This document shows, one piece after another, positions 1 to 61,894 of a stretch of 61,894 nt of DNA (its first letter is position 1; each line of letters opens with the position of its first letter). Origin of the DNA: Planctomycetota bacterium (lineage in GTDB: Bacteria > Planctomycetota > UBA8108 > SXIK01); NCBI GenBank assembly GCA_016209535.1, contig JACQVW010000404.1:1-61894 (forward strand), in the 5' to 3' direction. Below the pieces are notes generated by a model. The model did no database searches and was not told where the DNA came from. It worked only from the letters and a program-made list of their open reading frames with translations. Made by a program: the position numbers and the translations under genes.

Positions 1-1
1 G

Positions 2-559
2 CGCGAGGCCGCCCTCGACCTCGGGGACCTCGTCCCCGGCCTCGAAGGCGCTCGGGACGACCGCGCCGAGCCCCCGCAGGCCCTCGCGGCGGCCGCCGAG
101 GATCTCCAGCGGGGCCTCACGGCCTGCGAGGAGCGGCTCGCGCGGCGCTCGCGGCTCTGGAACCACGCGCTGCCCGGCGTCGTCGCCCTGGGCTGGCTCT
201 GGTCCCTCGCGTACCCGGTCGTGCGCGGCGCGGCGCGGCGCCTCGCCGGCGAGGGCGACGCGTCCTGGGGCTCCGTCGCGAAGGACGCGTTCCTCGGCCT
301 CCTCGAGGGCCTCAACCCCGCGGCGCTCGCCTCCATCGCGGTCCTCCTCGTCCTGGCGTACCTCGTCTCGGCCCTCGCGGTGTGGGTCCGGCAGGTCCAG
401 CGGGTCGAAGCGGCCGTGACGGAGGCCGAGGACGGCTACCGCCGCCGCGTCCGCGAGCACGGCGAGGCGGCCGTGGCCCGGGCCCGCGAGGCCGCCGAGC
501 GCTGGCGGGCGGAGCGGCGCGAGCTCGAGGGGCTCGCCGGCGGCCAAGGGGACGCGTAG
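2..559 (+). CDS. hypothetical membrane protein, 3' part of a gene that begins left of the window
   Basis: Frame is open from nt 2 to TAG 557-559. One predicted TM helix (ALASIAVLLVLAYLVSALAVW) followed by a charged helical tail. No recognisable family. Confidence 0.35.
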   Translation, partial: REAALDLGDLVPGLEGARDDRAEPPQALAAAAEDLQRGLTACEERLARRSRLWNHALPGVVALGWLWSLAYPVVRGAARRLAGEGDASWGSVAKDAFLGLLEGLNPAALASIAVLLVLAYLVSALAVWVRQVQRVEAAVTEAEDGYRRRVREHGEAAVARAREAAERWRAERRELEGLAGGQGDA

Positions 560-655
560 GGCGCCCCGCAGCGCCTCCGCCGCCGCGCGGCGGACCTCCG
601 GGTCCTCGTGCTCGAGGAGGCGGGGAAGGCCAGGAGCTCTCCCTGAGACCGGCCC

Positions 656-1657
656 TCAGCCCGCGAGTATCCTCTCGAGCGCGGCCTTGAAGCCCTGGAG
701 GTCTGCATGCTCGCGGACGGCCGCCTTGAGCTCGCGGAGCTTCCCCACGTCCTTGACTTCCCGCACCCGGGGCAGGATCTCGAGACCGGGCTTGCCGAAG
801 CGGAGCTCGAGCCCGAGCTCGATGGCCTCCATTAGACCCTCACCGAACCCGCGGTCGAGCCCTTCCTTGAGCCCCTCTTCCCTCCCCTTGCGCTCGGCTC
901 TTCGCTCCCAGCTCGTCACGTATGGCATGGCTGACTCCAGGTGCAGTTCATCCAGGTTCCGCTCGAACTCATCTTCCAGGTCGTCGGGCAGGGCGACTAG
1001 CCAGTCGATGAATCTCAGCAAGTGGATTATATCCTCGCGCGAGTGCCCCCGCTCCAGGAGCTTCCGCAGGAGGAACACCTTCGCGCCGAGCCTCTCCTCC
1101 CCGCTCCTGGCCTCGAGGAGCTTCAGGTGCGCCATCACGACCAGCGCGAAGGGGTTGGGGTCCCGCTCCAGGTCGGCCCACCGCGGCCTCCAGTCGAGGA
1201 GCTTCACCGCAGGGAACTCGAGCAGGTGACGGAAAGTCCACCGCCTGCGTTCGTAGCGGCACGGGCGGTAGGTGTCGCTCGAGTCGGTGAGCACGGCGAG
1301 GCTCACGACCTCACGGCGGAAGCGCTCGAAGATCCGGTGGTTGCACGTGTCGACCCTCTCCTCGAAGTTCGGGTCCTGGTATCCCTGGATCTCCACGTGG
1401 ATGAGGATCCAGGCTTCCTCCCCGCCCCGGAGCCATACGCGCACGAGCGTGTCCACCACGCGCTTCCCGACCTCTCCGCGCCGGTGAATCTTCGCCAGCT
1501 CCTTGTTCAGGAACTGAGGCTCTCGCGACCAGTCGATGTCGGCATGGATCTCGGGGAAGAAGAAGGCCAGGAACTGGGGGAGGCACCCCTCGAGGATCTC
1601 CTTCCATGCGGTGTCCTGGTCGGAGCGGGCGGTGGCCATGGTGGCATGGTACGACAC
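656..1657 (-). CDS. Rpn-family recombination-promoting nuclease / putative transposase (PD-(D/E)XK core, DUF4351-like tail)
   Basis: 333-aa ORF with the ILIHVEIQ motif typical of YhgA/Rpn nucleases and a C-terminal ERRAERKGREEG...LELRFG tail. Start is GTG 1657 or ATG 1639. Confidence 0.7.
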   Translation of the reverse strand: MSYHATMATARSDQDTAWKEILEGCLPQFLAFFFPEIHADIDWSREPQFLNKELAKIHRRGEVGKRVVDTLVRVWLRGGEEAWILIHVEIQGYQDPNFEERVDTCNHRIFERFRREVVSLAVLTDSSDTYRPCRYERRRWTFRHLLEFPAVKLLDWRPRWADLERDPNPFALVVMAHLKLLEARSGEERLGAKVFLLRKLLERGHSREDIIHLLRFIDWLVALPDDLEDEFERNLDELHLESAMPYVTSWERRAERKGREEGLKEGLDRGFGEGLMEAIELGLELRFGKPGLEILPRVREVKDVGKLRELKAAVREHADLQGFKAALERILAG

Positions 1658-1680
1658 TTACTGCACATAATCAACAAGTG

Positions 1681-1701
1681 TCTAGATTATCTAAATCTAG
1701 A
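1681..1701. promoter_or_regulatory. AT-rich perfect palindrome TCTAGAT-N7-ATCTAGA upstream of the Rpn-like gene (candidate operator)
   Basis: Read directly in the 80-bp low-GC spacer between 1657 and 1737. Confidence 0.3.
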
Positions 1702-1736
1702 CTATCCTCGGGATATGGCCTCAGTAGCCCCGAGGC

Positions 1737-2825
1737 TCACTCCCCGAGAGCACGCAGGAGGGCCGGCACGGCCTCCCGGGCCCGCGCGCCGATCCGGCCG
1801 AGGGCCCACGCTGCGTGCATGCGCGCCACCGAGTCGCTCTCCTCGAGGACATCGATCAGGGGGCCGACACCCGCGGCGCCGGAGCGGGCGAGGGCCGCCG
1901 CAGCGGCATACGCCACGCTCGAGTCGCCGCTCTGCAAGGCTCCGGCGAGCGCGGCGGCGGCCAGCGCGGCGATCGCGCTCGGATCGCCGGCCGCCACGGC
2001 GCCGAGGGCCTCGGCGGCCGCGCGCCGCTCCTGCGTGCCGCCCGAGCTCAAGGCCGCGGCGAGGCGAGGGACCGCGGCGCGGGCACGGGGCCCGAGCTTC
2101 CCGAGGGCCTCGATGACGCCCCGGCTCCCGGGGGCGCCGAGGAGCGCCGCCAGCGTGCGCGGGTCCTCGGGGGCGACCTCGACGAGGGCGAGGGTGATCT
2201 CGTCGGTGAGCTGACGGTCCTCCTCGAGCGCCTCGATCAGGGCCGGCAGGGCCTCGGCCGCCCGCGGGCCAAGGCACGCCAGGGCCTCCACGGCCACCCG
2301 ACGCAGGGTCGAGGCCCTGTCCCGCAGCATGCCGATGAGGAAGAGGACCGCCTCCCGCGGCGCCTCGTCGAGCTCGCAGAAAGCCAGGACCGCCTCCTGG
2401 TCGGATCTGCCCTCGACGAGATTCCGGAAGAGCCCCTCGGCCTCGTGGCCGCGCCAGACTTCGAGGCGCAGCAGCGCCCCCGCCGCCACCCTCCGCACGG
2501 GCCCGCGCCAGTCGGCGAGGGCCTCGGCGAGCGCGGGAGCGCAGGGTCGCCCGATCCTCGTGAGGGCCTCGACGGCGGTCTGGACGCGGATCGTCCGCGA
2601 GCCCGTGGCCTCGAGGAGCGCCGGCACGGCCTTGAGCGACCCGAGGGACCCAAGCTGGAGCGCGGCGTGCTCGCGGGTGGCCTCGTCCTTGGAGCTGAGG
2701 CGCTGCAAGTGGCACTCGGCGAGGAGGCGGGGCCACGCGACGACCACGGCGGCCACGGCGACGGCCAGGGCCTCCGCGCAGGTGAGGACCGTGACCGTAC
2801 GCGCCGTCTTCATGCCTCGGTCCAT
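1737..2825 (-). CDS. HEAT-repeat (PBS-lyase-like) protein with N-terminal membrane anchor
   Basis: 362 aa. Repeated A..AL..LG...AVPALL.AL.D motifs. N-terminal hydrophobic helix. ATG at 2825. Confidence 0.75.
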   Translation of the reverse strand: MDRGMKTARTVTVLTCAEALAVAVAAVVVAWPRLLAECHLQRLSSKDEATREHAALQLGSLGSLKAVPALLEATGSRTIRVQTAVEALTRIGRPCAPALAEALADWRGPVRRVAAGALLRLEVWRGHEAEGLFRNLVEGRSDQEAVLAFCELDEAPREAVLFLIGMLRDRASTLRRVAVEALACLGPRAAEALPALIEALEEDRQLTDEITLALVEVAPEDPRTLAALLGAPGSRGVIEALGKLGPRARAAVPRLAAALSSGGTQERRAAAEALGAVAAGDPSAIAALAAAALAGALQSGDSSVAYAAAAALARSGAAGVGPLIDVLEESDSVARMHAAWALGRIGARAREAVPALLRALGE

Positions 2826-2937
2826 GGTATACCCCCGGTGACAGGACGGTTACAGTCCACCTGGAGAGTGGGGGTACCCATGTCGTAGAGTCGGAAAGGC
2901 CCAGAGTCGGAGGGGCCCGGACCCAGGAGGCACGACC

Positions 2938-4341
2938 ATGACCTTGAACCCCGCAGCGCTCGCGCTCTTCGCCTTGCTGGCGGGATCTCCCGCCGAGCCC
3001 GGGCTCGTCCTCATCGAGGGCGTCCCGCACGTGCGGCAGAAGCCCGACTTCTGCGGCGAGGCCTGCGCGGCCATGGCGCTTGCGAAGCTCGGGCACCGCG
3101 CGGACCAGGACCTCGTCTTCGACCGCTCCGGCCTCGACCCCCTCGAGGGCCGCGGGTGCCACACGAAGGAGCTCGAGCGCGCGCTGCGCGCGATCGGCTT
3201 CGCGGTGGGGGAGGTGTGGCACGTGGTGGGGGCCTCGGCGGCCGCGAAGGACCTCGAGAGCCTCTGGAAGGACCTGCTCGCCGACCTGCGGAAGGGGGTC
3301 CCGTCGATCGCCTGCATGCGGTACTCGGCCGCCCGGGACGCCCCCGAGCACTTCCGGCTGGTCCTCGGATACGACCCCGGGAAGGACGAGGTCCTGTACC
3401 ACGAGCCCGCCGAGGAGGGCGGCGCCTACCGCCGCATGGCGCGGGGGGCGTTCCTCGACCTCTGGCCTCTCAAGTACGATCGCGAGCGCTGGACCGTGAT
3501 CCGCCTGCGCCTCGAGGCGGGCAGGATCGCCCTGGAGCCGTCCGGCGAGCGGTTCACCGCCGCCGACTACGCGCAGCACGTGAGGGCGCTCAAGCGGAGG
3601 CTCCCTCGAGGGTTCTCCCTGGCCCTCGCACCGCCCTTCGTCGTCGCGGGCGACGAGACCGCGGCGACGGTCCGGCGCCGGGCCCGGGACACGGTCGCCT
3701 GGGCCGTGGGGCGGCTCAAGGAGGCCTACTTCGATGACGACCCCGAGGAGATCATCGACGTCTGGCTCTTCAAGGACAATGAGAGCTACGAGCGGAACGT
3801 GCGCGAGCTCTTCGGCAAGTCGCCCGCGACGCCTTTCGGCTACTACTCGGCCGATGACAGGGCCCTCGTCATGAACATAGCGACCGGGGGCGGCACCCTC
3901 GTCCACGAGATCGTGCACCCCTTCGTGCGCGCCAACTTCCCGGCGTGCCCGGCCTGGCTCAACGAGGGCCTCGCGTCCCTCTACGAGCAGTCGGGCGAGC
4001 GGGACGGCAAGATCGCCGGCTTCACGAACTGGAGGCTCGCGGGCCTCCAGGAGGCCGTCCGTGCGGGGAAGGTCCCCACCTTCCGCGAGCTGACCTCGAG
4101 CGGCGACAATGGCTTTTACCGCTCCGACCGCGGAACGAACTACGCCCAGGCCCGCTACCTCTGCTACTACCTCCAGGAGAAGGGCCTTCTCGGAAGGTAC
4201 TACCGCGAGGCCCTCAGGTCCGCGAAGGAGGACCCTACGGGCTACGAGACCCTGAAGCGCGTTCTCGGCAAGAGGGAGGACGAGATGCCGGCTTTCGAGG
4301 AGGCGTGGAGGGGGTTCGTGATGGGGCTGCGCTACCCCTAG
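2938..4341 (+). CDS. secreted fusion protein: peptidase C39-like domain plus DUF1570-like HExxH domain
   Basis: AGGAGG 8 nt upstream of ATG 2938. Signal-like N-terminus. VPHVRQKPDFCGEACAAMAL resembles the C39-like Cys site. LVHEIVHPF (HExxH) lies in the C-terminal half. Confidence 0.65.
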   Translation: MTLNPAALALFALLAGSPAEPGLVLIEGVPHVRQKPDFCGEACAAMALAKLGHRADQDLVFDRSGLDPLEGRGCHTKELERALRAIGFAVGEVWHVVGASAAAKDLESLWKDLLADLRKGVPSIACMRYSAARDAPEHFRLVLGYDPGKDEVLYHEPAEEGGAYRRMARGAFLDLWPLKYDRERWTVIRLRLEAGRIALEPSGERFTAADYAQHVRALKRRLPRGFSLALAPPFVVAGDETAATVRRRARDTVAWAVGRLKEAYFDDDPEEIIDVWLFKDNESYERNVRELFGKSPATPFGYYSADDRALVMNIATGGGTLVHEIVHPFVRANFPACPAWLNEGLASLYEQSGERDGKIAGFTNWRLAGLQEAVRAGKVPTFRELTSSGDNGFYRSDRGTNYAQARYLCYYLQEKGLLGRYYREALRSAKEDPTGYETLKRVLGKREDEMPAFEEAWRGFVMGLRYP

Positions 4342-4393
4342 CGGCTCGGATCCAGACCCGGAAGGCGGGCCGGGGCCTGGCATCCGCCGGGCC

Positions 4394-5923
4394 TCACTCC
4401 GAGCGCCCAAGCCACGCCGATCCGTGCACCTGATAGAAAAGGAGGTGCTGCGTCTGGTTGAAGCGGATCACGGCCTCGAGGTGGCCCGACCGCGCCTCCG
4501 ACAGCTCGCGGGCGGCCTCGAGGACCTCGAGCTGGATGGCGTCCCCGGCCTGGTGGCGCGCCGTGACCAGGTCCATCGCCTCGCGGGCCGCCTCCACCCT
4601 CGAGCGCGCCGCCTCGAGCCTCGAGCGCAGGCTGCGCGCCTCGTCGCGCGTCCGGATCACCGCGCCGGCGATGGCCTCCTCGAGGCCCGCGTGGCGCAAG
4701 GAGGCCTCGCGCGCCTCGGCCCTGGCGCGGCGGTACCGCGCGCGGTCCCCGAACCCGAGCCCGTCGAAGCTCCACGTCAGGGCCGCCCCGTAGTCGCCTC
4801 GGTCGCCGAAGTCCCCGAAGAAGGAGCCGCGCCCTCCGCCGAAGGCGCCGTAGCCGGCGAGGAGGTCGACGGACGGGGCCCAGGGGCTCCAGCGCGCCCC
4901 CTCGAGCCGATCCTCAGCCGCGCGCTGGAAGGCCTCGAGCTCCTGGAGGTCGGGGCGAGCGGAGAGCGCAGTCTCGAGGAGCTTCTCGACCGGCTCGTCG
5001 GGGTCCACGAGCGTGACCGGCACGATGCGCTCCTCCACCGGGACGATGAGCGTCGTCGGGGGCAACCGCAGCCACACCGCGAGGTCCACGGAGGCCCGCT
5101 GCAGGTCGCTGGTGGCCTCGAGGAGGCGCTGCTCGTCGCGCGCCAGCTCCGCTCTCGCGCGGACGAGGTTGACGCGCAGCTCGGCCCTCAGGTCGACCAT
5201 GCTCTCGCTCACCCGAACCTGCTCCCGCGACCGCGTCACGGCGTCGCGGGCCACTTCCAGGCTCCCTCGCGTCTTGACGAGCTCGAGGTAGAGGAGGGCG
5301 GAGCGGACCACCGTCTCGGCCCGGGTGCGAGCGGCGCCGTGGTGCACGGCATCGAGCGCTTGCTTGGCGCGCAGGCGCTCGAAATGGGCCCCGGCGGGGT
5401 CCAGGCTCAGGCGCACGCCGGGTCCGGCCGAGAGCGACGAGCGGGAGACGTCGAAGACGTCGCCTCGGGTCTCCTGGAACCGGCCATCGTGGCGGACGTA
5501 CCCCACCCCGACGGCAAGCTCGGGCAGGAAGAGGGCAGCGGCCGCGTCCACATCGGCCCGGGCAGCCTCCAGCCGCTCCTCGAGCAGCTTGACGTCGATG
5601 TTCCGGGCCCCCGCGAGACGGAGCGCCGTGGCGAGGTCGATCACCTCCCGGGGCCCCTCGCCCGGCTCGAGCGGAGGGACCTCGATCGCAGGCTCGTCCT
5701 TCAGCCCACGCTCCTCGGCGGCCCGGGGGGCCGCGCCGGGCGGGGCGGTGGCACCCCGGCCGTCCTTCGCGGGGCCAGGTCGACCCTCCGGGCTCTCCTC
5801 GGCTCGCGGCTCCGCACGGGAAGGCGCGGCCTCCGCAGGGTCTCCACCCCCGGAGGCGGGGCCGGCACAACCTGCGATCCCGAGCGCCAGGGGAAGGACG
5901 AGCGAGCGCGAGCCCGGGCTCAT
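4394..5923 (-). CDS. TolC-family outer membrane efflux protein (lipoprotein signal LGIAGC)
   Basis: 509 aa with two OEP-type repeats. Its ATG overlaps the upstream stop as ATGA. Confidence 0.85.
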   Translation of the reverse strand: MSPGSRSLVLPLALGIAGCAGPASGGGDPAEAAPSRAEPRAEESPEGRPGPAKDGRGATAPPGAAPRAAEERGLKDEPAIEVPPLEPGEGPREVIDLATALRLAGARNIDVKLLEERLEAARADVDAAAALFLPELAVGVGYVRHDGRFQETRGDVFDVSRSSLSAGPGVRLSLDPAGAHFERLRAKQALDAVHHGAARTRAETVVRSALLYLELVKTRGSLEVARDAVTRSREQVRVSESMVDLRAELRVNLVRARAELARDEQRLLEATSDLQRASVDLAVWLRLPPTTLIVPVEERIVPVTLVDPDEPVEKLLETALSARPDLQELEAFQRAAEDRLEGARWSPWAPSVDLLAGYGAFGGGRGSFFGDFGDRGDYGAALTWSFDGLGFGDRARYRRARAEAREASLRHAGLEEAIAGAVIRTRDEARSLRSRLEAARSRVEAAREAMDLVTARHQAGDAIQLEVLEAARELSEARSGHLEAVIRFNQTQHLLFYQVHGSAWLGRSE

Positions 5924-7125
5924 GGCGCTCCCCGGGGAGCGACGTCGGGGCGGGCGGCGACCTCCTGGCCTCGAACGAGGCCTCCGCCGCCGCGGACGAC
6001 GACCCGCTCGCCCGGCTCGAGCCCGGAGAGCACCTCGGTCAGGGTCCCGTCGGTCAGCCCCAGCCCCACGGGTCGCTCCTCGAGCCTCGTCTTGCCGTCC
6101 TCCTCCTTGACGACGAAGACGAAGGGCTTGCCTCCGCGGGGAGCGTGCATGGCGGTGTTGGGGGCCAGGACGACAGCCTCGCCGGCCACGCCGCGCGCTT
6201 CGAGGGTCGCCTTCCCGTAGAGCCCCGGGAGGAGCTTTTCATCCGCGTTCGGGATGTCGAGCTCCGCGAGCATGTGGTGGCTTTCGGGGTGGACCGCCTT
6301 CGCGAAGCGTCCGGCTCCGGCCGCGATCTCTTCCGGGTTGAGCTCGAAGACCTCTCCGGGAAGCGCGTCCAGGACGAGTCTCACGAACAGGGTCTTCGCG
6401 CGGGCTGCCCCGAGGACCAGGACCACGTCCCGCTCCGGGATCTCGACGCGGCAGCGCAGCTTGTCCGTGCGCTGGACCACGAAGAGCGGCCTCGCGTCCC
6501 CCGAGCCGCCGGCCCTCACCAGGGCGCCCGTGTCCACCAGGCGCTGCGTGATGATCCCCGCGAAGGGCGCTCGCACCTGGCCGAACTCGACCAGGGCGGC
6601 GACCCTGGTGACCCTCGCGCCGGCCTCCTCCAGCTTCGCCCTGGCGAGCTCGAGCTCGGCCATCGAGAGCTCGAGGTCCGCCTGGGCCTCTTCGAGCTGG
6701 AAGCGCGTCCTGCCTTCCTTCTCGAAGAGGCTCTTCGTGAGCTCGTGGACCGCCCTCTTGAGGCTCACCGCGGCCGTGGATCTCTTGACCTGAGCCTCGG
6801 CGGTCTTCACCTCCGCCCGTGCGCCAAGGAGATCCGCCTCGTGCTCCGGGAGCTCCAGGGATACCAGGACCTGCCCCGCCTCGACCCGGTCCCCGATGTC
6901 GGCCTTCACCTCTCGGGCGTAACCGGAGATCTTGGCGAAGACGGCGACCTCCTCGAAGGCGTAGAGCGCCGCCGCCTGACGCACGACCCGCTCGAGGCGG
7001 CCTCTCTCGACTGCGCGGGTCAGGACCACAGGCGTCTCCTGGGCCGCGAGCGGAGGAATGCCGGCGCCGGTGGCCAGTAGGATACAAACGATGACACGCC
7101 GCAGGCGTTTCCGTGTTGGCACCAT
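5920..7125 (-). CDS. efflux RND periplasmic adaptor (HlyD/MFP family)
   Basis: 401 aa with lipoyl, coiled-coil hairpin and beta-barrel motifs. Sits between the RND permease and the OMF. Confidence 0.85.
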   Translation of the reverse strand: MVPTRKRLRRVIVCILLATGAGIPPLAAQETPVVLTRAVERGRLERVVRQAAALYAFEEVAVFAKISGYAREVKADIGDRVEAGQVLVSLELPEHEADLLGARAEVKTAEAQVKRSTAAVSLKRAVHELTKSLFEKEGRTRFQLEEAQADLELSMAELELARAKLEEAGARVTRVAALVEFGQVRAPFAGIITQRLVDTGALVRAGGSGDARPLFVVQRTDKLRCRVEIPERDVVLVLGAARAKTLFVRLVLDALPGEVFELNPEEIAAGAGRFAKAVHPESHHMLAELDIPNADEKLLPGLYGKATLEARGVAGEAVVLAPNTAMHAPRGGKPFVFVVKEEDGKTRLEERPVGLGLTDGTLTEVLSGLEPGERVVVRGGGGLVRGQEVAARPDVAPRGAP

Positions 7126-7161
7126 GGCTTGGACTCCTGAGCTCTGACTTCTGACTTCTGG

Positions 7162-10100
7162 CTAGGCTTCCCCCACGGGCAGGTCGCCTTCGGGTTTCAG
7201 CGTCCGCCGGGCGAGGAGGCGATAGAGGGCCGGCATGACGGCGAGCGTCAGCACCGTCGCCGCGAGCACGCCTCCCAGGATCGTCCGCGCCAGGGCCGCG
7301 TTCGCGCCGCCCTCCCTGCCGCCGAAGAAGGCCATGGGGACGAGGGCGAGGACGGTGGTCAGCGACGTCATGAGGATCGGCCGGAGCCGGATGCTCGCCG
7401 CCTCTACGATGGCCTCCTCGAGCGGCGATCCCTCGGCGCGCCGGAGGTTGGCGAAGTCCACGAGGATGATCCCGTACTCGACCACGAGCCCGACCATGAG
7501 GATCATCCCCATGAAGGCCTGGATGTTCAGGGTCGTGCCGGTCGTCCAGAGCGTCCAGCCGACACCCACGAGGCCCAGGGGCACGGCGAGGAGGATCACG
7601 AGGGGCTCGCCGAAGGAGCGGAAGAGGACCACCAGGATCAAGTAGACGATCACGGCCGCGAGCGCGAAGCCGAACCCGAAGCTTCCGAAGGACCGCCGGA
7701 AGCTCTCGAGCTCCCCGGCCTGGAAGACCCGGAACCCCTCCGGGATCACCTTCTCCCCGGCCACCTCCGCGGACCGCGTACGCTCGATCACCCGATCCAC
7801 CCCGCGCGAGACCGACCCGACGTCGTGCCCTCTCGCGACGTTGACGAAGATGTCCACCATGCGCGTGATGTTGAGGTGGGTGATCTCCGCGGGAGCCGTC
7901 GTCAGCTCGAAGGTGGCGAGATCCTTGAGCGGGACCGGCTGGCGCGTGGCGGCCGACGTTATGAGCAGGTCTTCGAGGGTCTCGAAGCTCCGGATTGCGG
8001 CCTCGCGGTACTGGGCGCCCAGGAAGTAGTGGTTCCCGTTGCGCTCATCGATCCAGAAGGCAGGCTTGAAGTTGATGCTCGAGCTCGTGGCGGTGACGAT
8101 GTTCTTGACGATCTCCTCCTGGGTGAGCCCGTAGTAGGCCGCCTTCTCGCGGTCGACTTCGATCGAGACCTGGGGGTAGTCGACCTTCTGCTGGATGCGC
8201 ACGTCCGCCGCGCCCGGGACCTTGGCGATCTCATTCCGGAGGTGCTTGGCTATCTCGGCGGCCCTCGGGTACCCCTTCGTCCCCTCGACGCGGACGTCGA
8301 TCGGGGAGGGGAGCCCGAAATTGAGGGCGGTCGTGAGCATGCCTGCCGTGTCGAAGGCGAACTCGACGCCGGGGAACTTCTCGGGAAGCACTTCCCGGAG
8401 TCGCTCGACGTGCTCGAGCGAGGAGCGCGTGCGGTCCTCCTTGAGCTGGACGAGGACGAAGGCGTCCATGGGCCCCGAGTTCCAGGTGTACGCCGCCGGC
8501 CAGTCGAGGAGGACGCCGAGGTTGGAGATGATCGTCCGGGCGTCGCTGTCCTCGGGGATCTGGAGGCGACCGGGCTCCGATCCGGAGCTCGTCCCCGCCG
8601 CCTCGGCGGCAAGAGCGACCCCGCGGCGCGAGCTCCGGAGCTCCTCGGCGATCGTCCTCTCGACCTCCTGGACGATCTCCTCGGTGACCTCGATGCGCGT
8701 GCCCGAAGGGGCCCGCACGAAGATGGTGAGCTGCCCTTGGTCGAGCCGGGGGAAGAGCTCCCACCCGAGCCGGCTGAAGGGGAGCGCCGTCACGGCCAGG
8801 AGCGAGGCCGCCGCCCCCGTGGTGACGAGCGGATGGGCGACGGTCCAGCGCACGAGGGCGCCGTAGGCCCGGTACATCGGCCCGACGCCCGCGCCGCGCG
8901 CCGGCACCGCGCCGTTCGCTTCGGGTCGGGCGACGGGCGCGAGGAACCGGGCCGAGAAGGCGGGGATGACGAGCATCGCCAGGAGGTACGAGCTCAGCAT
9001 CCCGAAGATGACGGCCAGGGCGAGGGGGGCGAAGAGGAACTTGGCCACCCCCGAGAGGAAGACGACGGGGAAGAAGACCGCCACGAAGGTCAAGGTCGAG
9101 ACGAGCACCGGGGTGGCCACCTCGCGTGCTCCGTCCCAGGCGGCGACCCGAGGGGCTTTCCCCTGGTGCAGGTGCCGCAGGATGTTCTCCATGAGCACGA
9201 TGGCCTGGTCGACCATGACGCCCACGGCGAGCGCGATGCCTCCCAGCGTCATCGAGTTCACGGACTGACCGCTGAACCTGAGCCCGATGAAGGTCCCCAG
9301 CACGGCGAGGGGGAGCGCCAGGAGGACGGCGACGGACGGCAGGAAGGCCCTCAGGAAGAGGACGATCACCAGGGCGGCGAGCGCCGCGCCGATGACGGCG
9401 GAAAGCTCGAGCTCGCCGATGGCCTTGCGGATCGTCACCGACTGGTCAAAGGCCACATCCAGCTCGACGTCGCGGGGCTTCCCCTGCGCGTCCACGAGGC
9501 GGGCCTTGATCTCGCCGATGGCATCCTTGACGCCGCGCACGATGGCGAGGCTGTTGGCGCCGGGCTGCCGGTAGACCGGGATGTAGACCTGGCGCCTGCC
9601 GTTGACCCGGACGACGTTCGTCTGGATCTGGTGCGTGTCCTCCACCGTGCCCACGTCGCGCATGTAGACCGGGCGCCCCTCGTGGAACAAGATGGGCACG
9701 TCGTTCAGCTCCTCGACGCGGCGCACCATGCCGTTCGCGACGAGCTGGTAGTCGATGGGCCCCAGCTTGGCGTTGCCCGTGGGGATGATCGTGTTCCACT
9801 TCCCGAGCGCCTCGACGACGTCCATGGGGTCCATGTTCCGCGACTGGAGGCGGTCGCGATCCACGTAGGCGAGCACGCGCCGCAGCACGCCGCCGTAGAC
9901 CGCCGGGGCGATGACGCCGGAGATGGACTGCAGGCGGTTGCGGAGGTCGAAGTACGCGATGTCGTAGAGCTCCTTCTCGCCGAGGGTGGCGCTCGAGACG
10001 GTCAGGAGACAGAGCGGCGTCATCGCCGTCGGGTCGAACGGCATGACCATGGGGGGGATCGTCCCCGGGGGGAGGTAGAACATGTCGCTCATTGCGTACG

Positions 10101-10440
10101 AGGTCACCTGGCTCATGGCCGTGTCCATGCTGATGTCCTCGTGGAAGAAGTCCTTGACCACGCAGACGCCCAGCATGGCCTTCGCCTCCTGGTGCTCGAT
10201 CCCCACGGACTGCCCCGTCCAGCGCTCGAGCCGGCTCATGATGTCCCGCTCCATGACCTCCGCCGGCATGCCGGGATAGAAGGTCACGATCTGCACCGCC
10301 GGCGTCTTGAAGATCGGGAGGAGGTCCGCTGGCAGGAGGAAGAGGGACGTGACTCCGAGGACGACCACCAGGATCGCGGCGACGACCACCGCGTAGGGGT
10401 TCCGGAGGGCGAGGCGGATGATCGCTTCCAGAGGCCTCAC
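7162..10440 (-). CDS. efflux RND transporter permease (AcrB/AcrD/AcrF superfamily)
   Basis: 1092 aa with 12-TM architecture, two large periplasmic loops and typical N-terminal and TM4 motifs. GTG start. Confidence 0.92.
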   Translation of the reverse strand: MRPLEAIIRLALRNPYAVVVAAILVVVLGVTSLFLLPADLLPIFKTPAVQIVTFYPGMPAEVMERDIMSRLERWTGQSVGIEHQEAKAMLGVCVVKDFFHEDISMDTAMSQVTSYAMSDMFYLPPGTIPPMVMPFDPTAMTPLCLLTVSSATLGEKELYDIAYFDLRNRLQSISGVIAPAVYGGVLRRVLAYVDRDRLQSRNMDPMDVVEALGKWNTIIPTGNAKLGPIDYQLVANGMVRRVEELNDVPILFHEGRPVYMRDVGTVEDTHQIQTNVVRVNGRRQVYIPVYRQPGANSLAIVRGVKDAIGEIKARLVDAQGKPRDVELDVAFDQSVTIRKAIGELELSAVIGAALAALVIVLFLRAFLPSVAVLLALPLAVLGTFIGLRFSGQSVNSMTLGGIALAVGVMVDQAIVLMENILRHLHQGKAPRVAAWDGAREVATPVLVSTLTFVAVFFPVVFLSGVAKFLFAPLALAVIFGMLSSYLLAMLVIPAFSARFLAPVARPEANGAVPARGAGVGPMYRAYGALVRWTVAHPLVTTGAAASLLAVTALPFSRLGWELFPRLDQGQLTIFVRAPSGTRIEVTEEIVQEVERTIAEELRSSRRGVALAAEAAGTSSGSEPGRLQIPEDSDARTIISNLGVLLDWPAAYTWNSGPMDAFVLVQLKEDRTRSSLEHVERLREVLPEKFPGVEFAFDTAGMLTTALNFGLPSPIDVRVEGTKGYPRAAEIAKHLRNEIAKVPGAADVRIQQKVDYPQVSIEVDREKAAYYGLTQEEIVKNIVTATSSSINFKPAFWIDERNGNHYFLGAQYREAAIRSFETLEDLLITSAATRQPVPLKDLATFELTTAPAEITHLNITRMVDIFVNVARGHDVGSVSRGVDRVIERTRSAEVAGEKVIPEGFRVFQAGELESFRRSFGSFGFGFALAAVIVYLILVVLFRSFGEPLVILLAVPLGLVGVGWTLWTTGTTLNIQAFMGMILMVGLVVEYGIILVDFANLRRAEGSPLEEAIVEAASIRLRPILMTSLTTVLALVPMAFFGGREGGANAALARTILGGVLAATVLTLAVMPALYRLLARRTLKPEGDLPVGEA

Positions 10441-10444
10441 TTCA

Positions 10445-11233
10445 TCACCTCAGCCCCTGGAATGTCTCGAGGAGACGCCGCAGCACGCTCGGCTCCGTTC
10501 CGCCGGCCGCCACGAACAGGACGCCGCGGACGGTCGCCATGAGGACCCGACAGTCGCGCACATCCTCCTCGATCAAGCCTTCCGGGGCTGCGGCGATCGC
10601 CTCCATGACGCTCTCGGGCGGCTTCAGGGGCCCGAGGATGACCGTCACGTCCCGGCCGCCGATGCGGTACGTGACGTAGCCCACGGGACCACCCAGGAAG
10701 GTGCACCGGCGCGCCCCCACGAGCTCGGCCGGACAGGCCTCGGTCTCGGCGACCGAGCTCCCGTCGGGCACGATGACGTCGAAGCCCAGCTCGCCCGCGT
10801 AGAAGCCCCGGACGAGAGCGGCCTCCGGGCCGCGCACCTGGATCGGGCTCTTCCCGGCCAGGTACTTCTCGTGGTGCTCGACGGCCGAGCGTGCGGCGGC
10901 GGATGGGCCGGCTCGGTTCAGCGCCAGGGAGAGCAGCAGGCAGGCCAGAAGCAGGAGCGCGGCGGCGTTCGCTCCCCACAGCCACCAGGTCCTCCGGGGC
11001 CCGTGAACGGCCCGGACGCGCGCCTCGAGCTCCTGCCAGGGGAAGCCTTCGAGAGGGCCCGCGCTCTTCCAGGCCGCGCAAGCGACGGCCTCCTCGAGCC
11101 GCCGTTCCCGGGCCCACAGGTCGCGACACCCCGGGCAGGCCTCGAGGTGCAGGTTCACCTCCTCGGCGCCGCGCGGGTCGAGCTCGCTGTCGTGGTAGAG
11201 GAAGAAGAGCCGCCGGGCTTCCTCGCATCTCAT
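10445..11233 (-). CDS. membrane-spanning anti-sigma factor (zf-HC2 N-terminus)
   Basis: HLEACPGC zinc-finger motif, one TM helix and a periplasmic domain. Overlaps the sigma gene stop. Confidence 0.7.
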   Translation of the reverse strand: MRCEEARRLFFLYHDSELDPRGAEEVNLHLEACPGCRDLWARERRLEEAVACAAWKSAGPLEGFPWQELEARVRAVHGPRRTWWLWGANAAALLLLACLLLSLALNRAGPSAAARSAVEHHEKYLAGKSPIQVRGPEAALVRGFYAGELGFDVIVPDGSSVAETEACPAELVGARRCTFLGGPVGYVTYRIGGRDVTVILGPLKPPESVMEAIAAAPEGLIEEDVRDCRVLMATVRGVLFVAAGGTEPSVLRRLLETFQGLR

Positions 11234-11799
11234 GGCCTGGGCCTCCTTTCCGGGCCTTGCCCCTCGCCGAGCCGGCGCGAGGAGATGTGCACGCGAAGGC
11301 GCTTCCGGGCCCGCGCGAGGTGGCTCATGGCGGTCCCCTCGGGCATCCCCAGGGCCTCGGCGATCTCACGGTAGGAGAGGTCCCCCACGCACTTCAGGAG
11401 GAGGACGAGGCGCTCCGCCGCGGCGAGCGCGCGGATCGCCTCCGCGAGGTCCTCGTCCAGGGTGGCGAGGACCGACTCCGGCTCGTGGAAGAAGCCCTCG
11501 TAGGCCGACTCCCAATGGAGGAGCGTGTCCGGAGCCTCGAGCTCCGCGGGCAGGGGGACCTCCAGCTCCTCGCGCAGCAGGCGGTTCCGGTTGCGGACCG
11601 TGTTGACCAGGTACTTGAGGACCCAGGCCCTGAAGGAGGCGCCTTCCCGGTAGCGGGCGAAGTCGCGCCACGCCTTCAGGATCGCGTCCTGCAGGGCGTC
11701 GTCCGCGTCCGCCTTCCTCGAGAGCAGGCTGCGGCTGACTGCGAGGAGCCGCTCGCGATAAGGGGCCAGGAGCGTGAGGAAGCGTTCCGGATCGGACAA
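11230..11799 (-). CDS. ECF-type RNA polymerase sigma-70 factor
   Basis: 189 aa. Region 2 (DALQDAILKAW) and region 4 (LSYREIAEALGMPEGTAMSHLARARKRL). TTG start with AGGAG upstream. Confidence 0.85.
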   Translation of the reverse strand: MSDPERFLTLLAPYRERLLAVSRSLLSRKADADDALQDAILKAWRDFARYREGASFRAWVLKYLVNTVRNRNRLLREELEVPLPAELEAPDTLLHWESAYEGFFHEPESVLATLDEDLAEAIRALAAAERLVLLLKCVGDLSYREIAEALGMPEGTAMSHLARARKRLRVHISSRRLGEGQGPERRPRP

Positions 11800-11849
11800 G
11801 GCGCTGGGTCTCCTGGCCCTTCAATGTGCCGGGGAGGCCGATTCCTTGC

Positions 11850-11873
11850 AAAAAAAAACGGGGACACTCCCGG
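11850..11873 (-). terminator. possible weak intrinsic terminator downstream of the rhodanese gene (short GC hairpin followed by U9)
   Basis: A9 tract at 11850-11858 on the plus strand (U9 on the minus-strand RNA) preceded by GGGA-GUG-UCCC. The stem is only 4 bp. Confidence 0.25.
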
Positions 11874-11986
11874 AATCTGCGGAACGCCGTGGCTCGGCAG
11901 GGCTGGGCCGATCCGGAGCCTGCCGGGGGTGGCCGTCGACCGCGGGTCGCACCGCAGGCCCGTCGCAGGGACCGGAGGCCTGCCGG

Positions 11987-12493
11987 CTATCGCCGGCCGG
12001 ACCCCTCCGGCTTCCGCGGGGACCCCTTTCCCTTGGGAGATGTCGCGGGTTGCCTCGGAATGTCCTGCACGGGGTAGCCCGCACGGACCCACCCGGCGAT
12101 CCCGTCGGGGTACTCGATCACGTTCGAGTACCCGAGGCTTCTTAGCCGGTCCGACAGCTTCCGCCGCAGAGGGCACCGAGTATCGGTGCAGTAGACCACG
12201 ACGAGGGCACCCTTCTCATCGACCGCCGCGGCCACCTCCCCCGATGTCGGCTCGGCGGCGATGAGCTTGGCGCCCCGGATCACCTGGTCGGCCTTGCCCC
12301 GCGCGTCGAGGAGGACGAGCGGGACCCTCGATCGGAGGAGGGCCATGAGGGCGGCGCCGTTCAGCTCGGCGGTCGGCTCCTTCTTCTTTCCGGCCTTGGT
12401 GTGGCTCCCCTCTTCCTCGGGCCGAGCCACCGTGATGCCGAGGACGAGGACGAAGAGGAGCGCGGTGGCACAATACGAAGCGATCGGTTTCAT
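11987..12493 (-). CDS. rhodanese-like sulfurtransferase domain protein, secreted or anchored
   Basis: 168 aa. Signal-like N-terminus. Active-site loop VVVYCTDTRCP. AAGGAGA precedes ATG 12493. Confidence 0.8.
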   Translation of the reverse strand: MKPIASYCATALLFVLVLGITVARPEEEGSHTKAGKKKEPTAELNGAALMALLRSRVPLVLLDARGKADQVIRGAKLIAAEPTSGEVAAAVDEKGALVVVYCTDTRCPLRRKLSDRLRSLGYSNVIEYPDGIAGWVRAGYPVQDIPRQPATSPKGKGSPRKPEGSGRR

Positions 12494-12547
12494 GGATGGT
12501 CTCCTTTCTTTCGACTTGTTCCAACGACAGAGCTGAGCCTGCCCACG

Positions 12548-14095
12548 TCACCGCCGCCACGCGAACCAAGCGTGGAGGAGCTTCCTTGCCGGCGCGGTCA
12601 GCCGGGACCGGTTGTAGGCGTCGGCCGCCTTCTTCAGGACCTCCGCCTGGGTGGGGTACGGGTGGATGGTCCTCGAGAGACGCCTCAAGCCGCGGCCCGA
12701 GACCATGAGGGTCGTGATCTCGGAGATCATCTCCCCGGCGTGCCGCGCGACGAGGGTCGCTCCCAGCACCCTGTCCGTCCCGCGCTTGAGGTGGACCTTG
12801 AGGAACCCGAAGTCCTCCCCGTCGAGCACGGCGCGGTCCACCTCCGCCAGCGGGACGGTGAGCGTCTCGACGGGGATGCCGCGGGCCTCGGCGTCCTTCG
12901 CGTAAAGCCCCACGTGCGCGATCTCCGGGTCCGTGTAGGTGCACCAGGGAATGGTCAAGGCGCTCGCGCGGGCGCTCCGGAAGAAGAGAGCGTTCTGGAT
13001 CGCGATCCGGGCCAGCGCGTCGGCCATGTGCGTGAACCGGTACGGGGAGCAGACGTCGCCGGCGGCGTAGATCCTCCGGTTGGTGGTCCGGAGGAAGTCG
13101 TCGACCTTGACGCCCGAGCGCCGGTCGCAGGCAACGCCGGCCGCCTCGAGGTCGAGGCCCTCCACGTTGGGGGCGCGCCCGACGCCCACCAGGATCTCGT
13201 CCACGGGGATCTCCAGGGGCTTCCCCTCCCGGGAGAGGACGAGCCGCTTGGCGCTGCCGTTCTTGACCTCGAGGATGTCGCTCCCGCAGAGGAGGCGCAC
13301 GCCGTCGCGCTCGAGAGCCGATTCGATCACCCGCGCCGCGTCCCGGTCCTCGCGGGTGAGGATCTGGAGGTCCTTCTCGATCAAGCATACCTCGGACCCG
13401 AACCGAGCGAAGCTTTGCGCCAGCTCGCAGCCGATGGGGCCGCCCCCGATGACCGCGAGGCGCGGGGGCAAGGCCCGGAGCGAGAACACGGTCTCGTTCG
13501 TCAGGTAGCCCGCCGCGGCGAGCCCCGGTATCGGAGGCGCCGCGGCGCGGGCCCCCGTGGCGACCACGGCCCGCGAGAACCGGAGCCGCTTCCCGCCGAC
13601 CTCGACCTCGTCCCGGCCGGCGAAGCGCGCGTCTCCAAAGAAGACGTCGACTCCGAGCCCCCGGAAGCGCTGGGCGGAGTCGTTCCGGCTGATGCGCGCC
13701 CTCAGGCCGCGCATGCGGTCCAGCACCGCGGCGAAGTCCACCCGCACGCCTCCCGGGACCACGACGCCGAAGGCGCCCGCGTCCCGCGTCTCCGCGTAGG
13801 CCCTCGCGCAGCGGATCAGCGCCTTCGACGGCACGCAGCCGTAGTTCAGGCAGTCGCCGCCGAGGAGGTGCCTCTCTACCAGCGCCACCTTCGCCCCGAG
13901 GCCCGCCGCCCCGGCGGCAGCGACGAGGCCCGCGGTCCCGGCACCGATCACGACCAGGTTGTAGCGGCCGCTCGGCTCGGGGTTCACCCATTCCGGAGGA
14001 TGGACATTCGATTGCAGGGTCCGATCGTGATCGTCCATCGGCCGGCCGGCCTGGAGCCCATCCGGCGGGCTCAAGCTCTCCAGGGGTGGCTTCAT
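12548..14095 (-). CDS. FAD-dependent pyridine nucleotide-disulfide oxidoreductase (mercuric reductase / dihydrolipoamide dehydrogenase-like)
   Basis: Internal ATG 14095 of the 1086-aa track ORF. GAGTAG dinucleotide fold, redox-active GGDCLNYGCVPSK motif and C-terminal dimerisation domain. ATGA overlap with the upstream gene. Confidence 0.85.
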   Translation of the reverse strand: MKPPLESLSPPDGLQAGRPMDDHDRTLQSNVHPPEWVNPEPSGRYNLVVIGAGTAGLVAAAGAAGLGAKVALVERHLLGGDCLNYGCVPSKALIRCARAYAETRDAGAFGVVVPGGVRVDFAAVLDRMRGLRARISRNDSAQRFRGLGVDVFFGDARFAGRDEVEVGGKRLRFSRAVVATGARAAAPPIPGLAAAGYLTNETVFSLRALPPRLAVIGGGPIGCELAQSFARFGSEVCLIEKDLQILTREDRDAARVIESALERDGVRLLCGSDILEVKNGSAKRLVLSREGKPLEIPVDEILVGVGRAPNVEGLDLEAAGVACDRRSGVKVDDFLRTTNRRIYAAGDVCSPYRFTHMADALARIAIQNALFFRSARASALTIPWCTYTDPEIAHVGLYAKDAEARGIPVETLTVPLAEVDRAVLDGEDFGFLKVHLKRGTDRVLGATLVARHAGEMISEITTLMVSGRGLRRLSRTIHPYPTQAEVLKKAADAYNRSRLTAPARKLLHAWFAWRR

Positions 14096-15699
14096 GGTTC
14101 GCTCCCCTTTCCGTTGAGGGACCACTCGTAGTCCAGCCACTCGATCCTCGGCGCCTTCCCGGCCGCGAGCGCCTCCCGGAGCTCGGGGACATACCGAGCG
14201 GCGAACTCGAGCACCGAGCCTGCCCCCTGCTCGAAGTCGCCGCCGTACCAGTCGTAGAGCCGGGTGAGCCGCACGGTGCCGTGCTCCAGGTCGAGCTCGA
14301 GCCAGCGCGCAGGAGCATGCACGCGGCGCGCCTGGTCCTCGAGCTGTCCCTCCAGCCGCTTCCCGGTGAAGGCCTCGCTTCTCAACGGCGGGCAGCCTTT
14401 CGCTGCACAGACGAGCGCGAAATGGACCCGAGGCTCCCGGAACCGGGAGCGGATCTGCTCGTGCTCGATCTCCTCGAGGCTCCAGACGTGCGGCCCGACG
14501 CGCCAGCGCCGGTCCTCCCACCGCCTCGCGGCGGGTATGTCCTTGATCGAGCGTAGCGGGTAGCGCTCCAGGACCAGCCGGAGCGTGAAGGCGTTGTACG
14601 CGTTCAAGAGGAGCGCGAGCTTCTCGTCGCGCCCGAGCCCGTCGAAGGGTGCTACGGCGAGCGTCTCGATGTACCGCTCCAGCATGTCTCCGTCGTCCTT
14701 GAGCCCCCGGTAGTCCACCCGGCCTTCGCCGTCGACGTGCCGCCGGAGGAGGCCGTCGAGGAGCGCGTGGTCGAATGCGCGCCCCTCGCGCTGGTCCTCG
14801 TAAGCCTCCACCATCGTGACCCTGGGCGGGCCGAGGGCGCGCTGCAGCACGTCGCGCCCCAGGTAGGCGCAGGCGTTGGCCGCGACGACGAGTCCGGCGA
14901 GGGAGGCGAGCAGCACCGCGCGGCGGAGCGATCCGCGGGCCGGGACGGCCTCGCGAGCTCCCGGGGCGCCGCACCCGCGCGAGATCCCGGCCTCGATCCC
15001 CGCGTCGCGGACCGCCTTGCGGGCGAGACGGGTCACGTAGGCGGTCACGGCCAGCGTGGCCACGAGCCCGACGGCCAGGAGTGCCCACCGGCCCGCTGCC
15101 CCGGCTGGCCGTGTGCCGCTCGCCGCCTCGAGCCCCGCTCTGCCTGCGTACCCCAGGTACACGTAGAGGAAGGTCCCCGGCAGCATCGTCAGCCAGCTCG
15201 TCGCCAGGTACGGCCAGAAACGAATGAGTGTGAGGCCGAAGAGGTAGTTGCTCAGGCTGAACGGTATGACCGGCGACAGCCGGAGGAGCGCGAGGATGAC
15301 CCAGCCCCGCGCCCCGATCGCCGCGTCGACCGCGCCGAACGTGGGGCTCTGGCCAGCCTTCCGCCTCACGGCGTCCCTCGCGAGGTAGCGAGCGAGGAGA
15401 AACGCCAGACCGGCCGCCAGCGTCGAGGCGAGAGACACCATCGCGGTCCCCAAGGCGAGGCCGAAGAGCGCTCCGGCGGCGATGGTGAGGGCCGAGCCCG
15501 GGACCAGCAGCACGGCGGAGAGCACGTAGAGGGCCGCGAACGCAGCCGGCCCCCACACGCCGAGCCCCTCGATCCGGCCGAGGAGCGCCTGGAGGACGCG
15601 GTCGACTGGGAGCAGCCGGGCGATCGCGATCAGCCCGCCAGCGATGACCGCCGCCGAGACCCACTGGACCGCCATCGTGGAGCGCTCGTTCAGGGTCAT
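14092..15699 (-). CDS. fusion of a TVP38/TMEM64 (DedA-like) membrane domain with a DUF547 domain
   Basis: Internal ATG 15699 of the 821-aa track ORF. SNARE-associated-type TM region, then DUF547-like LLNAYNAFTL...HFALVCAAKGCPPL. ATGA overlap with arsS. Confidence 0.8.
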   Translation of the reverse strand: MTLNERSTMAVQWVSAAVIAGGLIAIARLLPVDRVLQALLGRIEGLGVWGPAAFAALYVLSAVLLVPGSALTIAAGALFGLALGTAMVSLASTLAAGLAFLLARYLARDAVRRKAGQSPTFGAVDAAIGARGWVILALLRLSPVIPFSLSNYLFGLTLIRFWPYLATSWLTMLPGTFLYVYLGYAGRAGLEAASGTRPAGAAGRWALLAVGLVATLAVTAYVTRLARKAVRDAGIEAGISRGCGAPGAREAVPARGSLRRAVLLASLAGLVVAANACAYLGRDVLQRALGPPRVTMVEAYEDQREGRAFDHALLDGLLRRHVDGEGRVDYRGLKDDGDMLERYIETLAVAPFDGLGRDEKLALLLNAYNAFTLRLVLERYPLRSIKDIPAARRWEDRRWRVGPHVWSLEEIEHEQIRSRFREPRVHFALVCAAKGCPPLRSEAFTGKRLEGQLEDQARRVHAPARWLELDLEHGTVRLTRLYDWYGGDFEQGAGSVLEFAARYVPELREALAAGKAPRIEWLDYEWSLNGKGSEP

Positions 15700-16685
15700 G
15701 CCAGCGCTCCGCCGCAGGAGGACCCCTGGCCGGCCGTGCAGCCAAAGCAGTGGGAGCCCGTCGCGATCCTCCGGGCTGCGAGCTCCCCTGGGCGGAAGTC
15801 GCGGACATGACCTCTCACGCGAGTCGAGGTGGGCAGGCCGAGGGCGTAGTTGAAGTCGCAGTCGTACAGCGTGCCGTCCCAGCCCACGTTCACCTGGCGG
15901 CGGCACATGAGGCCGTCGATGGTCGCGGGATTGAAGGCGTTCCGGAGAACCTCCATGTACTGCTCGGCTTTCCCTTGCCGTGCGAGGTCGAGGAGGAAGC
16001 GCCCGACCGGCATGTTGGCGATCGCGACGAGCCGCGTGAAGCGAATGCCGTAGCGGGCGGCCAGCTCGCGGCGGTAAGCCGCCTCGAGCGCCTCCTGAGG
16101 AGGGGGAAGGTGCGGGCCGAGGGGGTTGTAGACCAGGTCCAGGGGCAGGTCCGGCTGGACCCCGTAGCCCAGCCCGTTCAGGATGACGATGGTCGCGATG
16201 CTGTCGTCGAAGACGCCCTTGCCGCGCTGGCCGTCGACGTTCTTCTCGAGGTAGCAGGGCAGCGAGGCGACCAGGTGGACCTTGAGCTCGCGGAAGAGCT
16301 CGGGCAGGTCTTCGTAGCCCGGCTCGAGGAGGATCGTGAGGTTCGTGCGGACCATGACCTCCAAGCCCTGGGCCGCGGCCGCCGCGATGAACGCACGGAA
16401 GCGCGGGTGCATCTCCGGCGCGCCGCCCGTCAAGTCGAGCGTCCGGGCGCCCGCCTCCCGCGCCGCCGCGAGGACGAGCCGCATCGTGGGCCAGTCCATC
16501 TCCTCGGCGCGGCCCGGTGAGGACTCGACATGGCAGTGCCGGCAGGCGAGGTTGCACCTCAAGCCGATGTTCGCCTGAACGGTGTCGATGGATAGCCCGT
16601 GGAGCGGACCGCCGTCCGCTTCCGCCACGCGGCGGTCGAAGTCATTCAGCGCGGCGGACCGCATCTCTCGTGCCAGATAGGTCAT
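15696..16685 (-). CDS. arsS: radical SAM/Cys-rich protein, ArsS-type (arsenosugar biosynthesis family)
   Basis: 329 aa. CNLACRHCH (CxxxCxxC) radical SAM site. C-terminal Cys-rich GSHCFGCTAGQGSSCGG tail (Cys form, not Sec). Confidence 0.8.
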   Translation of the reverse strand: MTYLAREMRSAALNDFDRRVAEADGGPLHGLSIDTVQANIGLRCNLACRHCHVESSPGRAEEMDWPTMRLVLAAAREAGARTLDLTGGAPEMHPRFRAFIAAAAAQGLEVMVRTNLTILLEPGYEDLPELFRELKVHLVASLPCYLEKNVDGQRGKGVFDDSIATIVILNGLGYGVQPDLPLDLVYNPLGPHLPPPQEALEAAYRRELAARYGIRFTRLVAIANMPVGRFLLDLARQGKAEQYMEVLRNAFNPATIDGLMCRRQVNVGWDGTLYDCDFNYALGLPTSTRVRGHVRDFRPGELAARRIATGSHCFGCTAGQGSSCGGALA

Positions 16686-16694
16686 GTTTCCCTT

Positions 16695-17828
16695 TCATGC
16701 CAAGGGGCGAAGGAGCGAAAAGAGCCCGCCGCCGAGCAGCGCCGCGACCGGCAGCGTGGTCACCCACGCCGCCAGGATTTGGGCGATCACCTTTCCATCG
16801 GCGGAACGTCGGACGAGCCCGATCCCGAAGATCGACCCGCAGGCCACGTGCGTCGTCGAGACGGGGAGCCCCAGCCGCGATGCGCCCAGGACGAACGCCG
16901 CGGTGACCAGGTTCGCGGTCAGCCCCTGGCCGGAGTTGAGCGCCGTGATGCGCTTTCCCATGGTGCGGGCCACCTTGCGGGAGCCCAGGACTCCCCCGAC
17001 CGCCATGGCGAGCGCGATGAGCCCAAGGTGGAGCCACGAGAGCCACCTCCCGGCGGCGATCATGAGCGCCGCGATCTTCGGCGTGTCGTTGACGGCCCGG
17101 GCGAAGCAAACCACTCCCGCGCTCAGGAAGTGGACCCGGTCCACCATCGCCTGGGCGCTGAGCCCGAGGACCCGGCCCAGGTAACGCTCGCGGCATACCG
17201 CCTCGGGACCGACGGTGAGCGCGGGCACGGCCCTGGCGGGCGCGGGAAGTCGAGCGAAGGGCGCGAGGGCTGCCGCCGGGTTCGCCGGCTGGGGCGACAG
17301 ATCCCCGACGCAGACGCAGGTCTCGCGCGTGATGCCAAGGCCAGCCCGCGCAGCCCGCAGGAGCGGGTAGCAGAGCCCCGCGCCCGCGATGGCCGCGAGC
17401 GGGCTCAGGAGGAGGGGCTGCAGGAAGCGGCCTTGGAGCACGCCCCATCGCATGCGCTCCGGATCGGCAGCGAACGCCGCCCCGAGGAGCGCGCCGAGGA
17501 GAGCGTGCGTCGTCGAGGTCGGCATCCCCAGGACGGTCGCGAGGAGGATTGTGACTGCCGCGGCGCCTGCCACACTGATCCGGATCGGCCACGTGCCCAT
17601 GAGCTCACCCGACAGGATCCCCTCCCCGCTGAAGGTCGCTGCCAGGCGCCTGGCCAGCAGGACAGCGGCGCAGCTCCCGGCCAGTGTGGCGAGGGTCGAC
17701 CACGAGAGCGCCGCCCGGAACCCGGTCGTGCCGCTGCCGTAGAGCGTTGCGACCCCCTTGAAGTTGTCATTGGCCCCGTTCGCATAGGCGAGCCACAGGA
17801 CCGTGACAAGGAGGACCCAGGCCGTCAT
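16695..17828 (-). CDS. PiT-family inorganic phosphate (possibly arsenate) transporter
   Basis: GANDNFKG signature. About 10 TM helices. ATG 17828 preceded by GAAGGAGGA; the track ORF extends upstream artefactually. Confidence 0.85.
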   Translation of the reverse strand: MTAWVLLVTVLWLAYANGANDNFKGVATLYGSGTTGFRAALSWSTLATLAGSCAAVLLARRLAATFSGEGILSGELMGTWPIRISVAGAAAVTILLATVLGMPTSTTHALLGALLGAAFAADPERMRWGVLQGRFLQPLLLSPLAAIAGAGLCYPLLRAARAGLGITRETCVCVGDLSPQPANPAAALAPFARLPAPARAVPALTVGPEAVCRERYLGRVLGLSAQAMVDRVHFLSAGVVCFARAVNDTPKIAALMIAAGRWLSWLHLGLIALAMAVGGVLGSRKVARTMGKRITALNSGQGLTANLVTAAFVLGASRLGLPVSTTHVACGSIFGIGLVRRSADGKVIAQILAAWVTTLPVAALLGGGLFSLLRPLA

Positions 17829-17856
17829 GCGTCCTCCTTCTCGGATCGCGGGCGCA

Positions 17857-18978
17857 TCAGCAGCACCCCGAGCCGCACTGGCCGGTCGCATCCTGAGGCC
17901 CAGGCAGCGGCCCGACCGGCAGCACCTCGCCGGCATAGGGCCCCGCTGGGTTCGTCAAGATGTCGTGGGTCTTGCGGCACACGGGAGCTCGGCGGCCTCG
18001 GACGAAGACGTGGCCGTCGTCGTCGCGCACCTCCTTCCAGGGGCCGCGATAGATCACCGCCTGGCCATCGTCGATGCAGGGCCCCTCCTTCCCCTTGTAG
18101 GCCCTCACGGTGAGCGAACGAAAATCGACCCCTTCAACCACCTTCCACGGCCTCTCGCTCCGCTCGAGGATCTCGATTCCATGGAACCCGGCCTCCTCGA
18201 ACATCTCGAGGAGGGCCTCCTCCCGGAAGGCACCCGCGATGCAGCCGCTCCAGAGCTCCGGGTCCTTCCGGATCGCGGGCTCGGGCTCCCTGTCGCACAC
18301 GATGTCCGAGATCACCGCGCGCCCGCCGCGGCGCAGCACGCGGTGGATCTCCTGGAAGAGGTGCAGCCTGTCGCGCGGCGCCACCAGGTTGAGCACGCAA
18401 TTGGAGACGACCACGTCGATGGTCTCATCGGCGATCAACGGCTCCTCCCTCCGCAGCCGGTTGCACTCGGCCTCGAGGGCGTGGAGCCCGCTCGATGAGG
18501 AGACCGGGTTCGCGTCGAGCCACAGGTCCACTCGCTCCAGGTCGAGCGCCAGGTCCTGGATCCGTGCCTTCACGAACCGGGTGTTGGCGTGGCCAAGCTT
18601 CCGGGCCATCTCGGCCTGGTATTTCCGCGCCACGGCCAGCATCTCGTCGTTGAAGTCGGCGCCGGTGACGGATCCCTTCGGTCCGACTTTCTGGGCCAGG
18701 ATGTAGCAGACTTTGCCCGCGCCGCTCCCGAGGTCCAGCACTCGTTCGCCCTCGCCGACGTGCCGCGACGGGTCGCCGCAGCCGTAGTCCTTCTCGAGGA
18801 TCTCGCGGGGCAGCTTTTCGAGACAGGCGGGGTCGTAGGACGTGGGGCAGCAGAGGCCCGCCTCGCGGGCCCTGGCGCCCCGTCCGTAGCGCTCGAGGAC
18901 CGCCGCCTCGACGCTCCAGTCGAAGTCATCGACCTTTCCCGTGAGGTCCGATCCTCTCCGCGCGGCAATTTTCGCCAT
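17857..18978 (-). CDS. arsM: arsenite S-adenosylmethionine methyltransferase ArsM-type
   Basis: 373 aa. CC pair, YGCGDP, VLDLGSGAG SAM motif, VVSNCVLNL and CIAGA motifs typical of ArsM. AGGAGA precedes the ATG. Confidence 0.8.
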   Translation of the reverse strand: MAKIAARRGSDLTGKVDDFDWSVEAAVLERYGRGARAREAGLCCPTSYDPACLEKLPREILEKDYGCGDPSRHVGEGERVLDLGSGAGKVCYILAQKVGPKGSVTGADFNDEMLAVARKYQAEMARKLGHANTRFVKARIQDLALDLERVDLWLDANPVSSSSGLHALEAECNRLRREEPLIADETIDVVVSNCVLNLVAPRDRLHLFQEIHRVLRRGGRAVISDIVCDREPEPAIRKDPELWSGCIAGAFREEALLEMFEEAGFHGIEILERSERPWKVVEGVDFRSLTVRAYKGKEGPCIDDGQAVIYRGPWKEVRDDDGHVFVRGRRAPVCRKTHDILTNPAGPYAGEVLPVGPLPGPQDATGQCGSGCC

Positions 18979-18996
18979 GGTTTCTCCTGTAAAGAC

Positions 18997-19023
18997 AACG
19001 AAAACGTCTCGCCACCTGGTTCC
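18997..19023 (-). promoter_or_regulatory. candidate ECF-type promoter GGAAC-N18-CGTT upstream of arsM
   Basis: Minus-strand GGGAAC (19023-19019), 18-nt spacer, CGTT (19000-18997), ending 18 nt before the arsM ATG. Same motif class occurs at three other sites. Confidence 0.3.
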
Positions 19024-19116
19024 CTGCTGCCTGTTGGTCGGTCCAGCCGCTCCGCCCTTACATCGTTGCCCCTCGCCTCGCCCGTCGCAGCGGCGGGGTA
19101 AGCCAGGAGCGCTCCG

Positions 19117-19374
19117 TCACGCGTCCCTTTTCTTCAGGGACGCCTGGATCCGTTCTCGGGCCTCCGCCGAGAGGCTCGGGCCGCCAGGGAGTCGCGCGGA
19201 GCCGCGAGAGAAGCGCCTGCAGACGAGCGCGTTCAGCAGGATCACCTGCCGGCGGTACGCCCGACAGGCCCCGCACAGGAGGACATGGAGGCGGACCGCC
19301 AGCCTCCGGTCGAGGGGCAGGTCGCGGTCCAGGCCTTCGGAGACCAGGCGCGTCACGTCCTTGCACGAGAGCAT
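19117..19374 (-). CDS. small zf-HC2 anti-sigma factor
   Basis: 85 aa from internal ATG 19374. HVLLCGACRAYRRQ motif. Lies immediately downstream of the ECF sigma gene. Confidence 0.6.
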   Translation of the reverse strand: MLSCKDVTRLVSEGLDRDLPLDRRLAVRLHVLLCGACRAYRRQVILLNALVCRRFSRGSARLPGGPSLSAEARERIQASLKKRDA

Positions 19375-19378
19375 CGGG

Positions 19379-19987
19379 TTACTCCCCTTCGGGGCGCTGG
19401 AACCAGCGCGCCTCGAGGCAGCGTCGCAGCCGCGCCCGGGCACGATGGAGCATGACCCCAAGATTAGTCGCGGTGACGCCCAGGACCTTACACGTCTCTT
19501 GGGGCTCCAGCTCCTCCAGGACCCGGAGGGAGAACGCCGCGGCAAGCCGCGGAGGCAAGCGGGAGAAGCACCCCTGGAACACGTCCCAGAACTCGCTCTG
19601 CTCGAGCAGCGCGCCTGCGTCGGGCACCCACGGACCGGGCTTCACCCTCCACCACCCGTTGGGCTGGAAGAGGCCGTCGGCCTCGGGGTCCTCCGTTTCG
19701 ATGTCCACCACGGGCTGTTCGCGGGCCGCCCTGCGGAAGCAATCGACGATCTTGCGCCGGAGGATGCTGACGAGCCAGGTGAGCTCGGACGAGCGCCCCT
19801 GGAACTCCGACCGGGCCCGGAACGCGGCGAGGAATGTCTCCTGCACGGCGTCCTCGGCGCTTGCCGGATCCCGCAGCCGCAAATACGCGTAGCGAAAGAG
19901 CTCATCCCCGTACCGATCCACCCAGTCCTCGGGCGCCGAGAGCCCTCTCTCACCGGGGGTGGGCCGATCCTCGTGCACGGGCGTCAT
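19379..19987 (-). CDS. ECF-type RNA polymerase sigma-70 factor
   Basis: 202 aa. Region 2 (EDAVQETFLAAF) and region 4 (ETCKVLGVTATNLGVMLHRARARLR). ATGA overlap with the kinase stop. Confidence 0.85.
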   Translation of the reverse strand: MTPVHEDRPTPGERGLSAPEDWVDRYGDELFRYAYLRLRDPASAEDAVQETFLAAFRARSEFQGRSSELTWLVSILRRKIVDCFRRAAREQPVVDIETEDPEADGLFQPNGWWRVKPGPWVPDAGALLEQSEFWDVFQGCFSRLPPRLAAAFSLRVLEELEPQETCKVLGVTATNLGVMLHRARARLRRCLEARWFQRPEGE

Positions 19988-21588
19988 GACCTCCGGATCG
20001 GCTCAAAGGCGGTCTCGGCCTGGCGGGAAGCCCTGTTTTCCGATGCCCGGGTCGGCTCGGCCACGCTCGACTCGTTCCTGCGCAGCCTCTCGAAGTCCTT
20101 CCACCAGGCTTGGGCCAGGTCCTCGGACCAGGCCGAGGCATCCTCGCACGCTTCCAGCGCGTGGATCAGGTCCTGCGCGCTCCGAGGACGCCTCGCAGGC
20201 TCCTTCTCGAGGCAGGAGAGGACGAGCCTCTCGAGATCCGCCGGCACGGGAAAGCTCCCGCGAGCCGAGGGAGGGACAGGCGGCGTCTGCACGTGGTGGA
20301 TGCAGACCTCAACGAAGGTCTTTCCCTCGAACACCTGCCTCCCCGCGAGGAGGTGGTAGGCCAGTGCTCCGAGGGAGTAAATGTCGCTCCTGGGGTCCAG
20401 GGCGTCCGGGGTCTGGATCGCCTCGGGCGATAGGTAGTGGATCGTCCCGAGGATGGCTTTCGGGACGCTCGCCGTCGTCTGGGAGAGGTTCCCGATGTCC
20501 TTCACCAGGCCGAAGTCCACGACCTTGACCACATCGTGCAGGCCGCCCCGCTCGCAGAGGATCACGTTGGCGCCCTTGATATCGCGGTGGATGAGCCCGA
20601 TCCCGTGCGCCTCGGAGAGCGACCCGCACACCTGCTTCAAGATGTGGATGACGCGGCCCGCAGGCTGGGGCCCGTCCTGTCGCACGAGGTCCTCGAGCGT
20701 GATCCCCGGCAGGTGCTCCATGGCGTAGTAGAAGACCCCGTCGGGCGTGCGGCCGTAGTCGTAGATCGAGACGGTGTTGGGGTGCGTGAGCCGGCTCGTG
20801 AGCTGGACTTCCCGCTCGAAGCGGGCGATGCTCCGTTCCCCCGCCAGATCCGGCCGGAGGAGCTTGACGGCGGTCGGGCGCCGCAGCATGGCGTGGCGGG
20901 CGCGGTAGACCTCGCCCATGCCGCCCGCGCCGATCTTCTCCTCCAGGGTGTACTGGCCGAGGCGCCGCGCCTCCGTCACCTCGCAGCGGAGCTCGTAGAG
21001 GAGCTTCGATGCGAAGGTCGAGAGCACGACCGCGACGACGTACCCGAGGCACTGCGACAGATCCAGGGGCTCGGCCAGGGCCGCGAGGACGACGCCCGGG
21101 ACCGAAGCCGCCGCGCCGATCGAGAGCGTCTCGTAAGCCCGGCTCGGTACCAGGAGGGCGCGGGCCACCAAGATGCTGACCGCCGCGAGCAGCGCCTGGT
21201 GGTTTGTGCTCCCGGTGCCCGCGCTGATGCCCGGGAGCGCGGCGAAAGCGCACGCGAAGAGGGTGCCGCAGGCGTCGAGCCCGCGCAGGCGCGCATAGGA
21301 CGAGCTCCTCCAGGAGGTGAGCCACCCCATGGCGGCGAGGACCAGGGATGCGGCGAGCGGGGGCAGGGGCGAGGCGCCGGAAGGATCGATCCACCAGAGC
21401 CACCCTGTCCTCGAGCTCGACGGCCCCTGAAGCCTGTCGAGCAGGTAAAGGGAAACCGGGACCGCGAGGAGAACCCTGGTGAAGAGCGCGAGGCGTCTCC
21501 GGAGGATCTCTCTGCCTACTTCCGAGTCGCTCGGGGACCAGAGGCAAGGCACCGTGGAGCCAGTCTCGAGGTCGGAAGGGTGCGACAT
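19984..21588 (-). CDS. membrane-associated Ser/Thr protein kinase (N-terminal multi-TM region, C-terminal Hanks kinase)
   Basis: Internal ATG 21588. GAGGMGEVY glycine loop, VKLL lysine, HRDIKGAN catalytic loop, DFG, SPE. Confidence 0.85.
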   Translation of the reverse strand: MSHPSDLETGSTVPCLWSPSDSEVGREILRRRLALFTRVLLAVPVSLYLLDRLQGPSSSRTGWLWWIDPSGASPLPPLAASLVLAAMGWLTSWRSSSYARLRGLDACGTLFACAFAALPGISAGTGSTNHQALLAAVSILVARALLVPSRAYETLSIGAAASVPGVVLAALAEPLDLSQCLGYVVAVVLSTFASKLLYELRCEVTEARRLGQYTLEEKIGAGGMGEVYRARHAMLRRPTAVKLLRPDLAGERSIARFEREVQLTSRLTHPNTVSIYDYGRTPDGVFYYAMEHLPGITLEDLVRQDGPQPAGRVIHILKQVCGSLSEAHGIGLIHRDIKGANVILCERGGLHDVVKVVDFGLVKDIGNLSQTTASVPKAILGTIHYLSPEAIQTPDALDPRSDIYSLGALAYHLLAGRQVFEGKTFVEVCIHHVQTPPVPPSARGSFPVPADLERLVLSCLEKEPARRPRSAQDLIHALEACEDASAWSEDLAQAWWKDFERLRRNESSVAEPTRASENRASRQAETAFEPIRRS

Positions 21589-21598
21589 GGTGCGGGTG

Positions 21599-21626
21599 AG
21601 TATAGAGGCCCGAAGGCTGGCGACAA
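21599..21626 (-). promoter_or_regulatory. candidate sigma-70-type promoter TTGTCG-N16-TATACT directly upstream of the kinase ATG (near-leaderless)
   Basis: Read on the minus strand. The -10 ends 10 nt before ATG 21588. Confidence 0.25.
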
Positions 21627-21665
21627 CGACGATACCGCCGCCACGGTGAGATCGCTGACGAAAAG

Positions 21666-21691
21666 GGAACCCTGCGGCGTCGGTGGACGTT
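21666..21691 (+). promoter_or_regulatory. candidate ECF-type promoter GGAAC-N17-CGTT upstream of the ferredoxin-NADP reductase gene
   Basis: GGAAC 21666-21670 and CGTT 21688-21691, 59 nt upstream of the proposed TTG start. Confidence 0.35.
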
Positions 21692-21750
21692 CTATCCTGG
21701 GGAGAGGGGGCGTTCCCCCTGAACTTCCCTTCCACGAGCACGAGGACTCC

Positions 21751-22563
21751 TTGGCTCAAGACACCCTGAACGCGATCGTCACCCAACGGCTGGAGGAGTC
21801 CCCGGGGTTGATGATCCTCAGGGTCGCCCCGGATGGCTGGCGCCTGCCTGCGTTCCGGGCCGGGCAGTTCGCGGTGCTGGGTCTCCCTTCTTCGGCCCCC
21901 CGGTGCTCGTACTGCGATCCCGAGGAGGCGGCAAGCCCCGGCTCGCTGATCAAGCGAGCGTACTCCATCGCCTCCTCTTCGGTCTCCGACGCGTACCTGG
22001 AGCTCTACATCTCCCTGGTCCATTCCGGCGCCCTCACACCGAGGCTCTTCGCGCTCCGGCGAGGGGATAGCTTGTGGCTCTCCCCGCGAGTGAGCGGGCT
22101 CTTCACCCTCGCCGAGGTGCCCCGGGACCAGCACGTGGTCCTCATCGCGACCGGCACCGGGCTCGCCCCCTACATGAGCATGCTCCGGAGCGAGCTCACC
22201 TGCGGGGGGCCCCGCCGCTTCGCGGTGCTGCACGGCGCCCGGCACTCCTGGGACCTGGGCTATCGCTCGGAGCTCATGGCGCTTCAGAGGATGTGCCCCA
22301 ATTTCGCCTACCTGCCCACCATCAGCCGGCCGGAGGAGGAGCCCGCCCCGTGGAATGGGCTGAAGGGGCGCGTGCAAGAGCAATGGATGGCCTGGCGCAT
22401 CGAGGAGAGCGCCGGGCTCCGTTTCACCCCGGCGAACAGTCACGTCTTCCTCTGCGGGAACCCCGGCATGGTCGACGACATGCAGGAGCTCCTCGAGCGT
22501 GAAGGGTATGGGGAGCACACCCGGGGGAGACCAGGGCAGCTTCATGTGGAGCGATACTGGTAG
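21751..22563 (+). CDS. ferredoxin/flavodoxin-NADP+ reductase (Fpr-like)
   Basis: RAYSIAS FAD-binding motif, ATGTGLAPY NADP motif, C-terminal HVERYW. No in-frame ATG nearby; TTG 21751 with GAGGA upstream is proposed, so the start is uncertain. Confidence 0.75.
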   Translation: MAQDTLNAIVTQRLEESPGLMILRVAPDGWRLPAFRAGQFAVLGLPSSAPRCSYCDPEEAASPGSLIKRAYSIASSSVSDAYLELYISLVHSGALTPRLFALRRGDSLWLSPRVSGLFTLAEVPRDQHVVLIATGTGLAPYMSMLRSELTCGGPRRFAVLHGARHSWDLGYRSELMALQRMCPNFAYLPTISRPEEEPAPWNGLKGRVQEQWMAWRIEESAGLRFTPANSHVFLCGNPGMVDDMQELLEREGYGEHTRGRPGQLHVERYW

Positions 22564-22600
22564 CCGGGGCGGCTCGGGCTGGGCCTTGCGCGAGGCGAGC

Positions 22601-24079
22601 ATGGCGGATCCTGAAGGGATGGCGGGGGCGGCAGGAGCGGGCGCAGAGGGAGTGCGGCGCCGCGTCTTCCTGGCCATCGCCGCCACCTGGTTCGCCCTCG
22701 CGGCCGGCTGTGCGCCCAGGCGCCTGCCTGACCTGGGTGAGCTCTACAACCGCGCGGCCCAGTACCACGGTGAAAGGCGCAACCCAGTGATCCTCATCCC
22801 CGGTATCCTCGGTTCGCGGTTGATCGATTCGAAGACCGGCCGGGTTATCTGGGGGGCGTTCTCGGGCGACTATGCCGACCCCCGTGACCCCGAGGGCGCG
22901 AGGCTGTGCGCCCTCCCGATGCGTGAGGCCGTTCGCCTGGAAGAGATGCGTGACACCGCCGTCCCCGGCGGAGTCCTCGACCGGCTACGGTTTCCAATCT
23001 TTGGCCTTCCCGGCGAGCTGAAAGCGTATGCGGAGATCCTCAGGACCCTCGGCGCAGGTGGCTACCGCGACGAGGATCTCGGCCTCTTTGGCGCTATCGA
23101 CTACGGCGAGGGCCACTTCACCTGCTTTCAGTTCCCGTACGACTGGCGACGCGACAACGTCGAGAACGCACGGCGCCTCCACGCGTTCATCCTCGAGAAG
23201 CGCGCCTACGTGCAGGCGGAGCTGAAGAGGCGGTTCGGCGTGGAGGGATACGATGTGAAGTTCGATATCGTGGCCCACTCGATGGGCGGACTCATCGCGC
23301 GGTACTACCTCCGCTACGGAACGGCCGACCTCCCGGCCGACGGATCGCTGCCGCCCGTCACGTGGGAGGGAAGCAAGCATGTCGCGAAGGCGGTCCTCAT
23401 CGGAACGCCCAACGCCGGCTCCCTCGAGGGCTTCAAGGACCTCGTCGAGGGCCTCGAGCTCGGGTTCTTCCTCCCCTCCTACGAGGCTGCGATCGTCGGG
23501 ACCATGCCATCGGTGTACCAGCTCCTGCCTCGAAGCCGCCACGGCGCCCTCGCCGACGCGGACTCAGCCAAGCCCCCTATGGACGTCTTCGATCCCGAGC
23601 TTTGGATACGCATGGGCTGGGGTCTGGCCTCGCGGGACCAGGACAGGGTCCTCGAAGCCCTGCTCCCCGACGCCGGCGATCCGGCAACGCGCCGGCGGAT
23701 CGCTCTCGACCACCTCGCGAAGTGTTTGAAGCGGGCGAGGCAGTTCACGTCGGCCCTCGACGTTCCCACGTCACCTCCTCCCGGCGTGAGCCTCTACCTC
23801 GTCGTGGGAGATGCGCTTCCCACGGATGCGGTCATGTCCGTGAACGCAAGGACCGGCGCGAGGGCGGTCGTCGAGAAGCGGCCGGGCGACGGCAGCGTCC
23901 TTCGCTCGAGCGCCCTCCTGGACGAGCGGGTCGGAGGGGCCTGGGAGCCCACCCTCGTCTCGCCGATCTGCTGGAAGCAGGTCCTCTTCCTCTTCACCGA
24001 CCACCTTGGCTTGACGAAGGACCCGGCCTTCACGGACAACGTCCTCTTCTTCCTCATGGAGCGGCCCCGGCAGGACTGA
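22601..24079 (+). CDS. alpha/beta-hydrolase lipoprotein, lipase / LCAT-like
   Basis: Lipobox LAAGC. Nucleophile elbow AHSMGG. PVILIPGILGS oxyanion region. ATG 22601 follows the upstream stop. Confidence 0.7.
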   Translation: MADPEGMAGAAGAGAEGVRRRVFLAIAATWFALAAGCAPRRLPDLGELYNRAAQYHGERRNPVILIPGILGSRLIDSKTGRVIWGAFSGDYADPRDPEGARLCALPMREAVRLEEMRDTAVPGGVLDRLRFPIFGLPGELKAYAEILRTLGAGGYRDEDLGLFGAIDYGEGHFTCFQFPYDWRRDNVENARRLHAFILEKRAYVQAELKRRFGVEGYDVKFDIVAHSMGGLIARYYLRYGTADLPADGSLPPVTWEGSKHVAKAVLIGTPNAGSLEGFKDLVEGLELGFFLPSYEAAIVGTMPSVYQLLPRSRHGALADADSAKPPMDVFDPELWIRMGWGLASRDQDRVLEALLPDAGDPATRRRIALDHLAKCLKRARQFTSALDVPTSPPPGVSLYLVVGDALPTDAVMSVNARTGARAVVEKRPGDGSVLRSSALLDERVGGAWEPTLVSPICWKQVLFLFTDHLGLTKDPAFTDNVLFFLMERPRQD

Positions 24080-24140
24080 CGAGCATCGCGTTCAACCTCT
24101 CCACGACGAGCCTCCGCCCGAAGCTCAAACTGAATCGCCG

Positions 24141-24932
24141 TCAGCACTGCGCAGCATCGTAGACGCAGTCGTCGAGCGGCGGTTCCTCCGGTGTGGGATC
24201 CGGCCCGCATGTCGAGGGCCCCGGCGCCGGAGGAGGCGCGTTCCCGAGGAAGAGGAACCCGAGGTCGAAGATGGCATCGGTGATATCGAGGGCGCCGCTG
24301 TCGTCCGCGTCCGCGGCGTCGGGGCAGGGCGGCGGACTGTCCCCGAGGAACAGGAAGCCGAGGAGGAAGACCGCGTCCGAGAGGTCGACCCTTCCGCTCG
24401 CGTTCGCATCGCCTCGCTTGAAGGCGGGGCCGGGGGGAGGCGGCGGCGCGGAGAACGTGAAGTCGTCGATCACCCCCGCCGTGAGCTCCACCCTGGCGAT
24501 GGGCTCGGCAGGATCGAGGGTGACGAAGTTGCCCGGGTCGCCGAAGAAGGTGGCTTGCCTGCTCGCCACGGAGCCGAGCGTCTCCCCCCGGTCGTTCAGG
24601 GCCGTCGCGGTCCCCTCCGGGAACCCGAACCCATGGACGAAGAAGAACCGGACGCTGTCGACTTGCTGGTCGAAGCGGACCTCCCCGCCGCCGCCACCGA
24701 TCTCGTAGGAGAAGCTGCCCGAGGCGTAGAGGCCGAAGATCCCCTCCGTCGCGACGACGCCTCCCTTCCAGCGCGAGCCCTTGAAGGTGAGCTCGGTCGC
24801 GCCCGGGACGGTGACCCCGGCCTCCTCCCCCGTGTTGTCGAAAGAGATCCTGACCGTCTCCTGCGCTAGCGCTTGCGACGGAGCCAAGCATGCGGTGACC
24901 ACCGCCGCGAGGGAAAGCGTTCTTGGGCACAT
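24141..24932 (-). CDS. secreted protein with C-terminal dockerin-like double EF-hand module
   Basis: Internal ATG 24932 with AGGAG upstream. Signal peptide. GDANASGRVDLSDAVFLLGFLF and DADDSGALDITDAIFDLGFLFLG repeats. Confidence 0.7.
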   Translation of the reverse strand: MCPRTLSLAAVVTACLAPSQALAQETVRISFDNTGEEAGVTVPGATELTFKGSRWKGGVVATEGIFGLYASGSFSYEIGGGGGEVRFDQQVDSVRFFFVHGFGFPEGTATALNDRGETLGSVASRQATFFGDPGNFVTLDPAEPIARVELTAGVIDDFTFSAPPPPPGPAFKRGDANASGRVDLSDAVFLLGFLFLGDSPPPCPDAADADDSGALDITDAIFDLGFLFLGNAPPPAPGPSTCGPDPTPEEPPLDDCVYDAAQC

Positions 24933-25035
24933 GTCTCCTGTCCTCCTGGGCTTGAGGCGTCCGCGGCGCCGCTCCCTGCGGCGCCATCTCGGTAACGCTG
25001 CGGCTGGCGGCGCTGATTCCACGAGGCGAGCCGAC

Positions 25036-26475
25036 TCAGCATCCCAGCCCGTCCCACGTCGGGTCCAGTCCCGGCGCCGGGTGGGGCGGCGGGGGCGGCT
25101 GGCCGCCGAGGAAGAGGAAGCCGAGGGCGTGGATCGCGTCCGTGATGTTGACCTGGCCGCCGTCATCCGCGTCCGCCGCGTCCTCGCAGGCGGGCGCCGG
25201 GCCGCCGAGGAAGAGCCAGGCGAGGATGTAGACGGGGTCCGAGACGTCCACCTTCCCATCGCCGTTCGCGTCGCCACGCAGGAAAGTCCTCCGCGGCGGC
25301 CGCTCGGGGCCGAGCTTCACGACCAGGATGTCGAAGTACGGTGTCGATCGCGGGCGCGTCGAGCCCGCGAAGATGTACCCGCCGTCCGAGGTCACCTGGA
25401 CGGAGGAGGCCCAGCCGGTCTCGCCCGGCCTGAGGACGGGCATCGACCAGAGGAGCAGCCCCTCGCCGTCGGTCCTGGCCACCCGCGGCTCGTTGTCGCC
25501 GTAGACCGGCGAGCGCCTCAGCCCGCCGAGGACGTACCCGCCGTCGGCGGTCCGCCAGAGCGCGTTCGACTCGAAGCTCCCGAGCCGCCTCTCCCAAAGC
25601 AGCATCCCCGACCCGTCCGTCTTGAAGAGGTGCATCTCCTCGGCGCTGCTCCCGGTTGCGACGAAGTCTCCCTCGGGCGTCACGACGACCCCTTCGCTCC
25701 AGTCGGGGCCCTCGCCGCCGAACCAGGCGTGCCACTCCATGTGGCCCTCGGGGTCCGTCCTGAGGAGGTACGCATTGTGGCTGTCCGTCGGGCCCAGGGA
25801 CGTCGTGAGCCCCGCGACGACGAAGCCGCCGTCGAGGGCCCGCGCGAGCGAGAAGCCCGTCTCGGACCCGTCGCCGCCGAGGCGCCGCTCCCACTCCGGG
25901 GCCCCCGAGGCGTCCGTCCTCACCAGGAGGACGTGGCTCTCCGTGAATCCCGCGCCGACGAAGGCGCCCTCCGGCAGCTCGACGACGGAGTAGGCCGTGC
26001 CGGGCCCGTAGGTTCGCTGCCACTCCGGCTCGCCCGAAGCACCGGTCTTGAGCAGGAGGAACTCCTCCGCGAGCCTGCCCGCCGCGATGAAGCCGCCGTC
26101 GGATGCGGGCTCGACGGCGCGCAGCACGTCCTCGCGGGGCCCGCCGAGCGCCCTCGCCCACAGCACGCTGCCGTCGGCCCCGAGGCGCAGGAGCTCGAGG
26201 TCGAAGTCGCCCTCCTCCATGCGCCGCGCGGCCACGATGTAGCCGCCGTCCGGAGTCTGGCGCACGTCGTTCGAGAGGTCGTTCTCCGCGCCGCCAAGGA
26301 CCAGTTCCCATTCCACGAGCGGCAGCTCACCCTCGGCAGCCGCGCCACGCCCCGCCACGAGGCACCCGCCGAGGCCGCCCAGAAGGAGGACGGCGGCGCG
26401 GTGGAGGTGGTGGGCGAGTCCGTGACGGACAGAGGCAGCCGAACCATCGCCCAGGAACGCGTCGGGAGTGAGCAT
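25036..26475 (-). CDS. secreted beta-propeller-type repeat protein with C-terminal dockerin-like module
   Basis: Internal ATG 26475. About 8 repeats of DGG(Y/F)(I/V).(A/G)G...L.(K/R)(T/L)D..G...W. C-terminal GDANGDGKVDVSD...DADDGGQVNITD. Confidence 0.7.
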   Translation of the reverse strand: MLTPDAFLGDGSAASVRHGLAHHLHRAAVLLLGGLGGCLVAGRGAAAEGELPLVEWELVLGGAENDLSNDVRQTPDGGYIVAARRMEEGDFDLELLRLGADGSVLWARALGGPREDVLRAVEPASDGGFIAAGRLAEEFLLLKTGASGEPEWQRTYGPGTAYSVVELPEGAFVGAGFTESHVLLVRTDASGAPEWERRLGGDGSETGFSLARALDGGFVVAGLTTSLGPTDSHNAYLLRTDPEGHMEWHAWFGGEGPDWSEGVVVTPEGDFVATGSSAEEMHLFKTDGSGMLLWERRLGSFESNALWRTADGGYVLGGLRRSPVYGDNEPRVARTDGEGLLLWSMPVLRPGETGWASSVQVTSDGGYIFAGSTRPRSTPYFDILVVKLGPERPPRRTFLRGDANGDGKVDVSDPVYILAWLFLGGPAPACEDAADADDGGQVNITDAIHALGFLFLGGQPPPPPHPAPGLDPTWDGLGC

Positions 26476-26719
26476 GGGCCTTGGAAGATGCGAGGGCCTG
26501 GCAGGAGACGACGGGAGACCCCGGGTCGCCCTGCAAGGCAGATCTGGTGAATTGGCCATCCCGGAGGGCTCCGGGCGACGGGTTGTGGTCCGGGCGTGCT
26601 TCCACGGCACGCCCGCCTCTGAGACAACGGCCGATCCCGCGGAGAAGTTCCAGACCACGGGGGGCCGGAGTCTCGAGCATGGTAGGCTGGCGCCGGACCG
26701 CGGATCAAGGCCGAGCTCT

Positions 26720-26745
26720 GGAACCTTTCGCGCCCCGGGGCCGTT
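26720..26745 (+). promoter_or_regulatory. candidate autoregulated ECF-type promoter GGAAC-N17-CGTT upstream of the sigma gene at 26793
   Basis: GGAAC 26720-26724 and CGTT 26742-26745, 47 nt before the ATG. Confidence 0.4.
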
Positions 26746-26792
26746 ATGCTTGCAGGAACCGAAAGATTCCCCGCCGGCTTGACGGGAGACGG

Positions 26793-27392
26793 ATGCCCAG
26801 CTCGAGAGAAGAATCCCACGAGTTCGAGGAGGCGATGCTGCCGCATCTCGACGCCGTCTACCGGTTCGCCGTCTACCTCACGGGCAACGAGCCCGACGCC
26901 GAGGACCTCGTTCAGGAGACTTACCACCACGCCATGCGCCGCTTCGACCGCTTCCAGCCCGGCACGAACGCCAGGGCCTGGCTCTTTACCATAGCCAGGA
27001 ACTGCCGCATCGACCGTGCACGGCGGGAGTCCCGGGAGTCCCACTTTGCGGACATCGCGGACCTCGAGGAGACGCTCGACCTCGAGGACCGCAAGGCGAG
27101 CCCCGAGGCGCGCTTGGAGGACTGGGCGAGCCTGTCCATCGACGGCGAGGACGTCTTCTTCGACCTCTTCGGCGACGAGGTGAACCGGTTCCTCGCCGAG
27201 CTGCCCTCCGGTTTCCGGGCCGCCCTCCTCCTCTGCGACGTGGAGGGGCTCAGCTACCGCGAGATCGGCGAGGCGCTCGGCTGCCCCGTGGGCACCGTGC
27301 GCTCGCGGATCGCGAGGGCACGAGAGCACCTGAGGGTCAAGCTCTACGAGTATGCCAAGGGGCTCGGTTTCGTGAAGCACGGGGCGGGTTGA
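26793..27392 (+). CDS. ECF-type RNA polymerase sigma-70 factor
   Basis: 199 aa from ATG 26793 (GGGAGA upstream). Region 2 (EDLVQETYHHAM) and region 4 (LSYREIGEALGCPVGTVRSRIARAREHL). Confidence 0.85.
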   Translation: MPSSREESHEFEEAMLPHLDAVYRFAVYLTGNEPDAEDLVQETYHHAMRRFDRFQPGTNARAWLFTIARNCRIDRARRESRESHFADIADLEETLDLEDRKASPEARLEDWASLSIDGEDVFFDLFGDEVNRFLAELPSGFRAALLLCDVEGLSYREIGEALGCPVGTVRSRIARAREHLRVKLYEYAKGLGFVKHGAG

Positions 27393-27415
27393 TCCCGAGA
27401 GAGAGCGCGGAAGCC

Positions 27416-28228
27416 ATGGACTGCAAGCAAGCCCTCGAGAGGTTGCACGAGCTGGTGGACGGTGAGCTGCCCGGCCTCGCGGAGGAGGCCGTGCGCCAGC
27501 ACCTCGCCTCGTGCCCGGGCTGTTTCCGGACCCACGGAGGCCTCTCGAGCCTGAAGCGGCTCGTCCAGCAGAAGGTCAGGAAGCTCGCGCCGCCCCCGGC
27601 CTTGCTGTCCCGGGTCGTTCGGCGGCTCCGGAGGGGGACCGCGCCAGGCCGGTCGCGTCCCTGGGCGCGTGCTGCTCTGGCGGCAGGGCTGGCCTTCGCG
27701 ACCGTCCTCGGACTCAGCCTGGCGTTCGTCCTGCGGGGACCGAGGCTGGGGCACGCGGAGGCCTCCTCGGCCTGCGCCGATGCCTTCCGGAGCTTGCTCT
27801 CCGGCCTGGGAGCCTCGAGCCGGCCCGAGGGCTGGCAGGCGGACCTCCTCGGGGAGGTCCGGCGGGGGGCGGGGGTCCAGCTCGACCATGTGCCCGAGAT
27901 CCCCAACGCGGCGTACCTCGGCTGGCAGGTGGAGACCGTGAGCAGGGTGAAGACGATCCGCATGGACTTCAGGCCGCTCGAGGGAGCGAGGGACGGGATC
28001 GATGGAAGGAAGGCCGGCGCGGCCCTGATCTCGGTCTTCTTCCTGCCGCTCAAGAGCCTGCACCTGGAGCCTGTGTTCCTCGAGGAGCTCGAGAAGGGCC
28101 ATCCCTGCACGCGCTGCGTCGACATGAGGGACGGAAGCATCTTCTGCTTCCGGTCCCGGGGGTTCCTGCTCACCGTGGTCAGCACGGTGAGCGAGGAGGA
28201 GCTCCTGACGCGACACAGGCCCCGGTGA
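27416..28228 (+). CDS. membrane-spanning anti-sigma factor (zf-HC2)
   Basis: MDCKQALERL...HLASCPGC motif and one TM helix. ATG 27416 is preferred over TTG 27389. Confidence 0.7.
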   Translation: MDCKQALERLHELVDGELPGLAEEAVRQHLASCPGCFRTHGGLSSLKRLVQQKVRKLAPPPALLSRVVRRLRRGTAPGRSRPWARAALAAGLAFATVLGLSLAFVLRGPRLGHAEASSACADAFRSLLSGLGASSRPEGWQADLLGEVRRGAGVQLDHVPEIPNAAYLGWQVETVSRVKTIRMDFRPLEGARDGIDGRKAGAALISVFFLPLKSLHLEPVFLEELEKGHPCTRCVDMRDGSIFCFRSRGFLLTVVSTVSEEELLTRHRPR

Positions 28229-28401
28229 GCCCGCAAGACACCCAACAGGGAGGGGGAGGACGCGCCAGGTACAACAGGTACCGAACCCGACCGGCGGTTC
28301 TCCCCCTCCATTCCTCGCCCCGCGGACGCGGGGTCGGTGTGATGGTGTCGCGAGCGCGGACCGAGGCCGCCGGCGGGCTTGCCGGGACCCCTCGTTTCCC
28401 G

Positions 28402-28428
28402 GGAACTCGAGTGCCCCCCAGGACCGTT
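28402..28428 (+). promoter_or_regulatory. candidate ECF-type promoter GGAAC-N18-CGTT upstream of the YHS/selenoprotein genes
   Basis: GGAAC 28402-28406 and CGTT 28425-28428, in the 300-bp spacer after the anti-sigma gene. Confidence 0.35.
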
Positions 28429-28532
28429 GGAAGGAGAAAGAAGCGGAGGAACGGCCTCCGTCGTGCTGCAAGACGCTCGGATGCAGACCCTGCTCCCGGC
28501 GCGTTCTGGACTTTCTGGAGGAAGGACCTGTC

Positions 28533-28847
28533 ATGCGATACCTCTTCACTGTGGTGGCCCTGGGCGTTCTTGCGAGCGGCTGCCGCGACCCGAAAAAAGT
28601 CGAGGTGCGGGAGCCTGCCGCCCACGGGCACCCTGGCTCCCAGGCGGCCTTGACCTGCCCGGTCTCGGGAGACCCGGCCAGGGAGGACGTCACCTACGTG
28701 CACGAGGGGAGGACGATCCACTTCTGCTGCGCGGACTGCATCGCGCCCTTCAAGAAGGACCCCGGGAAGTACCTGAGCGGGGGCGCGCCCGCAAGGGGCA
28801 AGGCTGCCCCCGGAGGCGCGTCCCGAGAGGGCAGCGGCGCAAAGTGA
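28533..28847 (+). CDS. YHS-domain lipoprotein (metal-binding)
   Basis: Lipobox LASGC. CPVSG...Y..EGRTIHFCCADCIAPFKKDPGKY matches the YHS/TRASH-type pattern. GGAGGAAGGA precedes the ATG. Confidence 0.7.
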   Translation: MRYLFTVVALGVLASGCRDPKKVEVREPAAHGHPGSQAALTCPVSGDPAREDVTYVHEGRTIHFCCADCIAPFKKDPGKYLSGGAPARGKAAPGGASREGSGAK

Positions 28848-28861
28848 GGAGAGCTCGACGG

Positions 28862-30388
28862 ATGTCAGTACCGACCACGCCTCGCACGCCCCTCTCGTGG
28901 CACCTGGTCCTGGCCACAGCCCTCCTGGCCCCTTGCATGGCACGCGGCGACGATCCGGCCGCCAAGGCTCGGCGCGCCATCGCGGATTTCCGCGCCGGCT
29001 TCAAGCCGGAGAAGAGCTACATGCGCCCGCTCGGCGACGAGGGCTGGAAGGCGCGCTTCACCGCGCTCGCGGACCTCGTCGCCTCCGGCGCGGCCTCCAC
29101 GCCGACGCTCCTCGAGGCCCTTGGAGAAGAAGATCCGGAGCTGCGAGTCTTCTCCGCGCAAGCCCTGTCCGTCACGGCCGATCCGCACGCGCTGCCGAGG
29201 CTCCTCGAGGCGGTGGAGAAGGACCCCGAGCCTGCCGTCCGGCTCTATGCCGCGGACGCCCTGGGAACCCTGGACGGCGCCGGGGCCCGCCAGGCCCTCG
29301 AGAAATCGAAGGCCGAGGACAAGAACGGCGACGTGCGGGCTCACGCCGGCTTCGCCCTCGAGCGGAAGGGGCGGGAGGCCCTCGAGGAGGTCCGCAAAGC
29401 GCTCGAGGGCTTCGACCCGAAGCGGCTGGCCGCCGCGAGGCTCGGCGAGCCAGCTCCGGACTTCACCCTACGGTCCCACGACGGCGCCGAGGTCGAGCTC
29501 AGGAGCTTCCGGGGCAAGAAGACCGTCATCCTCGTCTTCATCTACGGCGACACGTGACCCGTCTGCCACAAGCAGCTCGCGCAGTTGCGCGAGAGGAAAG
29601 GCGAGCTGGAGAATCTCGGGGCCCAGGTCCTCGTGATCGATCCGCACGAGTCCTACCGCGTGGCCCACATGCTGCGGAGCTCGGAGCGCGAGGGAGCGGG
29701 GGCCGGCTTCCCCGTGCTCGCCGATGCCGCCGGCGCCGTCAGCGCCTCCTACGGGGTGGCCATGCAGATGCGTATTCACGGGGAGCGCTCCAACCGCCCG
29801 GCGACCTTCGTGATCGACCGGGACGGCGCGATCCGGTTCCAGCAGCTTGCGACGACGTACTCCGACCGGCCTGCGCCCGAGAAGCTCATGGCCCTTGTCC
29901 GCCGCCTGGCGGGCGCTCCCCCGGAGCCGGAGCTCGAGGTGCGCGGCAAGGCGGAGACGCCGCCGGTGCGTCCTGGGCAAGCCGAGGCAGGTTTCACCCG
30001 CCAGCGCTTCCTCGAGGAGGTCTCCCGCTCGAAGATCGGCTACACGGTGGCCACGGTCTTCCACCCCGCATGCCCCGGCTGCCTCACCGAGGCCATCGCG
30101 CTCGCCGGGGTCGAGAAGGCGTGGGGCGAGCTCGGGGTCGGCATCTTGGGGCTCGCCGTGACGGCGCTCGAGGACCCGGTGCGCCGGTTCGTCAAGGCGT
30201 CCAAGGCAGGCTACCGCGTGGAGCTCGCTCCCTGGGCGCTTGAGGCGTTCGGGGTCAGGTTCTTCCCGACCCTGATCATCTTCGACAAGAAGGGCGAGGA
30301 GGTCTTCCGCGCCGCCGAGGACCACGAGGACCCGGTCGGGGCCGCGCGCGAGTTCCTGGAATCGAGGCTGAAGACGCGGGGGTCCTGA
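28862..30388 (+). CDS. candidate selenoprotein: signal peptide, HEAT repeats, redoxin domain with T-U-P-V-C (TGA 29555-29557 read as Sec), second thioredoxin-like domain (CPGC)
   Basis: The ORF stops at TGA exactly where redoxins carry the first Cys of CxxC (VILVFIYGDT*PVCHKQL). The same frame stays open to 30388. A hairpin lies 19 nt downstream. The downstream fragment has no ATG or SD of its own. Confidence 0.6.
29576..29593 (+). promoter_or_regulatory. SECIS-like stem-loop (CUCGCGC-AGUU-GCGCGAG) downstream of the in-frame UGA
   Basis: Perfect 7-bp stem and a 4-nt apical loop containing GU. The loop G is 29 nt 3' of the U of the UGA, within the spacing used for bacterial SECIS models. Confidence 0.4.
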
Positions 30389-30415
30389 TCCCCTCCGACC
30401 CCCGCCCCTTTCCTG

Positions 30416-30453
30416 GAGGACCGGGCGCCCCTCCGCGCCCGGTCCTCTTTCTC
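30416..30453 (+). terminator. intrinsic terminator-like hairpin (13-bp perfect stem GAGGACCGGGCGC / GCGCCCGGTCCTC, loop CCCTCC, then TTTCTCC)
   Basis: Read directly. Lies between the convergent genes ending at 30388 (+) and 30483 (-). Confidence 0.6.
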
Positions 30454-30803
30454 CGGCTCAATCTCGCCGAATCCGCACGGCACTAGGGGGACTCTCTCGC
30501 CTCAAAGCCCGCCTCCGCGACCGCCTTCATGATCGGCGAGGGCGCGGGCGGCCTTTTGGCGTCGAGCGTCAGGACCGCGCGCCCGTCCTGGAAGCTGACG
30601 ACAACCCTCTGGACGCCGGGGATGCCGGCGGGCTTCCTCTCGAGCTGGAGCGCGCAGGCCTCGCAGGTCATCCCGTCGATCCGGAGGGTCAGGACCCTCG
30701 TCGGGCCGGCGGCGGCCTTCTCGACGCGCGGCCGGCTCGAGAGGAGAAGGGGGGCGTAGTACGGGAACGAGGCGGCGGCAAGCGCTGCTGCGGCTGCGAT
30801 CCA
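30426..30803. repeat. direct repeat copy A (about 95% identical to 38128-38529): 3' part of an HMA-domain gene plus about 55 nt downstream
   Basis: Manual alignment of the two segments gives roughly 15 substitutions plus one indel block. Confidence 0.85.
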
Positions 30804-30872
30804 AAGGACAACGGATCCCTGGGCCCTGAGGTTCCAACAACCTGGAACCGACCGGCCTCTCTGAACGTTCAT
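30483..30872 (-). CDS. membrane-anchored heavy-metal-associated (HMA) domain protein, MerP/CopZ-like
   Basis: 129 aa from internal ATG 30872. One TM helix. GMTCEAC metal-binding motif. The C-terminal ~105 aa are near-identical to the end of the 38209-39345 product. Confidence 0.75.
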   Translation of the reverse strand: MNVQRGRSVPGCWNLRAQGSVVLWIAAAAALAAASFPYYAPLLLSSRPRVEKAAAGPTRVLTLRIDGMTCEACALQLERKPAGIPGVQRVVVSFQDGRAVLTLDAKRPPAPSPIMKAVAEAGFEARESP

Positions 30873-31228
30873 CGGATGCCCCTTGTTCGGCCAGACCCGA
30901 TGGGTCCTCGGTGCCAACCAGCCGCGTGGCACCGAGTTCCGAGCGGGGGGGAGCACGGGGAAAACGGTAACGCGTACCCCCAAGTGTGCCTCCTCCCCGC
31001 TTCTCTTGCTGGGGATAGGGCACAGACTGCCATCTACGGCGCGGCCAGAAGGGGTTCCGAGCGAGCCCGAGAGGAGATCCGGACCAACCGGCCCACTCGA
31101 GCTTAAAACGTAGCGGGAAGCAGTCGCGAGTTCTCACTTGTTGCGGATCTCGCGTGGGTGGAGAATGGTCCTCGGTACGCGTTCCCGGGAGCGCCGGGTT
31201 GAAGGCCGCGCTCGGAAGGAGAACCAGG

Positions 31229-33211
31229 ATGGGTCCCGAGGCTATCCCTGGGGCGTGCTGGGCGGCGGTCTGTCTTGACAGGAGAGGCGTCACGATCGTC
31301 TCAGGCCTCCTGTCGGCCCTTGCAATCCCTCTGCTCGCGCTGGGCCAGGTCGAGGAGGCGTGGATCGCTCACTGGCGTCCCCCCTTTGGCGGGGAGGATG
31401 TGCCCACGGATCTGGCGATTGACGCCGCTGGGAACCTCTACGTCGCCGGGACCTCGAGTGGAGACTACTTGGTCCTGAAGTACGACTCGAGCGGGAGACT
31501 GTCGTGGTGTAGGAGCTACGACGGGCCCGGCTTCGGCAACGGCGACGAGAGGCTGACGGCGATGGCGCTCGACCCGGAAGGCAATGTCGTCGTGACGGGG
31601 CAGGCCGCATCGAGCACGGCCCCCGGGTCGTTCGACTACACGACGATCAAGTACTCTCCCGGTGGCGATAAACTCTGGGTCGCCCGGCATCCAGGGCCTT
31701 CCTACGTTGCTCGCGTCGAGCTCGCGGTGGATCGGTCGGGCAACGTGTACGTCGCGGGGATCGCGGGCTCCGGCAGCACGGCAACGGACTTCGTGACCGT
31801 GAAGTACGGCCGCGACGGCAAGCCGCTCTGGGAGGCGCGCTACGATGGGCCCGAGGGGAAGATCGACGAGCCCAAGGCCATCGCCGTGGACGCCGGCGGG
31901 AACGTCCACGTGACGGGGTCGACCACGGAAGGGTTCTACCCCGTCGCTCGCCCGAGGAGCCAGTACGCGACCGTGAAGTATGACCCCGATGGGAATCTGC
32001 TCTGGGAGGCCGTCGCCGCCCATACTGACCCGGACGGGGTCCCTGCTGCCCTCGCGATCGACCGCGAGGGGAGCGTCATCGAGACCGGCCAGGCCGGGAC
32101 GGTGAAGTACGCCGCGGCGGGCAACCTGCTCTGGGCCTTGCCTCTCGGAGAGGGGGGAGCTTCCGGGCAGGCCGTGGCCGTCGACCGTCAAGGCAACGTG
32201 CTCGTGGCGGGGCCCGGTGGCGCGACGAAGTACTCGCCGGACGGAAAGGAGCTCTGGAAAGGCGATGCCGTGAAGGGTGTCCTGAGGCGCGCCCTCGCCC
32301 TCGACCCCGCGGGGGGCGTTTACCTTTCCGGCGTGCTGCCTGGTGTCGGGCCGGGGCTCGCGAAGTATGGGGCGGACGGCACCCTCGCCTGGACCGTCTC
32401 CTACGAGCTGCCGGGCGCGGCCCCGATAGCGCTCAGCGTGGGGCCTGCCGGGAGTGTGTTCACAGCCCTGACCTTTCAGGGTGATTACGGGACGTTCGCA
32501 CACGATCCGGAGGGGAAGCCGCTCTGGTCGGACCGCCACGATGGTCCCGCCGGGAAGGGCCGTGGCACCCAACCCTCGGCCGTCGCCCTGGACCCGCGAG
32601 GCGACATCGTCGTGGCAGGGCAAGCCGGCGGGGACATCGCCACCCTGAAGTACGACGCGGCGGGAAACCAGCTCTGGGTCGCGCGGATCGACAACCCCGA
32701 GGCTACGACCTTGCAGGAGCAGGTGGTCGCCCTCGCGGTCGCTCCCGACGGCAGCGTCCACGTCGCGGGGGAGACCTGGTCGTCCTGTGATTTCACAGGT
32801 TGTCTCGGTCTCGACTACGCCGTCGCGAAGTACGACTCCGCGGGCAAGCTATTGTGGCGGGACACCTACGACGGCCCGGCGGCGCCGAGCGACTCGCCGC
32901 GGGGCATCGCGCTCGACGGCGCGGGCAACGTGTACGTGACGGGAGGATCCATCAACGGTTTCTTGAATGTCGCCTCGGCCACGCTCAAGTATGACCCGGC
33001 CGGAAGCCTCATCTGGGTCGCGCGCCACATCGGAGCTGCCGCTACCGCTCTGGCGGTCGACGAGGTTGGGAACGCCTGGGTCGCCGCGAGCTCGAACCGG
33101 GCGGACGCCGAGTTGCCCGGCGCGGTCTGGAAGTACGATCCGCAAGGCAACCAGCTCTGGATCGCCTACCATGAAACTCGCGTACGCCTAAGTACAGCCG
33201 AATCGTCGTAA
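31229..33211 (+). CDS. SBBP-type beta-propeller repeat protein (probable 5' part of a disrupted SBBP-dockerin gene)
   Basis: GGAAGGAGAA upstream of ATG 31229. Signal-like N-terminus. About 12 repeats of AxD..GN.YV.G......D(Y/F).T.KY...G..LW. Confidence 0.7.
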   Translation: MGPEAIPGACWAAVCLDRRGVTIVSGLLSALAIPLLALGQVEEAWIAHWRPPFGGEDVPTDLAIDAAGNLYVAGTSSGDYLVLKYDSSGRLSWCRSYDGPGFGNGDERLTAMALDPEGNVVVTGQAASSTAPGSFDYTTIKYSPGGDKLWVARHPGPSYVARVELAVDRSGNVYVAGIAGSGSTATDFVTVKYGRDGKPLWEARYDGPEGKIDEPKAIAVDAGGNVHVTGSTTEGFYPVARPRSQYATVKYDPDGNLLWEAVAAHTDPDGVPAALAIDREGSVIETGQAGTVKYAAAGNLLWALPLGEGGASGQAVAVDRQGNVLVAGPGGATKYSPDGKELWKGDAVKGVLRRALALDPAGGVYLSGVLPGVGPGLAKYGADGTLAWTVSYELPGAAPIALSVGPAGSVFTALTFQGDYGTFAHDPEGKPLWSDRHDGPAGKGRGTQPSAVALDPRGDIVVAGQAGGDIATLKYDAAGNQLWVARIDNPEATTLQEQVVALAVAPDGSVHVAGETWSSCDFTGCLGLDYAVAKYDSAGKLLWRDTYDGPAAPSDSPRGIALDGAGNVYVTGGSINGFLNVASATLKYDPAGSLIWVARHIGAAATALAVDEVGNAWVAASSNRADAELPGAVWKYDPQGNQLWIAYHETRVRLSTAESS

Positions 33212-33230
33212 GTCGGTTTCATGTCTCAGG

Positions 33231-34082
33231 GTGCGCGCAGCGCATGGAAACTCACTCCCAGCGAGGCCCCATGCCGTGGCGCTGGACCAGCGCGGCAACG
33301 CGTTCGTGCTGGCCCTACGCTCGGTTTTGGCCGTCCAGGACGACCTGGTCGTGAAGTATGACCCGGACGGCCGGGAGCTCTGGTCGGCCATCGGAACGGC
33401 CTCCTTGGGATTGGAGGTGGATCGAGAAGGGAACGCCTACGTGCTGAGCCTGCCGGACAAGGATACCGCGGTCACGAAGTACAGTGGCGAGGGAAAGGCC
33501 CTCTGGACCGCCTTCCACGATCACGAGCGGGACTGGTTCGCTGCGATGGCTCTGGACCGTGATGGCAACCTCTACGTCGCGGGCTCATCGGCTCATGAGC
33601 ACACGATCCACCACCAGGTTCTCCTCAAGTACAACCCTGAGGGGGACCTGGTCTCGTCGGCGCACCGCGAAGTGCGCGTCTACGGGCGCGTCTCAGATCT
33701 GGCCCTCGGCCCCGAGGGCGACGTCTACGTCGCCGGGTCCGAGGACGGGGAGCTCGCCACGGTCAAGTACGTCCCGACAGGCCTGCGGAACGCGTTCGTC
33801 CGCAGCGACTGCAATGGCAACGGCGATCTCGGCGGAGTCACCGACGCGGTCTTCCTCCTCAGCTACAACTTCCACGGAGGCCCGGAGCCCCTTTGCCTCG
33901 CCGCCTGCGATGCCAACGGGGACGGACAGCTCACCGGTCAGGTGACGGACGCCGTCTATCTCCTCGCCTACAGCTTCCTCGGCGGTCTCGCGCCGCCCGA
34001 CCCGTTCCCAGCTTGCGGGCCAGGCCGCTCGCCAGCGGACGAGGCCCTGGGTTGCAGGCGGGCTCCGGAGGTGTGCCGGTGA
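33231..34082 (+). CDS. SBBP repeats plus C-terminal dockerin-like module (probable 3' part of the same disrupted gene)
   Basis: No signal peptide and a GTG start. The repeat phase continues that of the upstream ORF. C-terminal CNGNGDLGGVTDAVFLLSYNF and CDANGDGQLTGQVTDAVYLLAYSFLGG. Confidence 0.6.
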   Translation: MRAAHGNSLPARPHAVALDQRGNAFVLALRSVLAVQDDLVVKYDPDGRELWSAIGTASLGLEVDREGNAYVLSLPDKDTAVTKYSGEGKALWTAFHDHERDWFAAMALDRDGNLYVAGSSAHEHTIHHQVLLKYNPEGDLVSSAHREVRVYGRVSDLALGPEGDVYVAGSEDGELATVKYVPTGLRNAFVRSDCNGNGDLGGVTDAVFLLSYNFHGGPEPLCLAACDANGDGQLTGQVTDAVYLLAYSFLGGLAPPDPFPACGPGRSPADEALGCRRAPEVCR

Positions 34083-34111
34083 ACACAAGATCTCACGGAA
34101 GGACGACACCC

Positions 34112-36673
34112 ATGAACCCATCCGGGCTCTTTCTGATCTTTCTGGTCTTGCTTTCCAGCGAACCCCTCGGCGCCGCCGACTGCAACGGGAACGGGATCGG
34201 GGACGCCGGGGACATCGCCTCCGGCGCGAGCCCCGACTGCAACTCGAACGGCGTCCCGGACGAGTGCGACCTCGCTCCCACCTTCAGCCTCGATGAGATC
34301 ACGCTGCCTGCCGGGAACAGCCTCTGGGGGATCACGGCAGCGGACCTCGATGGCAACGGGCTCGTGGACCTGGTGGGAGCGGAGCTTCATGGGACGATCT
34401 GGCTCGTGCTCAACTCCCAGGGCGGCGGCCTCACCGTGGTTGACGGCGTTCGGGCTGGAAGCAGCGCCGCCCAGGTCCTGTCGGGGGACCTGGACGGGGA
34501 CGGGGATCAAGACCTGGTGACGCTCGACCCATTCCAACGGAGGCTCCACGTCCTCGAGAACAGCGGGGGCGGGAAGCTCGTGGTTGCCCGGACCCTCGTC
34601 GCGGGAGCCCTGCCGCGCTCCCCGGTCGCGGCGGACCTCGAGGGCGATGGCGACCTGGATCTCGCCGTCGCCAACGGGGCCTCGAATGACCTCTCGCCCG
34701 GCATGTCCAACAGCGTCTCCGTGTTCCTGAACCAGGGCGGCGGCCGCTTCTTGCCGGCCACCCATTACCCTGTCGGCCGGGCTCCGGTGTCGGTGGCGGC
34801 AGGGGACCTGGATGGAGACCGTGACCTGGACCTGGCCACGGCCAACTTCGAGTCCCTCGACGGTTCCGTCCTCTGGAGCCGCGGGGACGGCACGTTCGAG
34901 GAGGCCGTCGCGATCGAGCTCTCGGGCAGGCAGACCGCGGTGGCCGCTGCCGACCTCGACGGCGATGGCCGCGACGAGCTCATCGAGGGCGGCCACAGCG
35001 GACTTGGCGTTTACTCGCGCGCCGCGGACGGCTCTTTCCTCACGGTGGCCGCGGTTCCCCAGAGCTCGGTTGTGGGCCAGGTGGTCCCCGCCGACCTGGA
35101 CCGTGACGGCGACCTCGATCTGGCCCTTAGCCTTTTCGACGGAGTCGTCCTCCTGTTAAACGCCGGCCAAGGGAAGCTCGAAGACCCGATCGTATTGCAG
35201 GCAGGCGCGCGCCCTTCGGCGATCGCGCCGGGAGACCTGGATGGAGACGGCGACCTGGACCTGGGAGTTGCGGACTTCGGCACGAGCCTCATCCCCGTGA
35301 TCTGGAACGAGGGGCAGGGCGCCTTCCGCCTGCGCTCTTCGATCGCCGTGGAAAGCGTCCCCGAGGGCATCGCCGCCGGCGACCTGGACCGCGACGGCAA
35401 ACTGGACCTGGCCGTCGCCGATCGTCTGTCCGGGGCGCTCTCGGTGCTGAGGAGCCTCGGCGGCGCGCTCTTCAGCGAGCCCATGGACTTCAGCGTGGGC
35501 GCTGAGCCCCGCTCCCCCGCGGCGCTCGACCTCGAGGGCGATGGCGACATCGACCTCGTGACCGCAGTGTCCCTCGGCGCCGCGGTCCTCCGCAATGCGG
35601 GCGGCGCGAGCTTCCTCCCGGTCGAGGCCTATCCCACGCCGTCTGAGCCCGTGGCCTTGACCTCCGGAGACCTCGATGGCGACGGCGATCCCGACCTGGC
35701 GACGGCCAACGCTCAAGTGCGGAGCGACCTGCCCACTAACGTGTCGGTCTTCGCCAACGGCGGGAGCGGGAGCTTCGCCCCTGCGCGCAACTACGCCGCG
35801 GGGTCACAGCCCGCCGGGATCGCCGCCGCCGACCTCGATGGCGACCTCGACCTCGATCTCGTGCTGACGGATCGGGAGGGGTTCCTGGTCCTCCAGGGCG
35901 ATGGCACCGGAGCCTTCCCGGCGAGCCTGAGGCTCGTGCATCCCGAGGGGCCGTGGCTGGGCCGCATCCTCGCGGCCGACCTCGATGGAGATGGGAGGGA
36001 GGACCTGGCGACCCTGAGCCAGAAGAAGCTCCTCTACCTGAGGAACGCGGGCGAAGGGAGCTTCGTGGAGACCGCCGCGTTCCGCCTGGGGAGGCTGGCG
36101 GTGGACCTCATCGCGGCCGACCTCGAGGGTGACGGCGACCTGGATCTCCTGGGCCTGAGCTGGAGCCCCGATTTGCTCTGGGTCCTCGCCAACGATGGCG
36201 CCGGGTCTTTGCGCGCCGTGGCCTCGGCCACGGGACGGGCACGCCCGGCGGCCCTGGCGGCAGGCGACTTCGAGGGAGACGGGCGCATCGGCGCCGCCGT
36301 CGCCCACGATGGGGCCGTGCAGTTGCTCAGGCAGGCGGCCCCGCCTGCGCACGAGGACCTGGACGGCGACCGCCTGCTCGACGAGTGCGAGGGGGAGACG
36401 CTCTTCCGCCGCGGCGACGCCAACGCGGACGGCGCGCGCGACATCGCGGACCCGGTCTCCATCCTCGCGTACCTCTTCAACGGCGGGGCCTCGCCGCCGT
36501 GCGAGAAGAGCGCCGACCTGGACGACTCGGGCGGGCTCGACATCACGGACGCGGTGAGGCTGCTCGGGCACCTCTTCCTCGGCGGGCCGCCGGCGCCGGC
36601 GCCGTGGAGCGCCTGCGGCCTCGACCCGACTCGAGACGCGTTGACCTGCAGCGATTTCCCGCCTTGCCCGTAA
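34112..36673 (+). CDS. secreted FG-GAP/VCBS-repeat protein with C-terminal dockerin-like module
   Basis: ATG 34112 with GGAAGGA upstream. Signal peptide. At least 12 repeats of (A/G)DLDGDGDLDL. C-terminal GDANADGARDIAD...DLDDSGGLDITD. Confidence 0.8.
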   Translation: MNPSGLFLIFLVLLSSEPLGAADCNGNGIGDAGDIASGASPDCNSNGVPDECDLAPTFSLDEITLPAGNSLWGITAADLDGNGLVDLVGAELHGTIWLVLNSQGGGLTVVDGVRAGSSAAQVLSGDLDGDGDQDLVTLDPFQRRLHVLENSGGGKLVVARTLVAGALPRSPVAADLEGDGDLDLAVANGASNDLSPGMSNSVSVFLNQGGGRFLPATHYPVGRAPVSVAAGDLDGDRDLDLATANFESLDGSVLWSRGDGTFEEAVAIELSGRQTAVAAADLDGDGRDELIEGGHSGLGVYSRAADGSFLTVAAVPQSSVVGQVVPADLDRDGDLDLALSLFDGVVLLLNAGQGKLEDPIVLQAGARPSAIAPGDLDGDGDLDLGVADFGTSLIPVIWNEGQGAFRLRSSIAVESVPEGIAAGDLDRDGKLDLAVADRLSGALSVLRSLGGALFSEPMDFSVGAEPRSPAALDLEGDGDIDLVTAVSLGAAVLRNAGGASFLPVEAYPTPSEPVALTSGDLDGDGDPDLATANAQVRSDLPTNVSVFANGGSGSFAPARNYAAGSQPAGIAAADLDGDLDLDLVLTDREGFLVLQGDGTGAFPASLRLVHPEGPWLGRILAADLDGDGREDLATLSQKKLLYLRNAGEGSFVETAAFRLGRLAVDLIAADLEGDGDLDLLGLSWSPDLLWVLANDGAGSLRAVASATGRARPAALAAGDFEGDGRIGAAVAHDGAVQLLRQAAPPAHEDLDGDRLLDECEGETLFRRGDANADGARDIADPVSILAYLFNGGASPPCEKSADLDDSGGLDITDAVRLLGHLFLGGPPAPAPWSACGLDPTRDALTCSDFPPCP

Positions 36674-36706
36674 CCCGCGAAAACCTTGAAAGGAGGTCAC
36701 GAACCC

Positions 36707-38095
36707 ATGCGCAGGCTCTTCACCTGGTCCTTGGCTGCGATCGCGATCATCCTCGTCTCTCCCGCCGCCGTCCTCGGGACGTCCTTCGTCCGCGGCGACG
36801 CGAACGTGGACGGGATGGTGGACCTGAGCGACGCCGTGACGGTGCTCGGGGTCCTGTTCCTGGGAACACCCGGCACCGTCCCCTGCCAGGACGCGCTGGA
36901 CGCGGACGACTCGAGCGGCCAGCTCGAGATCACCGACGCCGTCTACCTCCTCCAGTTCCTCTTCTCCGGCGGCAGCCCGCCCCCGGCCCCCTACCCTGAC
37001 TGCGGCCTCGACCCCACCGCGGACGGCGTCACCTGCTACGGGTATCCCCCCTGCGCCGCCAGGCTGTTCGCGCCCCCGACTTCCTACCGGGCCGGCGACG
37101 GCCCCGTCGCCCTTGCCCAGGGCGACCTCGACGGCGATGGCGCGCTGGACCTGGCGGTGGCGGACAGCCCCCGAGGCGCCGCCTCGATCCTCCTCGGCCG
37201 GGGCGATGGGACCTTTGCCAGGGCGGTGAGCTATCCGGCGGGCGCCGAGCCGGGGGCCGTGGCGCTCGGCGACTTGAACGGCGATGGTGCCCTCGATCTC
37301 GTCGCCGCCAACCGCGCCTTCCGCGGCGGGACCCAGGGCTTCTCGGTCCTCCTCGGACAGGGCGATGGCACGTTCAGCGGAGCGGCGACCCGAGCCGCGG
37401 GCAGCCGCCCGGAATCCGCGGCGCTCGGCGACCTGGACCGGGACGGGGCGCTGGACCTCGCCCTGGCGGGCGGGAGCGGCGCCGTCTCGGTGCTGCTCGG
37501 CCGGGGAGACGGGACCTTCGGCGACGCTCGCGACCACCGAGCCGGCGTCCACGCGCGGTCGGCGGCCCTGGGCGACCTCGACCGCGATGGCGTTCCGGAC
37601 CTCGCCGTGGCCGACGTCTCCTCCGTCACGGAGTCGGTCTGGATCCTCCTGGGTCTCGGCGATGGCGACTTCGCGGAGGCGGTGGCCTACCCGGCGCCGG
37701 GCAACCCGTTCGCGGTGGCCGTGGCGGACCTCGACGGGGACGTGGCGCTCGACCTGGCAGTGGCGGGCGGCGGCGCCTGGGTCCTGCTTGGTCGAGGCGA
37801 CGGGACATTCCCTCGGGCGGATCGTTATCCGACTGGCCCGGGCCCGGTGGACGTGGCCGTCGCCGACGTGAGTGGAGACGGCACGCCGGACCTGGCCGTG
37901 GCGAGCCTCGCGAGCAGCACCGTCTCGGTCCTCCTCGGCCGGGGCGACGGGACGTTCGTCGATGCGGTGGGTTACGTGGCCGGCGAACGTCCCGATTCGA
38001 TCGCCGCCGGCGACCTCAACGCGGATGGCACGGCGGACCTGGCCGTGACCAACGCGATCCGCGGGACCGTTTCGCTGCTGCTATCTGTCAGGTGA
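36707..38095 (+). CDS. secreted protein with N-terminal dockerin-like module followed by FG-GAP/VCBS repeats
   Basis: AAGGAGG 10 nt upstream of ATG 36707. Signal peptide. GDANVDGMVDLSD...DADDSSGQLEITD, then 7 GDL(D/N)GDG..DLAV repeats. Confidence 0.8.
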   Translation: MRRLFTWSLAAIAIILVSPAAVLGTSFVRGDANVDGMVDLSDAVTVLGVLFLGTPGTVPCQDALDADDSSGQLEITDAVYLLQFLFSGGSPPPAPYPDCGLDPTADGVTCYGYPPCAARLFAPPTSYRAGDGPVALAQGDLDGDGALDLAVADSPRGAASILLGRGDGTFARAVSYPAGAEPGAVALGDLNGDGALDLVAANRAFRGGTQGFSVLLGQGDGTFSGAATRAAGSRPESAALGDLDRDGALDLALAGGSGAVSVLLGRGDGTFGDARDHRAGVHARSAALGDLDRDGVPDLAVADVSSVTESVWILLGLGDGDFAEAVAYPAPGNPFAVAVADLDGDVALDLAVAGGGAWVLLGRGDGTFPRADRYPTGPGPVDVAVADVSGDGTPDLAVASLASSTVSVLLGRGDGTFVDAVGYVAGERPDSIAAGDLNADGTADLAVTNAIRGTVSLLLSVR

Positions 38096-38127
38096 GGTTC
38101 GCGCTCGCTCAGTCGTCGTCATCATCA

Positions 38128-38529
38128 CGCCCCTCCGCGCCCGGTCCTCTCTTTCCGGCTCAAGCTCGCCGAATCCGCACGGCGCCAAGGGCCTTCTCAT
38201 GGAAGGCCCTAAGGGGACTCTCTCGCCTCAAAGCCAGCATCCGCGACCGCCTTCATGATCAGCGAGGGTGCGGGCGGCCCTTTGGCGTCGAGCGTCAGGA
38301 CCGCGCGCCCCTCCTGGAAGCTGACGACAACCCTCTGGACGCCGAGGATGCCGGCGAGCTTCCTCTCGAGCTGGAGCGCGCAGGCCTCGCAGGTCATCCC
38401 GTCGATCCGGAGGGTCAGGACCCTCGTTGGGCCGGCGGCGGCCTTCTCGACGCGCGGCCTGCTCGAGAGGAGAAGGGGGGCGTAGTACGGGAACGAGGCG
38501 GCGGCAAGCGCTGCCGCCGCCGCGATCCA
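38128..38529. repeat. direct repeat copy B (partner of 30426-30803) with an extra 27-nt palindromic segment at 38184-38210
   Basis: Manual alignment. The insert forms a 9-bp hairpin AGGGCCTTC-TCATG-GAAGGCCCT spanning the stop codon of the 38209 gene. Confidence 0.85.
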
Positions 38530-39345
38530 CAGGAAGACCCGCCGCAATCGATGGGACCGCACTCCCGCCCCAGCGCACGCCCCGCCGGAGCACGCGTTCT
38601 TCCTCCGAGAGCAGGTGAGGTAGAACCCCGCGGCGAGGAGAAGGGGAGCGAGGGCAAGGAAGAGTGGGCGCAGGCGCTCGAAGGTCGCGGCCATCCCTGC
38701 CGCGGAGATCCCGAAGAGCACCAGGAGGACCGGCAGCCAGCAGCACGCCGAGGCGAGGAGGGCCGCGAGGAGAGCGGCTCCGGCCGCAAGGAGCCCGGCG
38801 CCCCCGCGGCGCGAAGTGGCCTCATCGGGCTGGGGTGGCGCGGGCAGCGGAGCGCAGCAATCGTGGCCCTGGTCTGGCACGGAGGGGAGCTGGGAAGGGA
38901 GCGGCTTCGCGCGCCGAGGCCACCGCGATGCCGCGAACGCCTCCTCCACGGCCCTTTGCACGTCGCCCAGGCAGCAGCTCCCCTTGGGATTGAGGACCTC
39001 GCAGCGGCAGAGGCCCGCCTTGACCTTCGCTGTGATCGAGGCCAGGACGGAGCTCTCGCCCGTGCCCTCGATCTCCGCCCGGATGCTCTCGGCAGTGTGG
39101 CCGAAGCAGTAGCAGAGAGGGCGAGGGGAGGTCTTCTCCTTCAGGCCCACGCGGACCTTCAAGGCGCTCCTCGAGAGCGTCCTCCCCCCGGGGGTGAAGT
39201 AGACGACGTCGCAGTCAGGGAGGTCGCAGAAGAGCCACTCCTCCGTCTCGACGCCCCGAGCGTGCTCCTCCTGGACGAGGCTACGCACGGTGACGGAGGG
39301 CACGGGCACGCCGGGCTTCCCGGCGGCGGGGCAGAGAGTCTGCAT
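38209..39345 (-). CDS. three-part metal-handling protein: N-terminal Cys-rich (CopZ-NT / 2Fe-2S-like) domain, MerT-like CC-containing TM region, C-terminal HMA domain
   Basis: 378 aa. CYCFGHT...GLCRCEVLNPKGSCCLGD. TM helix with ASACCWLPVLL. GMTCEAC. Confidence 0.7.
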   Translation of the reverse strand: MQTLCPAAGKPGVPVPSVTVRSLVQEEHARGVETEEWLFCDLPDCDVVYFTPGGRTLSRSALKVRVGLKEKTSPRPLCYCFGHTAESIRAEIEGTGESSVLASITAKVKAGLCRCEVLNPKGSCCLGDVQRAVEEAFAASRWPRRAKPLPSQLPSVPDQGHDCCAPLPAPPQPDEATSRRGGAGLLAAGAALLAALLASACCWLPVLLVLFGISAAGMAATFERLRPLFLALAPLLLAAGFYLTCSRRKNACSGGACAGAGVRSHRLRRVFLWIAAAAALAAASFPYYAPLLLSSRPRVEKAAAGPTRVLTLRIDGMTCEACALQLERKLAGILGVQRVVVSFQEGRAVLTLDAKGPPAPSLIMKAVADAGFEARESP

Positions 39346-39359
39346 CGCGAGCCTCGGCG

Positions 39360-39584
39360 CTACGAGCGCTCGCAGCAGGAGCCCGCTGCGGTCTTGGCTG
39401 CGGACTTGGCCGCCTCAGGGCCCAGAGGGCACCGGTCGGCGCAGACCTCCTCGCCGGTGATCGGGCAGATGATCTTGCCGGGGCAGTCCGGCCTCTCTCC
39501 GCCTGCGAAGCCGAGACCAGAAAGCGCGATTCCCGAGCCGAGGAGGACGGAGAGGGCCACGATCCAAGGGGCGGTCTTCTTCAT
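39360..39584 (-). CDS. small secreted Cys-rich protein
   Basis: 74 aa from ATG 39584. Signal peptide. CPGKIICPITGEEVCADRCP and C-terminal CC. Lies between merR-like and merT-like genes. Confidence 0.5.
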   Translation of the reverse strand: MKKTAPWIVALSVLLGSGIALSGLGFAGGERPDCPGKIICPITGEEVCADRCPLGPEAAKSAAKTAAGSCCERS

Positions 39585-39660
39585 AGCGCACACCTTTCTC
39601 GAAAGGGCTGCTTGGCGCGCGAGGGCACCCTCGCGAGGTCGCCTTCAGCAGTAGGTCCCG

Positions 39661-39692
39661 AGCTTACGGCCTGCACCCGGGTACAAGGTCAA
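39661..39692 (-). promoter_or_regulatory. candidate MerR-type promoter: TTGACC, 20-nt spacer with an imperfect dyad (ACCTTGTAC CCGG GTGCAGG), TAAGCT
   Basis: Read on the minus strand. The -35 overlaps the merR-like stop codon. The over-long 19-20-bp spacer is the hallmark of MerR-family-controlled promoters. Confidence 0.35.
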
Positions 39693-40156
39693 GCGTCTTT
39701 TTTGCCTGTCCGGGAGCCCCGGGTCGGGGGTGGGCTGGCGGGCGACGCCTTCGACGCCTCCTCGAGCGTCCCCAGGACGGCGCAGCGGCCCGACGGGGCG
39801 GCATCCTTGCACATCTCGAGCGCCGAGCGGATGACGGCCCGGAGCCGGCGGAGATCCTTGAGCCTCCCCTCGACCTCCGACAGCCGCGCCTCGAGGAGGT
39901 CCTGCACCTCCGGGCAAGGAGCCAACTTCCCCGCGCGGAGGTCGAGGAGGGCGGCCGCGTCCTCGAGGGTGAGCCCGGTGGCCTGGGCGGCCTTGATGAA
40001 CCGGAGGCGCTCCAGCTCCGGCTCCCCGAAGAGGCGGTAGTTCCCCAGCGACCTGCCTCGAGGCCGCAGGAGGCCGCGCCGCTCGTAGTACCGCACGGTC
40101 GATACAGGCACCTGGGCCCGGGCTGCCAGCTCACCGATGGTGTACCGTTCTTCCAT
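39689..40156 (-). CDS. MerR-family metal-responsive transcriptional regulator
   Basis: 155 aa from internal ATG 40156. YTIGELAARAQVPVSTVRYYERRGLL wHTH, coiled coil, C-terminal Cys residues (C81, C116, C125). Confidence 0.85.
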   Translation of the reverse strand: MEERYTIGELAARAQVPVSTVRYYERRGLLRPRGRSLGNYRLFGEPELERLRFIKAAQATGLTLEDAAALLDLRAGKLAPCPEVQDLLEARLSEVEGRLKDLRRLRAVIRSALEMCKDAAPSGRCAVLGTLEEASKASPASPPPTRGSRTGKKDA

Positions 40157-40176
40157 AGCGCCCGCACGCCTCCCCG

Positions 40177-40890
40177 CTACCGCGTCAGCTCCAGGAAGAT
40201 CTCCTCGAAGTCCTTCTGGCTCGAGGCCTCGCGGAGGCCCTCCACGGAGCCGTCGTAGAGGAGGCGGCCCTTGTGGATGATCCCGATCCTCTCGGCGACC
40301 TCCTCGGCGATGTCGAGGGAGTGCGTCGACATGAAGATCGTGACGCCCTTCCGCGCCTCCTGCCTCAGGAACTCGATGGCGGTACGGATGTTGCGCGGGT
40401 CCAGGCCGACCCAGGGCTCGTCGATGATCACGACCCGCGGCTTGTGGAGGAAGCACGCCGCGAAGGCGAGGCGCTGGCGCATGCCGTGGGAGTAGCCGTC
40501 GATGAGGCGGCCCGCGTCCTCCAGGAGGTCGAAGGTCCCGAGCAGGTCCGCTCCCCGCTCCTCGATCGCCTCGCGCCCCATCCTGTGGAGCCCTCCCACG
40601 AAGTGGAGCAGCTCCCAGCCCGTGAGCTTCCCGTAGAGGAACGGGTGGTCCGGGATGTAGCCGATCCGCGTCTTGGCCTCGACGGGGCTCCACACGACGT
40701 CGATCCCGTCGATGAGGACCGTGCCGGCCGTGGGCCGGAGGAGCCCGGCCATGATCTTCATGGTGGTCGTCTTCCCGGCCCCGTTGGGCCCCAGGAACGT
40801 GAAGAAGACCCCGGGCCCCACCTTCAGGTCCAGGCCGTCGACGGCCCGCTTGCCGTCGTAGGTCTTCACGAGACCCCGGATCTCGATCAT
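40177..40890 (-). CDS. ABC transporter ATP-binding protein
   Basis: Walker A GPNGAGKTT, signature YSHGMRQR, Walker B VVIIDEP. ATG 40890 with GAGGTGAG upstream (alternative ATG 40917). Confidence 0.9.
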   Translation of the reverse strand: MIEIRGLVKTYDGKRAVDGLDLKVGPGVFFTFLGPNGAGKTTTMKIMAGLLRPTAGTVLIDGIDVVWSPVEAKTRIGYIPDHPFLYGKLTGWELLHFVGGLHRMGREAIEERGADLLGTFDLLEDAGRLIDGYSHGMRQRLAFAACFLHKPRVVIIDEPWVGLDPRNIRTAIEFLRQEARKGVTIFMSTHSLDIAEEVAERIGIIHKGRLLYDGSVEGLREASSQKDFEEIFLELTR

Positions 40891-40917
40891 GGCGCTCTCA
40901 CCTCGACCGGCTCCCAT

Positions 40918-41718
40918 CTATTCCTTGAACGGCCTCTGCGCGTTCTCGCGCCGCTCCTTCCGGAGGACGACGTCGCCCAGGGGAGGGCCGAACCTCTGGA
41001 TGAGGACCTCGCTCGCATCGTTCACCCAGGACTTGCCCACGATGCCGCGGAACGTCGTCTCGAGGTAGTGAGCCTCCACGGACATGCCGTCGAGCTCGAT
41101 CACCTCCTTGCGGAGCACCCTCACCGTGGCCACCGAGCGGCTGAGCGTGATGGGGTCGAAGCACGGCACCCGGAGCTCGTCCCCGGCTCGCAGGCCCGCG
41201 ATCGGGAGCGAGGGGACGAGCGCGTCCCCGAGGTGCAGCTCCTCGAGGGGCAGGCTCATCTTGAACGGTGCCGAGGAGCCGACCTTCACGTCCACGAGGA
41301 GCTTGCCCTCGCCCCGCCGGCCCGCGAGCGTCACTGCGGGCTGGCTCTGGAACTTGGCGTCGAGCTGCAGCGAGAGCGGCTTCAGCTCCTTGTCGGCGAC
41401 GAGCGTCCCGTGGATCTCGACGCGCTGGCGGACGCCGAAGACCTCGATCTCGAGGCGGGACTCGAGGGTGGAGTGGACCTCGATCCCCTCGAGGGCGAAG
41501 ACCTTCTCGAAGGTGTACCCCGTGTAGCCTATCTTCCGGCCGCCTCGGTAGATCCCCATCCACCGTTCGCGCAGGAACCCGGTCCCGAGGAACTGCGTCA
41601 CCCCCGACCGGTAGCGGTCGAGGCCCTCGAGCTCGAGCTGGCGCAGGAAGACGAGCGAGTTCATGGCACCCCAGAAGGCGAAGACGGCGGCCGTGAGGAT
41701 CGACCCGAGGTGCTTCAA
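40918..41718 (-). CDS. membrane-anchored beta-rich hypothetical protein (ABC-system accessory?)
   Basis: TTG 41718 preceded by GGAGGAGGG and overlapping the upstream stop (TTGA). N-terminal TM helix. No recognised family. Confidence 0.5.
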   Translation of the reverse strand: MKHLGSILTAAVFAFWGAMNSLVFLRQLELEGLDRYRSGVTQFLGTGFLRERWMGIYRGGRKIGYTGYTFEKVFALEGIEVHSTLESRLEIEVFGVRQRVEIHGTLVADKELKPLSLQLDAKFQSQPAVTLAGRRGEGKLLVDVKVGSSAPFKMSLPLEELHLGDALVPSLPIAGLRAGDELRVPCFDPITLSRSVATVRVLRKEVIELDGMSVEAHYLETTFRGIVGKSWVNDASEVLIQRFGPPLGDVVLRKERRENAQRPFKE

Positions 41719-43388
41719 AAGTCCCTCCTCCGGAGCGAGCTCGCCCCCAGGCGGAACGAGACGAGGGCGACGCCCGCCGTGAACGCCGTGGCGCCGGCGT
41801 GCGAGGCGAGGAGCCAGGGGAGCGGTGGCTCCTGGCCCAGGAGGACGTACGGCAAGGCCTCGATCCCGGCGAGCACGGCCACGGCGAGGGCGCTCGAGAT
41901 GAAGTTGAGCGTGCCGCCCATGCCCACGGCGATGCGGGCCGGGTTGTCCTCGTCGAAGACGGGGTAGGCCGCCCCGAGGCCCGTGGCGAGGAAGGTGAGG
42001 CAGACGCCGGCGAGGATCGTCGCGTACACGGCCCCCGCGAACTGCGCCGGCGGGGAGCCGAGCGAGGCGTTGGAGGCGATGATCGTGAGGAGCCCGAGGG
42101 TCCCGCTGACCCCCAGCCCGAAGGCCGCCTTCTGGAGGACGAGGTAGCCCCGCGACACGGGCGCGAGCCCGACGATCCAGAACGCCTTGCCCTCGAGGCT
42201 CACCAGGGGGAACAGGAACCGCGAGGTGAAGGAGGACAGGATCGTGCAGACGGCGATGAGGTTCGCGAAGTAGATCACGACCTGGAGCTTGCCCGGGAAC
42301 TCGGGGATGCGCATGAGGCTCAAGGAGTAGACGACCATGAGCAGGATGAAGAGGATCGACTGGCTGAGCTGGGATGGGTCCCGGACGAAGACCAGGATGT
42401 CCTTGAGGACCATGGCCCCGAGGGGGCCCCTCGCCCGGGCGTCCGAGGGCGCGGGCCGGAGGTTGCGCCGCGGCGCGCCCGCCGCCCTCCGGGCGCGCGC
42501 CGGGCCCCTCGACCGCCCGCCGCGGACCGCGATCCACTGGCGGCCGTACCAGCGCGCCCCGTACCAGGAGAAGAGGGGCAGGAAGACGAGCGTGTTGGCG
42601 AGCAGCGTGCCGCCCTGGAAGGCCACCTCGGCATGGCTCCCGGAGGCGGCGGCGAGCACCGCGCCCGCGGCCCACTGCCCCGGGAAGTAGGGCGAGTGCA
42701 TCGTGGAGATCTGCGACATGAAGCGGTCCAGGATGAGCAGGTCGTTCTCGCCGTCCATGTCCCAGAAGTTGAAGGACCGCAGGAACAGGAACCCGAGGCC
42801 GCCGAGCACCGCTCCGCTCGCGACGAGGAGCTGGCGGCCCGAGAGGAGCCTCACGATGGGCGCGATGGCCATGGCGATGGCCGTCCCCAGGAAGCCCGCG
42901 AAGAGCAGGAAGACCCCCAGGACGGCCGCCGTCTCGAGGTAGTAGGCCGTGCCGGCCCGCCGCAGGCAGCCGTAGGCGACCAGGACGGGAAGGCACAGGA
43001 CGAGGGTGGCCCAGGAGCTGAAAGCGATCGCCTCGGCGAGCTTCACCCCGAGGATGGTGCGGGGAGGGATCGGGTGCTGGAAGAGGAAGTCGGTCTCGCG
43101 GGCCAGGAAGATCGTCGTGTAGGTGACGATGATGGTCGAGAGGACCACCAGGACGAGGAGCGTGAGGAAGAGGAGCGAGATCACCTTGGCGTTCAGCGCC
43201 GTCCCGAAGGCGGGGAGCTCCTCGATGAACCGGAAGCTCGCGAAGGAGACCCAGAAGCTGATCCCCAGCACGGTCCCGAGGCCGAAGACGACGACGCCCA
43301 CCTTGGCGACGGAGTCCGCCTTGACGCTCCGGACCCTGTTCCAGAGCGAGGCGGCGCGCATGCGGGCGATGGAGCAGAGGGGCGTCAT
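41715..43388 (-). CDS. polytopic membrane protein, putative ABC exporter permease
   Basis: 557 aa from internal ATG 43388 (ATGA overlap). About 12 TM helices in two halves separated by an Arg-rich loop. Operon context with the ATPase. Confidence 0.6.
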   Translation of the reverse strand: MTPLCSIARMRAASLWNRVRSVKADSVAKVGVVVFGLGTVLGISFWVSFASFRFIEELPAFGTALNAKVISLLFLTLLVLVVLSTIIVTYTTIFLARETDFLFQHPIPPRTILGVKLAEAIAFSSWATLVLCLPVLVAYGCLRRAGTAYYLETAAVLGVFLLFAGFLGTAIAMAIAPIVRLLSGRQLLVASGAVLGGLGFLFLRSFNFWDMDGENDLLILDRFMSQISTMHSPYFPGQWAAGAVLAAASGSHAEVAFQGGTLLANTLVFLPLFSWYGARWYGRQWIAVRGGRSRGPARARRAAGAPRRNLRPAPSDARARGPLGAMVLKDILVFVRDPSQLSQSILFILLMVVYSLSLMRIPEFPGKLQVVIYFANLIAVCTILSSFTSRFLFPLVSLEGKAFWIVGLAPVSRGYLVLQKAAFGLGVSGTLGLLTIIASNASLGSPPAQFAGAVYATILAGVCLTFLATGLGAAYPVFDEDNPARIAVGMGGTLNFISSALAVAVLAGIEALPYVLLGQEPPLPWLLASHAGATAFTAGVALVSFRLGASSLRRRDF

Positions 43389-44437
43389 GCGTCGAGCTCG
43401 GCGGGACGTCGGGAGAGGAACCGCTGGACCTCCGCCGCCGGGTCGGCCCCCGGCGGCAGGCTTCTCAAGTAGCGTACTAGATCGGCGATGCGCCCGCACA
43501 GCTTTTCCGATAACCTCTCGAGGAGCGGCTCGAGCTCGTGGTAGCGAGCCGCCGACAGGACGAGGGCGTTCGAGGCGGGGCTCCCCCGAGCAGGCGCCGA
43601 GGGCTCGAGGATCTCGAGGGCCCGGGCGGCCGTGGCGAAGACCTCGGCCTTGCGGGCGAGCTTCTCCGGCGCGTCGAGGGGGCCCCGGTAGAGCGCGTCG
43701 AGGTCGTCCCGGAGGCGGAGGATGACCTCCTCCCGCTCCGCCGCGGCGGAGCGCTCCGCGAGGTACCCGGGCAGGAGGCCCTGGAGCTCCGGCCGGGACC
43801 GCAGGAAGCGGCACGTCCCCTCGCGCGCCACGAAGGTCGCGAGGCTCTCGTTGAAGGTCGCGGCTCCCGGGAAGTACACGGTCCTGTGGGTCGCCTCGTG
43901 GATGATGACGTCCGCCAGGTCCGCGACGCTGCCCTCGAGCATCGTGGAGAGCACGGGGTCATCGAACCACCCCAGCGTGCTGAAGGCGCCTACGGGGGCG
44001 ACGAGGACGTCCAGGCCGAGGGCCCGGAGCCCTTCCGCCTCGGCGCGGGCGTCCGCGGCGTCGAAGTGGGCCTTGTAGGGCACCCGCCCCGCGAAGGGGA
44101 ACCGCCACTCGTAGGGGATGAGGGCGAGAGGGTGGGAGGCCGTCACGGCGTGGCTCACGGGGCCCTCGCCGATGTCGAGGTACGTCCTGTAGGAGCCGCC
44201 GGGGTCGAGGCCGAGGTCGCCGCGGCAAAGCTCGAGGATCCGGGGTACCCACCGGAGCTTCTCGGCGGCACCGGAGCCGACCTCCGCGGCCAGCTCGGAG
44301 CCCTCGATGGGCACGGCGCGCCCGCGCAGCGCGAGGTGCCTCGCCCCCTGCTTGAGGACGTAGCCCGCCTGGCAGCCGCAGAAGAGCGCCGCGAGGAGCG
44401 CCCCCGCGGCCCGGCCCGGCACCCGTTCACCCGACAT
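43385..44437 (-). CDS. putative zinc aminopeptidase lipoprotein (DUF2265-like, HExxH)
   Basis: 350 aa from internal ATG 44437. Lipobox LFCGC. VIIHEATHRTVYF motif. Confidence 0.65.
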   Translation of the reverse strand: MSGERVPGRAAGALLAALFCGCQAGYVLKQGARHLALRGRAVPIEGSELAAEVGSGAAEKLRWVPRILELCRGDLGLDPGGSYRTYLDIGEGPVSHAVTASHPLALIPYEWRFPFAGRVPYKAHFDAADARAEAEGLRALGLDVLVAPVGAFSTLGWFDDPVLSTMLEGSVADLADVIIHEATHRTVYFPGAATFNESLATFVAREGTCRFLRSRPELQGLLPGYLAERSAAAEREEVILRLRDDLDALYRGPLDAPEKLARKAEVFATAARALEILEPSAPARGSPASNALVLSAARYHELEPLLERLSEKLCGRIADLVRYLRSLPPGADPAAEVQRFLSRRPAELDA

Positions 44438-45728
44438 CGCGCCTGAGGAGGTCCTCCACGGTCTCGCGCCGCACGACGAGCCGCGCGTCGCCCCTCCGCA
44501 CGAAGACGACGGGCGGGCGGCAGAAGTAGTTGTAGTTGCTCGCCATGGTGTGGTTGTAGGCGCCCGTCGAGAGGACCGCGACGATGTCGCCGGGCCGCGG
44601 CAGGGGCAGCCGCACGTCGAAGAGCGTGTCCGTCTCGCAGTGCCTCCCGGCGACGCGGACGACGTGCGTCGGCCCCTCGGCGGCTCGGTTCGCCAGGAGG
44701 ACCGGGTAGCGGGCGCCGTACAGGAGCGGGCGCGGGTCATCCGAGAGCCCGCCGTCGACGACGACGTAGGTGCGCGTCTCGTTCTCGCCCGATGGGACCT
44801 CCTTCACGGGCCCCACGCGGTAGAGCGTGAGCCCCGCCTCGCCCACGAGGGAGCGGCCCGGCTCGAGCTCGATCCGCGGCGGCTTCAAGCCGCAGGCCTG
44901 GGATGCCCTCCGCACGGTCGCGACGACGGTCCGCACCAGCTCCGAGACCGCGGGCGGCGCGTCGTCGTCGCCGTAGCAGATGCCGAGGCCTCCCCCGAGG
45001 ACCAGGAGGCCCGCCGTCCAGCCCGTCCGCACCGAGGCGGTCTTGGCGAGACCGACCATCTTCTCGGCGAGGAGCGCGAAGGGCCCCAGGACGAGGATCT
45101 GGGAGCCGATGTGGGCGTGGAGGCCGACGAGCTCGAGGCCCGGGAGCCCGAGGCACTCCTCGACGGCCCGGAGGGCCGCGCCGTTCTCGGCCGTGATCCC
45201 GAACTTCGTGTCGTTGCGTCCCGTCGAGATCGCGTCCAGCGTGTGGCCGTCGATCCCCGGCGCGACGCGGATCACGACGCGCTGGCGCCTCCCCGTCGCG
45301 GAGGCGAGGCGCGAGAGGGCGCGCATCTCGTCGGTGGAGTCGATGGCCACGAGGCCAACGCCCGCATCGAGCGCGGCCAGGAGCTCCTCGTCCTTCTTGT
45401 AGTTCCCGTGGAAGGTGATGGTCTCGGGCTCGACCTTCGCCTCGAGGGCCGCCTGGAGCTCGCCGAGGGAAGCGACGTCGATGCGGAGCCCCTCCTCGGC
45501 GGCGAGCTGGGCCGCGGCGCGGCAGAGGAAGGCCTTCGTCGCGAAGGCGACGGACGCGCCGGGCGCCTCACGGCGGAGCTCCGAGACGTACTCGCGGCAC
45601 CGCGCTCGGAACGAGTCCTCGTCGACGACGTAGATGGGCGTGCCGAAGCGCTCGGCGAGGTCCACGGCGTCGACGCCGCCGACCTCGAGGTGTCCTCGTG
45701 CGTTGACTCTCTGCGTGCCGAAGAGCAT
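44427..45728 (-). CDS. lysA: diaminopimelate decarboxylase
   Basis: 433 aa. PLP-lysine region FATKAF, GGGLG, and the EPGRSLVG and CETD motifs of the Orn/DAP/Arg decarboxylase family. Confidence 0.92.
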   Translation of the reverse strand: MLFGTQRVNARGHLEVGGVDAVDLAERFGTPIYVVDEDSFRARCREYVSELRREAPGASVAFATKAFLCRAAAQLAAEEGLRIDVASLGELQAALEAKVEPETITFHGNYKKDEELLAALDAGVGLVAIDSTDEMRALSRLASATGRRQRVVIRVAPGIDGHTLDAISTGRNDTKFGITAENGAALRAVEECLGLPGLELVGLHAHIGSQILVLGPFALLAEKMVGLAKTASVRTGWTAGLLVLGGGLGICYGDDDAPPAVSELVRTVVATVRRASQACGLKPPRIELEPGRSLVGEAGLTLYRVGPVKEVPSGENETRTYVVVDGGLSDDPRPLLYGARYPVLLANRAAEGPTHVVRVAGRHCETDTLFDVRLPLPRPGDIVAVLSTGAYNHTMASNYNYFCRPPVVFVRRGDARLVVRRETVEDLLRRDVG

Positions 45729-45920
45729 GGAGCGGACTTGCGGTCCTCTCGCTGGTGAGATGGATCTCGTGGGGAAGTTGACAGCGCCATTGTAGCCCCC
45801 GGGGCGCGACGCGGGCTACATCGTCGAGCACCACCTCACCCCGGCCCAGCGAGACGCCTTCTGGAAGGTCGTGCTCCCTTCAACGGCGAGCTCGCGAGGG
45901 AGGGTCAGGCGCCGATTTAC

Positions 45921-46205
45921 GTGGGGATCGGAATCCATACGGGCCCCGCCCTCGTCGGGTGCGTGGGCGCCGAGCTCGCGGCGGGGGGCGGGAAGACCCG
46001 AGTGCGGCGAGAGCTCACGGCCATCGGCGAGACGATCAACCTCGCGCAGCGCCTCGAGCAGCTCACGAAGGCCAAGGGAGGGCCCATCCTCCTGAGCGAG
46101 GCGACGCAGGGGCGGCTCCGCGACCTCTCGAGGCTCGAGTCCCTCGGCCCCCAGGGCCTCGAGGGCTTCGAGGGGCAGGTCCTCGTCTACAGGGCCAGAG
46201 CCTGA
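45921..46205 (+). pseudogene. C-terminal remnant of a class III adenylate/guanylate cyclase catalytic domain
   Basis: GIGIHTGPALVGCVG...TAIGETINLAQRLE matches the distal half of the cyclase homology domain. Only about 190 bp separate it from lysA, so the N-terminal half is absent. The upstream sequence reads in another frame. Confidence 0.5.
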
Positions 46206-46313
46206 AGGGCCGGTGGGCCGGTAAGGGGCCAGGGTGGGCCGCGCGCCGTCGAAGGAACGATCATCGATTACAATCCCTCGCGAGTATCTTCACCAAGGTA
46301 CGGGACGCCTGGG

Positions 46314-46329
46314 AGGCACTGCATTTGCA
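46314..46329 (+). promoter_or_regulatory. sigma-54 (-24/-12) type promoter aGGCAC-N5-TTGCA
   Basis: GG 46315-46316 and GC 46327-46328 with the canonical 12-nt offset, 46 nt upstream of ATG 46375. Confidence 0.5.
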
Positions 46330-46374
46330 GCGGAGCCTCGGCTCGTCCCCCACGAAAAAGGAAAACGGTGCACC

Positions 46375-47973
46375 ATGGAGCGACCAGTCCCCATGCCGGC
46401 GGCTGGCTCAAGAACGATTCGCAGCGCCTCGACCCTCCTCGTCCTGGGGCTCGCCTTGGGCGCGACGGTTCTCTGCTCGAGCCCCGGAGGGGAGGACGTG
46501 CCTGGCAAGGGGCCCGAGAAGCCCAAGCAGTACAAGCAATCTGGCGACTGGCGCGACGGCGGCTCGGGCTACCTCCGCCAGAGCCCTCCCGCGGTCGCCG
46601 TCGGCCGCTCCCCCCTCGACTACGGCCTCGGGGAGCACCACGCCTCGAAGCTTCCGGCCTATCCGCCCGGGATCGAAGGCGACCGCACGCCCTTCGACCT
46701 CTGGCGCTACGCGGGCCGCGGGAGGAGCTCCTGGGGCGCGCCCGTGCTGCCCGTGCCCCTGGAGGAATGGATCGCGAGGCACCGCGAGCAGAAGCCCAAG
46801 CTCATGGCCGACGTGCGGGCAACCATGGCGAGCCGCTATGACTTCTCGGGGAGGACCATCGCCCGAGCGACCATGTCGGGCGGCAAGCCCATCATGAAGG
46901 GCCCCGTCGCCAGGCTGCCGAAGGGCGTGGAGTCGTTCGAGGCCCTCGCAGCCCTGTCGCCAGACGAGGTCCTGCGGCGCGACCTCTTCCCGTACAAGCC
47001 CCTCGCCCACCCGCTGCAGACGACCGCCCACATGGTCTTCCCCGACATGTGGGTCAAGGCGCACCCCGAGCACGAGCGGATCGACGTGGACCTCGACATC
47101 CCCGACGCCTACCTGCCCGAGTTTCCGCCCCCGATGTTCCTCACGACCCACAAGGAGCTCGGCGACGTGACGGGGGGCGTCGAGGTGACGCTCGGGAACT
47201 ACTACGACATGTTCAACGGGCTCCTGACCGCGGAGCAGATGGAGGGCCTGAAGGAGCTCCTGCGGCCTTCGCCCACGACCTGGTTCAACCACACCGAGCA
47301 CCGCGTCACGGCCGAGCCGAGCGCCGGGGTAGCTTGCCTCTCGTGCCACGTGAACGGCCATACGAACGGCGCGATCGAGCTGGCGCCCGACTCGCGGCCC
47401 AACCAGGCGCGCCTCCGCGTGGACACGCCGAGCATGCGCGGGAACTACAACTCGATGCAGCTCTCGAGCAAGCGTTCGATCCGCAGCATGGACCACTTCG
47501 CGGAGGTGGAGGAGTACTTCGATGGGGACCCGGGCCTCATGCAGGCCATCGGCCCGCGCTCGCAGCAGAAGCAGGTCACGAACCGGATGGGGGACTTCAA
47601 CGCGATCCTCGACTTCCCGCCGGCTCCGAAGCTCGGCCCCTTGATGAGGCTCAAGCCATCGATATCGACGCCGGCCGAGCTGCGCGGCGAGCAGGTCTTC
47701 CACGGGAAGGGCCAGTGCGTGAAGTGTCACTCGGGCCCGGCCTTCACCGACGACTACATGCACGACCTCCAGGTGGAGCGGTTCTACGCGGGCCGCCCCG
47801 AGGGTCCGATCAAGACCTTCGCGCTTCGCGGGATCAAAGACTCCCCGCCCTACCTCCACGACGGCCGCTGCCCGACGCTCCACGACTCGGTGGAGCTCTT
47901 CAACCTCGTGCTGGAGCTCGGGCTGACCCGGGAGGAGAAGGAGGACCTCGTCGCGTTCCTGCTCTGCCTCTGA
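46375..47973 (+). CDS. di-haem cytochrome c peroxidase-like (CCP/MauG superfamily) secreted protein
   Basis: 532 aa from ATG 46375. Signal or lipoprotein-like N-terminus. Two CxxCH motifs (CLSCH, CVKCH). C-terminal PPYLHDG motif. Confidence 0.75.
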   Translation: MERPVPMPAAGSRTIRSASTLLVLGLALGATVLCSSPGGEDVPGKGPEKPKQYKQSGDWRDGGSGYLRQSPPAVAVGRSPLDYGLGEHHASKLPAYPPGIEGDRTPFDLWRYAGRGRSSWGAPVLPVPLEEWIARHREQKPKLMADVRATMASRYDFSGRTIARATMSGGKPIMKGPVARLPKGVESFEALAALSPDEVLRRDLFPYKPLAHPLQTTAHMVFPDMWVKAHPEHERIDVDLDIPDAYLPEFPPPMFLTTHKELGDVTGGVEVTLGNYYDMFNGLLTAEQMEGLKELLRPSPTTWFNHTEHRVTAEPSAGVACLSCHVNGHTNGAIELAPDSRPNQARLRVDTPSMRGNYNSMQLSSKRSIRSMDHFAEVEEYFDGDPGLMQAIGPRSQQKQVTNRMGDFNAILDFPPAPKLGPLMRLKPSISTPAELRGEQVFHGKGQCVKCHSGPAFTDDYMHDLQVERFYAGRPEGPIKTFALRGIKDSPPYLHDGRCPTLHDSVELFNLVLELGLTREEKEDLVAFLLCL

Positions 47974-48673
47974 CGAGCCTGTCTCTGACGAGCCTCTTTG
48001 CGATCTCCGGCCAGCAGCGCTCCCTCGAGAGGAAGGCCGCGCCGAGCCCCGCGGCCGCGAGGGCGGAAGGCTCGAGGCACCGGATGCCGAGGGACTCGAA
48101 CGTGGCCGCGAGGTCCGGGTCGCCGGGGCCATCGGCGATGAGGAACGACTCGAGGCCGTTCTCCCCGTAGGCGAGGACGTCGCCCGGCTTGTCGCCGATC
48201 CCGCGCTCGATCCGGAGCCCGCGGTCCCGGAGGGCCCGGATCGCCGCGGACTTGAGCTCGGCCCGGGCGCGCTCCGTGAAGAGGAGCCGCCGCGAGAAGA
48301 CGACGGGCATCGGCGGGAAGCCGTTCGCCGCGAGCCAGCCCACCGTGCGCCCCGCGAAGGAGTCGTCCCGCGCCGTGAGGAGCACCAGGTCCCAGCGCTC
48401 CGCGAGCGCGCGGAGCGCCTCCGGAGCGCCCGCGAAGGGCGCCATGCGGGCCGGCGCGAGGCCGCAGGCGAGGCGCAGGCTGCTCCACGCGCCGCCGTCG
48501 ACGAGGGTGTCGTCGATGTCGACGACCAGGGCGGGCCGGCAGCGCGAGGGGTCGGCGTAGAGGCCGAGCAGGTCCTCCCGCTCGGCATGCCAGGCGGGCG
48601 GTCCCGAGGCGCACCCGCAGGCGGCGAGGGCGAGGAGTGCCATGACGGCTCGGAGAAAGCGTGCCGGTCTCAC
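47900..48673 (-). CDS. HAD-superfamily phosphatase-like lipoprotein
   Basis: Lipobox LAACGC. DxDxT motif VVDIDDTLV, LLTARDD, GDKPGD. GTGA overlap with the upstream gene. The 3' tail overlaps the convergent gene by 74 nt. Confidence 0.6.
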   Translation of the reverse strand: MRPARFLRAVMALLALAACGCASGPPAWHAEREDLLGLYADPSRCRPALVVDIDDTLVDGGAWSSLRLACGLAPARMAPFAGAPEALRALAERWDLVLLTARDDSFAGRTVGWLAANGFPPMPVVFSRRLLFTERARAELKSAAIRALRDRGLRIERGIGDKPGDVLAYGENGLESFLIADGPGDPDLAATFESLGIRCLEPSALAAAGLGAAFLSRERCWPEIAKRLVRDRLVRGRAGTRRGPPSPPGSARAPARG

Positions 48674-49665
48674 CGTGCCTCCGCGTCCTCGATGGCGTCA
48701 GGAGCCTCGAGCACACCGGCGCGCTCGAGGGCCTCGAGGGCCCGCCGCGCCCGCCGGTCGCCCGGGACATGGTCCAGGGCGGCCCGGAGGTGCTCGGCGG
48801 CGGACTCGCGGTCTCCGGCGAGGGCTCGGGCGACCCCCAGGTTGTAGTGGGCCCCGGCCGCCTCGCGCGCCCGTGGCTCGGCGAGGGCGCCCGCGTCCAT
48901 GTCCTTGAGGAGCGCCGAGCGAAGGTCCGGCGCCGCGGCGCGGAGGTCGGGGTCGTAGCGGCCCGTGAGGAGGACGGACCGGATGCACTGCTCGAGCTCG
49001 CGCACGTTCCCCGGCCAGGGGTAGCGGGCCGGGAGGCATCCCTCCATCGCCTCGCGCACCCGGCCCGCGACCTCGGCGGACTCGGTCCCGGTCACGCGCC
49101 GCAGCACGTGGGCGACGAGCTCATCGAGCTCGCCCGGGTCCTCGGCGAGGCGCTGGCGGAGGGGCGGGACCGTGATCGTGTCGGAGCAGAGCCTGTAGAA
49201 GAAGTCGTCGCGGAAGGTGCCTCTCCGCCGCAGCTCCTCCAGGGTCGCGTTCGTGGCGGCCACCACGCGGCCCTGGAAGCGCCTCGTCTCGTGGCTCCCG
49301 ACGGGCGAGAAGACGCGGTCCTGGAGGACCTGGAGCAGCTTGATCTGCACGGGCGCGGAGACCTCTCCGATCTCGTCGAGGAAGATCGCGCCGTGGGGGC
49401 TCGACAGGGTGAGGACGCCCTCGTGGTCCTCGACGGCGCCGGTGAAGGCCCCCTTCCTGTGGCCGAAGAGCTCGCTCTCGATGAGTCCCTCGGGGAACTG
49501 GGAGAGGTTGATCGCGACGAAGGCGCCGGCGAAGCTCTCGGCGAAGCGGCCCTTGCGCTCGTCGAAGGGGATGAACCCCGACCTCCCGATGGCGGCGGCC
49601 GCCGTCCCCTTGCCCGTCCCCGTCTCGCCCAGGAGGAGCGTCGAGAACTCCTCCATGCGGTCCAT
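48670..49665 (-). CDS. sigma-54 interaction (AAA+) domain protein with a C-terminal TPR-like tail; no receiver/sensor domain and no HTH
   Basis: Walker A GETGTGKG, GAFTGA loop, Walker B IFLDEIGE, R-finger region, WPGNVRELE. An in-frame TGA lies 11 codons upstream of the ATG, so the N-terminus is short. Confidence 0.8.
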   Translation of the reverse strand: MDRMEEFSTLLLGETGTGKGTAAAAIGRSGFIPFDERKGRFAESFAGAFVAINLSQFPEGLIESELFGHRKGAFTGAVEDHEGVLTLSSPHGAIFLDEIGEVSAPVQIKLLQVLQDRVFSPVGSHETRRFQGRVVAATNATLEELRRRGTFRDDFFYRLCSDTITVPPLRQRLAEDPGELDELVAHVLRRVTGTESAEVAGRVREAMEGCLPARYPWPGNVRELEQCIRSVLLTGRYDPDLRAAAPDLRSALLKDMDAGALAEPRAREAAGAHYNLGVARALAGDRESAAEHLRAALDHVPGDRRARRALEALERAGVLEAPDAIEDAEAR

Positions 49666-49787
49666 GAGGAAGCGGACGTACCAGCGGATAAGGTTGCGTC
49701 AGCGCCCTATGACCACCCGACTCTTGAAAACCTGAAGCGCTTTCCTATACACCAAAGGAGTCTCAGAGGGATCATGCACCAAGTGGG

Positions 49788-50402
49788 TTAGGACTCACTT
49801 GCCTTTCCTCGCAACAAACGCCACCAAGATAGTAAGGAAGACAATATCGCACACATCCACTCAAGAAAGGCATTTGTCTCTCCAATCAAATCTATCACAA
49901 GCTCGAATACCGGAACATGATAATCCGCTTTTGTGGTTAATGCTCCTGGTAAACGCTCCTTAAGGCTTGGAACTATCACACACGCAACGGATATCACCAT
50001 AAGCCCAACATTGCCACACAGAATAGCCAAATTGAGGTGTCTATTACCAATTCCCATTACTCGATTATGCTCTAACCACTCCTGCGCCTTTTCTCGGTAA
50101 AAAGTCTCTGCCCAACGTCGCTTTCCTACTCCACGCATCCAGCGACGCCAATTCCAAGCAAGGAATGGAAGAAAAGCCCACGAAACAGCCCATAGTTCGT
50201 GAAAGTGCTCAAGCACCTCCGCCCCTCGTCCACGCAGCACACCCATAACAGCAACACAACATGCAAACAAAAGACATACGCAGTATGGAACCACCGCACC
50301 CGTTAGATAAGATCCAACCTTGCCCAGCTTATCCAAAGCAAAAAACAAAAGGAACGCTGGGACTCCTACAATGAAAAAGGCCAACAACTCAACTATATCC
50401 AT
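49788..50402 (-). CDS. orphan polytopic membrane protein encoded in a low-GC (about 44%) island
   Basis: 204 aa with 4-5 hydrophobic helices and AT-rich third codon positions. It is the only long ORF in this segment. No recognisable family. Confidence 0.6.
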   Translation of the reverse strand: MDIVELLAFFIVGVPAFLLFFALDKLGKVGSYLTGAVVPYCVCLLFACCVAVMGVLRGRGAEVLEHFHELWAVSWAFLPFLAWNWRRWMRGVGKRRWAETFYREKAQEWLEHNRVMGIGNRHLNLAILCGNVGLMVISVACVIVPSLKERLPGALTTKADYHVPVFELVIDLIGETNAFLEWMCAILSSLLSWWRLLRGKASES

Positions 50403-50409
50403 CTGCCAC

Positions 50410-50778
50410 CTAGGCCCGCACCCCGGGCTCGTCTTCCTGGCCTTGGCCCGCGAGATAGACCCTGTCCTCCGGCCCAGGAGGCCAGCACGGCCGCGTTCGC
50501 GCGAGGTCCTGCTTCAGCTCCTCCAGCGCCTGCAGCACAGCCGTGCACGAAGGATCGCCTTCCTGGGCAAAGGCGCACGGGTCCCGTCCGCGATCGAAGA
50601 GCCATTGCAGCAGGAAGATCGGGTCGGCGATGTTGATCCTTCCGTCGCAGTTCACGTCGCCGTTCCGGGTGGCCAGCGGACCGCCGCCGGCACGGACGCC
50701 GACCGGAACGCCGAGGAAGGCGACGGTGATGACGACGCCGGCAAAGGCGGAGATGAGGACGGTGATGAGCTTCCTCAT
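50410..50778 (-). CDS. small anchored or secreted protein with a single dockerin-like half-module
   Basis: 122 aa from ATG 50778 (AAAGGGGAAG upstream). N-terminal TM or signal sequence. GDVNCDGRINIADPIFLLQWLF. Confidence 0.55.
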   Translation of the reverse strand: MRKLITVLISAFAGVVITVAFLGVPVGVRAGGGPLATRNGDVNCDGRINIADPIFLLQWLFDRGRDPCAFAQEGDPSCTAVLQALEELKQDLARTRPCWPPGPEDRVYLAGQGQEDEPGVRA

Positions 50779-51050
50779 GATGCTTCCCCTTTCGTGAGGT
50801 GTGCCCTGGTTCGGCGGGATCCAGCGTCCCGACCTGGCCGCGATGGTAGGCGAGCGGCTGGGTGGCTGCAAGCAAGCGCGCGAGGGTCAGCGGGGCACGC
50901 AGGGTCCATTCCCGCCGCCGCTGCACTCCCCGCGTCACGGGCCGCGGACGGCAGCGAAGTAGTGAGCCTCCTGGGCGTTGACAGCAGGGTATCCGCGGAG
51001 GAAACTCGTACATTCTGGACATGGCGTACGTCTTGTAAGGAGGCCCTTCC

Positions 51051-51296
51051 ATGCCAACCGTGAGCACAACCAAGGTCCGCGAGGAGCTCTCGGAGACCTT
51101 GAACCGTGTCGCCTACGCCGGAGAGCGGATCATCCTTGGCCGGCGCGGCAAGGCCATCGCCGCTCTGGTCCCGGTAGAGGACCTCGAGATTCTCGAGGCC
51201 CTTGAGGATCGTCTGGATGTCGAAGCCGCCAAGAAAGCCCTCAAGGAGAAAGGCAGTATCCCCTGGACCAAGCTCAAGAAGAAGCTCGGACTCTAG
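51051..51296 (+). CDS. Phd/YefM-family type II antitoxin
   Basis: 81 aa. VSTTKVREELSETLNRVAYAGERIILGRRGKAIAALVPVEDLE is a typical Phd/YefM fold sequence. AAGGAGG lies upstream. Confidence 0.85.
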   Translation: MPTVSTTKVREELSETLNRVAYAGERIILGRRGKAIAALVPVEDLEILEALEDRLDVEAAKKALKEKGSIPWTKLKKKLGL

Positions 51297-51302
51297 CACG
51301 CC

Positions 51303-51566
51303 GTGGCCTACACGATCGACGTAAGGCCCAAGGCGGCCCGGCAGCTTGAGGCCCTGCCGCCGAGGATTCAACGTCAGGTCGCCGCCCGGATCGACAGCCT
51401 GGCCGTGGACCCGAGGCCCCCAGGATCGAAGAAGCTCAAGGGCGTAGAGGAGCTGTACCGCCTCCGGTCCGGCGACTACCGCATCATCTATCAGGTCCAG
51501 GACAAGAGGCTCCTCGTGCTCGTGCTGCGGATCGCCGACCGCAAGGACGTCTACTGGGATCTTTGA
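51303..51566 (+). CDS. RelE/ParE-family type II toxin
   Basis: 87 aa. YRLRSGDYRIIYQVQDKRLLVLVLRIADRKDVY is the characteristic C-terminal RelE/ParE motif. GTG start 7 nt after the antitoxin stop. Confidence 0.85.
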   Translation: MAYTIDVRPKAARQLEALPPRIQRQVAARIDSLAVDPRPPGSKKLKGVEELYRLRSGDYRIIYQVQDKRLLVLVLRIADRKDVYWDL

Positions 51567-51717
51567 GGGTGCTCTCTCGACACTCCGCACCTCAAGCGCG
51601 TCGGACCGAGACGTTTCGAGCATCAGGGCAACGCTCGGGTTGCAGGCCGCTGGCCTTGTGGGCCCCCGGCCCTTCCTGGGTTACGTTTCCAGGCAGGCTC
51701 TTCAAGGAACCAAGGAG

Positions 51718-51764
51718 TGGCGCGCCCGGAGGGACTCGAACCCCCGACCCTCTGCTTAGAAGCG
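51718..51764 (-). other. tRNA-Arg(UCU) 3'-half remnant (anticodon loop to CCA); probable att core of the adjacent integrated element
   Basis: The minus strand reads CTTCTAA-GCAGA-GGGTC-GGGGG-TTCGAGT-CCCTC-CGGGCGC-G-CCA. No matching acceptor 5' strand or D arm lies upstream, so it is not an intact tRNA. Confidence 0.5.
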
Positions 51765-51846
51765 AGATCCTCAGGCGCTCTGCCGCGCGAAGTTGCAGAA
51801 ATCCCTTGTATTTAAGGAGAAACTAGGAGACACTAAAAGACAGCCA

Positions 51847-51868
51847 GGTTGCAACGAAGGTTGCAACG
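51847..51868. promoter_or_regulatory. tandem palindromic sites GGTTGCAACG-AA-GGTTGCAACG (candidate integrase/Xis arm-type or repressor sites)
   Basis: Read directly in the low-GC spacer between the tRNA remnant and int. Related GTTGCA copies occur at 51634-51639, 51793-51798 and 56949-56955. Confidence 0.4.
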
Positions 51869-51962
51869 GGCAAAAGGTAAAGTGCTGGATTCTAAGAAAC
51901 TGCCCGGTTAGCCGCGACACCCCGACGAGGCGAAAGGGTGCCGGGACCGAAAGGAGACCGAG

Positions 51963-53345
51963 ATGCCGAGGGCGAAGCGCAACCGATCCCACATGTGGAG
52001 TGTCGAGGGCAAGCCCTGGATCTACCGCCGTCCGTTTCTCGCCCGAGGGAAGTGGCGAGTGCGAAGGCGGAGCAGGCTCGTGGAGGGACGGCTCGAGATG
52101 ATCACCCTGGCGAGCAAGAACCTCACCGACGCCAAGCGCGACGTCGAGGAGATGGCCCGCAAGGAGCGCAAGGCGGCCGAGGAGGCCGAGGCGAACGGCG
52201 GGCCCATCGAGCCCAAGAATGCCACGGTCCGCGAGGCGCTCGACGAGTGGCTGGCCGTCATGCGCGCCAAGAGCGAGCTGCGCGAGCGCTCGGCCGTGAA
52301 CTACGAGAAGACGATCCCGCTCTACGCCCGCATGCTCACCCCCGATCGCCTCGTCGCCTCGCTCGAGTACGGCGACGTGGAGCGGCTCTTCACCGAGCAG
52401 TGGGATGACCCTGAAACGCCCAGGGGCCACAAGAGCCGCCTGGGCTGGAAGAACGCCTCCGGGCGGACGCGCATCATGCACCGCGGCGCGCTTGTCCGCT
52501 GGCTCGCCTGGTGCAGGAAGAAGGGGTACACCAGGGCGAACCCCGCCGAGGCGTTCGAGATCCCGGCGAGCTGGCAGAAGGAGGCGACCCGGGCGACCCG
52601 CGAGACCGGGCAAGCACTCAGCCCGGACGAGATGCGCAGGTTTCTCCGCGCCTGCGAGGATCCCTACCTCGTCGACTTCACTCCGAGGACCCGGAGCGGC
52701 AAGAGGCTTGCGCCCGCCTCGACGACGCCGAGCGAGGTTCGGCCGCCCGGGTGGCTCCACCCGTTCGTTTTCTTGAGCCTGCGAACGGGGCTGCGCGTCT
52801 CGAACCTCCTCGGCTCCCCGCACAAGCCGCCCCTGCGCTGGTCCAACCTCGATCTGGAGAAGGGTGTTGTACGCATCAGAGCCGAGCACATGAAAAACGA
52901 CAGCATGTTCGGCGCGCCGCTCCACCGAGAGGTTGTGGAGTACCTCCGGCGGCTCCGCGGGGACCGGATCCCGGCGCCCGAGGATGCCGTGATCCCCGGC
53001 ATGACACGGGAGGTCGACCGGCCGTTCCACGCCGTGCTCCGGCGCGCCGGGCTCGAGGAGCCCGTCACTGGGAACTTCCTCGGCGAGCTGCGCGACCAGG
53101 ACAATCCCCACGCCTTCCGCGTCCACGATCTGCGCCACAGCGCCCTCAGCCTCATGGGGGCCAGCCTCCCCGAGTTCGTCGTCGCGCGGCTCGCGGGCCA
53201 CGCCGGCGGGAGCATCACACGGAAGTATGCTGGCAAGATCCCGATAGATGAGCTGCGCCGCCACCTCGACGCGCTCCCGCCGCTCCTCGAGGAGCCCGGC
53301 GGCGACGAGCACCCGTCGAAAAGACTTGCCTGCCAGACAGGGTGA
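51963..53345 (+). CDS. tyrosine-type site-specific integrase
   Basis: 460 aa. AAGGAGA upstream. Catalytic-domain motifs LRTGLRVSNL (Arg), HDLRHSALSL (H-x-x-R), LAGHAGGSITRKY (His...Tyr). Confidence 0.9.
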   Translation: MPRAKRNRSHMWSVEGKPWIYRRPFLARGKWRVRRRSRLVEGRLEMITLASKNLTDAKRDVEEMARKERKAAEEAEANGGPIEPKNATVREALDEWLAVMRAKSELRERSAVNYEKTIPLYARMLTPDRLVASLEYGDVERLFTEQWDDPETPRGHKSRLGWKNASGRTRIMHRGALVRWLAWCRKKGYTRANPAEAFEIPASWQKEATRATRETGQALSPDEMRRFLRACEDPYLVDFTPRTRSGKRLAPASTTPSEVRPPGWLHPFVFLSLRTGLRVSNLLGSPHKPPLRWSNLDLEKGVVRIRAEHMKNDSMFGAPLHREVVEYLRRLRGDRIPAPEDAVIPGMTREVDRPFHAVLRRAGLEEPVTGNFLGELRDQDNPHAFRVHDLRHSALSLMGASLPEFVVARLAGHAGGSITRKYAGKIPIDELRRHLDALPPLLEEPGGDEHPSKRLACQTG

Positions 53346-53515
53346 CATAGAATGCCACCGGGTGCAGGGCGGGCGCGGCTGGAGGCCGAGATGCTCGGCT
53401 GACCACAACCGCGGCGTAGCCGCGCGGGCGCACCCCGGCGCGGTGAGGCGGCGCCCCCCATGGGACGGGGAAGCCGAGGGCGAAGAGCCAACCAACGGGA
53501 GGCAAGGCCCCATCC

Positions 53516-53803
53516 ATGGGAGTCCCTCTCATGTTCGCTCCTCTCCTCTCCCGCGACGAGCCCACCGTCGGCGACGTGCTCAACACGGAGGACATCTGCG
53601 CCCTCTTCGGTATCACGAAGCGCACTCTTAGCCGCTGGGTAGCGCGCCCGAGAAATCCCCTGCCCGTGTCCCGCCCCGGGGGCCGGCGCGCGTACATCCC
53701 GCGGGCCAGGTTGCTCGCCTGGCTCGCCACGCTCGAGGAGCGTGGGCCCTCGCCGCCGCCTCGCCGGGCACGAAAGGCCGCGTGCGTGGGGCGCAGCGCA
53801 TGA
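53516..53803 (+). CDS. excisionase / AlpA-like helix-turn-helix DNA-binding protein
   Basis: VLNTEDICALFGITKRTLSRWV followed by RRAYIPRARLLAWL is the typical Xis-type wHTH pattern. Lies next to int. Confidence 0.6.
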   Translation: MGVPLMFAPLLSRDEPTVGDVLNTEDICALFGITKRTLSRWVARPRNPLPVSRPGGRRAYIPRARLLAWLATLEERGPSPPPRRARKAACVGRSA

Positions 53804-54657
53804 GCCTCTCGGCCGGGATCCGGCGGCACCGCGACGCGTGGCGAGCCCATGCACGTTGGGTTGAGGCGCTCGAGCGCCTCTCTCGCGGTCGCGACGGAGC
53901 GGGCCGTCTCGCGCGAGAGCTGGCCGGCTGCGCCTTGCGCCTTCGGGTGGATCTCCGGGCCCAGCACGGCCTCGACCTCAGGAGCCTGCGGCCGCCCGGG
54001 TTTGTGCTGAGTCGGCGCCTGGCCTGGAGGGAGCTCTGGGCGTTGTGCTGGAAGCTCAGGATCCTCGTCGTCGCCCGCTACGCCCTGGCAGCGGCCGCCG
54101 CGGGCGATGTCCCCATGGCGATCGAGATCCTCTGCGCTGCACCGTCGGCGGTTGCACACCTCGAGCACCTCGGGGGTGGGGTCCTCCGGCTCGACGCGAT
54201 GGGGAGCCTGGCCGGCTTCGTGGCCTCGAAGGCCTCGCTCCGGACGAACCGCAGGCTCCGGGCGGCGCTCTCAGCGGAGGGCGGGGACCCGGCCCGCGAG
54301 CTGCTCCAGCGGCTCCCCGGGCCAGTCACCGTCGCCTGGAGCGAGCGCGGCCCCCGGGACGGCGCGGACGATGTTGCCCGGCGCGCCCTGCGGGCGCTCG
54401 AAGAGGAGCGGCCGAAGGCCCACGGGGAGGTGGAGCTGGGGGAGCACCTGGAGGCGCCCACCCCAGATGAACAGCGGGTGCCCACTATCGCCAGCCGCGA
54501 CCTGGCCCGGCTCTTGGCGCTCGCCTCGCCGGCGGAGCGTAGGCTCCTAGCCGCTTTGGCCGCGTCTTCCTCGATCGCCGAGGCTGCAAAGAAACTCCGC
54601 ATGAGGCCCGGCACCCTTCGGGTGGCGCTGCATCGCCTGCGCTGGCGGGCGATGTGA
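53800..54657 (+). CDS. hypothetical protein with a C-terminal sigma-70 region-4 / LuxR-like HTH
   Basis: ATGA overlap with the upstream stop. The C-terminus is SPAERRLLAALAASSSIAEAAKKLRMRPGTLRVALHRLR. Confidence 0.45.
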   Translation: MSLSAGIRRHRDAWRAHARWVEALERLSRGRDGAGRLARELAGCALRLRVDLRAQHGLDLRSLRPPGFVLSRRLAWRELWALCWKLRILVVARYALAAAAAGDVPMAIEILCAAPSAVAHLEHLGGGVLRLDAMGSLAGFVASKASLRTNRRLRAALSAEGGDPARELLQRLPGPVTVAWSERGPRDGADDVARRALRALEEERPKAHGEVELGEHLEAPTPDEQRVPTIASRDLARLLALASPAERRLLAALAASSSIAEAAKKLRMRPGTLRVALHRLRWRAM

Positions 54658-54690
54658 TGTAACGCCCGATGCATATAGGTAGAGGACCCA

Positions 54691-54903
54691 ATGACCAAAG
54701 TCTACGTCACTCTTTCCCGCGGCCCCTCGCCCGACCTGGCCGAGCCGCTCGCTGTCCTTGACGCGCCCGAGGTTGCCGAGGCTGTCCTGAAGGCCTTGGG
54801 GCGAGTCCTTCGGCCCCGCGGCGCGCTGCAGCCTCGGCTCATGTCCGACCTGGCCACGTCAACGAAGACCGCGGCAGCACGCCCCCAAGCAAGAACCCCG
54901 TAA
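54691..54903 (+). CDS. hypothetical small protein
   Basis: 70 aa. GAGGA upstream of the ATG. No recognisable family. Confidence 0.3.
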   Translation: MTKVYVTLSRGPSPDLAEPLAVLDAPEVAEAVLKALGRVLRPRGALQPRLMSDLATSTKTAAARPQARTP

Positions 54904-54960
54904 ACAAACCGGGCGCCCGACCGTCGATCACGGCCCCGGGCGCCCTGACTTGGTGAACCT

Positions 54961-56499
54961 ATGATGAAAGACAACCTACTGCACAATGAGTCGGGGCGCA
55001 ACGGCGGGAGCGAAGGGATTCCGCCGAGCGAGGCCCGGCTTCTTCGAAGGCTCTCCTGCCGCCGGCTCGAGGTCCACGACTCGGTGTTGTGGATAGATGC
55101 CCTCGGGGAGCGCAGGTATGGCGTCGTCCTCGAGGTCCAGGGCGACGAGACCCTCCGTATCCACGTCGAGACCGGCCGGACCGACAAGGAGTGGCTGGAC
55201 CCGGCGATCGTTGCTTCCCCCGGCTCGCCGAAGAGGCGAGAGGGATCCTCCGGCCCGACGCCGGTGTGGAACCTCTGCGACACCGAAGATGAGAGACTTG
55301 AGACCCTCGCCGGGCGAATCCACGAGGTGAACGCCACCGTCGCCCCGCCGCGCGCGCTCGTCGACGAGGGTCGCACGGCGTGCCCCCTGAGGCCTCTCTG
55401 CCGCGCCTCGCAGCCTGCGGCGCTCGGCGGCTCGGAGCACGCCACGCCGCGCACAGCGTTCAACCTCGGGTGGATCGACGGGATCGCTGTGATCCCCGAG
55501 GGCATGCGGAACGACAGCGTATTCCGCCTCCTCGCCGCATGCCGCGCCCGCGGCGCGGACGATGACCTCCTCGCGGAAGTCGCCGGCGAGATCAACGAGG
55601 CGCGCTGCGCCCCCCCCCTCGCCGCGCGCGAGCGCGACGGGATCGTACGGTCCGTCCGGCGCAACACCGTCGGGCCCAGCCGGACCCGGCCCGACCCCGG
55701 CGCGGCCGAACGCGCCCGGGCGCAGGAGGTCCTCAACGCCTGGATCGACGCCGTCTCGCCGGGCCTCGGCCGCCGATTCTGCCCCGACCGCCGCGCTCTG
55801 CACCTCGAGCACGCCAAGACCGGCGCCGGCCACGGCATGTTCCTCGACTGCGGCCGCCACAGTTGCGACTGCTGCGGGGCCAAGGCCCGCGCCATCGCCG
55901 CCTGGACCTTCGTCGAGAGCGCCCGCAACGTGAAGCTCTACGCATGGATCGTCCCCGCGGCCCGCTGGCCCGCACTCCGGCGCCGCCTCCGGAAGCTGGA
56001 GAAGGAGCAGGGCATCGCCTTCGCGGGTGCGGTCCTCCGAGGCGGCGACATCCGCGTCTACGCGTCCGCGCGCCTCGCACCCGAGGCCGTGGCCGTCCAG
56101 GACCGCCGCGAGGCTGCCTTGGCATTCGCTCGGGAAGCCGACCTAAGCCGCCCCCGGCGGTCGCCCTGGCTCCTCTGCTCGAGCTGGCGAGCCCGTCGCC
56201 GCGCGATCCTCGAGACGCTCCGCTACCCACGGAACGAGGACCTCCGGCTCGTCGCTATCGGCGCCGCGCCGTCCCACGCCGCCCTCCACGAGGCCGCGAC
56301 AGCCCTCGGCGTCGAAGTAACCACCCAGGCCGACGGCTACCGCGTTCGGCTCCGCCAGGGCGTCACGCATGAGACCTGGTGCCGGGCCATCGGGCTGAAA
56401 GTCGTGCGGTCGTTTCTACCTTCGCTCGCACCGAAGGTGGAAACGACGTGCCGCATGGCCGCGCACCTCTCCACCGGCCCGCCAGGCCAGGGGCCATGA
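54961..56499 (+). CDS. replication-associated protein with a PriCT-1-like (primase C-terminal) motif
   Basis: 512 aa. IPEGMRNDSVFRLLAACRARG...INEARCAPPLAARERDGIVRSV resembles the PriCT_1 pattern RN..LF..A..L....N......PL...E...I..S. Confidence 0.5.
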   Translation: MMKDNLLHNESGRNGGSEGIPPSEARLLRRLSCRRLEVHDSVLWIDALGERRYGVVLEVQGDETLRIHVETGRTDKEWLDPAIVASPGSPKRREGSSGPTPVWNLCDTEDERLETLAGRIHEVNATVAPPRALVDEGRTACPLRPLCRASQPAALGGSEHATPRTAFNLGWIDGIAVIPEGMRNDSVFRLLAACRARGADDDLLAEVAGEINEARCAPPLAARERDGIVRSVRRNTVGPSRTRPDPGAAERARAQEVLNAWIDAVSPGLGRRFCPDRRALHLEHAKTGAGHGMFLDCGRHSCDCCGAKARAIAAWTFVESARNVKLYAWIVPAARWPALRRRLRKLEKEQGIAFAGAVLRGGDIRVYASARLAPEAVAVQDRREAALAFAREADLSRPRRSPWLLCSSWRARRRAILETLRYPRNEDLRLVAIGAAPSHAALHEAATALGVEVTTQADGYRVRLRQGVTHETWCRAIGLKVVRSFLPSLAPKVETTCRMAAHLSTGPPGQGP

Positions 56500-56798
56500 C
56501 CTCGCACACGTCGCCCACCCCCCCAGACCACCCGAAAACCGAGCCCCCCGCGGGGACGGTCTGCCTGTACCCCGCGCCGCGCGCCTCGCGACAGCGCCGG
56601 CGCCGCCTCCGGCGGCTCTGGGACTCGGCGACCATATCCGGGAGCGTGGGCTGGCCCCCCCCCGAGCCCCCCGACCTCCTCATGCTCCGGTGCCGCGCCT
56701 GCCACCGCGAGGAGGTGGTCCGGCCCGGAGAGGGGCACCCACGCCCCTGCCCGTGCGGCGGGGGGACACTCGAGGTCGAGGAGTGGGCAAAGTTGTGA
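56496..56798 (+). CDS. zinc-ribbon small protein
   Basis: ATGA overlap with the upstream stop. CRAC...17 aa...CPCGG. Confidence 0.4.
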   Translation: MTSHTSPTPPDHPKTEPPAGTVCLYPAPRASRQRRRRLRRLWDSATISGSVGWPPPEPPDLLMLRCRACHREEVVRPGEGHPRPCPCGGGTLEVEEWAKL

Positions 56799-56903
56799 GC
56801 CCCGGGCTTTGCGTGGCACATCTCTGGGCCGTCACCGAAGGCGCCCTCCCGTCCGTCCGTGTGGCGTGGGGCGGAAGCTTAGGCCATCTGATACCATATC
56901 GGA

Positions 56904-56931
56904 TTGACGCTATACAGGGCGTTGCTATACT
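56904..56931 (+). promoter_or_regulatory. near-consensus sigma-70 promoter TTGACG-N16-TATACT; predicted start site coincides with ATG 56939 (leaderless)
   Basis: Read directly in a local low-GC patch that also carries GTTGC-type repeats. Confidence 0.4.
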
Positions 56932-56938
56932 TCGACTT

Positions 56939-57697
56939 ATGGAAGTCGTTGCAACCTGCGTTGAAACCTCGCCCGTAACGGCAACCGGACAGGACGCGGT
57001 GCGAGAGCGCACGCGGGCAACCGCCAGGACACGTGCCCGTCGTGCGAGGACCCGCGCCCTGGAGCGGGCGTGGCGCGGTCGGGCGGCTCCATGTACCCCT
57101 GGGCTCGCGTGCCCGTACCGCGAGGTCGCTTACTTGGTCTCCACGACGGAACACCCCGACGGGATCTGCGCGGATGCGGCTCCGGCCCGGCCTTGCTGCT
57201 GGGAGAGAAAAGTCTGGCAGACGGCTTACGAGGCGGCCTGTCAGGTCTGGTCGCCCGGAACGGCGGTCCTCGTCGCGAACCTTCACGCGACGATCACCCG
57301 CCGGGAGGTTCGCGGCCAGGACGCGACGCCGGAGAAGCTTCAGCTCCTCAAAGTCCAGGTTGAGAGTGAGGACCGAAGGGCGCGCCTCGACTTCGATCGT
57401 CAGCGCTTTCAGGAGCGACAGCGTGAGCTTGATGCGCGGCGTCGAGACGGCCCCGACCTTTTGAGTGCCTTGCTGGCCGCGCCGTGCGCCCCGGCCCTAC
57501 CCCCTGGCGCGATCCTCCACGCCGTCGCGCCGGACGCCCCCGGGGCGAACGGGGCGCGTGCCGGCGCCTCTCCCGTGACGACCCCGCCCGCTGCGTCCTC
57601 CGCCCCTCCCCCGGACGCTGCGGTGCCCTCGACGACCCCGGCCGAGGCGGCGGCCGGGGAGGCGGCGCCGGGCCTCTCCTCGGGAGGTACCCCATGA
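56939..57697 (+). CDS. hypothetical protein (Arg-rich N-terminus, coiled-coil centre, Pro/Ala-rich tail)
   Basis: Internal ATG of the 335-aa track ORF, immediately after the promoter. No recognisable family. Confidence 0.35.
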   Translation: MEVVATCVETSPVTATGQDAVRERTRATARTRARRARTRALERAWRGRAAPCTPGLACPYREVAYLVSTTEHPDGICADAAPARPCCWERKVWQTAYEAACQVWSPGTAVLVANLHATITRREVRGQDATPEKLQLLKVQVESEDRRARLDFDRQRFQERQRELDARRRDGPDLLSALLAAPCAPALPPGAILHAVAPDAPGANGARAGASPVTTPPAASSAPPPDAAVPSTTPAEAAAGEAAPGLSSGGTP

Positions 57698-57912
57698 GGC
57701 TTGCTCCCGTCCCCCCGAGCCCCGAGGCCTGCCCTGCGGCCCGCTGCGCGTCCTGCCGGCGGCTCGGGGCGGCGGTTACGGAGGCCGTTCGCGACTTGCA
57801 GGATCTCCTCATGACGGCCGACCTCGACGGCTCGGCCTTGCGGACGCTTCACCGGGCGCTCGAGGGTCTCCTTGAAGCCGCCCCGGGCCGCCCCCCGGGA
57901 GGCGAGCCGTGA
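57694..57912 (+). CDS. hypothetical small protein
   Basis: ATGA overlap with the upstream stop. 72 aa. Confidence 0.3.
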   Translation: MRLAPVPPSPEACPAARCASCRRLGAAVTEAVRDLQDLLMTADLDGSALRTLHRALEGLLEAAPGRPPGGEP

Positions 57913-58136
57913 CCGCGCCCTTCCGACGGTTTTCCCTTCGACGCGAGCCCATGATCGTCGAAGCGCGGCGGAACGACGGGCGCGACCCGATCGGCGTGGC
58001 GAACGTCGCCGGAGGCTGGCCGCCGGGGGCCTGGCTCCTCGTCGTCCCGCTTCCGTCCGGCGCGCGGCGGATCGTCATAGACGATGAGCTGTTCAAGGCG
58101 CTCTTCGCCGAGGCGGCCGAGGAGGCGCGCCCGTGA
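57909..58136 (+). CDS. hypothetical small protein immediately upstream of TerL (the position of a small terminase)
   Basis: GTGA overlaps on both sides. 75 aa. The functional suggestion rests on position only. Confidence 0.3.
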   Translation: MTAPFRRFSLRREPMIVEARRNDGRDPIGVANVAGGWPPGAWLLVVPLPSGARRIVIDDELFKALFAEAAEEARP

Positions 58137-59563
58137 GTGTCGCGGCGGCACACCTCTCGTTCATAGAATTCGTCCACTCCGGCCTCCTGCTTGGCGACCA
58201 CGGCCAGCCCATAGCCATGACTCCGCTCCTGTCGCGGTTCGCGGATGTGGTCGAGGGCGGGGCGCGGGTGATCGTCCTCTGCACTCCGAGGCGGTGCGGG
58301 AAGTCAACGTGCCTCTCTGTCCTCGCGGCGTGGTTCCTCCTGACGAGGCCCATGAGCTTCGCCACGTACGTTTGTAGTACGAGCGACCAAGCCGCTGACG
58401 TCCTCGGTCAAAAGCTCGGAACCCCGCTCCGGCTCTTCGGGGCGGCGGTGAAACTCGGGCTCGGCGTGGCGCGCGATCGGCTGACCCGACCACGCTTCGG
58501 CTCGACGGTGGCGGTCCTGCCAGCGGTCGAGGTCTCGGCGGTGGGGCGCAGCCTCGATTGTTTGATCCTCGACGAGTGCCGGGGGATTGCGGAGGAGGTC
58601 GTCGAGATCCTGCGACCGAGCGCCATGCGGGGCCTGATCGTCATGGCTGGCACGCCAGGCGCGCCGCGTGGCTGGTGGCACCGGGCGGTCACGCAGCCCG
58701 AGCCTGGAGCCCGCGTGATTATCCTTAACGATCCAGCCGAGGCGGGGAACCCGGAGCTGGACTTGGGCTTTGTCGCGCGTGAGCGCGAGCGTCTCAAGGC
58801 CCGCGGTGCCTACGGCGAGTTGCTGGCGGCGCGCGAGTGGGGCGCGGCTTGGGTGGACGCGGTCGAGACGCCGTTCCTGAAGCCGTCGGATATCGGGCGC
58901 TCGAGCGTGGAGGAGGTCGAGGCGTTCGACCGCTCGGCGGGCGACGTGGCCTTCGCGGCGGCGGACCTCAGCGTTACCCGTGATCTCACTTCGACCGTGG
59001 TCGTCGCACGGCGTGGGGAGTCCTATCGCGTGGTCCACGTCGACGTCCTCGACCCAAGGCGTTACGGAGGGACTCTGCCGCTCGAGATAGTGGAAGAGCG
59101 GCTTGAGAAGGTCTGGCGGGACTATCAGCCGCGCCGGTTCGTGGTGGACCAGTACCAAGCGGTGTCGATCGCGCAGCGGCTAAGGGGGCGCGGTGTGCGG
59201 GTAGAGCCTGTGGCAGTAACGGCTGGACTGAACATTCTCGCGTTCGAGACGCTCGCCGAGCTGCTCGCCCAGGGCCGGCTGCGCTGGCGGCGGCACGAGC
59301 GCCTGGAAGCGGAGCTTGCCAACCTGGAGGTCGAGGAGACTCGGGGAGGGAACTTCCGTATCACTGACAACAACGCGCGGCTTCACCGCGACGTGGCCTG
59401 GAGCCTCGCCGTCGCATGTCACGAGGCGGTGCGCTCGCCCGGCCCCTGTCGGATCTGGGGTGGGGCTCTATGGGACGACTTGCCCGCCGCCGGCCCGGCG
59501 GGCCCACGACCAAAAGCGGAGATTAAGGCCGACGTCCGGCTGGCTTTACTGCGGGACTACTAA
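58133..59563 (+). CDS. phage terminase large subunit-like protein
   Basis: 476 aa. Walker A CTPRRCGKST, Walker B CLILDE, and a C-terminal RNaseH-like nuclease region (AAADLS...FVVDQYQ). Confidence 0.7.
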   Translation: MSVAAAHLSFIEFVHSGLLLGDHGQPIAMTPLLSRFADVVEGGARVIVLCTPRRCGKSTCLSVLAAWFLLTRPMSFATYVCSTSDQAADVLGQKLGTPLRLFGAAVKLGLGVARDRLTRPRFGSTVAVLPAVEVSAVGRSLDCLILDECRGIAEEVVEILRPSAMRGLIVMAGTPGAPRGWWHRAVTQPEPGARVIILNDPAEAGNPELDLGFVARERERLKARGAYGELLAAREWGAAWVDAVETPFLKPSDIGRSSVEEVEAFDRSAGDVAFAAADLSVTRDLTSTVVVARRGESYRVVHVDVLDPRRYGGTLPLEIVEERLEKVWRDYQPRRFVVDQYQAVSIAQRLRGRGVRVEPVAVTAGLNILAFETLAELLAQGRLRWRRHERLEAELANLEVEETRGGNFRITDNNARLHRDVAWSLAVACHEAVRSPGPCRIWGGALWDDLPAAGPAGPRPKAEIKADVRLALLRDY

Positions 59564-59577
59564 ACAGGAGGTGTCTC

Positions 59578-59850
59578 ATGGACAGGATCGAGCGAGCGTG
59601 GTCCGACGGCGTGCGGGCCGGGGCGACGTTGCACGCGCGGGGCGGCGGGACGCGGGAGGAGTTCATCACGGGGATCGAGCGCGAGTACGGGCCGGTCTTC
59701 GCGGAGGCGCTGGCCGTCCTGCCGCGCACGCCTGCGGCGCGCACTTTCCTCGAGGACACGGTCGCGCGGCTTCGCGGGCTCCGGGCGATCGGGGCCTTCC
59801 CCGACCTCGACCCCGCACCGCTCGAGCGTGCGCTCGCGGGGGTCGCATGA
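59578..59850 (+). CDS. hypothetical protein
   Basis: AGGAGG upstream of the ATG. 90 aa. Confidence 0.4.
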   Translation: MDRIERAWSDGVRAGATLHARGGGTREEFITGIEREYGPVFAEALAVLPRTPAARTFLEDTVARLRGLRAIGAFPDLDPAPLERALAGVA

Positions 59851-60110
59851 CCCCGCCCGTCGCCGATCGCGACCGGGTCCGCGCGGAGCTGGAGGCCGCG
59901 GGCGCGGCGGTTCTCGACGCTGCGCGTGCGGCGGCCCGCGGGCTCGCGCTCGCCGGTGAGGCGCTCGAGGGGCTCGAGCGCGAGCGTCACGCGCGACTGC
60001 GGGGCGAGGCGCTTCGCCTTTCCGTACCCGCGCACGTGCTCGACAACCTCAAGAACCTCGCGCGCAAGGCTGCCGGGCTCGTCCCCCTGCTTGGCGGAGG
60101 CTCGCCGTGA
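59847..60110 (+). CDS. hypothetical helical protein
   Basis: ATGA overlap. 87 aa. Confidence 0.35.
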   Translation: MTPPVADRDRVRAELEAAGAAVLDAARAAARGLALAGEALEGLERERHARLRGEALRLSVPAHVLDNLKNLARKAAGLVPLLGGGSP

Positions 60111-60829
60111 AGATCGCGCACCTGGATCGCGTGGTCGTCCTCGAGGCCGAGTCGGCCGCGGACCGTCGCGAGAGGCTTCGCCTGCGTGACGGGAAGCGTG
60201 CCGAGCTGCTCGAGCGTGAGTGCCGCCGGCGCGAATGCTCGTTTCAGCCGCCGCGCGACGAGGCGCTCGAGGCCGGCGAGGCTCGGCTCCGGGCGCTGCG
60301 CGAGCGGCTCGAGGAGGCGCGGGGCCGCCAGCGAGAGGCGCGCTCGGCGCTCGAGCGCTTGCGAGGCGCCGGGCCGGCGGCCGATGCCGTGGTCGCGGGT
60401 GCGGATCCCCTCGTGGCGGTCCAGGCCGCGCGGCGCGTGGAGAGGGGTGCGCGCGTTCGGCTCGAGGCCCTCGCCGAGGATGTCCAGGCGACGGAGGAGG
60501 CTCTCGCGCTCGAGGAGCGCCGCGTCGAGCCGCTCCGCGAGGCGCACCGCGCGCGCGTCCTCGCCGGCGCGCTCGAGGCGCAGCGGGCGGCCGTGGCGCG
60601 TGTCCTGGGGGCGCTGCGGACGCTCGTCGAGGCGGACGACGACCTGGTCGGGCTCGCCGACGTCGTGCACGCGGTGTGCGGGCGTCACGCCGCCCTGCCG
60701 CAGGCGCGGTTGGCGCTCGCCGGCCGCCCGTTCCCCGGGGACCTGGGCACCCCGGGGACCTTCGGTCACACCTACCTCGAGCGCCTGCGGCGCGCGGGGC
60801 TGGACGTCGACGGGCTCCTGGAGCCGTGA
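60107..60829 (+). CDS. hypothetical coiled-coil protein
   Basis: GTGA overlap. 240 aa rich in E/R/A heptads. Confidence 0.4.
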   Translation: MKIAHLDRVVVLEAESAADRRERLRLRDGKRAELLERECRRRECSFQPPRDEALEAGEARLRALRERLEEARGRQREARSALERLRGAGPAADAVVAGADPLVAVQAARRVERGARVRLEALAEDVQATEEALALEERRVEPLREAHRARVLAGALEAQRAAVARVLGALRTLVEADDDLVGLADVVHAVCGRHAALPQARLALAGRPFPGDLGTPGTFGHTYLERLRRAGLDVDGLLEP

Positions 60830-61344
60830 CCGTGGGCGTGGCCGCGTGCGAGCACGTCTACCGCCGCGTGGATCCGCGGCACGTCCCGCGGGCGGTGCGT
60901 GCGGCCGTGGCCGGGGCTCTGCGGCTTGCGGCCGAGGTCCTGGGCGACCCTGGCCTGGCCGAGCTACGGGTCGCATGGTTTCGCGAGGAGAGCTTCCCGC
61001 CGGTCCGCGAGGCGCTTGCGCCGCGCGCGGACCGCGAAGCGGCCGAGGAGGCGCCGGAGGTCTTCGCGTACCCCCGGAGCCTCGGGGGGGTCTTCTACCC
61101 CGAGCACCCCGGGGCGATCCGGCTCAACGCGGTCTCGACGCCGCGGGAGGCCGCGCGCGCGGCAATCCACGAGGCGACCCACGTCTGGCAGTTTCGTCGG
61201 GGGCTCAGCCCCGTTGACGAGGGAACGCGCCGGCTGGCCGAGGAGCACGCGCAGCGGACAGAGCGCGCCCTCGCGTCCCTCTTCGCGGGGCTCGACGGAG
61301 ACGACGAGGTCAAGCTCGAGGAGGTGGTGCCGTGCCCGCCGTGA
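60826..61344 (+). CDS. hypothetical protein with an HExxH motif (IHEATHVW)
   Basis: GTGA overlap. 172 aa. Confidence 0.4.
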   Translation: MTVGVAACEHVYRRVDPRHVPRAVRAAVAGALRLAAEVLGDPGLAELRVAWFREESFPPVREALAPRADREAAEEAPEVFAYPRSLGGVFYPEHPGAIRLNAVSTPREAARAAIHEATHVWQFRRGLSPVDEGTRRLAEEHAQRTERALASLFAGLDGDDEVKLEEVVPCPP

Positions 61345-61586
61345 CGCCCCCGCCGTCCCTCGCTCGCCAGGTCGCGGTGGCGAGGCTTCGCGTCACGGAT
61401 CTCTCGCGCCGGCTCGCGGCGGCGGAGCGTGCGGAGCCGGGCGTTCCGCCGGCGTACCTGCGGGAGGACCCCGCGGCGGCTCGCCGGGCGCTCGAGCGGC
61501 TCGAGGTGCTCGAGGCCGAGGAGCGGGGCCGAGACGGCCGGCGGGGGAGTGCTGTGCGGGAGGAGGTGGATCGTGCGGACCGTTGA
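61341..61586 (+). CDS. hypothetical small protein
   Basis: GTGA overlap (alternative GTG 61332). 81 aa. Confidence 0.3.
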   Translation: MTPPPSLARQVAVARLRVTDLSRRLAAAERAEPGVPPAYLREDPAAARRALERLEVLEAEERGRDGRRGSAVREEVDRADR

Positions 61587-61839
61587 CGAGAGACCCATGC
61601 GGCGGATCGACGAGCGGGCGGCGCAGATCGCCTCGCTCTTTCGTCGTGTCCGCGACCCCGAGGCGTGGGCGATCGCGTTGCGTCGCGCGGCTCTCGTGCT
61701 CGAGGAGCGGGAACGTCGTCACGGCGGTTCGCACGCGCGGCCGGTGGAGGTGCGGCGGCTCGGGCTCGAGGCCGCGGGCGGCGAGGTGGGGCCGGTGGCG
61801 CACCGCTCGCACGTCGCGGAGCCGGATTCCGACGTCTGA
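61573..61839 (+). CDS. hypothetical small protein
   Basis: GTG preceded by GGAGGAGG. 88 aa. Confidence 0.3.
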   Translation: MRTVDERPMRRIDERAAQIASLFRRVRDPEAWAIALRRAALVLEERERRHGGSHARPVEVRRLGLEAAGGEVGPVAHRSHVAEPDSDV

Positions 61840-61894
61840 CGCCGTTTCTGGGCTCGACTGCCAGAAACGGCGCGCGACGTTGCCCCAGGAGCGA

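Follow-up and report, generated by a model that had tools for sequence, protein, structure and literature searches.

The question raised by this locus is how a single short stretch of low-GC DNA, carrying one intact open reading frame (ORF), came to lie in a high-GC contig of a member of the Planctomycetota, and what kind of protein this ORF would encode. The analysis covered the whole stretch of 61,894 nucleotides of contig JACQVW010000404.1 (hereafter the window). The original prediction had described a low-GC island coding for an orphan membrane protein and wedged between a truncated activator gene and a dockerin-like gene. The explanation that we consider probable, with moderate confidence, is that the island holds an imported and genuinely protein-coding ORFan that replaced the 5' part of a sigma-54 activator gene.

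Composition and edges of the island

Three-segment maximum-likelihood segmentation of GC content placed the island at 49688-50404, with 47.3% GC vs 70.4% for the whole window. The 700-bp windows across the contig had a mean of 70.3% GC (sd 3.6%), and the lowest of them, starting at 49701, reached 47.4% (-6.3 SD). No second 300-bp stretch with less than 57% GC was found anywhere along the 62-kb contig, and both edges of the island are sharp GC steps. The sharp low-GC island of about 0.7 kb that had been predicted is therefore real in the sequence and unique in the 62 kb. The GC skew of the + strand was -0.29 in the island (-5 SD) vs 0.005 +/- 0.06 in the window, the strongest skew detected in the window. 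The coding strand of the island is composed of 30% G, 32% T, 20% A and 17% C, and a single ORF on the minus strand occupies 86% of the island (Table 1). In GC content, GC3, codon usage and strand skew, the island DNA is compositionally foreign.

Table 1. Features of the low-GC island and its flanks, in coordinates of the window
Feature	Position	Strand	Evidence or remark
High-GC end of the activator frame	48670..48882	-	No similarity to the HTH part of the homologues
Internal remnant of an RtcR/NtrC-type sigma-54 activator, AAA+ core only	48883..49689	-	PF00158 6e-43; RtcR_PspF2 9e-63
Low-GC island	49690..50404		GC segmentation; left breakpoint by homology
Low-GC non-coding tail 3' of the ORF, 98 nt	49690..49787	-	No terminator, attC-like cores or unusual fold (z = -0.19)
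204-aa ORFan, five predicted TM segments	49788..50402	-	ORF reading, hydropathy, no homologue
Junction: upstream gene TAG, 7-nt spacer, ATG	50403..50412	-	AGGTGG over the stop codon, 3 nt ahead of the ATG
122-aa gene 5' of the ORF, itself an ORFan	50410..50778	-	GC3 0.84, native-like; self-hit only
Phd/YefM antitoxin	51051-51296	+	Family match
ParE toxin	51303-51566	+	Family match
tRNA-like remnant	51721..51778	-	24.8 bits, below the gathering score of 29
Tyrosine integrase	51963..53345	+	Family match
HTH_17 excisionase-like gene	53516-53803		After the integrase
PriCT_1 primase-like gene	54961-56499		After a sigma-like gene

The right edge coincides with the start of the ORF. The ATG (50402-50400) follows the TAG of the upstream gene (50412-50410) after a spacer of 7 nt, as had been claimed. 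The motif AGGTGG at this junction matches AGGAGG at 5/6 positions and may allow translational coupling of the ORF to the upstream gene. At the left edge, an in-frame TGA (49701-49699) was located 11 codons ahead of the first ATG of the activator frame (49665), which agrees with the boundary described in the original prediction. The edge itself lies between bases 49689 and 49690, the exact point where the similarity to RtcR/NtrC-type sigma-54 activators ends at both the DNA and the protein level.

The 204-aa ORF and its predicted product

The GC contents at the three codon positions of the ORF were 0.56/0.42/0.43, and the GC3 of the neighbouring genes was 0.79-0.96 (native value about 0.9). With ten native genes as the reference, the CAI-like index of the ORF was 0.185 vs 0.57-0.83 in native genes. 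Both the GC and the codon-usage analyses proposed as checks thus confirm a foreign composition. When the island was shuffled 5000 times, a stop-free run of 204 codons appeared in only 0.16% of cases. The ORF keeps 10 TGG, five CGA and one CAG codon, any of which a single transition would turn into a stop. The claim of a foreign coding sequence is borne out by these data. A search for the donor by codon usage was negative: for the synonymous choice of the ORF, a uniform model fitted at least as well as any sampled genome.

The encoded protein is hydrophobic (GRAVY +0.57) and rich in Trp (10 residues), Cys (seven), Phe, Leu and Val, with a single Gln; together with the empty searches reported below, this matches the hydrophobic, Trp/Cys-rich orphan that had been described. 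Five favourable 19-residue segments were obtained on the Wimley-White scale (residues 3-21, 38-56, 70-88, 125-143 and 179-197). However, the Kyte-Doolittle scale gave strong support for only three of the five, so that the five transmembrane (TM) segments of the original prediction hold on one scale and stay a prediction rather than a result. The basic residues cluster in the loop 24-32, in the loop 86-122 (+10/-4) and at the C-terminus, and a five-TM topology with the N-terminus out, the C-terminus in and positive-inside charges would fit this distribution. A single-sequence AlphaFold2 model of the protein was all-helical and had a pLDDT of 46.7, which makes it unusable.

The source annotation does not contain this ORF, for which no self-hit was obtained; both neighbouring genes were called (self-hits P0001 and P0121). 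An intact gene of 204 codons was accordingly missed by the annotation in a stretch of atypical composition.

Homology searches

No relative of the ORF protein was detected in any of the collections searched. Pfam gave no match, even at E<=10, the best PHROGs hit had E = 0.18, and PADLOC, NCBIfam and the sequences of the PDB gave no match. A word search over 5.8 billion clusters returned zero relatives, and an exhaustive phmmer search against 1.84 billion representatives was empty. Six-frame DNA searches of JGI metagenome contigs and IMG/VR were empty as well, and so were tblastn and blastn searches of phage and plasmid records and blastn searches of E. coli genomes. A contamination by phiX, vector or E. 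coli DNA is excluded by the empty blastn and tblastn searches of the phage, plasmid and E. coli records. The structural search that had been suggested ended likewise: with the AlphaFold2 model as the query, the best Foldseek match in the PDB had E = 1.9, and no usable relative was obtained.

In all libraries and collections searched, the sequence of the ORF is an orphan. Since no homologues were found in these collections, the reading of the ORF as a conserved core gene, named at the outset as the finding that would speak against an import, is excluded. For the same reason, conservation gives no evidence of selection on the ORF. Relatives located in similarly atypical islands could also be absent from protein libraries, as this ORF itself was left uncalled in the source annotation.

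The neighbouring genes yielded no syntenic locus. Their closest relatives were 75-78% identical, and none of the loci of these relatives was syntenic with the locus studied here; this includes the contig that carries the best homologue of the activator. Among 80 genome loci around homologues of a neighbouring gene encoding a MauG-like protein of 579 aa, none carries other genes of the neighbourhood. No sister genome was present in the collections searched.

The left flank is an internal remnant of a sigma-54 activator

The ORF at 48670-49665 encodes a sigma-54 interaction AAA+ domain (PF00158, 6.4e-43, profile positions 22-165). The PADLOC model RtcR_PspF2, which describes a CARF-AAA-HTH architecture, matches the same product at 9e-63 over model positions 190-417. 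The homologues of this activator are about 495 aa long, and the best of them is 75% identical. Tblastn and alignment indicated that residues 181-449 of the homologues alone are represented, at 49689-48883. Both the N-terminal sensor/regulatory domain and the C-terminal HTH are absent, and the roughly 180 N-terminal codons that are missing were not found elsewhere in the window.

The DNA identity to an orthologous activator gene begins exactly at the ATC 49689-49687, and no similarity was found beyond it. The similarity to activators thus stops at base 49689, and the left edge of the island is a true breakpoint. The region 48670-48882 shows no relationship to the HTH part of these proteins, which indicates a second breakpoint. 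Being cut at both ends, the activator gene is an internal remnant and not merely a truncated gene. The original prediction was right that the edge of the island cuts a sigma-54 activator; however, the truncation affects both ends and not the N-terminal region alone.

The right flank and its mobile genes

The 122-aa gene upstream of the ORF had been described as dockerin-like. Its product has a hydrophobic N-terminal segment, several Cys residues and a dockerin-like motif of 13 residues. The match to Pfam Dockerin_1 (PF00404) reached only E = 0.21 and 12.3 bits over these 13 residues, below the cut-off of 22.9, and the assignment was not upheld. A search for relatives of this gene returned the self-hit only.

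Beyond this gene lie the Phd/YefM antitoxin and ParE toxin genes, a tRNA-like remnant and a tyrosine integrase gene. The remnant keeps the acceptor stem, the T arm and the encoded CCA but lacks a D arm, and its anticodon arm is degenerate; ARAGORN reported no tRNA at this place. The integrase gene, the excisionase-like gene, a sigma-like gene and the primase-like gene form an integrative-element module. No relative of the integrase was detected in IMG/VR.

A toxin-antitoxin pair and an integrase had been predicted close to the island. Both were found, with distances that had to be corrected: measured from the right edge of the island, the Phd gene is 0.65 kb, the tRNA-like remnant 1.3 kb and the integrase gene 1.56 kb away. 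The association with a tRNA and an integrase that is looked for in islets and imported ORFans is accordingly present here, in the form of the tRNA-like remnant and the integrase, with Phd/ParE between these and the island. The tRNA-like remnant separates the island from the integrase, excisionase-like and primase genes. Since the island thus lies across this remnant from the integrase side, and since no second att copy was found within the contig, the prophage setting that had been proposed is at most putative.

Mobility signatures and expression signals

The island showed no terminal inverted repeats, no flanking direct repeats and no target duplication, and no repeat common to the island and its flanks was detected. 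No transposase family and no Rfam family matched it. The tail of the ORF (49690-49787) contained neither a GTTRRRY R' core nor a stable hairpin (fold z = -0.19). The motif TCCTAAC, which overlaps the stop codon of the ORF, comes close to the attC R'' core RYYYAAC. The sequence AAGGTTGC occurs at the left edge of the island and again in a motif near the integrase; this recurrence was not significant, since two or more matches were obtained in 12% of shuffles.

A consensus scan for sigma-70-like promoters, with other promoter types outside its scope, detected none in the island. No terminator-like site was found 3' of the ORF. The sole site of this type (50299-50278) is located inside the ORF and is within the expectation from shuffles.

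Hypermutation and the third-position skew

An alternative explanation takes the island for DNA of native high GC content, with the lost 5' portion of the activator as an obvious candidate, that was turned AT-rich by strand-biased C-to-T deamination, a process that would also yield a pseudo-protein rich in Trp, Cys, Phe and Leu. Several features of the coding strand point in this direction. Besides the overall excess of G and T given above, C makes up only 11% of the third positions. The codons ending in a pyrimidine almost all end in T, the two-fold codons ending in a purine stay G (AAG 6:1, GAG 11:2), and only one Gln codon is present. The GC skew at third positions (+0.49) lies beyond that of all 305 comparison ORFs, which were at least 200 aa long and were taken from fetched loci of 38-56% GC.

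However, the island gave no sign of descent from the activator gene. In a purine/pyrimidine-collapsed alphabet, its alignment to the 5' part of the orthologous activator scored 27.5, and shuffles scored 29.4 +/- 3.3; the conserved core of the activator, used as the positive control, scored 405. A scan of the remaining window in the same alphabet never rose above shuffles, and no paralogue was detected. In an anchored codon test with six full-length homologues, 38 of 170 codons were revertible to a residue of these homologues by C-to-T transitions only and 53 of 170 by both transitions. The off-register background was 38.2 +/- 4.8 and 51.9 +/- 5.4, and the control reached 160/170. A hypermutated 5' part of the activator gene was therefore rejected as the parent of the island by both the collapsed-alphabet and the anchored codon tests. 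Hypermutation of any parent is disfavoured by the 10 TGG and five CGA codons that survive and by the A at 23% of third positions, which C-to-T changes on one strand alone cannot yield. We regard hypermutation as very improbable. The extreme depletion of C at third positions also counts against the explanation favored below, which does not account for it.

Origin and possible role of the ORF

AT-rich ORFans were reported to be mostly imported and not born in place (PMC3514957; PMC13012023). The favored explanation for the island is of the same kind. A piece of foreign DNA with one family-less gene, coding for a small polytopic inner-membrane protein with about five predicted TM segments, would have been imported recently. 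Its arrival would most likely have been by illegitimate, non-site-specific recombination, and it would have replaced the interval from the stop codon of the 122-aa gene to about codon 181 of the activator, removing the N-terminal sensor domain of the latter. If so, the locus displays a sigma-54 activator that was destroyed by an acquisition. The setting would be a mosaic, decaying zone shaped by several rearrangements and consisting of the activator remnant, the island, the 122-aa ORFan, Phd/ParE and the tRNA-like remnant. This zone would abut the integrase/excisionase/primase element.

Within this explanation, the ORF would be the second gene of a two-gene transcript, probably started from the divergent promoter region at 50.8-51.05 kb, and its translation would probably be coupled to that of the 122-aa gene. 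Such read-through and coupling are suggested by the short distance between the GC edge and the ATG and by the AGGTGG over the upstream stop codon, and both also suggest that selection kept an arrangement permitting expression. Because the GC edge lies within about 3 nt of the ATG, random illegitimate recombination would be insufficient unless selection for expression is invoked.

The same DNA may instead be a dead foreign scrap, an import whose ORF is open only through recency and is neither expressed nor selected. We judge this rather unlikely, while several observations speak for it. The island is surrounded by remnants, namely the activator cut at both ends and the tRNA-like remnant, and the ORF has neither its own promoter nor its own terminator, was left uncalled in the source annotation and is without homologue in the searches made. 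However, the ORF fills 86% of the island, and its start is set 7 nt past the upstream stop behind an SD-like motif. A coherent positive-inside layout of five segments is predicted for its product, and an open frame of such length appeared in only 0.16% of the shuffles. A mistake of the assembler, by which a 0.7-kb piece of another organism was joined in, would fit the razor-sharp GC steps; the contig is a singleton in the collection searched, and neither junction was found in an independent copy. This explanation requires two chimeric joins at a distance of 715 bp, without a repeat common to the island and the flanks; one would fall at a stop-codon/ATG junction and the other within a gene whose lost part does not occur elsewhere in the contig. 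As no match to phiX, other phages, plasmids, vectors or E. coli was found either, we consider an assembly chimera or contaminant quite improbable. A site-specific or transposable unit, such as an integron cassette, a MITE or IS, or a group II intron, is the least probable source of the island. The promoterless ORF abutting the boundary, its 3' tail of about 100 nt and the TCCTAAC over the stop codon are reminiscent of a cassette. However, the tail has no GTTRRRY R' core and no palindromic fold (z = -0.19), terminal inverted and flanking direct repeats are absent, and neither an Rfam family nor a transposase was matched.

The role of the protein bears on one further explanation. The original prediction had proposed a cargo for abortive infection, superinfection exclusion or immunity, and the ORF could in principle encode such a membrane protein of the adjoining integrative element. 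Phd/ParE, the tRNA-like remnant and the integrase/excisionase/primase module are close by, and small polytopic membrane proteins of this general type include RexB, SieA, Imm and the immunity proteins of pore-forming colicins. The searches of PADLOC, PHROGs, Pfam, NCBIfam, the PDB sequences and Foldseek, however, gave no match that would bear out this proposal, and no relatives were present in phage or IMG/VR sequences. The tRNA-like remnant stands between the ORF and the integrase module, for which no second att copy was found in the contig. The island has 47% GC and the integrase module about 69-73%, and the island is therefore not ordinary cargo of that element. We regard defence cargo as an unlikely explanation, although the results point neither to nor away from a role in defence or immunity as such. 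As to the class of the protein, the likeliest guess, still an improbable one by itself, would be an accessory membrane protein derived from a mobile element or phage, for instance with an exclusion, immunity or envelope-modifying function. A bolder proposal makes the ORF the first member of an undescribed family of polytopic membrane proteins with a protective function, for instance in phage exclusion or toxin immunity. It would have been delivered as a single gene without a promoter and set precisely behind a host stop codon, by a mechanism without any known att, attC or TIR signature. The extremely C-poor coding strand would then suggest a donor whose replication is strongly asymmetric, such as an ssDNA or rolling-circle element. 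This is highly speculative and we give it little credence.

Comparison with known systems

Single-gene islands have been termed genomic islets, and the term is applicable to this island. Phage morons, described by Hendrix and colleagues, are single extra genes of deviant composition between prophage genes. The island resembles a moron as a one-gene insertion with a composition unlike that of its neighbours. However, morons have a promoter and a terminator of their own and are located within a prophage, whereas neither signal was found for the island, which is flanked by a regulator remnant and an ORFan instead of phage genes.

Among small polytopic exclusion and immunity proteins, lambda RexB, P22 SieA, T4 Imm and the immunity proteins of pore-forming colicins are well known. 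The ORF product is like them in being family-poor, near mobile DNA, with several TM helices and within their size range of roughly 100-250 aa. Unlike them, it shows no sequence or profile similarity to these proteins and has no partner gene, so that the general type alone is shared. With the gene cassettes of integrons, the island has in common a promoterless ORF near a boundary and a tail of about 100 nt past the stop codon. In contrast to such cassettes, it has no attC (R' core and bulged hairpin) and no IntI/attI context.

In E. coli, AT-rich, short and taxonomically restricted ORFans were found to be acquired horizontally (PMC3514957; PMC13012023). The ORF agrees with these imported ORFans in being short, much more AT-rich than its host and without homologue even in phage databases, and in its location beside an integration hotspot. 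It differs from the usual cases in the unusually large contrast (47% vs 70% GC), in the unusually sharp edges and in the position of the gene directly behind the stop codon of a host gene. The kind, a horizontally acquired ORFan, is already known, and this gene is an additional member of it. By itself the locus matters little, as one further imported ORFan; given sister genomes or reads, it would suit work on the timing and mechanism of single-gene acquisition in a high-GC lineage. With protein-only databases, genes of such atypical islands may be under-represented, and the locus offers an unusually clean example of an imported ORFan, with a GC contrast of 23 points and breakpoints placed with a precision of a few bases, and of a single base on the left.

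The 204-codon ORF of the low-GC island

The coding strand of the 204-codon ORF (49788-50402, minus strand), which encodes a predicted polytopic membrane protein within the low-GC island, was extremely poor in C. Its third-position GC skew (+0.49) exceeded that of all 305 ORFs in a comparison set taken from loci of 38-56% GC. This C-poor strand may reflect a strand asymmetry in the donor. In the source annotation of the contig both flanking genes were called and the ORF was skipped, even though it is intact. Protein searches returned self-matches for both flanking genes and, in a word-search collection of 5.8 billion clusters, none for the ORF. The skipped ORF is an example of how genes of atypical composition can be missing from protein databases. 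The gene upstream of the island (50410-50778, minus strand; 122 aa) was native in composition and matched only itself in that collection, where no relative was detected.

Island edges and breakpoints

The left edge of the island coincided exactly with AAGGTTGC (49690-49697). The only other AAGGTTGC of the window was located at 51857, within the AGGTTGCAACG motif; this recurrence was not significant (two observed versus 0.58 expected, with 12% of shuffles reaching two). To the left of the island, the reading frame of the truncated sigma-54 activator continued through a high-GC tail that has no relationship to the HTH domain in homologous activators. The last 4 nt of this tail are shared with a HAD/LNS2-like lipoprotein gene (47900-48673), at the start of that gene. 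The tail marks a second, older breakpoint.

Features located around the island
Feature	Position	Strand	Evidence
MauG/di-haem-peroxidase-like protein, 579 aa	46234-47973	+	
High-GC tail of activator reading frame, 213 nt	48670-48882	-	Comparison with activator homologues
tRNA-like remnant	51721-51778	-	Rfam score below gathering score
AGGTTGCAACG, two tandem copies	51846-51868	+	Motif scan of window
AGGTTGCAACG, two tandem copies	56947-56969	-	Motif scan of window

Repeats and tRNA-like remnant near the integrase

The two AGGTTGCAACG sites were inverted relative to each other, lay 5.1 kb apart and enclosed all of the integrase, excisionase-like, sigma-like and primase-like genes. Four copies were observed in the window versus 0.4 expected, a count reached by no shuffle. 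These pairs may be recombinase binding sites, regulator binding sites or element ends. In the tRNA-like remnant, not detected by ARAGORN, the 7-bp acceptor stem is perfectly paired, the T arm is retained and CCA is encoded; the anticodon arm (UCU) is degenerate and the D arm is missing. Interpretation of the remnant as a simple 3' att fragment was rejected.

The MauG-like gene

At 65-78% identity, the MauG-like protein had homologues in Planctomycetota, Verrucomicrobiota, Bacteroidota, Myxococcota and other groups. The other genes adjoining it in the window were absent from all of the homologous loci. Both the conservation and the spread of this gene are unusually high.
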